64,000 nt of DNA from Eledone cirrhosa. Taxonomy: Eukaryota. The stretch is from assembly GCA_964016885.1 (NCBI GenBank), contig OZ024743.1, forward strand, positions 269,700,001-269,764,000, given 5' to 3'. Positions within the stretch are counted from its first letter, which is position 1, and each line of letters starts with the position of its first letter. The notes under the pieces were generated by a model. That model was given only the letters and a program-made list of their open reading frames with translations. It did not search any database and was not told the DNA's origin. A program made the position numbers and the translations under genes. This document shows, one piece after another, positions 1-64,000 of this stretch.

Positions 1-353
1 ATTCATCTATGAGTAAAGCATTATATCTGCTGACTGTAATAGGGAGCAGTATTTAAAAAATCACCACTGGAAAAAACTAATATTTTCATCTAGATGATTT
101 ACTTCGACCAAACGGCAATAAATATTCTGCTATAATTCCTACTTTGATTAAAATTCAGCAATCATATTTGAATGGTCAAATATTTTGTAATGTGTGCCAA
201 GTAAATTGTAACTTTCATAAAATAGCCGGGTATCACCGGGTAGCTCAGTTAGTATATATATATATGTATGTAAAAGGTAAACAGAAACAACAACACAATC
301 GGTACAGTATATGGAAGGTATATATTAGGTTAACGCTTGATATAGCAGGATAC

Positions 354-410
<57 letters not shown>

Positions 411-475
411 CATATATATATACATATATATATACATATATATATATATATACATGTATATATATATACATATAC

Positions 476-507
<32 letters not shown>

Positions 508-518
508 GTATATATATG

Positions 519-768
<250 letters not shown>

Positions 769-1094
769 TACACACACACATATATATATGTGTGTGAGTA
801 TGTGTGTGAATGTGTCTTTGTGTATGTATGCATGCATATATGTGTGCATGCATGCATGTATGTGTGTATGTATGTATGTATGTTTGTGTATGTATATATG
901 TATGTATGCATACCTACGTACACTCACATCCACTAAACATCACATGAAGCTATTCTTTGTGGTTCATGCATCAACCGTCTGGAATGTCTTTATCACCCAC
1001 GGTTTGCCCTGTATACATAGGATTATGTATACTGTTGAAGCTGTACATTTAATCATTGCACTCTGACTAATCACAGAGGAAAATACGACAGTCG

Positions 1095-3420
1095 TGTGCA
1101 CTACCTTTCGTCCTCACTAAACCATCACTATCGTCAACACCACTACACACAACAACTCCAGCCACACCAACTTCAACATCAACAGCAACTATATTAATAG
1201 CATTACCAACATCAACATCAACAGCTACATTAAAAACACCAACACTATCACCACCAACGCCAACAAGACCAACAGTACCATGAACACCAACACCAACACA
1301 ATCACCAACACCATCACCATCACCAACACCCACCAACAACATCAATTCCATTACGAACACTACCAACGTCAACACCAACACCATTACCACCTACAACAAT
1401 GTCAACAACACTCACACCCTTACGACCAATAACACCAACACCTTCACCACCTACAACAACAACACCAACACCATCACCAACAAACCATCACTATAACCAC
1501 CAATAAGACAATACCAACATCCAACACCAACAACACCAACACCATCACTACCAACATCAGCTACAGCAACTACACCAATAATATCAACAACGCCAACACC
1601 ACCAACACCAATACCAACACCAGCACCATCAACACCAACACCAACAACACCAACACCAGCAACACCAACACCAACACCAACAACACCATCAACACCAACA
1701 ACACCAACACCAACACCAATACCAACACTGTCACCAACACCACCAACACCAACACCACCAACCACATCAACACCAACACCACCAACACCAATAGCAACAC
1801 CAGCACCATCAACACCAACACCAACAACACCAACACCAACAACACCAACACCAACACCAACAACACCATCAACACAAACATCAACAACACCAACACCAAC
1901 ACCAATACCAACACTGTCACCAACACCACCAACACCAACACCACCAACAACATCAACACCAACACCACCAACACCAATACCAACAACACCAACACCAACA
2001 CCAATACCAACACTGTCACCACCAACACCAACACCAACAATAACAACAACGCCAACACCACCAAAAACATACCAACAAAAACAGCAACAACACCAACACC
2101 AACACTGTCACCAACAGCACCAACAGCACCAACACCAACAACAACACCAACACCAACAACAACAACGCCAACACCAACACTGTCACCAACACCACCAACA
2201 CCAACAACAACACTAACACCAACGCCAACGCCAAAATCAACACCAACACCAACACCACCAACACCAACACCAACAACACCAACACCACCAACACCAACAC
2301 CAACAACACCAACACCAACACTGTGACCAACACCACCAACACCAACAACAACACCAACAACACGAACACCAGCACTGTCACAAACACCACCAACACCAAC
2401 AACAACACCAACACCAACACCAACACGAACACTGTGACCAACACCACCAACACCACCAACACCAACAACAACACCAACACTGTCACCAACACCACTAACA
2501 CCAACAACAACACCAACATCAACGCCAACGCCAACATCAACACCAACACCAACACCACCAACACCAACACCAACAACACCAACACCAACACTGTCACCAA
2601 CACCACCAACACCACCAACACCAACAACAACACCAACAACACCAACACCAACAACAACACCAACAACACCAACACCAACACTGTCACCAACACCACCAAC
2701 ACCAACACCAACAGCAACAACAACACCAACGCCAACACCAACACTGTCACCAACACCACCAACACCAACACCAACAACGCCAACACCAACACTATCACCA
2801 ACAACACCAACACCAACACCAACAACAACAACGCCAACACCAATACCAACACCAGCACCACCAATACCAATACCAATACTGTCACCAACACCACCAACAC
2901 CAACACCACCACCACCAACAACAACAACGCAACACCACCAACAACATACCAACACCAACACCAACACCAACAACAACACCAACACCAACACCACCAACAC
3001 CAACACCAACACCAATACCAATACCTACACCAATACCAACACCAACAACACCAACACCAACACCACCAACACCAACACCAACACCAATACCAACACCTAC
3101 ACCAATACCAACACCAACAACACCAACACCAACAACACCAACACCAAAACCAATGCAAACAACTCCCACATCACTACCAACACCAATACCAGTACTACCA
3201 ACACCATCAGTTATACTAACTATATCCCCAACAACTACACCACCAACTTCATAACCAGCATCACTACCACCAGCACATCGATGGCACCGACCAACTCTTT
3301 CACCAGCAGCACCACCACCACCACCACCACCAGCACCTCCAGCTCCAGCACAAGCACCAGCACAAGCACCACCATCACCACCACCAGCTTCACCACCAGC
3401 ACCAGCACCACCACTACCAC
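1095..3420. repeat. Degenerate (ACC/AAC)n low-complexity array, ~2.3 kb
   Basis: accaac/aacacc units with recurring ctgtcaccaac variants; the long V/G- and T/N-rich ORFs are repeat translations. Confidence 0.9.
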
Positions 3421-3704
3421 TATAGAGTAGTTGACGTAATATAAGGGTCGATTACTAAGTTAAATGCACAATTATATGGCTACTGTGTCATGTCGTAGCC
3501 CTCTCTCAATATATAACTTCATCTAAAATTGATGTCATACAAAAATTATAAAAGCTCTAGTACAAATTGTAACAGACAACCAGATGGCTTACTTGTATTA
3601 CTGATTCTTTTGTAGAGGAACTAACTTGGGTCTAAGATCACACATTTCATAGAATCGGGTCCTAATCACTTTATTTTATGAAAGATAAAATTTGGAAAAA
3701 TAAT

Positions 3705-3912
3705 AGTTTCTTATTTAGGCACAAGGCCAGCAATTTGGTGGAGGGAAAAATCGATTAAATCGACTCAGTGCGTGACTGGTACATTGTTATTGACCCGGTA
3801 AGGATGAAAGGTAAAGTTCACTTCAGTGGAATTTGAAATCAGAACGTAAAGGGCCGTAACTCTATGTCGCAAAGCAGTGTCCGACGCTCTACCGATACTG
3901 CCAATCCACCGC
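3705..3912 (-). mobile_element. tRNA-derived SINE (octopus-type)
   Basis: Reverse complement of the SINE consensus seen at 56823-57012 (A/B boxes, cctttcatcc..gggtc core). Confidence 0.8.
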
Positions 3913-4410
3913 TTTTTAAGACATGATTTGAAGGAAGTTTTGAAAAATAGTGATGTCTGCTTACCTCTATGGGAATTAATTCCAGAGTGTAAAGATAGAC
4001 CAACGAAATGAAATACCACAAGGTATCTTGTGTAGCTCTTTATGCTTTAGTCGTTCTCCGAAATATGATTAATAGTGAGTCATAGAAGAGAACTCTTTGT
4101 GGTCAAATGAACTGCTAGAAGTAAGAGAGAAACATTTTCCTAAATACCATACCTTAACATATCAACTACACAATCAGTATACACTGGATAATGTAGGCCT
4201 TGATACACTGTCTAAAAACAAAACAGAGTGAAATAATAAAGAAAACAATAAAAAAGAGTTAGGCATGTTTGGAAAGTTTAATCACGGCTGGCCTGAGGTT
4301 AATCATCATCATCTTCATCATCATCAGCATCAACAACAACAGAAAATACCAATCCCAACAACCGATAACAAACTCTATAACGTAACACATCGGAAATTAT
4401 TTATATACTA

Positions 4411-4561
4411 CTAGCTGAGGTACCCAGCTTCGCCAGGGTTGACAAATGATAAGAGAAGACCGACAGAAGAGAAAACGTTTGTATTGAATGCATTGCCTTG
4501 TTTACAATGTGTGTGTATTGTGTGTGTGTATGTTTGTGTCTGTTTGTGTAATATATATATA

Positions 4562-4607
<46 letters not shown>

Positions 4608-4608
4608 A

Positions 4609-4640
<32 letters not shown>

Positions 4641-5440
4641 GTGCCTGTTTTTCGTGTGATACGCGAAGGTACCAACCAACAAACATCTCTCTTTTATATC
4701 TCTTTTATTTGTTCATTCAAAATATTTTTCAGCTAATTCTGTCGAACAATATACATCAGCAATTGTTATCTGATGTTTAAAACATATGAATAGCTGCGAT
4801 ATATGCACCATATCAATAAAAAATGATGAGAATTGAATACTATACTAAAGCACCAGTAAGCTTGCTAAGAACCTGCATATAGAAATGTTAATGAATACAT
4901 TTGGCTTGGGTAAACTTTAAGATGTTCTTTCATTGTAGGTTTCTTTTCTCAGCCAGTACGTTAAAGAAAATTGATATTTACAACAATAAAGGTTGAACAG
5001 AGAACCAATTTTTTAACAAACTTTACAATAATTTGTACAACCATAATGGAAATTCCAAGTAACAGAAAATACATAAATTACATTGTTAGAGCCTCAGAGT
5101 ATACAATAATTTTTGTTCGGCTCTCGGGAACAGAGATGAAGAGATTGTTTGGCGAGCTCACCCTAGAGCATCCTACATACAATTGACCATGGTTTTCCCA
5201 GATGAAGGCCAACCACATTTAGGGTTTGACCCTGAGCTTTGTTGATGGTAATCGCGAAGCTTAGTCTCTCTGTTGCTCTAGGAACATTTTTTCTTCTGGA
5301 AAATCTGATCTTTCGGCCAGGCTAGGACATTTTGGGTAGCATATCGGCAGTAACAATGACGATAAGCCGTCTGTGCTTTCGTGAAATAAATACGTTTGTT
5401 TATATTTTGTTTTTGTGTATGTAAAAATATCTGTACACGA
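4411..5440 (-). mobile_element. Helitron remnant with C-terminal PIF1-type helicase fragment
   Basis: Minus strand ~5270-5085 reads RLSFAITINKAQGQTLNVVGLHL../HGQLYVGCSRVSS (frameshifted). The 3' terminus is hairpin accctggc-gaa-gctgggt followed by CTAG|T at 4411. The 5' end was not defined. Confidence 0.8.
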
Positions 5441-5445
5441 ATATA

Positions 5446-5511
<66 letters not shown>

Positions 5512-5515
<4 letters not shown>

Positions 5516-6029
5516 TAAACGGAAAAGAAAATGCTGACAAATTGTTCACAGTGAAAAATAGTTTAATTAGGAATAAGTGAAAATTAGTAATAGTATTGGT
5601 TAGTATTCAGTTTTGGTTTTAAGTTTTACCGGTTGCGCATTTCTAATGCTTTTCAAAAATAATTTTGAGATAGAGCGCCCGTGATGTTTGCTCTAATCTG
5701 ATTAGTTTTAGAAATTCTACCTGTTTTTATGTGAAAAAAGTGGCTCCAGATGTATTAAAATAACTTTCCCGCCAATTCGTGTTGCAAAAATTCTTGTGGT
5801 CAAAACAATTTTGATTGGTCGGTAGAGGTCATGTGAATGTTAAAAATTGATTTTGGGCCAAATGTAGGTTTGTGTCGGCTGATTGAGAAGTCACTGAAAA
5901 ATAAGTCTTCCAAAACAAATATGTGTGTGTGTGTGTGTAGTAGTAGTAAAGAGGTTCGTTGTTGTGATAATGGTCAGCAGGGATGTATGTGCGAACCGCA
6001 GCCTGTTGACAGTTCAAATGCCTATTAAG

Positions 6030-6061
<32 letters not shown>

Positions 6062-6108
6062 CAGAGTAATTTGTGGTAGAGGGATGGTCAGTTACACCTC
6101 TATTCTTT

Positions 6109-6110
<2 letters not shown>
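5512..6110 (-). mobile_element. Solo 3' end (pLTR) of the Neptune-type PLE
   Basis: Near-identical to 16770-17420, the 3' end of the PLE at 16770-21180; flanked by (TA)n. Confidence 0.8.
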
Positions 6111-6154
<44 letters not shown>

Positions 6155-6178
6155 TAGAAGTGTGACACACGAGTTGTG

Positions 6179-6752
6179 ATATATTAGTAAAAAGGAAAAG
6201 AAAATGCTGACAAATTTTTCCCAGTGAAAAATAGTTTAATTAGGAATAAGTATAAATTAGTAATAGTATTGGTTAGTATTCAGTTTTAGTTTTAAGTTTT
6301 TACCGGTTTCGCATTTCTAATGCTTTTCAAAAATAATTTTGAGATAGAGCGCTCGTGTTGTTTGCTCTAATCTGATCAGTTTTGGAAATTCTTCCTGTTT
6401 TATGTGAAAAAAGTGGTTCCAGAGGTATTAAGATTTGGTTGGTTGTTGAATGTCACGTGAATAAGTACTATAAATTTCGCGCCAATTCGTGTTGCAAAAA
6501 CCAAACCTCTGGAGCCACTTTTTTCACATAAAACACGAAGAATCTCCAAAACTGATCAGATTAGAGCAAACATCACGAGCGCTCTATCTCAAAATTATTT
6601 TTGAAAAGCATTAGAAATGCGCAACCGGTAAAAACTTAAAACTAAAACTGAATACTAACCAATACTTATTACTAATTTATACTTATTCCTAATTAAACTA
6701 TTTTTCACTGGGAAAAATTTGTCAGAATTTTCTTTTCCTTTTTACTAATATA
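6179..6752. mobile_element. Fold-back (inverted-duplicated) pLTR of the same PLE family
   Basis: Arms ~6179-6427 and ~6504-6752 are reverse complements with a ~75-bp spacer. Confidence 0.8.
6297..6334 (-). ncRNA. Variant-core HHR-like motif in PLE pLTR
   Basis: Minus strand: tttt-TTGAAAA-gcatt ag aaatgc-GAAA-ccg-GTA-aaaa, with palindromic accggt stem III. Copies at ~5624, ~6598 and ~16879 have GCAA instead of GAAA. Confidence 0.55.
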
Positions 6753-7093
6753 TATATATTAAAATAACAGATTAAAGTTTAAGCAAAGAATCGCTGCTTT
6801 CACCCTTAACGGGATCTTCTGAAACTAAAAAAATCAATCTGTGAACGCAGAAGTAAATATTTAGAAAAACGTTGCAACCGAAAGAAAAAAAGGAAGATGA
6901 TACTTTGGTTCGTGAAGACGTTAGGAATGTCGTATAACCGGAAGTGTTGACATTTGAAAATTTTAAAGAAGTGAGTATCGACCCCGTGAAGATGAAAGGC
7001 AAACCAAACCTCGGCGGGATTTGAACTCGTAACGGTAAAGGACTGTAACTATATTCCGCAAAGCATATTCTCCGACGCACTAAATTCGCATGT

Positions 7094-7208
7094 CTGTTGT
7101 GTTAGCTGTTATTACGCAACAATACTATAATGTGATTACCAAACGACGTCTTCAGGCATATTTTTGTTAAAACACCCGTTGATATGGCGACAACTCTTTT
7201 CGATGTTG

Positions 7209-7247
<39 letters not shown>

Positions 7248-7456
7248 TATACATACACACAAGCACACACGCACATCCACATACACACATACACACACAT
7301 ACATATATGTATATATCAATGTTGTAGTTTGTAGTTTGCTGTTGTGTTAGCTGTTATTACGCAACAATACTATAATGTGATTACCACACCACGCCTTCAG
7401 GTATATTTTTGTTAAAACACCTGTTGATATGGCGACAACTCCTCTCTATGTTGCTA
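7094..7456. repeat. Direct repeat pair (~115 bp) separated by microsatellite
   Basis: ctgttgtgttagctgttattacgcaacaatactataatgtgattacc... at 7094 and 7339, each followed by (TA)n. Confidence 0.75.
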
Positions 7457-7478
7457 TATATATATGTATATGTATATA

Positions 7479-7551
<73 letters not shown>

Positions 7552-7681
7552 TAGGGAGAGGATCAGGGGTGTATAACACTCCACTTATCCAGCAGGCAGT
7601 ATAAGGTTAGCTCGATGTCTGAGGACAGAGCCGTGATATAATAAATAACAAAGAACGCCTATAGCATATGCATATCTTTAC

Positions 7682-7729
7682 TTGCTAACATTGTTTCATC
7701 CGCACTATAAGTGGGACTCATCAGAGCAT
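7682..7729 (-). ncRNA. Type I hammerhead ribozyme (F2)
   Basis: Reverse complement of the motif at 9454-9501. Confidence 0.75.
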
Positions 7730-8402
7730 AAAGGTTAATTACATACCATACAAGCAATAACAAATCCAAGACATTGAAGAATGAAAAATAATAGAAGATA
7801 AAGGATATTAAGGAAGTAAAAGTAAAAATAAGAATAAGAATAAAAATAAAAATAAAAATAAAAATAAAAATAAAAATAAAAATAAAAATAAAAATAAAAA
7901 TAAAAATAAAAATAATAAAATAAACAATGAAAAATAAGGGGTGCTATCAGTCACAGTTGGGCGGGGTGCTGTCAACATATAGTTACATACAAGCATACAC
8001 ATGGATAAGAGAACAGACAAGAGTAGATAAGATAGATAGGATTAGGTAAGAGTAGGTAAAAAATAGGTGAAAAACAGACTTATAATATATATAAGAAAAT
8101 ATAAAGAAATATATAACAAACTTACATATAAAATATAAAATATACAGATAATAGTGATACATGGTAAGGAATGAAATAAAATAATATAAAATTAAAATTA
8201 AAATTATATAAAATAGAACATAATATAATATAATCATAAAATAAGATAAAATAAGGTAAACTAAAATAAAATAAAATAGACTAAAGTAAAATAATATAAT
8301 ATAAGATATAATTAAATGTAATTAAATAAATAAATAAATAAATAAATAAAATTAAATAAATAAATAAAATTAAAATTAAATTTAAATAAATAAATAAATA
8401 AG

Positions 8403-8437
<35 letters not shown>

Positions 8438-9453
8438 ATGAAATTAAATAAGTAAATAAATAAAATTAGATAAAATGAAATGAAATAAAATAAAATAAAA
8501 TGAAATAAAGTAAATTGAGATAAGATATATATTTTTTTAGAATATATCTCTTGAATATATCAGGGGCCCACGAAGGCACTAAGTGTCACAGTTATCTGTA
8601 TCACTTGACCATTCTTTTAAAATATATTTCTTGAAAATATCAGGGGCCCACGAAGGCACTAAGTGTCACAGTCACCAGTATCACTTGACCATTGCAAGGC
8701 AATGGAGGCGTCCCAGGTTGGGCAGTCTCAAAAGTTCACTCGAAAGTCACGGGTGTGCATTCACACAGTTGAGCGGTGGGGTAATCACAAACCGGTTCAC
8801 ACCCGGGCAGGAGTCCAATGGTCAAACAGAGGTGCATCGAAGGAAGGAGAATTCACGTGCAGTAGCAAGCGAGGTGCAGTCGGGTTAGCCAAAGCAAGCA
8901 GACACAGTTGGAGCGCATACAAAAGATATATAAAAAGACAAAAGATATATAAAAAATAGCTTCAAGAGCCATGAAGTCACCGCATTGGGACATCACAAGA
9001 TTGTACACATCAATATGTTCAGCACGTATATGTACATATACACACCACATGCATATGCAGAGACGGTATACATATATATATATATATTTTTTTATATACA
9101 GACATATACAACCACCTACACCCATACACATATAAATGTATACACAGACACACACGCACACACACACAGCGTAGAACACCCGGGTCAAAGCTGATATTAA
9201 ACACCGAAATACCACGTTAGGCAAGACCCACCACCACGGATAATACATTCAAAATAAATACATACGATGAGATGTAGTAAAATAAAGTTGAATTCCTACG
9301 GAGATAATCATGTCCGCACGTGCGGACATATTTTTATTTTTATTTTTATTCTTATTTTTAATTTTACTTCCTTAATATCCTTTATCTTCTATTATTTTTC
9401 ATTCTTCAATGTCTTGGATTTGTTATTGCTTGTATGGTATGTAATTAACCTTT

Positions 9454-9501
9454 ATGCTCTGATGAGTCCCACTTATAGTGCGGATGAAACAATGTTAGCA
9501 T
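9454..9501 (+). ncRNA. Type I hammerhead ribozyme (F2)
   Basis: atgct-CTGATGA-gtcc cac ttata gtg c ggat-GAAA-caat-GTT-agcat. Confidence 0.8.
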
Positions 9502-9539
9502 GTAAAGATATGCATATGCTATAGGCGTTCTTTGTTATT

Positions 9540-9602
<63 letters not shown>

Positions 9603-9606
<4 letters not shown>

Positions 9607-11288
9607 GAAAAATTGAACAGGGACAGAACAGAGAGGCAGTACGACAAATGTTTATTAAATTCACGCTCAGGAGAGTGGGGGGTAGGTGGGGACGACGTTT
9701 CGGGCATAAGCACTTCTTCAGGTGAGAGTTCAAAAGGTGTGTAGGGGAGTGGTGGAGAGACATATAGCGAAAGGAAACGGTGCGAATGAAAAATTGACAA
9801 ATAAAGACAAAAATATAATAAATAATAAATAAAAATAAAGCATGATCAAAATACAAGGAATGAGAAAATTTAAAAATAAAGGCATGATCAAAATAAACTG
9901 AAATTAAAAGGGGGGTAAACAGGTGGTGGAAGGGTGTGGGGTGAGTAGAGGTGGTGGCGGGTGGAGTGGGGAGAGGGAGACGGGGTGTCCGAGTGGGGAG
10001 GGCTGAAGGTGGTGTGTGTGGTTAGGTGTGCGTGTGTGTGTGTGTGTGTGTGTGTATGTGAAAGTGAGGGTTGGGGGAAGAACGGGGTTGCATGTTCAGG
10101 AAGGTGTGTGTGGGGGGTGTTTTTGTGGGTCGGAGGGTCTGTGCGTGTGTGGATAGGGGGGTGGGGGGAGAGGAATCAGGGTGCTGAGGGTGTAAATATG
10201 TGGTGGGAAGCACGTGTGTGTGGTTTAAGCGTGTTGTGGGTGTGGGTGGCGTGTGGATAAAAAAATTTGTTTTGGGGTGTGTGTGTGTGGGTGAGTTATA
10301 TAGGTGGTGATGTAAGAGGGTGGTTGAAAAGTGGTAAGTTACACGGATGTATGAAGATTTTGGTGAGAAGTCAAAACGCGTGTGGGTAATCCAAGAAGCG
10401 GTGGTCGGAAGAGGAGAGATGTGGGGTGCGCGCGCAACAGGAAGTGGTCAGCAGTGGAAGTGCTGTGGTCAGTTGGTGCTGAGACAGTGGTCGGAAGGGC
10501 ATAGCAGCAGTCGGCGGAATGGTAGGGAGGCGAGGATGGGTAGGTGTGAGAGTTGGAGTGAGGAGGGTGTGTGTGTGTGTGTGTGTGTATTAGTGGGGTG
10601 TTAGTGGGATGAGTGAGTGTGGAGCGGGGAGAGAAGAGTGTGTGTGGTTCTATGGAGGGAGTGTGGTGTACTGGTGTGTGTGTAGTTTGGTGAAGAGGTG
10701 TTAGTGGGTGTTAATATACGGGAGGTGGGGAAGGGTGGAATGCAGGTGTGAGTGGGGGTTAGTGGGGGTAGGGTGTGTAGAGTTGGTTGTGTACGAGGGT
10801 GTGTGGGTACGTGTGCGTGGGGTTGGAGGGTGTTAGTGATGTTAGTTGCGTGGGGGTGGGTGGTGTAAGTGGGTGCGTGTGTGCGTGTGATAAGGAGGGG
10901 GAGGAGGAGAAGAGGGGAGGGAAGGGATGTTAGTATGTTAGTTGGGGAAGGGTGGTCAGATGAGGGGTGGAGTGGAGGTGTTAGTATTGTTAGTGTGGGG
11001 TGGGCGGTGAAAAGGAGGGGTGTGTTAGTGGTGGATAAGTGTGGGGGGAGGGGGGCGGTCGAACGCTAAAGGAATAAGGGTGGGGAGTTCAGGCCGGGGG
11101 GAGTGTGGGTCTGTAAGATGAAGATAGTACGTTGTTCGACCGTAAGGCGATGGGCGGGTGTTCCGTGGCACTGGAGTAGGCCACAGACTGTGAGATGGCG
11201 TGCGGAGTGTCCAGGGCCACCAAAGTGGCGGGCGATGGGGGAACTGCCCCCGAGACGAATGTCCCGGAGGTGCTCCGTGACTCGGTCC

Positions 11289-11292
<4 letters not shown>
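9603..11292 (-). mobile_element. 3' portion of a Penelope-like element (GIY-YIG C-terminus, long C/A-rich 3' UTR, HHR-like pLTR)
   Basis: ORF 11066-11293 reads R..EHLRDI..PIARHF...H..LTVCGL...R..EQ..IF.L.T..P.GLN, typical of the PLE endonuclease end. A CTGAAGA..GAAACGTCGTC core lies at ~9690-9722 (-). Truncated by (TA)n. Confidence 0.85.
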
Positions 11293-11367
<75 letters not shown>

Positions 11368-11939
11368 ATGTATATATATATATAAATTTAAATATATATA
11401 TACAACAATGCTTATATATATATAAGCATTGTTGAATAAGAAATATAAATTTAAATAATTTTGAAAGCGATACAATGCATTAGAAAATTAAAGGTGCCAA
11501 GATAACAATAGAATCTTACCTGAGCAAATTTAATAATCTCAAATATTTTCGGGCTTAAAAATCCTTTATCAATGTGAAGGTTTTAAAAGATCGATTGGAG
11601 ATGAGTTGTTGTTAGCAACAAAAATTCTATTGTTATCTTAACGTTAAATTTTGAAGAAAGAAATTGTTGATTACATGACCCCCCACTAATTTCGATACTT
11701 TATTTTATCAATTCCAGAATGATGAATGACAAAATGGAGCACGGTGGAATTTATACTGAAAAGGTAAACATCAGCAACGAATACTTGCAAGTAATTTCGT
11801 CCGGTGCCCTCATTTATCAACTTGCTAATTCACCATATTGAATGTATAATTTTTTTTTTTTTTTGTATTTAGGCACCAAGCTATAAAATATTTGGATGCA
11901 GAAAATAATTGTAAATACAGTTGGTGCCTCTACAATAGT

Positions 11940-12086
11940 TTAGAAAATCGGGTAAAGACGCCTTATAGATGGAAAACAGTTGTCAGTGGTCGGTACGAGG
12001 AATCGAACTTGATATGAATGATATGAAGTTCGATTCCTCGTAGTGATAGCTGGTTACGTTTTTCCGTCTATGCCGATTTTCTAAGC
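11940..12086. repeat. Imperfect ~150-bp hairpin (MITE-like)
   Basis: tacgaggaatcgaactt / aagttcgattcctcgta, plus outer pairs ttagaaaatcgg/ccgattttctaa and atagatggaaaa/ttttccgtctat. Confidence 0.6.
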
Positions 12087-12154
12087 CATTTCATATGAAC
12101 CTCATAATCTCTCTCAACTATTCGAAAGTTTGCATAAGATACGTATATATATAT

Positions 12155-13135
12155 TAGGGTGCCCCTTAGCAATAGGTAATTTTCTGAAATTTAAAGTTTT
12201 GCAGCTAATCCTCTTCCAATCAACAAAACCACGGGGTCTGCAAAATTTAAGCTCAATCGGACAACTGCTAGGCGACCCCCAAACGCCTTGAAGTTGGAAC
12301 ATATTACACACAACGATTAATTCTGTTCAAAAGCGGTATACTGTTCTCTATCTCGACAATTTTCCGTTTTGTTCATAGAAAGATTTATGTGGACACATCC
12401 AGGCAACCCCAGAAAATGTTTAAAACCGTTCTGAATCAAATTTACCAATAGTTAATTTGAAAAATTCCTGAAATAACATGAAATACTTAAGAAATATTAA
12501 GTTTTCTTAAAGCACACAACCTCTATAAGAGAAACGCATTTTTATTTACAACAATAATTTCTATAGAATCAAAAACAAATGTGAACACTTAACACTGAAT
12601 ATTGAACATTACTTTGGATTGGCAGTATCGGTAGAGGGTCGGTCGCCATATTTAGCAGCAAAGAGTTACGGCCGTTTATGGTCTGAGTTCAAATCCCGCC
12701 GAGGTTAACTTTGCCTTTCATCCTTACGAGGTCGATAAAATAAAGTACCAGTAATGCACTGGGATAATCGCTTGCATTGTACCAAAAGTAGAAACAATTA
12801 TTTTTGCATAAGAGAGGATTTAGTGGCACTTGGGTATGTTTACGGTTTTCGGTAACGATCTGTAAAACAAATTGTTTATCAGTTTTATCTTTTGTGAGAA
12901 TGTTATTGTAATTCTGAATGAGTCTGACACCTCTTTCTGCAACATCATTCACAACAACTGACTTCTCAAGTTTTTCAAGTCCACTTCTGTAACCAGGATC
13001 ATCCTTCTATGTTGAAGGGTCTTTGTCGAGGAAATCGGTGCTGATAGAAAATTTCGTGAAGAAATTTTTGTACCAGGAGTTACAAAAGACGAAAACTCGA
13101 TATTTGTAAAGGAAGAAAAGTCATTTTCGTGCAGA
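12155..13135 (-). mobile_element. hAT-superfamily (hATm-like) DNA transposon right end with transposase C-terminal remnant
   Basis: Terminus TAGGGTG at 12155; minus ORF VNDVAERGVRLIQNYNNILTK..KQFVLQIVTENRK; interrupted by a SINE. Confidence 0.7.
12615..12800 (+). mobile_element. tRNA-derived SINE inserted in the hATm remnant
   Basis: tggcagtatcgg A box, gagttcaaatcc B box, core cctttcatccttacgaggtcgataaaataaagtaccag. Confidence 0.85.
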
Positions 13136-13149
13136 ATGTACCTCTTCAG

Positions 13150-13530
13150 TTGATTTTTTCTTCTTTCTCTTTTTCCCCCTTGAGCAATATTTGCCTTAAC
13201 TTCTCCTTGCTCACCTTGCTCTCCTTTTCTCATTGCTCTACTTGCTCTCCCTTTCTCCTTCCTCTCCTTTTTATCCTTGCTCTCTTTGCTCCCCTTTTCT
13301 CCTTGCTCTCCTTGATCTTCTTTTCTCATTCCGCTCCTTGCTCTCCTTTTCTCATTGCTCTCCGTTTTACTTTCCTCTACTTTCTCTCCTTGCTCTCCTC
13401 TTATCCTTTTCTCATTGCTCTCCTTGCTCTCTTTTTCTCACTGCTCTTCTTGCTCTCCCTTTATCCTTGCTCTCTTTTCTCCTCTTTTCTCATTGCTCTC
13501 CTTTCCTCATTGCTCTCCCTTTCCCCTTGT
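13150..13530. repeat. Pyrimidine-rich degenerate minisatellite (ttgctctcc units)
   Basis: Repeated cattgctctcc/ccttgctctcc motifs. Confidence 0.8.
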
Positions 13531-13660
13531 ACTTGTTTATATATAAATACAATGAGAAAAGGGGAGCAAGGAGAAATATGAAATCAAGAATAGTAAGGAG
13601 AGTATATATATACATATATACATACATGTATTTATGTATTTAAATATATATATATGTATT

Positions 13661-13737
<77 letters not shown>

Positions 13738-13977
13738 GTAAGTATGTATGTATACGTACATACATATATGTATACAGACGTACATACATATATGTATACA
13801 GACATACAGTAGCATGTATATACATACAGGCACACATATATATATGCACGTATCAGTTTACCGATCATTTATTATAATGCTCGGTTTGTTCGTTTGTAAA
13901 CAAACAAACAGTCTGAATTACGCCGTACAGTGTTTAGGCAAACACGTCACCTTTTTGTTCAACACTGACACAGGAAC

Positions 13978-14016
13978 GATGTACTAGTTTCAAGCTTATT
14001 AGCTATCGTCAGCACC
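13978..14016 (-). ncRNA. Type I minimal hammerhead ribozyme (F3)
   Basis: ggtg-CTGACGA-tagct aata agctt-GAAA-cta-GTA-catc; palindromic actagt stem III. Confidence 0.85.
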
Positions 14017-14433
14017 GTATACCTTTCTGCCAGATGCTTGAACGTCCGAAAGTATATACTTTCCTTATGAAAATTAACGGCTGAGCAGCCTAATTTGCAT
14101 ATCGAGTGAGTTCAGTTGGCCAGGCGCACCGAAAACGATAAATGGAATAGACTGATACGTGCATATATATATGTGTGCCTGTATGTATATATATACATGC
14201 TACTGTACGTCTGTATACATATATGTATGTACGTATACATACATACTTACATTTAAGTAAGTGCCGTACTAAGAGTGAGAAATGAAATTTCGTTTCATTC
14301 TATTCCATTTATCGTTTTCGGTGCGCCTGGCCGACTGAACTCACTCGATATGCAAATTAGGCTGCTCAGCCGTTAATTTTCATAAGGAAAGTATATACTT
14401 TCGGACGTTCAAGCATCTGGCAGAAAGGTATAC

Positions 14434-14472
14434 GGTGCTGACGATAGCTAATAAGCTTGCAACTAGTACATC
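14434..14472 (+). ncRNA. F3 HHR copy with GAAA>GCAA core change
   Basis: Same as 13978-14016 except gcaa. Confidence 0.65.
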
Positions 14473-14756
14473 GTTCCCGTGTCAGTGTTGAACAAAAAGG
14501 TGACGTGGTTGCCTAAACACTGTACGGCGTAATTCAGACTGTTTGTTTGTTTACAAACGAACAAACCGAGCATTATAATAAATGTTCGGTAAACTGATAC
14601 GTGCATATATATATATATATATGTGTGCCTGTATGTATATATATACATGCTACTGTACGTCTGTATACATATATGTATGTACGTATACATACATACTTAC
14701 ATTTAAGTAAGTGCCGTACTAAGAGTGAGAAATGAAATTTCGTTTCATTCTATTCC

Positions 14757-14843
<87 letters not shown>

Positions 14844-14909
14844 CAAGGCTCTGATACCATCAACACCATAAGCACAGAGCTGGCATATGGCATATCTAAG
14901 AACTGACTA

Positions 14910-14965
14910 ACTGCCTGATGAGGTCATAGCCATTTAATGGCTATCATCGAAATATATAAAGCAGT
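14910..14965 (+). ncRNA. Type I HHR (F1 copy 2) within element 14840-15010
   Basis: actgc-CTGATGA...GAAA-tatataaa-gcagt; the cleavage triplet is altered (AAA). Confidence 0.7.
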
Positions 14966-15136
14966 AAATAAAGGATTATGAGTTCATGCAATTGACTTAT
15001 GTTTCGTCACTATATATATATATATATGTGCAACCATGCAGTATTCTTCTCCCCATATTTTTCATATATATATATATTGCTCAATACCGAGTACTCATTT
15101 CTCTCAGCTGTCAACCGCATACGGATATATGCATAC

Positions 15137-15505
15137 TAGGGTGGCCCTTAGCAATAGGCAATTTTCCAAAAGTTAAAATTTTGCTGCTCCCACCGCGAAA
15201 AATAGGTGTTTGGTCTATACCTGAGCTCTGTCCCCAGCTTTGCAAATTGCCTTCCCCATTATATTTATTGTCACTCATCCTTCTAATACCAAGAATGAGT
15301 CTGAACAAGTTTTTAATTTAAGAGAAAATTATAAAAGAGATAAAATATTTTTATCTGAAAAAATGACTTTCAGTACGAAAACTTCAACGTTTCACAATCG
15401 ATGAGGGTCGCCGTGCAGTTGTCTGCTTGAGCTAAAGTTTGGCATAGATTGGTTTGCTTTTTTTTTTGTTAATTGGAAAAAGATAGATGGGTGGGAGATA
15501 CCCCG
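15137..15505 (+). mobile_element. hATm-like transposon terminus fragment
   Basis: TAGGGTGgcccttagcaataggcaattttcc matches the terminus at 12155 in the same orientation, so the two are not a pair. Confidence 0.6.
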
Positions 15506-15694
15506 CCTAATATATATATGTAAAAAGTAAACAGAAATAACAACACAAACGGTATATAACAAAGGTAAAACTAAATATACAAAGCTCAGAGGAAAGTAAA
15601 GAATTATTTATGATAGTATATAATTGCCACGTCTTTTCAATATGATTCGAAAGATAATTTTTCCATCTATATACTTGACTATATATATATACAT

Positions 15695-15769
<75 letters not shown>

Positions 15770-15774
<5 letters not shown>

Positions 15775-16190
15775 GAGTTAAACAAGATTCAATGAGTATA
15801 TCAAAGAATGAGTTTTACAGTAGATTGGGAGCACTCTACGAAAAAATAATTTTCCAGAGTTATTAATATTAAAATACAAATATTAATAATATAGATGTTC
15901 TTTTGATCAATTACATTTTATTATACATATTTCGGATGTACAACAGTACGTCCTCATCAGACAAAATTTAATGATACATGACATACCCTGAGATGTTAAA
16001 TGGTTAAGATTTAATCTTAAATTTAAACCATTAAATCTTGATTAAATCTTAACCATTTAACATCTCAGGGTATGTCATGTATCATTATATTTTGTCTGAT
16101 GAGGACGTACTGTTGTACATCCGAAATATGTACAATAAAATGTAATTGATCAAAAGAACATCTATTTTATTAATATTTGTATTTTAATAT
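15770..16190. mobile_element. Fold-back HHR element F4 (151-bp arms, 23-bp spacer)
   Basis: 15866-16016 is the reverse complement of 16040-16190. CTGATGA-ggacgtac tgtt gtacatcc-GAAA core at 16096-16126 (+), mirrored at ~15930-15960 (-). Confidence 0.75.
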
Positions 16191-16377
16191 ATATATATAT
16201 ATATATATATACGGGGTAACAAATAATAGTTATATGCAGTCCACTTAGGTGTAGTCCAGTTATGGTATTCCGGGTAGTGGATGATATCAACGCTTGGCTT
16301 GGTTTGACTTAACAAGGCGTTTTCATAGTGATGTTGCGAGTATGCTGTAATTCCTATGTTGTAAACACTTGCAGTAA

Positions 16378-16718
16378 TAATAAATCAGGAATGAAGATTG
16401 ACATGGTTTGCTATACAAAAAAAGGTTTTTAATCTCCTCAAATAATTTATTACTAGCATTGTTGTAATTGTTGTTATTGTTCTAACTGAACGCCATTACT
16501 ACTTCATATAGTAGCCTGTATATCCCTTTCATGCCTGTATATCCTCTTCATTCTCGCATGCTCCGAAGAACTGACAGGTTATAATTTTGTATTGGCGATC
16601 GAGTAACGTGAAAACAAGCGAATAGCGATCTCTAGACATACCAGTTCAGAGAAACAATTGTCAACAATGAGATTAAAAATCCTTTTTGTATAGCAAACCA
16701 TGTCAATCTTCTTTCCTG

Positions 16719-16724
<6 letters not shown>
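16378..16724 (+). mobile_element. IR-bounded element with degenerate HHR
   Basis: ~57-bp inverted repeats at 16378-16436 and 16670-16724; CCGAAGA-actg...cagtt-GAAAC aatt GTC at 16563-16662. Confidence 0.5.
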
Positions 16725-16771
<47 letters not shown>

Positions 16772-17173
16772 TAAACGGAAAAGAAAATGCTGACAAATTG
16801 TTCCCATTGAAAAATAGTTTAATTAGGAATAAGTAAAAATTAGTAATAGTATTGGTTAGTATTCAGTTTTGGTATTAAGTTTTACAGGTTGCGCATTTCT
16901 AATGCTTTTCAAAAATAATTTTGAGATAGAGCGCCTGTGATGTTTGCTCTAATCTGATTAGATTTGGAAATTCTACCTGTTTTATGTGAAAAAAGTGGCT
17001 CCAGATGTATTAAAATAACTTTCACGCCAATTCGTGTTGCAAAAATTCTTGTGGTCAAAACAATTTTGATTGGTCGGTAGAGGTCATGTGAATGTTAAAA
17101 ATTGATTTTGCGCCAAATGTAGGTTTGTGTCGGCTGATTGAGAAGTCACTGAAGAATAAGTCTTTCAAAACAA

Positions 17174-17249
<76 letters not shown>

Positions 17250-18062
17250 TAGTAAAGAGGTTCGTTGTTGTGATAATGGTCAGCAGGGATGTGTGTGCGA
17301 ACCGCAGCCTGTTGACAGTTCAAATGCCTATTAAGACAAGTGTGTGTGTGTGTGTGTATATGAGTGTGTGTGTGTGTGTGTGTGTAGCAGAGTAATTCGT
17401 GGTAGAGGGATGGTCAGTAGGAATGTGTCTGTACGTGTGTGGGGGATATTTTAACATGTTAAAAGATATTTTTCAGCTCTTGTCTTATACGGAGAAATGT
17501 GTGTGTGTGTGTATATGTCTATTTGTATGTTAATGTACGCGTGTGTATGTGTGTGTGTATATATATGTGTGTGTGTCTGTATATGTGTGTGTGTGTGTGA
17601 GAATGTGTGTGTTTGTGTGTGTGGGTGGACCAGTATTTTTGTGATACTGTAAAAATGGTGTACATTATTCGATATTTTCAGTAAAAACGATTCTCTCAAT
17701 AGAACATCAAAAACCTTAATAATAAAAGGTGTGAAATGATATATAGTATTGGCATAATACCAAGGTGTGTGTGAGTGTCCAGATTGTACGTACTGCAAGG
17801 GGAATCCATTAGGCCTTGCCGTATTGGGATACTTGTGTACAAATATGTATGTGCCCTTCAGTGTGCAATGCATGTGTGCGTTTATGTATGTGTGTGTGTC
17901 GGCACGTTTATATCTATAGACATCAAAAGGTATGCACATTTGTGTATATTTGTGTTGCACCATAGAACATGTGTGTTTACGTATGTCATTGTGTTTATAT
18001 GTGGATAGAGATGTATGCTGATGTAAGTATGTATGTTGACGTGTGTGTGCTGTGGGTTCGTC

Positions 18063-20360
18063 TTAGGGAGAAGTGTTTAGACGGGGTCCGTATTTGTTAA
18101 TAAAGTGAGATTCCTTGCTGATGCGCTGGGTGTGGGTGGCATTATCTTTAAATTTGTAGAGGGGAAAGATTCTGAAGTTGGGATGATTTTGGGCGGCACA
18201 GGTATCAATGTGTTCACTCAGTGGTATTTTCCTGTATTCCCGTATTTTAATTTGGGATCTATGGACAGTCATGCGTTGGCGGAGGCTGTTTTTGGTCTGG
18301 CCTATGTATTGTTCTCGACAACCTGAGCAAGTTAATACATATATTAGATTTTCTGATGCGCATGTGAAATTGTGTTTTACTATAAAACGTTGTCCTTCTT
18401 TGAAATAGAATTCCGAACCCTCTATTAGGTTGATGCATATGCGAACAGTTGGGTCTATCGCATTTTTTTACTGTGGGTTTCGTTGTTGTGGTTGGCAGTA
18501 ATTTGGCATGTGTTAGGATGTTTTTCATTGACTTAGATTGTCTTTTGCTCTTTATGATATCGTGTGTTCGTAGGATTTGGTTCATTCTATGGTCCTTTTT
18601 CAACACAGGGATGTTCTGGAGGATGGTGTCAAAGGCCTCATTGTTGAGGGGGTTGTGTGATGAGATGTATGGAAGAGTTTTTAGTGTCGGTTGATTTACT
18701 TTAGGGTGTCTAAGGTCCTGGGTACTGAGTTTTAGGGCACGTTGGATTCCATTGTCAATTAGTGATGCAGGGTAGTCCCTGCCTATGAGTGTGTCCTTTA
18801 GTTCTTGTAGCCGTAAGTAGCAGGTGTTTTTATTGGAGACTATATTACAGATTCTGTTGGCTAAGTTGTAGGGAATATTAATTTTAACGTGTCTAGGGTG
18901 GCAAGAGTTGAAAGGAAGATATTGCTTGGAGTCTGTGGGCTTGTAGTATATGTCTGTTTCTATTTTTATGTTATGGATCTTAATGAGGATGTCGAGGAAG
19001 GGGAGTTGTTGATGGCTGTATTCCATCGTGAAGTTAATATTCGTGTTGAGCCCATTTATAAGGGTGTGAAATTCTTTAAGTTTCTCGATGTTTTCGTGCC
19101 AAAGGATGAAGCAGTCATCTAGATATCGCTTCCAGTTCCTTTTTATGTGTAAGTGGAGAGTGTTTCCAAATTTGTTTAGGACTTTAGTGTAGAGGGTGAT
19201 TTCCAGGTATCCCATGACTAGGTTGGCATAAGTGGGGGCTGTTTTCGTTCCCATAGCGGTCCCAGATTTCTGCCTGTAGGGTTTGTTATTGAAAACGAAG
19301 TAATTGTTCTCCAAGATAAATTTGAGTCCCTCTATCACGAATTCTTTTTTGATGCGTGTGGGAGTTCATTGTGGTAATTATCCAGCCAGATTTGGATAGC
19401 TTCTATTCCTAGGTTGTTGGGGATGTTGGAGTATAGGTTGACTACATCGAACGTCACTAGTAGGGTTTGTTCAGAAAGGGGCATATTAGGGAGGTGATTG
19501 AGCATATCTAGGTCGTCCCTTATATAGCTTTTGATGTGTTTGAGAAAAGGCTTGAGAAGGGTATCAATGAAGTTGCTAAGGCGGTGGGTTTCGCAAGCGC
19601 GGCCTGCTATTATAGGTCTTAATTTGAGATCATTGGGTGAGGGGACATTGATGACTATGTCTGTGGCTTCCTTGCATGCCTTACTTATTAATTCGCTTTT
19701 ATGTACTTTTATGTACCGTAAAAAAGGCTGGATTTACTTGTGAAGTCTGTGATGAAGCTGAATTCCTTGTTAGTGAGTCCTTCTTTGTATTGGTTGATCA
19801 GAGTTTTTAGGTTTCTCATAATTTTCTGTTGATTGTAGTATGTTTCGTTTTCCAAAGTGGAGAGCGCTAAGTTGATATAGAATTCTGTCTCCATTAGGAC
19901 TACTGTATTCCCTTTATCAGCCTCTTTAATTGTAATGATTCTGTCGGTTTTTAATCTACTTAATTCTTCCCATTCTTTCTTGTTGAGGTTTGGCTTGTGT
20001 TTTTGTCTGTGCAAGTGTTGGTAAAGGAAGTTTGTGATGTGTTCACAGAATTCGTCCAGGATTTTATTTCTACCTTTTGATGGGGTGTAATTGCTTCTAT
20101 TTCTGGCTAATGATTCATCCTCATTGTACTGGTCGAATAGTTCTTCACTGAGTCGTAACTTTCTACAGAAATCTGTGATGTCTTCCTTCATTTCATAGTA
20201 GATAGGACGTAGTGGGTCGGTGTGAATTTAAGACCTTTGGAGAGTAAGATGATAAGGTTGGGTGTTGATTCTGCACTAGTTAGATTGATAATTTTTATTA
20301 CTCTCGGTTTCTCCTCCTTGTCTTGTGTTATTTTGTTTGCCTGTATCTGTGTGTTGTGTC
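18063..20360 (-). pseudogene. PLE reverse transcriptase + GIY-YIG endonuclease (several frameshifts)
   Basis: IINLT..LLSKGLKFTPT; ADKGN; GTAMGTKTAPTYANL; RYLDDCF; LPFLD; YYKPTD..YL..SCHP; KKCDRPNC/ICI linker; NLIYVLTCSGCREQYIGQT..RMTVH..GPRLN. Confidence 0.92.
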
Positions 20361-21182
20361 TAAAAAATGGTTGGGGTAGAGGGGTTGTCTGCTGATGTTA
20401 AGTGGTCTCCTGTGTTTGTTATATTCCTTGTTGTTGTAAAATGTGGTTCGTGGTTGTAGATTGAATGGGGTGTTCCTGTATTGCGAGTATGGATGTGTGT
20501 TTCTATGTGCCATGTTGGATTGTGGTGTTATAGGCGGCCTACGTTGTTGGTTATATTGTGTGGTGTGGGTTTGTTGTGTATTGTGGAAGCGAGAGTTGAG
20601 AAAATGGTAATTACCTTGCTGTCCCCTTGAAACGGGGAAGTTGTTACATCTATCATGGTGGTGGTATCTTTTCCCTATGTTTGACGATGAGGCATCCGCG
20701 TAGTAGTTGAGTGATTTGGTATGGTGTCTCCTTGAAGGGGGAAAGTTGTAAATGTCATTCTGGGGGTGATGATTTCTAGGGTTTTTGTTCCTTCTTATGG
20801 AAGCGAGGTTGGGAAGTTCATCTTCGGTGTGGTGCTTCCTTCTTCTTTTGTTAATGGCGGGGGGGGGGGGGGCGAAGTTGTTGTGCGGTTCAGTTATGGG
20901 TTTTCCTATTTTCATGAACGGGTTATTGGAGGTGTAATCCGTTTGAAAAGTCGATTCATAGTTTAGGAACCAAGCAGCACTTTTTTCCCAGCGTTGAAGG
21001 GATTTCAGTTCTTCTCTGTTGCAGTCCCCTTTCCATAATTTAGAGATCTTCTCTACCTTGGGGCCTTCAGTTTTATTGTTGATTTCCAGGAGGATCTCTT
21101 CATCGAAGGTTTTGATTTTTTCCTCATTTGTCTGGGCCCTCAATTTAAGAAGTTCAATTTCTGTCTTCATTTTTTCCAATGT
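20328..21182 (-). CDS. PLE upstream ORF (5'-truncated; charged helical N-part, basic/low-complexity C-part)
   Basis: Open 285+ codon frame directly upstream of and overlapping the RT frame; ends HFLDTTHRYRQTK*. Confidence 0.65.
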   Translation of the reverse strand, partial: TLEKMKTEIELLKLRAQTNEEKIKTFDEEILLEINNKTEGPKVEKISKLWKGDCNREELKSLQRWEKSAAWFLNYESTFQTDYTSNNPFMKIGKPITEPHNNFAPPPPAINKRRRKHHTEDELPNLASIRRNKNPRNHHPQNDIYNFPPSRRHHTKSLNYYADASSSNIGKRYHHHDRCNNFPVSRGQQGNYHFLNSRFHNTQQTHTTQYNQQRRPPITPQSNMAHRNTHPYSQYRNTPFNLQPRTTFYNNKEYNKHRRPLNISRQPLYPNHFLDTTHRYRQTK

Positions 21183-21693
21183 CATATATATATATATATA
21201 CACTTGTGAAATTGATAAACTTATTCTGAAATTATATCTGACAAGAAGACAGTCAAGTTAAACTTGTAAATAATATCTTATATACCAGTGAAAAACACAT
21301 CCAAAAATACATAAATTCACACACAATTACACATATAAACAGATGTACTCACTCACGCATATAAACTCACGTGCACAGACTCATACATAGACATACATAA
21401 ACACGTATAAAATAAAAGACATAATCACAAACAGGAACGCAGAACGAAATACTAGTACTCAATCACACGTATACGCATAGATACTCACATAGAAATGCAT
21501 GAATGCATGTATACATACATGATGGCTGCCCCCTCGTTATCGAGTATAGCCATTGCACGAGAAAAAAAAAATAATAAAAAATAATAAAAATAATAATAAT
21601 AATAATAATCTGCAGGTAGTGGCTTGATATTCAATCCAACGGACTTTCCAGTTAACCAACATCAATGACTGAGATTCAAGGAATAACAATAAC

Positions 21694-21735
<42 letters not shown>

Positions 21736-21784
21736 AAAGGAAAAAAAAAAAGAGAAATATATATATATATATATATATACATAT

Positions 21785-21826
<42 letters not shown>

Positions 21827-21992
21827 ACACATATACACACACACATACATTAATAACAATAATAATAATAATAATAATAACAACAATAATAATAACGACA
21901 ACAACAATAATAATATACACATACACACATATATACACACATACGCACACACATAAGCATATCTACACACACACACACACACACGATAGCAA

Positions 21993-24900
21993 CTAACAGC
22001 GCTGCGATCGAATGTAGCTTTTTAGCCCAGCCAATGATCTAAAATGTCTTGCACAGAGTCGGCAACCAAAACATTTACTGGGAATAGTCGGCTGTGGTTG
22101 GAGTTCGTGTACTTGTGCATGTCGCTTGAGCCCTCCTGCTGATTTACATTCTCTACCACATGTTTGGCAAGCATGATGAGTAGCATCTCCAACAGCAGCC
22201 TGGTAGTCAACCACTGGTCTTACTTTATGACTGCGAAGATGACTTTCGAGTCCAGCTTTGCTTAGGCAGAGTCTCGCACATACGCTGCATGTCAGCACCA
22301 TAGGAGGACCCTCGCCGTCTGGAAGTGCAACAGCAATGCTCTTCCTCACATCCCGCTTTACTTTCTCGTATGCGATTCGAGATGCCTCAAAGGCAACTTT
22401 TCCCTCATATACAGTCTTTCTCCATTTATTACGATCAGCAGCAATATTCTCCCATGTATCAGCAAAGATGTTAGCGTCTTTCAGAGAGGCTTTCAAGGAA
22501 TCCTTATACCTCTTTTTTGGTTTATGTGGCGGTCGTTTTCCTTTAACCAACTCTCCATAAAAGAGTTGTTTTGGTATTCTAGAATCCTTCATCTTGGCAA
22601 GGTGACCACTCCAACGGAGTCGTTGCTTAAGCACAAGAGCTTCTATACTGTCACACATAGAGCTTTCCAAAATCTCGACATCACTGATGTGGTCCCTCCA
22701 GTGAACGCCATGGATCCGTCTGAGACACATCTGATGGAAACGTTCCAATTGCTTAAGGTGGTGTCGATATGTGACCCAGGTCTCGCAGGCATAAAGAAGT
22801 CAAGAGAGCACACATGCCCTGTACAACTTTACCTTTGTCCTCCTGCATATATCTCGCCGACCCCAGAGTCGCCTTTCTAGCTTTCCGAAAGCATCACTTG
22901 CTTTCCTAATCCTAAGTGAGATCTCACTGTCAAGGTTGCTGTATCGATTGACAGTGCTTCCCAGGTAGACAAACTGATCAACCACTCCAAGTCGTTTGCC
23001 ATACACATAGATGTTTGGTTCAGTGTACTGCTTACCAGGGGCAGGTTGGTACATGACGACGGTTTTCTTGAGACTGACAGTCAGACCTAGGGCAGTGCAA
23101 GCGTCAGAAAATGCATTCAAAATGTGCTGCATATCACTCTCTGTGTGCGCTACAAGATCGCAATCATCTGCATACAAGAGGTCTCTTAAGATTGATGTAA
23201 ACACCAAAGCGCCTGAGGTTCGATATCGGATGTAAACACCATGCTCGCAATTCCTGAATGCAATACAGAAAACCATTGCAAAGTATATGGCAAACAGGGT
23301 CGGTGCTGGAATATCCCCCTGCTTCACTCCATTTTTTACTGAGATAGGCTCCGACATGTTACCCCCGACATTAACCCAAGCCTTCATGTCGTCATGGCAA
23401 CCAAGTTTCTGGAGAAACTTCCATAATGCATCTCTGTTAACAGTATCAAAAGCTTTTGTCAGATCGACAAAAACCTGATACAGATCCAAGCCTTTTTCCA
23501 TGCACTTCTCCTGGAGCTGTCTAGCTGAGAAGATCATATCAGTAGTGCCGCGTCCAGCACGAAAACCAGTTTGACTTTCAGGAAGAACACAATCTGCAAT
23601 GTGTGTCAGCAGACGGTCCAGAAGCACCCTACATAAAACTTTCCCTACGACAGAAAGCAATGATATACCTCTGTAGTTCCCACAATCGTTCCTGTTACCC
23701 TTTCCCTTGTACAAGACCACCATTACTGCATCTCTCCAGTCCTCAGGTACGGATTCATTAGCCCATATCCTGCCAAACAAAGAGTGAAGATGTTGCAGGA
23801 GTCTCTCACCACCATATTGTAGGAGCTCAGCATGTATGTCATCCATACCTGGAGATCTTCCACTGTTCAGCTTCGAAATAGCCACTGCGACCTCCACAAG
23901 CGTCGGAGGTTCTGCGAGAGCTACTTTCACAGGACTTTCTGGAATGAGATTGAGGAAATCTTCACTGACGACAGACGGCTGATTCAAAAGATCATCAAAG
24001 TGCTCTCGCCACCTTCGTAGAATTCCTTGTGAGTCACGAAGAATTTCTTTGCCATCCTTGCTGCGAAGCGGTGTCACCAGAGAAGAAGACGGTCCATAAA
24101 CCTCACGCAAGAGACTGTACAATAGCTTTGTGTTATTGGAATCAGACGCAGTTTGTATCTCACCAGCCTTCTCACTCCACCACTGATCCTTCATCTGAGA
24201 AAGACTCCGCCTAACACGTGATTTTACATCCCTGAGTTCCTCATGCAACGTATTCCTCTCCTGTGGTTTTGCCGTCAAGTAGCGTGACAGAGCACGCCTC
24301 TTATCAGCCAACAAGTCTTCTATATGTACATCATTCTCATCAAACCAGTCCTGATGTTTCATCTGCGCCAATCCCAGAACACGCCTGCCTACATCATAAA
24401 CCGACTTTTTAAGGGTCGGCCAATCCTCACCAAGATCTGCAGCCTGCATCTCTTCTTCCAATGTCCTCTTCACATTTTTATCCTTAAGACGAGCAGTATT
24501 CAATCTTTTGGGCAGGGCAACACCAGGAGCCCGGATTTTACGTTTAGTGATTAGTTTCACTTTTGCGCATACCAGGCGGTGGTCCGTCCAGCACGCAGCT
24601 CCACGAAGAACACGAACACACTGCACATCCTGTCTGTCACGCATCCTGACTAGGACGTAGTCCAAAAGATGCCATTCCTTAGATGCAGGATGCATCCATG
24701 TGGTCTTGAATTTGTTCTTTTGTTGGAACATGGTGTTGGTAACACACAGATCCAGCTCCTCACACATCTGCAGCAGGAGCATACCATTGCTGTTACACTT
24801 TCCCACCCCATGCCTTCCGATTACATTCCATGTGTTAAAATCTCTACCCACTCTAGCATTAAAGTCACCAAGCACGATGACTTTGTCCGCCTGAGGGATA

Positions 24901-25469
24901 TTTCTTAAAACACCTTTCAAGGCATGGTAAAAGGACACCTTTTCCTCATCGACAGAACTCATAGTTGGAGCATACACACTCACCAGGGTAGCATATCTTC
25001 CCTTGTCCAGCGGAACTCTCATGGACATAAGACGCTCACTAATCCCTACTGGGAATTCTTCTAATTTGTTCACAAGCACAGTCTTAACAGCAAATCCTAC
25101 CCCAGCCTCTCTTCTGGTTCCTTCATCTCTTCCTTTCCAGAAGAATGTATATTCTTCACAAAATTCCGTAAGATGACCATCTCCAGCTAGCCTCGTCTCA
25201 GATAAAGCCACGATGTCAAGATCGTAACGTCGAAGCTCCTTTGCAACAAGAGCGGTCCTTCGTTCAGGACGCTCCAACGAATCCCTGTCAAGCAGCGTCC
25301 GTACGTTCCAGCAGCCAAGACTAAATGCCTTGTTTGGCTCTATTACAATGGCACGATGACGAGCGGGCCCAGGCTGTGATAACCTGGGGCCCCTGCCCTT
25401 ATTGCCAATGATCTTTTTTGTTCCAGAACCTAAATTGCCAATTATCTCTTTTATATTGTTCTGGAACAT
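21993..25469 (-). pseudogene. RTE LINE ORF: AP endonuclease + RT + three C2H2-type fingers; one in-frame TGA at 22800-22802
   Basis: WNVRTL, ALSETRL, VYAPT, LGDFNA, DYVL, TDH; NYRGISLL, FVDLTKAFD, GVKQG, LYADD, YLGS; RLRWSGH..RIPKQLFYGEL; CxxC..H..H repeats; short in-frame deletions. Confidence 0.93.
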
Positions 25470-25534
25470 GATTGAATTGGGAAAAAAAAAAAATTATAAT
25501 AATAATAATAATAGTACACTATTAATAATTATTA

Positions 25535-25720
25535 ATTGTTTCTACTTTTGGCACAAGGCCAGCAATTACCCAGTGCATTACTGGTACTTTATTTTATCGA
25601 CCCCGTAAGGATGAAAGGCAAAGTCAACCTCGGCGGGATTTGAACTCAGATCGTAAAGGGACGTAACTATGCTGGAAAGCATGGCGTCCGACCCTCTACC
25701 GATACTGCCAATCCACCGCC
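25535..25720 (-). mobile_element. tRNA-derived SINE (young copy) inserted in the RTE 5' UTR
   Basis: Nearly identical reverse complement of 56823-57012. Confidence 0.9.
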
Positions 25721-26147
25721 TATTAATAATTATTAATGCACTTGTGCAATGCCTGTGCGTGACGAATATTTTTAAAGTGAGGAAAGACTGTGCACTGAGC
25801 CAATCCCACTCTCTGAGCGACAGTAGCTATAACCCGAAACGAAGAAAAGATCAACATCATCGGTAACTACTGAGCCGCAGGTTTTATGTCGGAGTTAACC
25901 CAGTTTCCTGAGATGCCTTCTCCTAGAAGAATGCCCTGACAAGGGCTAGGGGTTCTTCACTCCCAGTGGTTTAACTGCGCGATCGGGCATCCAGCCCGAT
26001 TATTTCTATGTCCCAGCGCAAAAAAAAAAAAAAAAAAAAAAAAATCACTTATTGACACTTATACGTATACACACACGCGCATACATATGCGCGCACACAG
26101 CAACACTCATACATACAAACAAACACACACACGCAACTCTACTCACT

Positions 26148-26178
<31 letters not shown>

Positions 26179-26231
26179 GAGATTCCTGATGATTTCTAAT
26201 GAATGAAACAGTTCTAGTCCTGTAGAATCTC
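26179..26231 (+). ncRNA. Type I hammerhead ribozyme (F5) in element ~26179-26313
   Basis: gagattc-CTGATGA-tttc taat gaat-GAAA-cag ttctagtc ct-GTA-gaatctc; 7-bp stem I and a paired stem III. Confidence 0.88.
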
Positions 26232-26925
26232 ATCTATATTAAAACTGTTATACTCTGCTATGTATTGAGTACCTTACTTACTGTGGTTACCTCCGATTCA
26301 ACCCGGAATAACGTATATATATATATATATTACCGTCATTACTGATACAAGATTACAAGATTATGTCAACTGTTGACTTTCAAGAGTTTGTATAGTTGAA
26401 GCCGATCGTACTACAGTCCAGTATTATTATAATTGCTTTACAGCATAGAGTCACGGCCCTCCACGCTCTGAGCTCAAATCCCGCCGAGGTCAACCTTGCC
26501 TTTCATCCCCACGGAGTCAACAAAAGAGAGTACCAGTGATGCGCTGGGCCAGTCGCTGGATCCGTGCCAAAAGCAGAAAAATTATTATTAAAGTTGTTTT
26601 CTTAAGGCCAGGTCGCTGGTGATGGTGATGGTGGCGGCGGTAATGGTGGTGGTGGCAGTTGATGTTGTTGTTGTGTTGTGTGCGTGTGTGTGTGTGTTTT
26701 GTTATTTTGAGTTGTTGTTTTTTTCCCCTTCTTTTTCTTTTTTTTTTAATCTTTTGATGCCGCTGTTGTTGTTGTTGTTGTTGTAAATGTTCATTTCAGT
26801 TCATTCTGAAGCTGTTGTTGCTGTAAACATTAGAGCCGGTGTTGTTGTTGTAGATGTTGGGGTTGAAATCTGGTCGTTTGACTGAGTGATGTATATACAC
26901 ACATATACATACATATATATATATA

Positions 26926-27390
26926 TACAATATTAAATAAATGGAAAACTATATTTATAAAACCATATTTATTTCATTATATATATTTCGGGGATATCAT
27001 ATTAACAATATGCTATGCCTTCATCAGACAAAATACAATATAAACAGTTTTATAGATAAATATATTCGACATACCGTAATAAACATCAACTTCATTTGAA
27101 GAGGTTTACGCTAGCGTAAACCTCTTCAAATGAAGTTGATGTTTATTACGGTATGTCGAATATATTTATCTATAAAACTGTTTATATTGTATTTTGTCTG
27201 ATGAAGGCATAGCATATTGTTAATATGATATCCCCGAAATATATATAATGAAATAAATATGGTTTTATAAATATAATTTTCCATTTATTTAATATTGTAA
27301 ATATACTCCAAATATTTGTCGAGTGCTTTTATATCAGTTATAAATATTTACTAGTTGTAACCCAACAATTTTAAATATAACTTTACATAT
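26926..27390 (+). mobile_element. Fold-back HHR element (F4-related): 374-bp spacer-less palindrome plus 3' extension
   Basis: 26926-27299 is self-complementary about 27112/27113 (one mismatch seen). CTGATGA at 27198 and GAAA at 27236, mirrored on the minus strand. Confidence 0.8.
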
Positions 27391-27915
27391 ATATATATAT
27401 ATATATACACATTCAACAGAGAGTAGAGAGTTTGACAACAGGTCGATGACTTTAGTCTAGATAGGGTAATGACATGTGATGGTGGGGAGAGAGTGTAGAA
27501 GTTATTATGGTGGCGGGGGGACAGTGCGATGTATCTAGTTCATTTGACCGTTTTCTTCTCTTTGCAAAATTTGAATTTTAGCCATGTTATATTGAGATGT
27601 AAGTAAATGTAAAATGTAAAATATAAATAAGGATTGCTCTGCTAAAATATACTAAAATATTTGTGTAACTTCCACAAACTTCTGTCGTGACATTCCCGAG
27701 TCCAGTGACCAACAAATTGTTGTATTTTGATGTTTCAGAATACAAAAATTAATTAAAAACTTACCCCACGAAAAGACAGCGTGTGTTGTCCTATCTATAA
27801 GCTCCCTCATACCATTGTATACATACATACATACATACATACATACATACATACATACATACATACATACATACATACATACATACATACATTGTATACA
27901 TACATACATACATAC

Positions 27916-28521
27916 ATGGTGGCTGCCAACTCGTTTTCGAGTACGGCCACTACTTTATATCCATGTAGGAGAACCCTACCGATGCGCTGAACGAGTGTGA
28001 CTTTTCAGTCCAGCCAGCGACTTGAAAACTCTGGTACAAACACTACACTTGTGACAATTATTGACACATAGTGCTGGGCCCATGGTATGTGACCACAAGT
28101 GCAGAGAGATCTCCAGATATAAAGCAATGCCTGTGCCGTGAAGCTTTTATAGTGAGCAAAGGCAGTGCACAAAGCCAGTCCCACTCTCTTAACCAAGATG
28201 ATATTTACCAAAAAGAAGAACAAGTCAACATCATTGGATACCATCAGGGTTGCAGGTGTTATATCAGAGTTTTCCTTCTCCTAGAATTCTGCCTTGACAA
28301 AGGCTAAGGGCTCATCTCTCCCGGTGATTTTGGATGGCCATTGACTCTTAAGAGCTCCTTTGCCCTTTGACAGGTTTTGTTTTTAGTCCTGCAGGATGTC
28401 CAAAGTCACCCTCCTCACCAAGGAATCTTGGTGGGGTTGCCAGTTTAGTCGCCAACGACCCGACCATGAGACAGGTTGTACTGGGATACATGTTACCAGT
28501 AGCACCAACTGGTGACCTGAC
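27916..28521 (-). mobile_element. Bipartite non-autonomous RTE derivative (~605 bp), copy 1
   Basis: RTE-like 5' UTR fused to the last zinc-finger codons ([25 protein letters not shown]) and the 3' tail; (TGTA)n tail. Confidence 0.85.
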
Positions 28522-28738
28522 ATAATATATATATATATATACATACATACACATACACATATATATATATATACACATACATATACACATACATACACAC
28601 ATATATATACATACATATACATATACATACATACATACACATATACATATACATATACATACACATACATACACATATACATACATACATATACACATAT
28701 ATATACACACACATACATATATACACACATACATATAC

Positions 28739-28769
<31 letters not shown>

Positions 28770-29672
28770 CACATACACACACATATACATATACACACAT
28801 ACACATACATACACATATATATATATACATATACATATATACATACACACACATATACATATACACACATATATACATACACATATACACATACACATAT
28901 ATATATACACATACATATATACACATATACACATACACATATACATACACACATATATATACACATATACACACATACACATACACATATATACACATAT
29001 ATACACTTATATATATATATATACACCCACACATATACACACACATATATACATATATATATATATATACACCCATATATATACACACATACACATACAC
29101 ACATATATACATATACATATATACACATACATATACATACATATATACATATATATATATACATATATATACATACACACACACATATACATATATACAT
29201 ATACACACACATACATATATATACATACATATACACACACATATATACATATATATACACACATACATATACATATATACATATACACACATATACACAC
29301 ATATATATATACACATACACACACATACATATATATACATATACACACATATACATATACATACATACATATACACATATACATATACATACATATACAC
29401 ATATACACACATATACATACATATATATACACATACACACACATACACATATATATATATATATACACATACACACATATACACATATATATATACATAT
29501 ACACACACATACATATACATATATATATATATACATATACACACATACATATACATATATACACATATACATATACACATACACATATACACATATACAT
29601 ATACATACACATACATACACACACATATATATACATACACATACATATACACATACACACATATACATACAC

Positions 29673-29703
<31 letters not shown>

Positions 29704-29796
29704 TATATACATAGATATATACACACATATACATACACATATACATATACATATACACATACACACACATATATACATATATACATATATATATAT
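28522..29796. repeat. Degenerate (TA/CA/TACA)n array, ~1.3 kb
   Basis: Direct inspection. Confidence 0.9.
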
Positions 29797-30406
29797 ATGG
29801 TGGCTGCCAACTCGTTTTCGAGTACGGCCACTACTTTATATCCATGTAGGAGAACCCCTACTGATGCGCTAAACGAGTGTGACTTTTCAGTCCAGCCAGC
29901 GACTTGAAAACTCGGGTACAAACACTATACTTGTGACAATTATTGACACATAGTGCTGGGCCCATGGTACCATGTCACGACAAGTGCAGAGAGATCTCCA
30001 GATATAAAGCAATGCCTGTGCCGTGAAGCTTTTATAGTGAGCAAAGGCAGTGCACAAAGCCAGTCCCACTCTGTTAACCAAGATGATATTTACCAAAAAG
30101 AAGAACAAGTCAACATCATTGGATACCATCAGAGTTGCAGGTGTTATATCAGAGTTTTCCTTCTCCTAGAATTCTGCCTTGACAAAGGCTAAGGGGTCAT
30201 CTCTCCCGGTGATTTTGGATGGCCATTGACTCTTAAGAGCTCCTTTGCCCTTTGACAGGTTTTGTTTTTAGTCCTGCAGGATGTCCAAAGTCACCCTCCT
30301 CACCAAGCAACCTTGGTGGGGTTGCCAGTTTAGTCGCCAACGACCCGACCATGAGACAGGTTGTACTGGGATACATGTTACCAGTAGCACCAACTGGTGA
30401 CCTGAC
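29797..30406 (-). mobile_element. Bipartite non-autonomous RTE derivative, copy 2
   Basis: Near-identical to 27916-28521. Confidence 0.85.
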
Positions 30407-30531
30407 ATACATACATACATACATACATACATACATACATACATACATACATACATACATACATACATACATACATACATACATACATACATACATACAT
30501 ACATACATACATACATACATACATACATACA

Positions 30532-30850
30532 TCGACATCTACGGACCATTGATGAGGAGTTTACAAATCCAGTATCCAAGATACACCTTTAGCTTCATAC
30601 CCATCATTATTGGTGCTACGGGTTATATACCAACCCGCTTGGACCAAAGTATGACTGAACTTGGATTTGCGGACAAAAAGCGCAGCTCCCTAATTCATAG
30701 TCTACAAATGGCTGCGATAGCTGGCACCTTCAAAATTTGCAAAACATTCTTGCGATTCAAGGGATGACAATTTCTTTTCTTTTACAACCTTGCCACCAGG
30801 AAGGTGGCCGGTCAAAAAATATACTCAAAATTAAGAGAAAGAGAAAACAT
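30532..30850 (+). mobile_element. 3' end of an R4/Dong-like REL-type LINE
   Basis: YGPLMRSLQIQYPRYTFSFIPIIIGATG..LQMAAIAGTFKICKTFL* then a short UTR and (CATA)n; related pieces at 49215-50085 (-). Confidence 0.7.
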
Positions 30851-31202
30851 ACATACATACATACATACATACATACATACATGATGATAGCTGTCCCCTC
30901 GTTATCGAGTATGGCCATTGCACGAGAAAAAAAAAAATAATAATAACAATAATAATAATAATAACAACAATAATAATAACGACAACAACAACAATAATAA
31001 TATACATATATATATATGCACACACACAAACATATCTATACACACACTCACCGTGACATACATACATACATACATACATACATACATACCTAGATTCATA
31101 CGCACAGATGCAAACATATGCGCACATAGAGATTTGAATATGAACACATCCACACATAAATACAGGCATACATATAGAGGCATAGGCCTACACACAAAGA
31201 TA

Positions 31203-31255
<53 letters not shown>

Positions 31256-31636
31256 ACGCACGCACACATACATGCGCCCATACGCGCGTACACCAACATG
31301 CACGCACAAAAACGCACTAAATGTTCAACGAGTATGATAAATCTTATAAATACCTAACTGAAATGGGAGCCTTTTCATTGGTTGAATCGAATTATAATAT
31401 GGTGGAATTTTAAACTGTAGGAGGAGAGAGAGTATGGCCATTTGTAGTAACTGAACCGCGACCAGATAAGCTTAGAATGTATACTTTCTTTTGATAACCC
31501 AGCAGTAACACAGAGTGTCTAAGATAGCATAGCCTAATTAATCCACAAATCTTGAAAGTTTACGGTTGGGATCAACAACATCTTTTGGTAATGGCCCACT
31601 TTTGCTACATACATTTTTAGTTTTAACCGTGAACCT

Positions 31637-31686
<50 letters not shown>

Positions 31687-31689
<3 letters not shown>

Positions 31690-31850
31690 CGAAGGAATTG
31701 TGGTAAGGAACCAGATGGACCATAACGCACCAAATTACTCAATACTTAGGGTAATAGAGTGGGTAATAGGAACAAGTATGATCCCGACGGCAGAGCTCAA
31801 GCCGTTTCAACGACTTGAGCTCTGCCGTCGGGGTCATACTTGTTCCTATA
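31687..31850 (-). mobile_element. Hairpin-headed mini-element family F8, copy 1
   Basis: Homologous to 35609-35818 and 36527-36720; terminal hairpin 31766-31848. Confidence 0.75.
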
Positions 31851-32779
31851 TATATATATATATAATATAATATATAATATACATGATTCACGTGTATGTT
31901 ACATCATGTCTTATATATAAAAGTTATAAAAAGTCCTAGGCCCACCGGGAACATCTCAACGGCCTACATGTGGATAACATCATACCTACATAAAGTCCGA
32001 AGCCTACAGTGAAAATCTCAACAGCCCACATATATGGTAACTCGTATATTACATAAAAACATTTGAAAAACGTCAAAAGCTTACAAAGAACATACCAGTG
32101 ACCCTCCTCTCGGTCGCAACACATCTGTAATTATTTGATAGTCTATAGAAATACATCACAAATGTCTCTACAAGAAGCAGAAGCTGAGTAATGTAATATA
32201 GAAGACTGTATGATGTTATCCAGCTTGTTTTATTCAAGGTTATAGAGGAAATAAGGATACAGATTGGTACTTGTGTTATTTTGGTTTTGTTAATAATACC
32301 AAAGTTAATTCCGATCGAGCACATCTAAAAACAAAGTCATAAACATGCAATCAGTCTTTGGGATGTAGTTATTTAACCCTATGTTATTCCACTTTTTAAG
32401 ACGGGATTTGAAGGAATTTTGGCTTCCATTTCGAGCAAATTGAACGACCAGGTATAGCTTCCACCACAGGATCATAGCAACAGTGTTGCTAGTTCAGCAG
32501 TTGTAAGAATTGTGTTAGGAACAGTAACGAGTTCTTCACATAAGTGCACCACTTACAGTCAGTATCATGTGTTTATGCCGAAGACAGCCTCCATAAATGG
32601 TTACAGCAAAATAATTATTGAGAGCCTTAGATCAAAGAATTGTTCCTTGGTCTAGGGCTCTCAATCAATTACTGTGGAACTTCGAAAATTGTGAATCCTA
32701 TCTATCTACATTTCAATTGCAACAAAGAGAGAGGAGGGAGAAACACATACACACACTCATTTTATGTTAGACCTCTGTC

Positions 32780-33090
32780 AATAAGACGATGAGTAATCCA
32801 GCAGAATGAACAACAGAACACCCTTCTTACACAATTAATGTGCAAGTCGCTGAGCATTCCAAAGACACGTGAAATAACAGCTTGGTTCTCAGGGAGAATC
32901 AGCATAATACTGTGTGTTACAAGGCCGGCCTTTGAATTACAGGTACCACTTGTTCTTGCCAAATAGGTGGACTGGAGCAATGTGAAATAAAATGATTGCT
33001 CAAGGAGACAGCACGCCGCATTGCCTGGAATCGAGCTATATTTTTACGACCGTGAGTTCAACACCCTAAACACTAAGCCATGCGCGTTTA
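32780..33090 (-). mobile_element. Second tRNA-derived SINE family (diverged)
   Basis: Minus-strand head gcgcatggcttagtg..gctcgattccagg and ccttgagcaa core; related 3' parts at ~34620-34750 and ~59490-59630. Confidence 0.6.
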
Positions 33091-33812
33091 CCCTCCTGCA
33101 AATACGCACACAAATGCAAATACGCACAAACACACTCATACAGAGAGACAGACACACACAATGGCGGACCGTGTTATCAATCAATATATATATATGTATA
33201 TATATATGCATACAAACGTAAATAGATGTAATGATATGCCTAGGCACTCAAGGAAACATAAATGCAATTATACACACACATTCATAAACACATGCGTACA
33301 TACATAAATGCTTACATGACTATAGACATACATACATACATACATGCTTACATAATACATACATACATATAAACAAATATACATATAGACATGCATGTGC
33401 GTAAAAGCCGACAAATAGCTATTCCCAAACCAGATTCAGTCCTCATCCCCACCAAAGAGTTATTATAATGGCAATGGAGTTCGGTTCTCATTAAAAAGCT
33501 TATTGTAACGAGCAAGAAATCAACAGATGATATTACCTACTTAAATATTTAACTGTGGAAGATATTAGTATATATCGACACTACGTACATACACATACGT
33601 AGACAGACACGTGCACATACGTATGTAATACATTTATAGACGCACACACACACGTACCCCCCCCCCACACACACCCACACACACACGCGCGCACACGAAT
33701 GTAGTTACAAACACATACATAAGCAGAGATAGACACTCATGCACACATATGTTTGTGAGTGAACATATATATATACATATATATATATACATATATATAT
33801 ACATATAGTAAG

Positions 33813-34347
33813 TACAGTGAATTTTTTAAAATTTATTTTAAAATGTTTTCTTTATTTACTTTCCCTTGATTTTATATGTTCTGGCTTGTTAATTTATTAA
33901 CTTGCCATTGAACCACACTGGCATATGGTCGGACTATACTTGTATCCCTGTATGTATTAATTACATGTAGGAACACATACTTTTATTATTATTCTCCCCA
34001 ATTTTAGAGAAACCTATAGTCGTCTGAATGGCTGCTATTTTTAGCAGTACAGTATTGACTTGTCCACCGTGCTCTCACCCTTGTACACGGTACCATACCA
34101 AAAACTGCTTTATCATTCATTTACTCTCAATCTGAGGCAGTCTGGAATGGCGCCAGTTTGAAATTTTTAACTCGGGAATTTTATATTCTCCGGGAGAGAA
34201 ATGCCTTCTGACGATAATCTCCTTCTCAGTGGAAATACGCTTATCTATTCGTTTGGGATTTGAAACCGCGGTAAAGGCACATATTGTAAATACAGTGAAT
34301 TTTTTAAAATTTATTTTAAAATGTTTTCTTTATTTACTTTCCCTTGA
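33813..34347 (+). mobile_element. Retrozyme-like HHR element F6: 478-bp monomer plus 56-bp terminal direct repeat
   Basis: tacagtgaattttttaaaa...tttcccttga at 33813 and 34291; (TA)n-rich flanks; no ORF. Confidence 0.8.
34202..34279 (+). ncRNA. Type I hammerhead ribozyme (F6) with long loop 2
   Basis: tgcctt-CTGACGA-taatctc...gggattt-GAAA-ccgcg-GTA-aaggca; palindromic accgcggt stem III. Confidence 0.88.
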
Positions 34348-35560
34348 ATTTATATATATACGCATATATATATATGCATATATATCTATATATATATATA
34401 GAGAGAGAGAGGGGGAGAGAGAGAAAGAGATACATAACTATACTATACATACATACTCATATACACTTATAAACATATATGCGCATACATATTCATATAC
34501 GTGCATATATAGATATGCACATACATACAAACACATCGTGTATCAGATGACGACACACATTAGTCGAATACAAACAGTTTAGTGTAAACATAGATGAATT
34601 CACACAGGCCTGCATAATTCAGTTGTTAGACCTCCGTCGTTCTCGACGATGAGTATTCTAATTGCTCGAATAATGGAACAGCTTTCTCGTGAAATTAACG
34701 TGCAGGTGGGTGAGCTTTCCACAAACCCATGCACACATAATCCCCGAGAAAGGATAATGCGCTCTGCCTTACCCTCCCTGAATAAATAGAGAAAGATATG
34801 AGAAAGAAACATCGTACACAGGTATGAAATTGAATTTCAGAGCAGCATAAATAGTAAGATATATTCCTATAACAGTAGCAGTTGTCCACTGAACTAGATA
34901 TACGAAATATTACAGAACCACGACACTATATACACACAGCAGTGTAAACACACATATTCAAAGAGCACACGTGTAAGCATCAGACACATACATTATTAGA
35001 CGCGAAGATCAATAGATATACATATAAAAATATACACCAACATTAATCAACGTTTATACCAGCACAGGTTTCACCTCAATATGTGCACTCGATACTACAA
35101 ATGTACACACTGAAATATAAACTCACTTTAATATTCAAATACTGCATAATATACATACGTAGCATACATTCATAACATACACACATAATACATACATATG
35201 TAATACATGCCTAGATACATAAATAGACACATATATACATCCACGTGTACATACATATACATACAAACACACATGTATATATGTATAGACATGCAGTGGT
35301 TTATCCACATTCAGCTGAATTAAAAATGAAACAAAAATGTACACACGTACACACACATATATATATATATATATACAGTGGTGGACTGGCCAGGTAGTCA
35401 GCTAACCTGATGGCCAACCTCTGTGGCCCACGGTGGGACTTTAGGGGCCAAAACATAAAACGTTGCTTTCAAAAGTCCTAAAGAAAGAATAAAAATTTAA
35501 GAAAAAAACAAACAAATACAACAATTAAGCATACTAGGGTCGACTTTTACATGAGATCGA

Positions 35561-35608
<48 letters not shown>

Positions 35609-35611
<3 letters not shown>

Positions 35612-35814
35612 AAAAGGTTCAGGACCCCAACAGCAGAGCTCAAGCCGTTTCGACGGCTATATCTGGACTATATCTTAGTTCAGATATAGCCGTCGAAACA
35701 GCTTGAGCTCTGCCGTCGGGGCCCTGAACATTTTCCTATTACCCACTCTCCTACCCAAAGTATCGAGTACTCTGGTACGTTATGGTCCACCTGGTTCCTT
35801 ACCGCACTTCCTTC

Positions 35815-35818
<4 letters not shown>
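35609..35818 (+). mobile_element. Hairpin-headed mini-element F8, copy 2
   Basis: Hairpin 35609-35738, then a unique 3' part, in (TA)n. Confidence 0.75.
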
Positions 35819-35874
<56 letters not shown>

Positions 35875-36045
35875 CTCTCCCAATTTCCTCTCCCAATTAG
35901 CATATATATATATATATATATATATATGCTAATTGGGAGAGGAAATGGTATATAAATATATATATATAATGGTATATATATATATTATATATAATGGTAT
36001 ATATATATATTATATATAATGGTATATATATATATTATATATAAT

Positions 36046-36095
<50 letters not shown>

Positions 36096-36229
36096 ATTTC
36101 CTCTCCCAATTAGCATACATGTTTTATGATATATAGCTCTGATTATTTAATTTATTAATTTTCATTGAGCCACAACGTGACCTGTTGCAAAACACATATA
36201 TATCTATGACTTTATATATATATGTAAAC

Positions 36230-36340
<111 letters not shown>

Positions 36341-36381
36341 CGAAACATAAGTCAATTGCATGAACTCATATTCCTTTATTT

Positions 36382-36437
36382 ACTGCTATATATATTTCGA
36401 TGATAGCCATTGAATGGCTATGGCCTCATCAGACAGT
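36382..36437 (-). ncRNA. Type I HHR (F1 copy 3) within element 36336-36500
   Basis: actgt-CTGATGA-ggccatagccatt c aatggctatcatc-GAAA-tatat-ATA-gcagt. Confidence 0.82.
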
Positions 36438-36496
36438 TAGTCAGTTCTTAGATATGCCAGCTCTGTGTTTATGGTGTTGATGGTATCAGTGCCTTG

Positions 36497-36526
<30 letters not shown>

Positions 36527-36527
<1 letters not shown>

Positions 36528-36718
36528 GGAAAAGGTATGACCCCGACGGCAGAGCTCAAACAGTTTCGACGGCTATTTCTGGACTCAGAAATAGCCGTCG
36601 AAACGGTTTGAGCTCTGCCGCCGGGGTCATACCATTTCCTATTACCCACTCTACTACCCTAAGTATTGAGTACTCTGGTGCGTTATGGTCCATCTGGTTC
36701 CTTACCTCAATTTCTTCG

Positions 36719-36720
<2 letters not shown>
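36527..36720 (+). mobile_element. Hairpin-headed mini-element F8, copy 3
   Basis: Hairpin 36527-36641, then a unique 3' part, in (TA)n. Confidence 0.75.
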
Positions 36721-36776
<56 letters not shown>

Positions 36777-36824
36777 CGAAATGTTAACAAAAGAAAAATA
36801 TTCGCATAATCAAAATATATACTT

Positions 36825-36885
36825 TATTATATATATTTCAAAGGTACTGTGTTGTTTTTTCAGTACGTCCTCATCAGACAAAATA
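36825..36885 (-). ncRNA. HHR-like core, F4 family
   Basis: Minus strand: ttttgt-CTGATGA-ggacgtactg...cagtaccttt-GAAA-tatata. Confidence 0.55.
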
Positions 36886-37590
36886 TATGATTTGATATAT
36901 GACATACCACTACGGTCTTGACTATTCCATTTCAGTATTGGCAATACTGGAATTAAATAATCAAGACCGTAAGGATGAAAGGCAAAGTTAACCTCGGCGG
37001 GATTAATAATAAAACACACTTACTGGTTGGTTTTAGCTTCTGTATCTTTTATATCTCCATAGTTAATTTATTTGGCAATCAATGTTTATCATTGATTGAC
37101 CAGCGGTTAAAAATACAGATATAAGTATAGATATATAGTCTATCAAAGTTCTTTCGTCTTTTGAAGCGTTGAGAATATATGTAATTATATAATTATATAA
37201 CTATATAGAAAGTGCTTAAGCACACACGGAAATGCTATGAAGATAGCTTAGAAAATTAGAAAAGTGAACAACCTTAAGAGACGGATAAAGTATTAGCCAA
37301 CGACCGCTATGAGGAATTAAAAAAAAAATTATATATATATATATATACATTTCTTGTCAGCATGACTTGGCAAGGTATTTAGAACACTGGTTTAACCACT
37401 TTACTTCCCTCCGAAGAAGAGATATTATCTCGAAAATTAAGGACATTTAAATAAATCTAAGGTAAAAGACTAATTGTCAACAATATCTTTTGCATTTGCA
37501 TTTTTTATTCTATGTCCATACCTGCATTGTTTTGGCTTTACAAATTCAAACGTTGATACCTCATTACACAATGCTTCAAGTGAACTTCCT

Positions 37591-37676
<86 letters not shown>

Positions 37677-37949
37677 TTAGTTATTTTAGGAGAAAATATG
37701 AAAATATATAATTTCTAAAGAAGTCTGACAAATGATAGAATAAACGAAGGCAGTATGGAAGGATATTATATAGCTATTTAATGAAATCTATAAAGCAGGA
37801 AAGACGATAAACGTTTAGAATATGCGTTAAAAAAAACTATCTATTACTGTACAACACTCAGAGCATATCTGTGAATATCTGTATAGGCATGTCAATCCCT
37901 CTTTCTCTCTCATGCTCCTTATATATAGAGAGAGTGATAATTCTTATTG

Positions 37950-38229
37950 TCTATCAATTATTAAAGACTTATATTTACTTTTATTTATTTTATTATTTTC
38001 ATGTTTATCTGTACAAAAAACTAATATCTCTCTCTCTTTCTCTTAATAATAATAGATTGAGCTGCAATTCTTATTGTCACTTTATATACACTCTGCAAAC
38101 TACAGCCGCCTTAAACCTGGATTACAACCTAACGAGAGAAGGCCCCAGGAAACAGCATTGAGTGCTTCGACCAGCGTCGGTCGCCGCTAGTAACTACAAG
38201 TTACTCACTTAATAACATATATATACATT

Positions 38230-38294
<65 letters not shown>

Positions 38295-38362
38295 GTGATT
38301 TGTACAGATAAACATGTAAATAAATAAATAAAAGTAAATATAAGTCTTTAATAATTGATAGA
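37950..38362. mobile_element. IR-bounded element with (AG)n
   Basis: 37950-38037 is the reverse complement of ~38280-38362; internal ttgagtgct motif. Confidence 0.55.
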
Positions 38363-38726
38363 ATAACCGAACCCAGTATAAAACGATGTAAATTATTTAA
38401 GCAAATCCGTAGTGAAATATAACTTTAAAAAATGTTAAAGATGTTGAACATCTTGGTGGTTGTGTAGTACAACTGCTGTTTATATAATTGCATAATTACT
38501 AATTTTAAACGGCAAATGTTGTGCAGAGTTCAATCTTTTCGGCCCCTGAAGAATAAGAGAATTTGTTTCTGTTTCTCGTTTTGCCAAGACGGTAAAATGT
38601 AGAAGGCACCACTGGGCTGAAGCCCCGCTCACCTCTGTCGCTCTAGCGTTCATTGAAGAAGAAGAAGAAAATGTGTTTTGTTTTTCGTTTTCCAAGAAGG
38701 TAGATGTAGAAGGAGCCCGTTCACCT

Positions 38727-38960
38727 TTGCTAGCTGTAGGTTTATGGCTATAGATTCCTTTGGCTTTGCTGTAATGCCCCGCACACCTTGAAACCTCTAG
38801 CTGTGGGTCTGTGGCTATAGCATTTTTTGGCTTTGCTGTGCAAATGCCCCCTCACCTTGGGACCTCTAGCTGAGAGTCTGTGGCTATAGCATCCTTCGGC
38901 TCTGCTGTGCTGAACCCCGCTTGCCTTAGAAACACTAGCATTGTGTGTCTGGCTATGGCT
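38727..38960. repeat. ~69-bp minisatellite, ~3.5 units
   Basis: Recurrent ctagctg..gtctgtggctatagcat..ggctttgctgt..cccc..cctt. Confidence 0.7.
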
Positions 38961-39311
38961 TGTATTGGCTACAGCAGTCATCTCCAACATCATGCATACA
39001 CACACGCCCCCACACACACACACCACCACACACACACACACACACACACACATATAGATATTATGTGCGAAAACCGAAGGTCATTCGTAATATTTTGAGG
39101 ATGTGTATATTTCAGAAGACCTTTTTTTATTGGAGAAGGTAAGACATTTTTAATATATTCTATAATCCGTATTTTTGCTTTACAACTTTACGGTCAAATG
39201 CGTACACAAAAATAGAGAGAAAATTTAAAAAAATTATTTATTCGATATAAAAATTAAATAATAGTGTTGTAATTGTGTGTGGGCCCCTTTGTCTCTTCTT
39301 GACAACCAATA

Positions 39312-39786
39312 TTTTTAGACCCAGTCTGCCTATATGATTCCTGTGTGAGATGCGTGATGCTGCATGGTAGTGAGACATGGGCAGCAACTGCAGAGGATAT
39401 GCAACGGCTGGAGAGAAATGAAGCAAGCATGCTCCGTTTGATGTGCAATGTCAATGTGCGTGAAGCATAGACGAGTTGAGAAAGAAACTGGGTATAAGAG
39501 GGATAAATTGTGGTGTGCAGGAGAGAATACTGAGATGCTATGGACATGTCATGAGCATGTAGGATGACCGCTGGGAAAAGAAGTGCCAAGAAATCCCAGT
39601 AGAAGAACGACGCAGTAGAGGTAGAGCACGAAAAACATGGGCGGAGGTGGTGAGAGCAGACCTCAGATCGCTGAAACTCACGGAGGAGATGACGAAGGAC
39701 CGTGACAAGTGGAGAGATGCTGTGGTGAATAGGACCCGTCCAACCCTTGCAAGCAGGGAAAAGCGGACGTAAAATGATGATGATGA

Positions 39787-39790
<4 letters not shown>
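39312..39790 (+). mobile_element. 3' fragment of an RTE-type LINE, (TGA)n tail
   Basis: LHGSETW..LERNEASMLR.MC..LR.YGHV remnants; tail ggacgtaaaatgatgatg. Confidence 0.75.
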
Positions 39791-39833
<43 letters not shown>

Positions 39834-40447
39834 AAGTGTAAGTCAACAGGGTAAAATTGGCTTCGTTTATTCACATTCGCTGCTATATATATTTCAGTAA
39901 TAGCCATTATTCAACAGCTATGACATCATCTATCAGTAAGAATTTAAACAGAAAAAACAGGAAAACATCATGTTGTGATACATTTTACTGTGTTAATTCG
40001 TTGATATGTCCAGCTCCTGGGTGTGTTGTTAGTCCTCGAAGGAACTGGAAGCAACCTGCGCACTTCGTTGAGTGCTCCAACCTGCATACTGAGGTGTTGG
40101 TAAACAACCAACACATACTCAAAATTTTATATATATATATATGTTGACGGAATCACTGCTAGGAACGGTTGCATCTCAGCGTACTCAATAGGTAATGTTA
40201 AACAAACTCCCAGAGTTAACACACAGCTATTCGTTTCAATACAACACACGTAAACTGGTACCTTATTCCCGAACTCGTATTTCGGCCACACTTAATGCAG
40301 CAGTAGCGTGCACTGCATATATATAACATTGATGCCATCCAAATTAACTATAGGGATATAAAATATACGGAAGTGAAACCGAACCCAATCCAAACAGTGA
40401 GTGTATTTTATTATATATTTCTGGCAATATTATAACAATAAGACCCT

Positions 40448-41504
<1,057 letters not shown>

Positions 41505-41965
41505 AGGGTCATATAGTTATAATATTGCTAGAAATATATAATAAAACACACTCACTGTTTGGTTTGAGTTGGTTTTCACTTCCATATATTTTATAGCCCT
41601 ATAGGTAAATTGACTGGCAATCAATGTTTTGCCAGGAAGAGGCAAAGAGACCCACCCACACACAACTACAATACTATTATTTAATTTTTATATCGAATAA
41701 ATCATTTTTTTTTTTAATTTCCTCTCTATTTCTGTGATTGCAATTGACCGTAAAATTGTAAAGTCAAAATACGGATTATAGAATATATTAAAAATGCCTT
41801 ACCTTCTCCAATAAAAAAAGGTCTTCGGAAATATATACAACCGCAATATATATATATAGCACCTCGTCCCTCAGGTACCACTGGTTCACTGCCCTAAACA
41901 CGGTGTGACATCTCTCTGCCGCATGTAGCTGGATTCTCTTCGAGTTGTCTGGGATGTATAGTCTT

Positions 41966-42047
41966 GCACGCGCTGATGAACCATAGGCTATTCCATTTCA
42001 GTCAACAACTTCTTGGAGAAATTATCTCTTTGGATTTGTACGCGTGT
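41966..42047 (+). ncRNA. Type I HHR (F7, diverged copy) in element ~41858-42125
   Basis: gcacgcg-CTGATGA-acca...tgga-GAAA...tt-GTA-cgcgtgt. Confidence 0.75.
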
Positions 42048-42138
42048 GTTATATAGTTATAGAGGTACGTATATACATTTTAATTTATATTTTTTATTAT
42101 TGTGTTTCTACCCTGCTTTCCATAGTATATATATATAA

Positions 42139-42175
<37 letters not shown>

Positions 42176-42225
42176 ATTTATATATATATACTATGGAAAG
42201 CAGGGTAGAAACACAATAATTAGGA

Positions 42226-42276
42226 AGCTTCCTGATAATTTCTCACGAATGAAACAGTTTTAGTCCTGTAGAAGCT
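42226..42276 (+). ncRNA. Type I HHR (F5 copy 2; CTGATAA core)
   Basis: agcttc-CTGATAA-tttc tcac gaat-GAAA-cag..ct-GTA-gaagct. Confidence 0.7.
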
Positions 42277-42507
42277 CTTCTATATTAAAACTTTTATACA
42301 CTGCTATGTATTGAGTACCTTACTTACTGTGGTTACCTCCGATTCAACGCGGAATAACTTAAATATAATATATATATATTTATGTATACATATATATATG
42401 AGGATATGCGTGTATGTGTTTGTGTGTGCATGTGTTTGTGTGTGTGCATGTGTGTGTGTGTGAGTGTTGGTGTATGTATATATATATATATATATGTCTC
42501 TCTGTGA

Positions 42508-42609
<102 letters not shown>

Positions 42610-42803
42610 AATGTTAAGTAGATGGACATAAAGATATAAATATGTTGCCGAAATAACAAGAAAGCCTAGAAAACGCTTGTGAAGCAAATGTCATCTGGTT
42701 GTTGACTTCAGCTCTAATTACTCAGCTGTGGCTGCTGTGGCAGTTTGATTATCTCCATTATTTTGGCACCACCACTGCCATTACTATACACCCACATAAC
42801 CAT

Positions 42804-42894
<91 letters not shown>

Positions 42895-42949
42895 CATATA
42901 TATATATATATTTGTATATATATATATACTGTATATATATATATATGTG

Positions 42950-42999
<50 letters not shown>

Positions 43000-43078
43000 A
43001 AAGATGGTTATGTGGGTGTATAGTAATGGCAGTGGTGGTGCCAAAATAATGGAGATAATATATATATATATATATACT

Positions 43079-43139
<61 letters not shown>

Positions 43140-43899
43140 TCACACACACACACACAAATAAATATATATGCGCGTGTGTGTGTGTGCGCGCGTAAAGTAA
43201 ACGGAAATAATAAAGCAAAAATACAATGCAATGAAGAAATATTTTAGTTTAACGCTCGATATTGTAGGAAAATAATCTTAACTTTTCGGACACTAATCCT
43301 TTATCAGAGGATAGAATTGTAAATTGGCTGTGTTCAGTCATGGTGAGGAGATGTTCCTTCCTCCTGTCGAGGTCGATACAAAAGTATCAGTCTGGTGTCA
43401 ATTTTTCTTCTATATCGTTTCTTACTTTCTCTCTCTCACATCATCTATCTTCTTTTCTGGAAGAAATTGGCTGCGTTCAGACCTGGAGAAGAGATTGTTT
43501 TCGCCAGATGGAAAATACCCAAGGAGCACTATATGTCGACGTCACAACGTCTCTAACAATGCCCAAGGATTTATGGGTTAAGAAAGTATAATATCATCTA
43601 ACATCATACAAGATGAGAATCGTGTATAATTTTGTAGGCAGCAGTACTTAGACATTTTTTCTGATATTGCGTCAAATTTGAGGATATTAATAGCAATTGC
43701 GTATAGCGTAAATGTTCAGGGTTTTCAAGATTTGTGATAAGAAGGGCTGAGGGCTGGACCTGCGCCGGTTCTGAACACAAATGATTTACTTATTAGAATA
43801 ACTAAACAGCCTCACGTGAAATCAACGTATACCACAGATAGCTAGTTCGACTGAAATGAGAAGTGTTCATATTTTTTAACATCTAATGTGGTTGCATTA

Positions 43900-44223
43900 T
43901 ATCGGGGTCGATAAAATAAAGTACCAGTAATGCACTGGGTAATTGCTGGCCTTGTAGAAACAATTATTATGGATTGGTAGAGGGTGGGACGCCATGCTTT
44001 CCAGCATAGTTACGTCCCTTTACGATCTGAGTTCAAATCCCACCGAGGTTGACTTTGCCTTTCATCCTTACGGGGTCGATAAAATAAAGTACCAGTAATG
44101 CACTGGGTAATTGCTGGCCTTGTGCCAAAAGTAGAAACAATTATATCCTTACGGGGTCGATAAAATAAAGTACCAGTAATGCACTGGGTAATTGCTGGCC
44201 TTGTGCCAAATGTAGAAACAATT
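43900..44223 (+). mobile_element. SINE with triplicated 3' core
   Basis: ggggtcgataaaataaagtaccagtaatgcactgggtaattgctggcc occurs three times. Confidence 0.85.
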
Positions 44224-44330
44224 AAATGAAACATACACACTCACATTCGTACATAAAACATACACACACGCGCGCCCGCACACGCACACACATACACACA
44301 TATACATATACATACATGTACAACTTGTGA

Positions 44331-44366
<36 letters not shown>

Positions 44367-44369
<3 letters not shown>

Positions 44370-45147
44370 TTATTTACGCTTTAATTTATATTTTTAATTA
44401 TCGTGTCTATAGTCTGCCTTTCATAGGTTATAGATTCCATACACTGGTGGTTTTTTCCCTGTATTATTGATAACGCACTATATATCTCTCTCTGGTGTGT
44501 TACCTTCTCAACATATTATATTTTAAAGGGCTCAGGATCTTTTCCCCTTTGAGCACATTATTTACAGGGAATAACGACGGCCTATGCCTCCGTTAATTTA
44601 TCGTGATATTTCGCTCCTAACAACAGCCTTTCCTATCTCTGTTAGGTTGAGCACTCTTCTCTGAGTGGCTTTGGGCTGCCCTTTCTAGCAGTTCGTCTCT
44701 CAGAGGCCACTGGTTCACTGCCCTTAAACACGCTGTGACTTCTCTCTCCCACGTGTAGCTGGACAGTCAATTGTAAAATTCTCTTAGTGTTGTCTGAAAT
44801 GTATAGCCTTACACACGCTGATGAACCGAGACTACCATTTCTTTCAACAATTTTTCTGGTGAAACATATCTTTGGATTTGTACGTGTGTTATATAGTTAT
44901 AGAGGTATTTATTTACGCTTTAATTTATATTTTTAATTATCGTGTCTATACTCTGCCTTTCATAGGTTATAGATTCCATACACTGGTGGTTTTTTCCCTG
45001 TATTATTGATAACGCACTATATATCTCTCTCTGGTGTGTTACCTTCTCAACATATTATATTTTAAAGGGCTCAGGATCTCTTCCCCTTTGAGCACATTAT
45101 TTACAGGGAATAACGACGGCCTATGCCTCCGTTAATTTATCGTGATA
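44367..45147 (+). mobile_element. Retrozyme-like HHR element F7: 539-bp monomer plus ~240-bp direct repeat
   Basis: 44367-44609 repeats at 44906-45147 almost perfectly; (TA)n on both sides. Confidence 0.85.
44811..44889 (+). ncRNA. Type I hammerhead ribozyme (F7)
   Basis: acacacg-CTGATGA-acc...ggt-GAAA-ca...t-GTA-cgtgtgt; 7-bp stem I. Confidence 0.88.
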
Positions 45148-45317
45148 TATATATATATATATATTTAAACATATATATATATATATATATTTTAACATAT
45201 ATATATACACAGAGAGAGAGAGGGAGAGAGGGAGGGGGGAAGAGAGAGAAGTGAGTAGAGACGGATAGACAAACACGGCTATATATACAAACGTATCATT
45301 TCCCCCCTCTCTGTCTG

Positions 45318-45410
<93 letters not shown>

Positions 45411-45487
45411 ATCCATAAAACCGTTCATCTGTTTATGTATATGTTTGACTATCTGTTATACACACACACACACACAGACACACACAT

Positions 45488-45562
<75 letters not shown>

Positions 45563-45982
45563 TGAACATATATGCATACGTACAAACATACACACATACT
45601 TACATATACACTAAATGTATGTGTTGTAAACAGATCTATTGTACCTGACACCTTATGGATAATTTGGACATCAGCAGAAGTGGATTGGGTGGAATCTGAG
45701 TAGTATATTGCCCGAAATGGGAGCTAATCTAGCGCAAACACATGCCTACCCAGGCAGAAACACAATAGCTGATTTTTCTTTTATATAATAAGCAATCTCC
45801 TCTATGTATGTATATGTATGTATTTATATATGTTTATGTATGTATTTATGTATGTATGTATGTATGTATGTATGTATGGGTGTATGTATGTGTGCGTGCA
45901 TGTTTGTATGTATGTATGTATGCATATGTGTATGTATGTATGTATGTATGTATGTATGTATGTATGTATGTATGTATGTATG

Positions 45983-47567
45983 TTCTTCTGGTTTTATAAT
46001 TTCACAAAGTTTTACCAATAGAGAGAGAATCGGTTTCTAACATAGACACAAGACTCTCTCATTGGAATTTACACAACATCAACTAGGTAGATATGTATGT
46101 ATGCATGCCTGTGTAGATATGGATGTTATTGTATGTGTGGATATATATGTTTTGAGTTGTATGTGTGCATGTGTATATGCTTTGCATCTGTACATGTGTA
46201 TATGCAGTTATTAGATGCAACATTTTTGGAATGTTTTACATATTTTTACTGTTCCATTGATGGATTGTACTTGTAATTTCCTAACTAGTTGTGTTCTTTC
46301 TGTTCCTGTGAAGCCTAGCTTCTCAAGATTTGTATTGAGGCAGTTACTAACATACCCCAGTGCATAAATCTGAAGGCGTAATTAGGGTGGAGTATCTGCA
46401 GATTTCTCATCAGTTCTGCATAACTATTCTCCTTTTCACTAATCTTTGATATTATATTGGCATCTGCTGGGTAGCTAATTTCCACTACTGTGCATGCTTT
46501 CTTCTCCCTGTCCCATATCATAATATTTGGTCTGTTATGCCTGTATTTTATTGGGGTTTTTACTGGAACATTCCACCAGTACTCTTTCATATTATGTACA
46601 TGGATGTCTTCCACATTGTTGTAGCTTTTAATGTGTTTATTATCGGGGCTATCTTTTTTACGAACTGCATTGTACAGTGTTTTGGCGACTACATCATGCC
46701 TCATAGGTAGATAGTACCGCGATGACATCTTTGGACAGCTGCTGATGACATGGGTGATATCTTCGATGTTAGTTCTGCAGAGTCTACACTTGTTATCACA
46801 TCTAGGTGTTTTGCCTGCATCCCTATCTCTTTTGTGAATTAGGTATTTCGTGCTAATCTCCTGTTCCTGGATTGCAAAAGTGTATCCTTCAAAGTGGGAG
46901 CCAATATAGCGGTTGTTGGTCCAAGATAGACTACTTTCCTTATCTATATTACCCTCACTCTGAAGCTTCCTGGCAACATATCCATGCATGATTTTTTGCT
47001 GATAGACATGCAGTTTTTCATCCATGGATTGATTGCGATACTGCTGAGCGACATCCCTGGGTGTGAGTTTTTGATTATCACACAGAGAATATCTCTCAAG
47101 GAGTTCCTTCCCAACTTTCATGATCTTATCTGTTTCATGCAGATAGACTTGCTCGAGAAACGGACTCCTACGCTTCGAGGTTCGTAGATGTTGTCGGAGA
47201 GATATGATGCGACATTCAAATGTTGTCTGGACTGATGTTAGCCCCCCCCCCCCCGCTTACGTTTCAAGTCACTGTTGATGTGGAAGTTTCCGGTGTTGTT
47301 CAGTATTTTTCGAGTTCCAACATCAATTGCTCGGATTTCGTCTATCGTCCAATTGAGTATTCCAAACGTTGGTGTTAGGACAGGCACAGCAAACACATTG
47401 TGAGCCACTGTTTTGTTTTGCGCAGAGAGTTCCGATGACCAGATCTTTCTTAATCGGGTGTAGTATTCCCTGGTTACGCGTTCTTTATTACAGATACCAT
47501 TATAGGATATGTTCTCATCTATCCCCAGGTATCTGTAGCAGTCCTCATCAGATATCGGTGAAACATT
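45983..47567 (-). mobile_element. 5'-truncated R4/Dong-like non-LTR retrotransposon (CCHC + restriction-like endonuclease)
   Basis: ORF 46315-47121: AIQEQEISTK, CRLC..EDITHVISSC..Y..RHDVVA, HNRPNIMIWD..VVEISYP..K; flanked by (TGTA)n. Confidence 0.85.
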
Positions 47568-47662
47568 TATGTATGTATGTATGTATGTATGTATGTATGT
47601 ATGTATGTATGTATGTATGTATGTATGTATGTATGTATGTATGGATGGATGTATGTCTATAT

Positions 47663-48272
47663 GTCAGGTCACCACTTGGTGCTACTGGTAACATGTATCC
47701 CAGTACAACCTGTCTCATGGTCGGGTCGTTGGCGACTAAACTGGCAACCCCACTAAGGTTTCTTGGTGAGGAGGGTGACTTTGGACATCCTGCAGGACTA
47801 AAAACAAAACCTGTCAAAGGGCAAAGGAGCTCTTAAGAGTCAATGGCCATCCAAAATCACTGGGAGAGATGACCCCTTAGCCTTTGTCAAGGCAGAATTC
47901 TAGGAGAAGGAAAACTCTGATATAACACCTGCAACCCTGATGGTATCCAATGATGTTGACTTGTTCTTCTTTTTGGTAAATATGATCTTGGTTAAGAGAG
48001 TGGGACTGGCTTTGTGCAGTGCCTTTGCTCACTATAAAAGCTTCACGGCACAGGCATTGCTTTATATCTGGAGATCTCTCTGCACTTGCCGTCACATGGT
48101 ACCATGGGCCCAGCACTATGTGTCAATAATTGTCACAAGTGTAGTGTTTGTACCAGAGTTTTCAAGTCGCTGGCTGGACTAAAAAGTCACACTCGTTCAG
48201 CGCATCGGTAGGGGTTCTCCTACATGGATATAAAGTAGTGGCCGTACTCGAAAACGAGTTGGCAGCCACCAT
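47663..48272 (+). mobile_element. Bipartite non-autonomous RTE derivative, copy 3
   Basis: Near-identical to 27916-28521; in (TGTA)n. Confidence 0.85.
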
Positions 48273-48325
48273 GTATGTATGTATGTACGTATGTATGTAT
48301 GTATGTATGTATGTATGTATGTATG

Positions 48326-48356
<31 letters not shown>

Positions 48357-48357
48357 G

Positions 48358-48762
48358 GATGACCCCTTAGCCTTTGTCAAGGCAGAATTCTAGGAGAAGG
48401 AAAACTCTGATATAACACCTGCAACCCTGATGGTATCCAATGATGTTGACTTGTTCTTCTTTTTGGTAAATATCATCTTGGTTAAGAGAGTGGGACTGGC
48501 TTTGTGCAGTGCCTTTGCTCACTATAAAAGCTTCACGGCACAGGCATTGCTTTATATCTGGAGATCTCTCTGCACTTGTCGTTACATGGTACCATGGGCC
48601 CAGCACTATGTGTCAATAATTGTCACAAGTGTAGTGTTTGTACCAGAGTTTTCAAGTCGCTGGCTGGACTAAAAAGTCACACTCGTTCAGCGCATCAGGA
48701 GGGGTTCTCCTACATGGATATAAAGTAGTGGACGTACTCGAAAACGAGTTGGCAGCCACCAT
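48358..48762 (+). mobile_element. Bipartite RTE derivative, copy 4 (5'-truncated, head-to-tail with copy 3)
   Basis: Starts at gatgaccccttag; same 3' end and (TGTA)n tail. Confidence 0.85.
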
Positions 48763-48819
48763 GTATGTATGTATGTATGTATGTATGTATGTATGTATGT
48801 ATGTATGTATGTATGTATG

Positions 48820-48850
<31 letters not shown>

Positions 48851-49101
48851 GTATGTATGTAAGTATGTATGTATGTACGTATATAGGTATGTATGCTGGT
48901 ATGTTTATATGTACGCGTGTATACACGCTAGTATGTATATGTACATGTATGTATATATGTATGAATTTATATATGTATTTTATCGGTATGAATATGAATT
49001 TATATTTTGTGTATATGGAATTCGATGGTTTCGAATCAGTTGTAGGTATGCATATCTGCCTTCCTGTTTGTCTGTCAGTCGTTTTGTCAATCAATTTGCC
49101 A

Positions 49102-49157
<56 letters not shown>

Positions 49158-49214
49158 CCCTCTTTCTTTCTCCGCCCCCCCCCCCCCCTCTCTATGTATG
49201 CATGTATGTATATT

Positions 49215-50085
49215 TTGTCTCTTTCTCTTAATTTCGAGTGTACTTTTAACCGGCAATCTTTCTGTCATCAAGTTTGTATAGAAAAGAACACTTTCTTCAT
49301 CCATTGCACAATCGATCAACTATCGAATTTTAAGAATGTTTTACAGATTTTTAATATTGCAGATACTGTAGCCATTTGTAGCTTATTTGTAGCAATTCAG
49401 GAGCAACATTCTTTCACCAAGAATTTCAATCATACTTTGATCCAGGTTGGTTAGTACAGATCCTGTATATCTAAAAATAATAGTTATGAAATTGAACATG
49501 TCGTTTAGGTACTGGATCTGCAAACACTTCATCAATGGTCGATAGACATCCTCCTTTCCTTGTATTATACGTACTAGATTAATATTGAGTAGGCAGCTGA
49601 CTTCTATAACAGAGCATATTTACAATATTTGGTCCCAAACAAAAATATCACGCCGGTGTGATTTAATTTGGTAGCGGTATGTATGTATGTTTCTCTCTCT
49701 CTTAATTTCAAGTACATTTTTGACCGGCCACCTTCCTGGTGGCAAGGTTGTAAAAGAAAAGAAATTGTCATCCCTTGAATCGCAAGAATGTTTTGCAAAT
49801 TTTGAAGGTGCCAGCTATCGCAGCCATTTGTAGTCTACGAATTAGGGAGTTGCGTTCTTTGTCCACAAATCCAAGTTCAGTTATACTTTGGTTCAAGCGG
49901 GCTAGTATATAACCAGTAGCTCCAATAAGGTAAGTATGTATCTATGTACATATGTAAGTATGTATGTATACATCCCTCTCTTATTTTTGATTTTGACCGG
50001 CCACATACCAGTTGGTAAGATTGTAAAGACGAGAACATTTCCGTCGTGTCTCCAGTGCGATCGTTCATCCGAGATTCAAATATTT
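49215..50085 (-). mobile_element. Stacked 3' fragments of R4/Dong-like LINEs
   Basis: Repeated 3' UTR ..ccggtcaaaa..aattaagagagag-(CATA)n; 49690-49930 matches 30610-30850. Confidence 0.7.
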
Positions 50086-50089
50086 GATA

Positions 50090-50123
<34 letters not shown>

Positions 50124-50124
<1 letters not shown>

Positions 50125-51093
50125 TAGCAGCAGGACCCGGCGTTGCACGGGGTAGGAAACGTGAAATAGCTACACGCATATGCAAAGATTGAGGAATGTA
50201 GCTGTGTACTTTTTGAATTCCCTTATTCTCAGGGAATGATTGTTCATCTACTGAAAACGTAGAACACCAGCAGGCCGAATCGTGAAACATCGGCATGCTT
50301 GTGCAAAATCTGAAGAAATTCAGCTGGATTCTTGGGTGGCACTGGTTGCACTGCGTTTACACAGCAACAAAGGTGCGACAAAAGGGGCCACCGCGGAATT
50401 AGCACAACCGTTGTTCGGCGTACTTGCGCAGGGCGTTCATACTGCGGTGTAGGTGCAACAAAAGGGGTCTTAGTAGAAGTAGCACAGACGTGAGTTTTAC
50501 GGTGCCAATAACACAACAACGTACATAGGGTCCGGATTTGCGCGTGGTGACAGCACGAAGCGTCAACAGGGCGCCGAGAAAAATGTTAAGGTCCTCTTCA
50601 TTTCCTCAATCCCCCGAATATGGTCCTGCTTAAAAGTAAGTAAGTATTGTGTCCTCTGTTAAATAAACCGAAATTTTAATGAAATAGTATACGCTACTTA
50701 GGATGTTTAAGTAGCTTCTATATTGAAAATGAAAATGGCATGTGATGTCCAATGCTAATTCGTAAATTTCCTAGAAACCACCAATGGAGTCGGAAATGTT
50801 TTCTGTCCACAGCAATGCGAGGGGACTAATTAATGTGTGCTGCAAATTTCGAGGAAATCGGCTGGAATATCTTTAAGTTACGCCTCAAAAAAGCCTAAAA
50901 ATGCCTAAAAATGCGATTTTTCGCCTAATGCGGGGCCCTAGGGCAGAAAAAAGTGAAATTTTCTTAGCCCATTGTACTTCAAGAAATATAAGTAACGCAT
51001 GCGTAATGTTTGAAAATCGGTCGGGTACTTCTCGATTATTAGGGATTTACACAGACAGAGAGATCTCCTCTGTTTTATATATATACAAATAGA
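50124..51093 (-). mobile_element. Complete non-autonomous Helitron (~970 bp)
   Basis: 5' A|TCTATT at 51093; 3' hairpin accccgtgcaacgccgggt and CTAG|T at 50124. Confidence 0.8.
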
Positions 51094-51200
51094 TGTGAGA
51101 GAGAGAAAGTATAGATGATATGAGAGAAAGTAAGAAACGATATAGAAGAAAATTTGACACCAGACTGATACTTTTTTATCGACCTCGACAGGAAGAAAGA

Positions 51201-51250
<50 letters not shown>

Positions 51251-51799
51251 TACATTATATTATATTATATAACTTTGCCTTTCATCCTTACGGGGTCGAT
51301 AAAATAAAGTACCAGTAATGTACTGGGTAATTTGCTGGCCTTGTGCCAAAAAGTAGAAACAATTATATTATATTTTTGATGAAGGACTAGCATTCTTTCA
51401 TTTCTTGTGATTGCGATTGAATGAAACAGTGATAGTCCTGTAGAAGTCATTTCTATCTGAAATAGATGTTGTGCCCGCTCTAAATGTATTTAGTACTTTA
51501 TTCTTTTTACACTACGTCACACTCATCGGTATATGTACACCTATGATAGAGTGTTTGATCTATATAGATATGTATAGATCTATATATGTATTCCATTGCT
51601 ACATTGAATGATATACTTACATATATACTACACATGTGCCTACATTTACATGACACCTACACCTATCTACATGGCTACATATGCTCTGAAGCGGATGAGC
51701 AACAACAACTAACACTATGACAACTACGGCTGACGTTGAAGAGGAAGATTGTAATGACGACTACCAATGTTCTCGTGACCCCGACCTAAATCACATCAA

Positions 51800-53650
51800 T
51801 ACCATCGCCAACACAATCACTAACACTTCCATCACCGACAGTAACACAACAACCAGCACCACCGACACAATCAACAACACTTCCATTACCTAACAACAGC
51901 ATAACAGACACAACAACCACAAACACCAACACCAAATCTTGAACCGCACAACGACAAGAAATACAAAATCAGTATAAGAACCACAAACAAAGAAAATAAC
52001 CAACAATACCATCACCATCACCAGCACCAGCACCACTACCAGCACCACAGACACCACTACCATCACAATCACCACCATCATCACCACAATCACCACCATC
52101 ATCACCCCAATCACCACCATCATCACCACAATCACCACCATCATCACCACAATCACCACCAGCACCACCACTACTACCACCACCACCACAGCCACCACTA
52201 CTATCACAATCACCGCCATCATCACCACCACCACCACCTCCACCACCACCACCACCACCACCACCACCACCACCACCACCACAGCCACCACTACCATCAC
52301 AATCACCGCCATCATCACCACCACCACAAATAACACCACCACCACAACCACCACTACCATCACCACCACCACCAATAACACCACCACAACCACCACTACC
52401 ACCACAACCACCGCCATCATTACCAACCACCACCACAACCACCACCAATAACACCACCACAGCCACCACCACCACCACCACCACCACCACCACCACCACC
52501 ACCACCACCACCACCACCACAGCCACCACTACCATCACAATCACCGCCATCATCACCACCACCACCACCACCACCACCACCACCACCACCACCACAGCCA
52601 CCACTACCATCACAATCACCGCCATCATCACCGCCACCACAAATAACACCACCACCACAACCACCACTACCATCACCACCACCACCAATAACACCACCAC
52701 AACCACCACTACCACCACAACCACCGCCATCATTACCAACCACCACCACAACCACCACCAATAACACCACCACAACCACCACTACCACCACAACCACCAC
52801 TACCACCACAACCACCACCAATAACACCACCACAACCACCACAACCACCGCCATCACCACCACCACCAATAATGCCACCACCACAACCACCACTACCGCC
52901 ACAACCACCGCCATCATTACCACCACCAATAATACCACCACCACCACAACCACCACTACCACCACAACCACCACCAATAACACCACCACAACCACCACAA
53001 CCACCGCCATCACCACCACCACCAATAACACCACCACAACCACCACTACCGCCACAACCACCGCCATCATTACCACCACCAATAATACCACCACCACAGC
53101 CACCACTACCATCACCACCACCGCCATCATTACCACCACCAATAATACCACCACCACAACCACCACTACCACCACAACCACCACCAATAAGACCACCACA
53201 GCCACCACTACCACCACAACCACCGCCATCATTACCACCACCAATAATACCACCACCACAACCACCACAACCACCGCCATCATTACCACCACCAATAACA
53301 CCACCACCACAACCACCACTACCATCACGACCACCACCAATAACACCACCACAACCACCACTACCACCACAACCACCGCCATCATTACCACCACCAATAA
53401 CACCACCACCACAACCACCACTACCATCACCACCACCACCACCAATAACACCACCACAGCCACCACTACCACCACAACCACCGCCATCATTACTACCACC
53501 AATAATACCACCACCACAACCACCACTACCATCACAACCACCACCAATAACACCACCACAACCACCACTACCACCACCACTACCACCACCAATAACACCA
53601 CCACCACCACCACCACCACCACCAACACCAAGAACAACAACTACAACACC
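51800..53650. repeat. Degenerate (ACC)n array with higher-order units
   Basis: accacc with recurring accaataac/ccgccatcatt variants; the poly-P and poly-V ORFs are repeat translations. Confidence 0.9.
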
Positions 53651-54026
53651 TACCGATGTTTATAACTCTATTCGATCAAGAAGAGCTCACCATCAAATTA
53701 GCGTTCATAAAAACCCCGGGAGCACATGAAGGGAGCAGGTAAAAGGGAGAGAGGAGTCACAACAGATACTTCACTGCCGTAAGGGGATGAGGGGTCAGAG
53801 AAGATACTTCGCTGCCGTAATGTAGTTTAAATTTCACCCAGAAACCACAACGGCACGCATATGTTGAAGTATGTCTTTGCACGCAACGTTTCTTCGGCCC
53901 AATTAGGCTCACGGAAATTTCTTGAACCAACGGTTTTTATCACTGTTGGTTCTACTTATATTTTATGTATGTTTGCGTGTGTGCGTGTGTGTGTTCGTGG
54001 TGTCTGTGTGTCTGTGTGTGTATGTG

Positions 54027-54115
<89 letters not shown>

Positions 54116-54456
54116 ATAAGTGTGCGTCAATATACGTATATTGTATACGTCAATGTACGTACATATGCATGTATATATGTATGCATATATATGTGTATTT
54201 ATGCGTGTAATTATGTATACAAGAATATATGTATTCATGTATGTATGTATGTATGTATATATGTATGTAAGTATATATGTATATATGCATGTATGTATGT
54301 ATATATGTGTATATATGTTAATTTGATGATAACCAGTGTGAAAAGCGACTCCACCGATGAAAATGAGATCTAAGTAAATACATACACATTCACAATAACA
54401 CACGCACATACACAACCACACCACACACTTATGTATCTATATATCTATATCCCCCC

Positions 54457-54511
<55 letters not shown>

Positions 54512-54670
54512 AAAATGTGTGAGATCCTTATTACAGTTAGGTATATTTGGAAAAAAGGAAAAGAATGACTTCACTTGTAATTCTAAATAATTTGATTTAA
54601 TTTGATTTAATTTTATAATATTATAAGTTGGTAGATCTACCAACTTATATATATGTAAACACACACACAC

Positions 54671-54795
<125 letters not shown>

Positions 54796-55250
54796 TCGTG
54801 TGTGAGAGTATGCGTGCTAGTGAATGTTTTTCCTTCTCTTGTACTTTGGTTATTAGATTGACACCAAGTGGGTATCTCACTTCTACAAAAGACCATTTTT
54901 TTTCAACCTCTCCTCCCCAAACACCAGTATTAGCCGGTTTTTAAAAAATTTGGTGGAGATTCTTATTCTTAACTTTCACAAATATTCTTTTAATCCATTA
55001 TGTACGTGAGTATGTTGCATGCATATGGGTGTGTGTGTATGCATATATGCATATATGCATATATGAATGTATATATGTATGTACGCAATCATGTCGGGTC
55101 ACTCTTGAGTGCTATTGGTAACATGTAACCAAGTACAGCAACCTCACCATGCTTACTTGGTGAGGAGGGTGATTTGGACACTCTGCAAGAGAAAAAAACA
55201 AAATCTGACAAATGGCGGAAGAATTCATAAGGCCATCCAAAAATGTGTAA

Positions 55251-55295
<45 letters not shown>

Positions 55296-55487
55296 AACAA
55301 AAGATGGTTAAAAGAGTTCCATGTATTTTATTATGCGCATTTCAAAAACAAATATCATCATGCAATAATATTTGTGTTTTCATCAGATAAAACAGGAAGA
55401 CATGATATGAAGGTTAAAAAACACTTGTGGATAGTTCAGTTTTAAATCAACATATTGCTTTATTGTACTACAATAAAACTCACCTCC

Positions 55488-55523
<36 letters not shown>

Positions 55524-55582
55524 TGTGTATACATGTATATATATATATATATGTGTATATACATGTATGCATGTGTATGTCT

Positions 55583-55917
55583 ATGCGCGGGGACATAGAA
55601 ATAATCGGGATATCCGATACCTGAGTGTGAACTGGGAGTGAAGGACCCCTAGTCTTTGTCAGGGCATTCTTCTAGGAAACTGGGATGACTCCGACATAAA
55701 ACCTGCGGTTCGGTAGTTACCGATGATGTTGATCTTTTCTTCTTTGCGGGTTATAGCTACTGTCGCTCAGAGAGTGAGATTGGCTCAGTGCACAGTCATT
55801 TCTCACTTTAAAAGAAATGTTCATGGACAGGCATTTCACAATAGCATTAATTGATAATTATTAATAATATTGTATCGTGCAATGGCCATACTCGATAACG
55901 AGGGGGCAGCCATCATT
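55583..55917 (+). mobile_element. Older bipartite RTE derivative (5' UTR joined to 3' tail)
   Basis: Matches the reverse complement of 25720-26020, then tcgtgcaatggccatactcgataacgagggggcagccatcat. Confidence 0.7.
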
Positions 55918-56124
55918 TATGTATGTACGTAATCATGTATATATGTTTGAGTGTTTGAGTCTTTGTAGGTAAATGTACATATGCATGCTTGTAAGCCTGT
56001 ATGTGCATATGTATGTATGCATGTGGGTGAGTGTATGTATATGCATGAATGTATGCATATGTGTATGTATACATCTATGTGTTTGTTTACGTATGTAAGT
56101 ATGTATATATTCTCTTTTTTACGC

Positions 56125-56810
56125 CTACGAGACCTGGATCACATATCGGCACCATCTTAAACAGTTGGAACATTTCCATCAAATATGTCTCAGTTTGATC
56201 CTTGGCATTCATTGGAAGGACCACATCAGTGATGGTGATGTCTTGGAAGGTCTCTGTGTGAACGTATAGAAGCTCATGTGCTGAAACAAAACTATCATGG
56301 AGTGGTCATCTTGCCAGGATAAAGGTTTCTAGCCCACCATGAACAACTCTTTTATGGAGAGTTAGTTAAAGAAAAATGATCTCGCATAACAAACGAGAAA
56401 CTAGAAATGTGTTAGGAAATTTATTGCTTTTGCATTTCCAGACAGGAAAGGTGATCCTATGGATAATTTCTGTGCTTTAACAAAGCTGGCCTCTAAATTC
56501 ATATTCGCATTCACATAGTAAGGCCAGTGATTGACGACCAAGGTGCTCTTAGAGATACTGGTCATCATACCTGCCAAACATGAGGAAAAGTGTGCAAATC
56601 AACAGGACAGCTCAAACAACATACACAAGTACATGACGGCCAACCAAAGCCTGCTATTGCCAATGTAAGTTTTTATCATACTTGCCGACTCTGTGCAAGA
56701 CACTTTAAATCCTTAACCGGGCTAAAAGCCACATTCGATCACAGCACCGACATAATTTTTAAAGATGTCGTGCGAGAGCCATTCCCGATATCTAGCGGCC
56801 AGCCATTATG
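56125..56810 (+). mobile_element. Decayed 3' fragment of the RTE family
   Basis: Homologous to 21993-22790 (ETW..YRHHLKQLE.FHQ; CRLCARHFKSL). Confidence 0.75.
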
Positions 56811-56822
56811 TATGCATATATC

Positions 56823-57012
56823 GGGCGGTGGATTGGCAGTATCGGTAGAGGGTCGGACGCCATGCTTTCCAGCATAGTTACGTCCCTTTACGATCTGAGT
56901 TCAAATCCCGCCGAGGTTGACTTTGCCTTTCATCCTTACGGGGTCGATAAAATAAAGTACCAGTAATGTACTGGGTAATTGCTGGCCTTGTGCCAAAAGT
57001 AGAAACAATTAT
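56823..57012 (+). mobile_element. Full-length young tRNA-derived SINE
   Basis: ggcggtggattggcagtatcgg (A box), gagttcaaatcc (B box), conserved core, AT-rich tail. Confidence 0.9.
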
Positions 57013-57192
57013 GTATGCATATATCTGTAGATTATATATTACTTGGCGCCTATATTAATTTAGTTAACCATATCTTACATGCTTTGGGAGACAGATTAAG
57101 AAAAACTATGGAAGACAAATAAAAACTATGGCAGGCAAATAAATTCAAGAGAACACATCTCCCGCAAAACAATAAATAAATGAATAAATAAA

Positions 57193-57256
<64 letters not shown>

Positions 57257-57797
57257 TTTATTTATTTATTTATTTACAGAGAGAAGGAGTGAGAGAGAAA
57301 GAGAGGTATGGGGAAGAGAGAGGAAGAGAGAGAGAGAGATAGACAGATACATAGATAGAGAGAAATAAATACATAGAAAATATATGCGTAAACAAATGCA
57401 TAGAAATTACATATATTGTATAAGGATATATTTGATAAATTGATAAATAAATATATAATAAATGAATATAAGCCCACATCATAATACAAATAGGGCCAGA
57501 AATATATAAACATGAGTTTTAGTTTATTTTTTTAAATGTATTGATACATGTCAAATTGATGCATGACAGATCGTCATATTACTTATGCCATATACGATAT
57601 CATCTAATTTTACATTCCTTCAATGAAAGCTAAGTAAATATATACCTTTTAAAACAACAACTCTTTTCACTTGACTAACTTCCAGTAAGATGAGATGTAG
57701 GTAGTGTATATTTCACGCACCCAACACCTGGGACACCTCGAGAAAGGTATTTTTTCTCCAACATTCTGAAGCTTCATACCTAAGTAATACAACTTAC

Positions 57798-57898
57798 ATC
57801 GTCAAGTGTACTTAAAAAAATCAATCTTCGTCATCGTCTATGTAGAATCTGATAATATCAAAGCTTACATCATCAGGTTTAGCTGGTCTCCTATGAAG
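57798..57898 (-). CDS. Candidate host exon with stop codon (LHRRPAKPDDVSFDIIRFYIDDDED*)
   Basis: tttgcAG acceptor, gtaagt donor, non-repetitive; phase-compatible with the exon at 63643-63730. Confidence 0.3.
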
Positions 57899-60567
57899 CT
57901 GCAAATATATGGAAAGTTTCTTGGGTGCTTTAATGATAGACACCCTAATTCTGTCACATAAAATATCACATTGGATCAGACACTATTCCGTTGGCAGTAT
58001 TAACCCTGAGTTACTGCTCGTACTCATTCTTTTTAGCTAAGTGGATTAGGGCAACCTGAAATCATGTATCCACGTTCAACAACAACGGCACCGCCCTCTC
58101 CAGGAAGAAAAGAACATAATACACCACCTAATCAAAGAGTTGAACACATGAGCTTATGATAATGATTCATATATCCTAACAACTAGATCACTCATTCTCT
58201 GTCTATACAGAGGAAGATACTTCAGTTTATAGCTGTTATGTTGTAATAATTTTGTATTTATTAAGCTCCAAGTGAGCGGTCGTCGAGTATATTTAATATT
58301 GTGTTAAATATGATCTAGAATCACTCCCCACCTCCAATCCAAACCATTGTATTGTTATTTACCGGAGCCACTGTTTAGACTCGGCATATACCGATTGCTG
58401 TTAGAAAGTACATCTTACGTTTGCTAATTCTTATTTTTTTTTTTTTGGAGAAAAAATATATGATACGGAAATTTTTTGCAAAAAAAGCACCACCTGTCAC
58501 TCTTTTCAAGTGGAAAAAGAGGAAATTACTTGTAACATAGTGAAGACTTTGATACAATTATGCACTATGAAAGAAACCGATCACCACATCAGATCAAGGA
58601 ATCTGTTTCCATTGTTCTTCCCATTGCTGATACTATCAGCCGGACAAAGATTCTGGTAGGATGTTGCGGGATATGAACTCAGAACTGGTTTAAATTGTTG
58701 TCCAACACAACGATTCCACCAATCTACCACCACTAGATTATAGAAGGATGAAAGGAGAATTTGACATCGATTGGATTTGAAATTAGAGAGCTGGAACAAA
58801 TGCCGTGGCATTCAATCCAACACTCTAACACTTCTGCCAATTCACCGCATTTAAACTCTCTATATTTACCATGTTTAAATGAAAATCTATTGCTGTATAT
58901 CTCAATAATAACATTATATTTCAATGAAATATACATAAATAGTACTGAAGCTAATTCACCCCACCTCCAGCCATTTCCTTGTAAGAACCTGAAAAACCTC
59001 TTGTGAAACAACCTCTACGAAGCCAAATAAACTTGCATAGGTGTGAGCTGTAAATTTAATTTCATATTTCATTTTCATGAAAATCTTATTCTATATAATT
59101 TCTGTATATATAAATGGAAAGTCTGGATTTCGTAGATATAATATAAATGTCCAGTCTTTGAAAAATCGATAAAAAAAAAAGAAGCAAAACATGTCTGATA
59201 CTTTAAATGATCGTAACTCCGATGAATCAAACTATTTTTAAAAGATGGATACGAGACATTTTGTGTGTGTGTGGGAGGGGGAAGATGGGGGGGGGGGGGA
59301 GTTTAATCTAGGGCAATCGATTAGCGTATGTTCTTAATACTGAGAATAAGTTTAATTTTTTTTTGCGGAGCACATAAAATCGATTCAAAATTATGTTTTT
59401 TTAAAGAACACTACTACACAATCCAATACTTTCATTGTTGGCTATAATATTAAGTCACGATCAAAGATTCTGCGTGTATGTGATTGATATTTCAACGATG
59501 AACACCCAAGTCGTTAATTAGCACGGATGTGGTTGATATTTCCAGACATGCGTAGCCTTAATGCAATTTTCAAGCCGAATCAGGGTGACAAAATATATGA
59601 CAAAGCTGTATTTTTGAATTGCAGTTGCAACACAACCGACGGGCTTCCATACAATCTCTGCCTAACTAATTTCACCTAGAAAACTTAGTTTACGCTGAAA
59701 TACACCTTCTCAAGACGCCTTGCAGGAGAATTCGAATGAGGTATTTGATAAATACGAAGCAAACTTATTAATTACTCAGCTATTCTTGTGTTTATATAAT
59801 ATTAAGTGGTACAAACAGGAGGAAACGAGTAAATTCATATCTGCTATTATTTAATCAAATATTATCATTCTTTTAATCGTGCCCCCCCCCCACCTCTGCA
59901 TTCCGTTGTGCGCATGTGCATGCGTCCATACGTGTGTGTGTGACTGTGTGACTATAACCCTCTATTCGAGCACATCATTTCAGGTAAACTTATTGATATA
60001 GATATTATTCTGTATCCCTAAGTCAATACTGATCAAAGACCATCTATCCATGACTACTACTTCACAGACCTGTCAACTCTCCTCGTCCGACAGGGAGATC
60101 TCCCACCCACTTTGGGGTGGGCGAGAGATGTTTACTCTTGTGAAAATGGGTATAGCTTTCATTGTGTAAAATCTCCTCATTTTGCCTCATTGCTCTCTGT
60201 TTGGAGTCACTTGTTTTCATAGTACTCCCCATTTGGGTCTGACTTCACTATAATGAGTGTTACAAATGCAGGACCGCATTCTCAAAGGTGTCAATATATT
60301 TTTAATATGTGAGAGTATAAATTGAAGAAGATTTTACTGCCATTAATGGCAAGTCATACGGACCTGTAGTAGGTCCTTAGTTAACTTCCAATTTATTGTA
60401 AAGGTTACCTCCATCATAATGGTGGACTTATTAAAATTGACCGCAGGATTTGAAGAAATCTGCCGCCTGTTATTAAATATATTCCAGTCATGAACATATT
60501 TCCTCTCTTTTTTGTCTCTCCCATTCATTCACTCATTTTCCTCTCACCCTTTTCTTTCATCATCTCT

Positions 60568-60603
<36 letters not shown>

Positions 60604-60959
60604 AATTATCTAGCCCATCTCTCTTTCTTCTTACTTTTCTATCTTTCTTTCACCCTCTCTTCTTTCATCCATCTTTATCTTACCTTCTCTCTCCCCTTCT
60701 TTCCTCCCACCCCAACCTACCTTCCCACATACCACCTCTCACCCCTCTCTTAACACCATCTTTAATCGTCTAAGACTACCGGAAAAATGTTAAGAAACAT
60801 GACAAAATAACAGCCAAACAAACAAAGAATAAATAGGCTGAAAGAATTATCAGATTTTACTGCTAGAATTATGGCACTGCTAAATCCAAAGATGGTCGAG
60901 TGAATAAACTTACTCGAGCTCACAATAGCACGTCTCCTCGATTCAATCACCAATAATAA

Positions 60960-62640
60960 TAATAATTGTTTCTACTTTCGGCACAAGGCCAGTAATTTGT
61001 AGGGAAGAGGAAAGTCGATTAAATCGGAAGGATTTGAACTTGTAAAGGGCCGTAACTCTATGCCACGAAGCATGGTGTCCGACGCTCTACCGATACTACC
61101 AATCCACCGCACTTGTTATATATAATAATAATTGATTCTACTTTTGGCACAAGACCAGCAATTATCCCAGTGTATTACTGGTGCTTTAGTTATAATAATA
61201 ATAATTGTTTCTACTTTTGGCACAAGGCCAGCAATTATCCCAGTGCATTACTGGTACTTTATTTTATCGACCCCGTAAGGAGGAAAGGCAGAGTGAACCT
61301 CGGCAGGATTTGAACTCAGACCGTAAATGCCCGTAACTCTATGATTCAAAGCATGGTGTCCGACTTTCTACCGATACTGCCAATCCAGGCACAAGGCCAG
61401 AGATTTTTGAGAGAGGCTTCACCTAATACTATTGACTCCGGAAGGATGAGAGGAAAAGTTGAAACAGGCGGGAGATTTACACGAAACATGAAGAGCTCTA
61501 AGTAAGCAAAAAGCATTTTGTTCGACGGTTTAAGGCTTCTGACAATCCAACACTTTTCCGTAATAATTGTTTCTATTTTAGGCACAAGGCCAGCAATTAT
61601 CCAGTACATTACTGGTACTTTATTTTATCGACCCCGTAAGGATGAAAGTCAAAGTTAACCTCGGCGGGATTTGAACTCAGATCATAAAGGGACGTAACTC
61701 TATGCTTCAACATGGTGCCCGACTCTCTACCGATACTGCCAATAATGGTTTCTTCATAGATACAAGGCCACGCGTTTTTATTAGCAGGATAGTGGTAGTA
61801 ACGGAATACTGGAATAAATAGACATACACATATATCTGGGATTTACTCAAACGACATACTGTAAAAATGGTTTTTACTTTTGGCACAAGACCAGCAATTA
61901 TCCCAGTGTATTACTGGTACTTTATTTTATTGACCCCGGAAGGATGACAGACAAAGTTTACCTCGGTGAGATTTGAAATCAGATTAGAAATGGGCGTAAC
62001 TCTATGCTGCAGAGCATGGCGTCCGACCCCCTACCGATACTGCCAATCCACCGCCCTGTGACATACTGTAATACTAGTTTCTGATTTCGGCAAAGACCAA
62101 CAATCGATTAAAACGATCTCAGTACGTTACTGACTGTTTATTTCATCAACCACGTAAGGGATGACAGGCAAAGCTAACCTCGACGGGATTTGAACTACCG
62201 ATACTGCCAACCCACCGTCATGCTGTAATAATTGTTTCTATTACCCAGTACATTACTGGTACTTTATTTTATCGACCCCGTAAGGACGAAAGGCAAAGTT
62301 AACCTCGGTGGAATTTGAACTCAGGCCGTAAAGCTATTCTAGTATTCCATCACTACCACCACCCTGCCAATAAAAATACGTGGTCTTGTATCTATGAAGA
62401 AAAATAGGGAGCTGGATTGTCATACTGTAATAATGGTTTCTTATATAGGCACAAGACCATCAATTTTGGTGGGGGGTAAAGTCAATTAAACCGACCCCAG
62501 TGCGTGACTGGTACTTTATTTTATCGACCCCGTAAGGATGAAAGGCAAAGTTAACTTCGGCTTGATTTGAATTCAGATCATAAAGGGCCGTAACTCTATG
62601 CTGCAAAGCATGTTGTCCGACGCTCTACCGATACTGCCGA
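60960..62640 (-). mobile_element. Cluster of ~8 head-to-tail SINE copies and fragments
   Basis: Repeated ctaccgatactgccaatcc heads and gtactttattttatcgaccccg cores, all on the minus strand. Confidence 0.85.
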
Positions 62641-63151
62641 GACGCAGATACGACGACTGCTTTATCGAACCCTGCATCATTAGACAAAGAAATACTCTGT
62701 GAACCCCTACGTATACAATAGCATAAATAAATTAACCCTGGTGCCCTCAACACGCTGGGACCACAATAACATGTGCAACGTATACATAACTTAACAAGTG
62801 ACTAATTCCAATTGGTTTTGCACTCAAAATATACAGGTGTATAGTAAAACATCGCGAGGGGTTATTGTGTGACACTAAAGTGTGTGTTAAATAATTGAAT
62901 AATTCCATTACAAGAACCTTTATACAAAACAAAAATTTCAAGTAATTTACATTTTAACAGAGTTTGGCAAACCCAGACACATGGATTTCATAGAGAATAC
63001 GGAAATTGCGTTCAGGAATTAAAAAAACAGACAAATACACAAATGGAATGTGATAGAAAACTATATCGTTCTTTAATACGATATTTTTCTTCGTAAAAAT
63101 TCCATTTCAGGATTGCCATGACTTTCTATAAGATGTCATGAAGAGAGAGTA

Positions 63152-63200
<49 letters not shown>

Positions 63201-63235
63201 CACATATATACACACATACACCCACACATACATAC

Positions 63236-63298
<63 letters not shown>

Positions 63299-63522
63299 GG
63301 TGTATGTGTGTATATATGTGTATATATATATATATATATACACACATACACCCACCCATACTATACAGAAAAACGCACGCTCGCACTCATATACATATAT
63401 GTGTATAATATACATATATCTTTTCTTATTTCTTTATTATTATTATTATTTATAGTTTCGGAAATAAATTACTTGGGACGTATATATATATACACACACA
63501 CACACATATATACACACTCTCA

Positions 63523-63566
<44 letters not shown>

Positions 63567-63642
63567 CATGTACGCATACCTACCTACATACATGCATCAA
63601 ATATCATTTGGAGACATTCATTTCACGGACGGAAAGACTCAC

Positions 63643-63730
63643 GTATTCCTTTGGGTTCACATGTGGGACACGTATGGAATCTGTTTTCCAGATGCAGCAG
63701 GGTTTGATTGGTTCACTCATTGAAACATTT
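63643..63730 (-). CDS. Candidate host exon (NVSMSEPIKPCCIWKTDSIRVPHVNPKEY)
   Basis: tttcAG acceptor, GTGAGT donor, single open frame, unique sequence. Confidence 0.35.
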
Positions 63731-64000
63731 CTGAAATTTATACTACGTGTTGATTGTGTCAAAGCAGGGGTGGTGCTACCATTAGGTCAATTAGGAAGGC
63801 ATCTAAAACTGCAGTTTCATACACATTTATATGATTTATTATAATTAAATTTATAACAATTTCCTGAGATTTTCAGTGTGAAAATATTCAAAGAGTTTCG
63901 AGGGCCGTATGGCGGAGATATATAGTATCGTAGTTTCGAAACCTGACAATAGCGATGTGAAATGGCTTATTTCAGCAACATTTCGACATATTAATATATA

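Follow-up and report, generated by a model that had tools for sequence, protein, structure and literature searches.

The window, the whole 64-kb stretch that was analysed, is animal DNA rich in microsatellites. Between two (TA)n tracts lies an insertion, 44367-45148, comprising a 539-nt unit (44367-44905) followed by a second copy of the unit's first 243 nt (44906-45148), so that the whole spans about one and a half units (~1.45). The two repeats (44367-44609 and 44906-45148) are identical at 241 of 243 positions; the mismatches are 44412 G/44951 C and 44541 T/45080 C. Thus the 539-bp monomer with a near-perfect 240-bp repeat, proposed in the initial annotation, is borne out by self-comparison. 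The unit is 39% G+C, non-coding, and without LTR structure; a six-frame check of 44367-44905 found no long ORF.

The locus contains one hammerhead ribozyme motif, and so by itself could not free a 539-nt monomer. Numbered from the predicted cut site, after 44882, the insertion runs from +24 to a 3' end at +262 to +266. The terminal ATAT of the second repeat is common to the (TA)n flank, placing the 3' end anywhere in 45144-45148. The features are as follows.

18063-21257, minus strand: decayed Penelope-like ORF, reverse transcriptase and C-terminal GIY-YIG, frameshifted (domain matches)
41857-42125, plus strand: second family copy, 78% identical, 5'-truncated, in (TA)n (alignment)
44334-44366, no strand assigned: left (TA)n target (sequence)
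44367-44609, plus strand: first copy of the repeated segment, +24 to +266 (self-comparison)
44610-44905, plus strand: single-copy portion of the unit (self-comparison, ORF check)
44789-44809, plus strand: predicted helix P0, 5' strand, immediately 5' of stem I (pairing analysis, read variants)
44811-44889, plus strand: type I hammerhead (complete core, stems, family conservation)
44829-44848, plus strand: 3' strand of predicted P0, within the large loop II (pairing analysis, read variants)
44906-45148, plus strand: second copy of the repeated segment, 3' end at +262 to +266 (self-comparison, contig ends)
45110-45134, plus strand: predicted hairpin, 10-14 nt before the 3' end, present also at 44571-44595 (folding)
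45145-45164, no strand assigned: right (TA)n target (sequence)

The hammerhead comprises stem I, ACACACG (44811-17) with CGTGTGT (44883-89), 7 bp; the core elements CUGAUGA (44818-24), GAAA (44861-64), and GUA (44880-82); stem II, 44825-28 with 44857-60, 4 bp; and a six-pair stem III, 44864-70 with 44875-81. Copy 1, as the hammerhead in the 539-nt insertion is termed here, therefore displays the features of a type I ribozyme: CUGANGA, GAAA, and UH core motifs, three helices, and an open stem I. The initial annotation described this motif as intact. Its position, stem I, and core are as described there, but stem III carries a U.U mismatch (read as G.U in 61 of 205 reads from public run X14) and the base of stem II is A-U, not G-C. 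Indeed, this stem II base pair is non-standard in the family: A-U, A.C, or A.A. Rfam searches returned no hammerhead match in 44600-45000 up to E 10, and no hammerhead family among the best 150 of 224 matches over the whole window; microRNA matches in the window were dismissed as microsatellite noise. The isolated motifs of copies 1 and 2 fold no better than shuffled sequences (44 and 20 of 200 as good). Identification consequently rests upon the complete core, the stems, and conservation within the family, features from which self-cleavage would be predicted.

The second copy, at 41857-42125, contains a hammerhead at 41966-42047 with stem I GCACGCG (41966-72) and CGCGTGT (42041-47). Relative to copy 1, the third pair of this alternating purine-pyrimidine stem is changed from A-U to G-C, and the seventh from A-U to G.U. 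Both differences, interpreted originally as compensatory, are real. As evidence for selection, however, they are weak: only one pair is changed on both sides; both changes in that pair are CpG-type transitions; and stem III of copy 2 is broken, with A.A at the base of stem II. Furthermore, MAFFT aligns the 3'-side change as a 2-nt CG insertion, a variant present in 59 of 431 X14 reads. An X6 contig (record 16 with its loose end) appears by eye to join the stem I of copy 1 to a longer 3' arm, which makes a true substitution plausible. Substitutions between the two copies show neither the bias of RNA editing nor a strand bias (A>G, G>A, T>C, and C>T, 7 each).

Copy 2 extends from about -197 to +83. 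Its last 28 nt and the irregular (TA)n flank are repeated in inverted orientation at 42098-42218 (98% over 126 nt), and another hammerhead repeat follows directly. This inverted repeat could be either a DNA-level fold-back during insertion or an assembly artefact.

Parts of the insertion were present in 11 of 15 listed public runs. In run X1, 2010 contigs matched it, with a summed depth of 4e3-1.2e5 compared with 7-30 for single listed pieces; summed depth is a rough measure rather than a copy number, and depth was noisy throughout. The 539-nt family is abundant, and this rough estimate suggests that it probably numbers thousands of copies. Pattern scans of viral and metagenome contigs gave no matches.

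Both junctions of the unit recur in these reads. Two distinct contigs among those listed, X1 record 1 (24 differences) and X6 record 14, run across the joint at 44609/10 with 31 nt or more to either side, and about 430 X14 reads cover it. The joint between ribozyme and tail is found also in copy 2, X4, and X7. Because both junctions are common to diverged records, the 539-nt unit is heritable rather than the product of a single slip. Head-to-tail multimers are a separate matter, as short contigs cannot display dimers.

The reads also bear on constraint. Of the 27 positions in the core and stem I, none carries a listed variant, whereas 12 of the remaining 52 ribozyme positions do (Fisher p=0.006), counting the best 40 of 114 and the best 40 of 60 variant rows, although copy 2 itself differs in stem I. 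Together with the P0 helix described below, these data support selection on the ribozyme at the level of the family. The earlier proposal that the structure is selected is thus upheld, but on this basis rather than on the lone stem I pair.

The 21 nt immediately upstream of stem I are complementary to loop II, a feature absent from the initial annotation and noticed post hoc, after inspection of the sequence. The resulting helix, P0, is predicted to be an interrupted pseudoknot in which loop II pairs with the 5' flank of stem I over ~20 bp. In copy 2 it is near-perfect (41944-64 with 41985-42006), with all 7 proximal positions and 12 of the 14 distal ones paired and a duplex energy of -21.4 kcal/mol, unequalled by any of 2000 shuffles. 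Copy 1 pairs 5 of 7 proximal and 11 of 14 distal positions, at -11.6 kcal/mol, and 3 of 2000 shuffles were as good. P0 is the best partner site among 171 unit windows in copy 2 and 440 in copy 1. When the wider region was shuffled, 1 of 500 (copy 2) and 18 of 500 (copy 1) did as well; the same test on six control hammerheads gave 24 of 500 for one and at least 79 of 500 for the other five.

Read variants repair two of the copy 1 mismatches: 44831, A to G in 110 of 165 X14 reads, and 44843, T to G in 75 of 157. The latter is the sole variant in 44836-44849 among the variants listed. Differences between the two copies include changes from A-U to G.U; linked two-sided changes were absent from the copies and variants compared.

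P0 begins at the ends of stems I (7 bp) and II (4 bp), and it is predicted to join their distal ends, bracing the ribozyme. In this it resembles the pseudoknots reported by Perreault et al. in 2011 (PMC3088659), who, in the portions of the paper at hand, describe pairing between the distal ends of stems I and II in about 40% of hammerheads, of all three types, and a requirement for these pseudoknots in fast cleavage. The examples tested there involve five or six pairs, in contrast to about 20 interrupted pairs here, in an animal retrozyme. Among the titles and abstract openings listed for octopus hammerhead ribozymes and for type I retrozyme pseudoknots, none describes this family or a retrozyme pseudoknot of such length; the mussel ribozyme drawings in the PMC7229834 supplement are relevant to whether a helix like P0 has been depicted before. 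The long pseudoknot is the more distinctive point about this element, and may explain why a ribozyme stays uncut in the template.

Geometry suggests how. The return linker of 8 nt can hardly span the full P0, which may put its distal pairs in competition with stem II. Conceivably, then, P0 gates the hammerhead as a folding switch: proximal pairs would brace the ribozyme, whereas the full ~20-bp helix, too long for the linker, would disable it. Such a switch is unlikely on present evidence. If it does operate, the RNA would alternate between a cutting form, yielding monomers or circles, and an uncut form copied by a Penelope enzyme, which would account for more-than-unit copies that pass through a ribozyme.

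How did the insertion acquire its ends? Three of 18 listed contig pieces stop at 44609, equivalent to +266: X4 record 9, followed by ATATATAT; X4 record 10 (13 differences); and X1 record 1 of a separate listing (16 differences). Two of the three are 10-13% diverged, and X4 record 9 is possibly the same locus in another sample. X1 depth falls across 44611/12 from 88,370 to 37,395. The contigs that define these ends are short and their depth is noisy. No fall in X14 depth is seen at 44609; the X14 reads are likely from a RAD library, cut at AATT restriction sites, and so are unable to reveal the 3' end. Pile-ups at 44595/98, 44772/77, 44852, 44925, and 45135 were rejected as element ends because they coincide with AATT sites.

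The 3' ends comprise a recurring position, 44609, and a second, +83, in one copy. The 5' ends vary: +24 in copy 1 and about -197 in copy 2. Both window copies and one contig end lie in (TA)n. Five opposite-strand joints were listed, one readable as head-to-head. Of the inverted joints, two terminate a short way upstream of the cut, at -13 and -2, but clustering of such ends at the cut site was not significant (3 of 10 within 25 nt, p=0.06).

The partial tandem and inverted structures and the variable 5' truncation of a non-autonomous Penelope-like element are thus present. According to the sections available of PMC8557442, the Penelope-like footprint comprises partial tandems, inverted 5'-truncated copies, a tail, and a microsatellite bias; its standard form is a partial tandem whose internal 3' end is fixed (PMC8557442, PMC11167929). 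Purified Penelope protein, as reported in the consulted parts of PMC11167929, nicks AT-rich DNA, uses mainly uncut RNA, and in vitro initiates reverse transcription from two internal positions beyond the hammerhead. Features of Penelope hammerheads are described in PMC4209133, and a circle model in PMC7761336.

Comparison with known systems covers the available text of the cited sources. Like animal non-LTR retrozymes (Cervera and de la Pena 2020, PMC7229834; Li, Clavereau and Pollet 2026), it is non-coding, carries a type I hammerhead, has a G+C content under 50% and a high copy number, and is found alongside Penelope-like elements; its length falls inside the 51-972 bp range of the 2026 retrozyme survey (bioRxiv 10.64898/2026.07.22.740005). 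Unlike these, it has one ribozyme rather than two, a predicted circle fold that is not rod-like, and a large loop II predicted to pair with the 5' flank; and at 539 nt it exceeds the 170-400 nt units of circle-forming animal retrozymes. The 2026 survey defines an active retrozyme by two ribozymes, so the present element is filed as a dispersed derivative of the family.

Like endonuclease-positive Penelope-like elements (PMC8557442, PMC11167929, PMC4209133), it shows a partial tandem, variable 5' truncation, inverted arms, and (TA)n targets; its hammerhead sits close to the 3' end, and beyond it an extension runs to a recurring terminus. It differs from them in having no ORF and in the length of that extension: 83 or 266 nt, as opposed to a tail of 30-40 nt. 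The 266-nt extension counts against a Penelope-type reading. The six-pair stem III likewise departs from the minimal hammerhead of most animal Penelope repeats.

The non-coding unit, type I hammerhead, low G+C, and lack of LTR structure support the retrozyme-like class proposed originally. On sequence criteria, the element appears to be an animal non-LTR retrozyme, or non-autonomous Penelope-like element, and it is very probably a Penelope-mobilised hammerhead repeat. Insertion into (TA)n by a Penelope-like reverse transcriptase and endonuclease acting in trans is likely. The (TA)n targets, the recurring 3' end, the variable 5' ends, and the inverted joints all point to target-primed reverse transcription by a Penelope-like element. 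One such element, decayed, lies in the window at 18063-21257; a linker cysteine motif, judged by eye against a feature given in the portions seen of PMC8557442, suggests the Neptune/Nematis type. Comparison of the 539-nt element with this region of the window (blastn, tblastx) found low-complexity matches only.

This suggests a model, in which cleavage, template form, and partner element are all inferred. A tandem source locus would be read through to give a linear multimeric RNA. An upstream hammerhead would create the 5' end of this RNA, while the next stays uncut. A Penelope-type enzyme would nick (TA)n and begin reverse transcription from a fixed position inside the RNA, which lies at +262 to +266 relative to the cut (at +83 for the second copy) and would be marked by the 3' end of the second repeat. 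Synthesis would then run back through the uncut ribozyme and halt before reaching the cleaved 5' end, 23 nt away from it, at a point where TA-like sequence immediately after stem I is able to pair with the target. For this mechanism as a whole, including the enzyme in trans and the linear read-through template, the chances seem about even. That Penelope-like elements mobilise retrozymes, and whether from circular or linear templates, has been proposed but not demonstrated (PMC7229834, PMC7761336, and bioRxiv 10.64898/2026.07.22.740005, in the sections available). An abundant family with readable ends offers a means to test both mobilisation and template form.

The principal rival retains the element and the Penelope-type enzyme but substitutes a 539-nt circle, made when a multimer elsewhere is doubly self-cleaved and ligated, and copied from +266, 1.45 times round, with strand displacement. 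This was the reading preferred in the initial annotation, which took the more-than-unit layout as the product of reverse transcription around a circular or multimeric RNA. The multimeric RNA that the annotation also allowed is favoured here; the layout is not diagnostic of a circle, because Penelope partial tandems with a fixed 3' end, and linear read-through RNA, give the same result. Nor would shared ends refute a circle, since linear and circular templates alike should give a fixed 3' start. Coral, mussel, and axolotl retrozymes have been shown to form circles, for which a role as templates is proposed (PMC7229834, PMC7761336, parts available), and an RNA circle from this family is possible. 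The circular fold of the unit is stable (-130.3 kcal/mol, z -3.7, 0 of 60 shuffles as good; minus strand z -1.8), and transitions at confidently paired sites keep the pair in 11 of 13 cases (55% expected, p=0.025). Yet the paired fraction is 59% compared with 56% in shuffles, which is not rod-like; moreover, of 20 listed variants at confident pairs, 9 break them and 11 keep them, none two-sided. Folding thus lends modest support to a conserved whole-unit structure outside the ribozyme. The 99% identity of the repeats also suits a circle, as do the inverted-joint ends at -13 and -2, which need an uncut or circular template and so count against cleaved linear RNA. Against it stand the single ribozyme at the locus and, in vitro, the dominance of unprocessed RNA as template (PMC11167929, parts available). 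Two further points weakly favour a linear template over a circle. One is the proximity of the 5' end to the cut, no more than 25 nt, which chance alone would give about 5% of the time; this is a single case, however, and microhomology to TA could produce it whatever the template. The other is a site, 44412/44951, at which each repeat carries a different family allele. On balance the linear read-through template is slightly favoured; the circle is the less probable reading, but a substantial contender.

Two other explanations were weighed. The unit might be satellite-like, derived from a Penelope terminal repeat and spreading mostly at the DNA level, through unequal exchange and local duplication, its ribozyme a relic of earlier selection. 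Local amplification of units derived from terminal repeats has been proposed in bioRxiv 10.64898/2026.07.22.740005, where, in the portions available, cleavage is reported for only 1 of 9 tested elements; helices are damaged in both window copies. This explanation is nevertheless improbable, given dispersed copies in (TA)n, recurring 3' ends, inverted joints, and a core conserved across diverged copies. Least probable is a one-off partial tandem with no heritable unit, whether an enzyme slip on a truncated Penelope 3' end or a 243-nt duplication. Such slips could plausibly give rise to partial tandems, but this explanation is largely refuted by the 44609/10 joint in diverged contigs of two runs and in the X14 reads.

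Other mobile elements and repeats also lie in the window. The longer ORF piece in 46315-47663 (minus strand), a region of retrotransposon-like ORF fragments with a CxxC/H motif, has no Pfam match. A non-LTR retrotransposon ORF at 21993-25493 (minus strand) encodes AP endonuclease, reverse transcriptase, and C-terminal C2H2 zinc fingers, and is broken by a stop. A SINE-like family of ~190 nt forms partial tandem copies at 43903-44227, just upstream of the 539-nt element, and occurs in at least 10 more places, for example 12615-12810, 25523-25720, 56823-57024, and 61007-62638. Another repeat family, at 35569-36772 and 31647-31884, ends beside (TA)n in a long G+C-rich hairpin of varying length.

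Several other short hammerhead repeats in the window adjoin (TA)n. Further type I hammerhead-like motifs occur at 575(+), 9459(+), 15960(-), 36432(-), 36877(-), and 55386(-), mostly with minimal stem III; several have a short extension before (TA)n, and some are inverted. A second hammerhead family, at 26178-26315 and 42226-42377, has U.U at the base of stem II, and its stem I covaries between its two copies (AGATTC/GAATCT and AGCTTC/GAAGCT); the 42226 copy has lost core residue G8. The 3' hairpin of this second family terminates in GGAATAAC, which recurs ~35 nt before the 3' end of the 539-nt element. Finally, 26920-27305 is a near-perfect head-to-head palindrome with unequal arms, set in (TA)n and bearing one hammerhead per arm (27027 minus, 27198 plus); it is a Penelope-type two-armed insertion.
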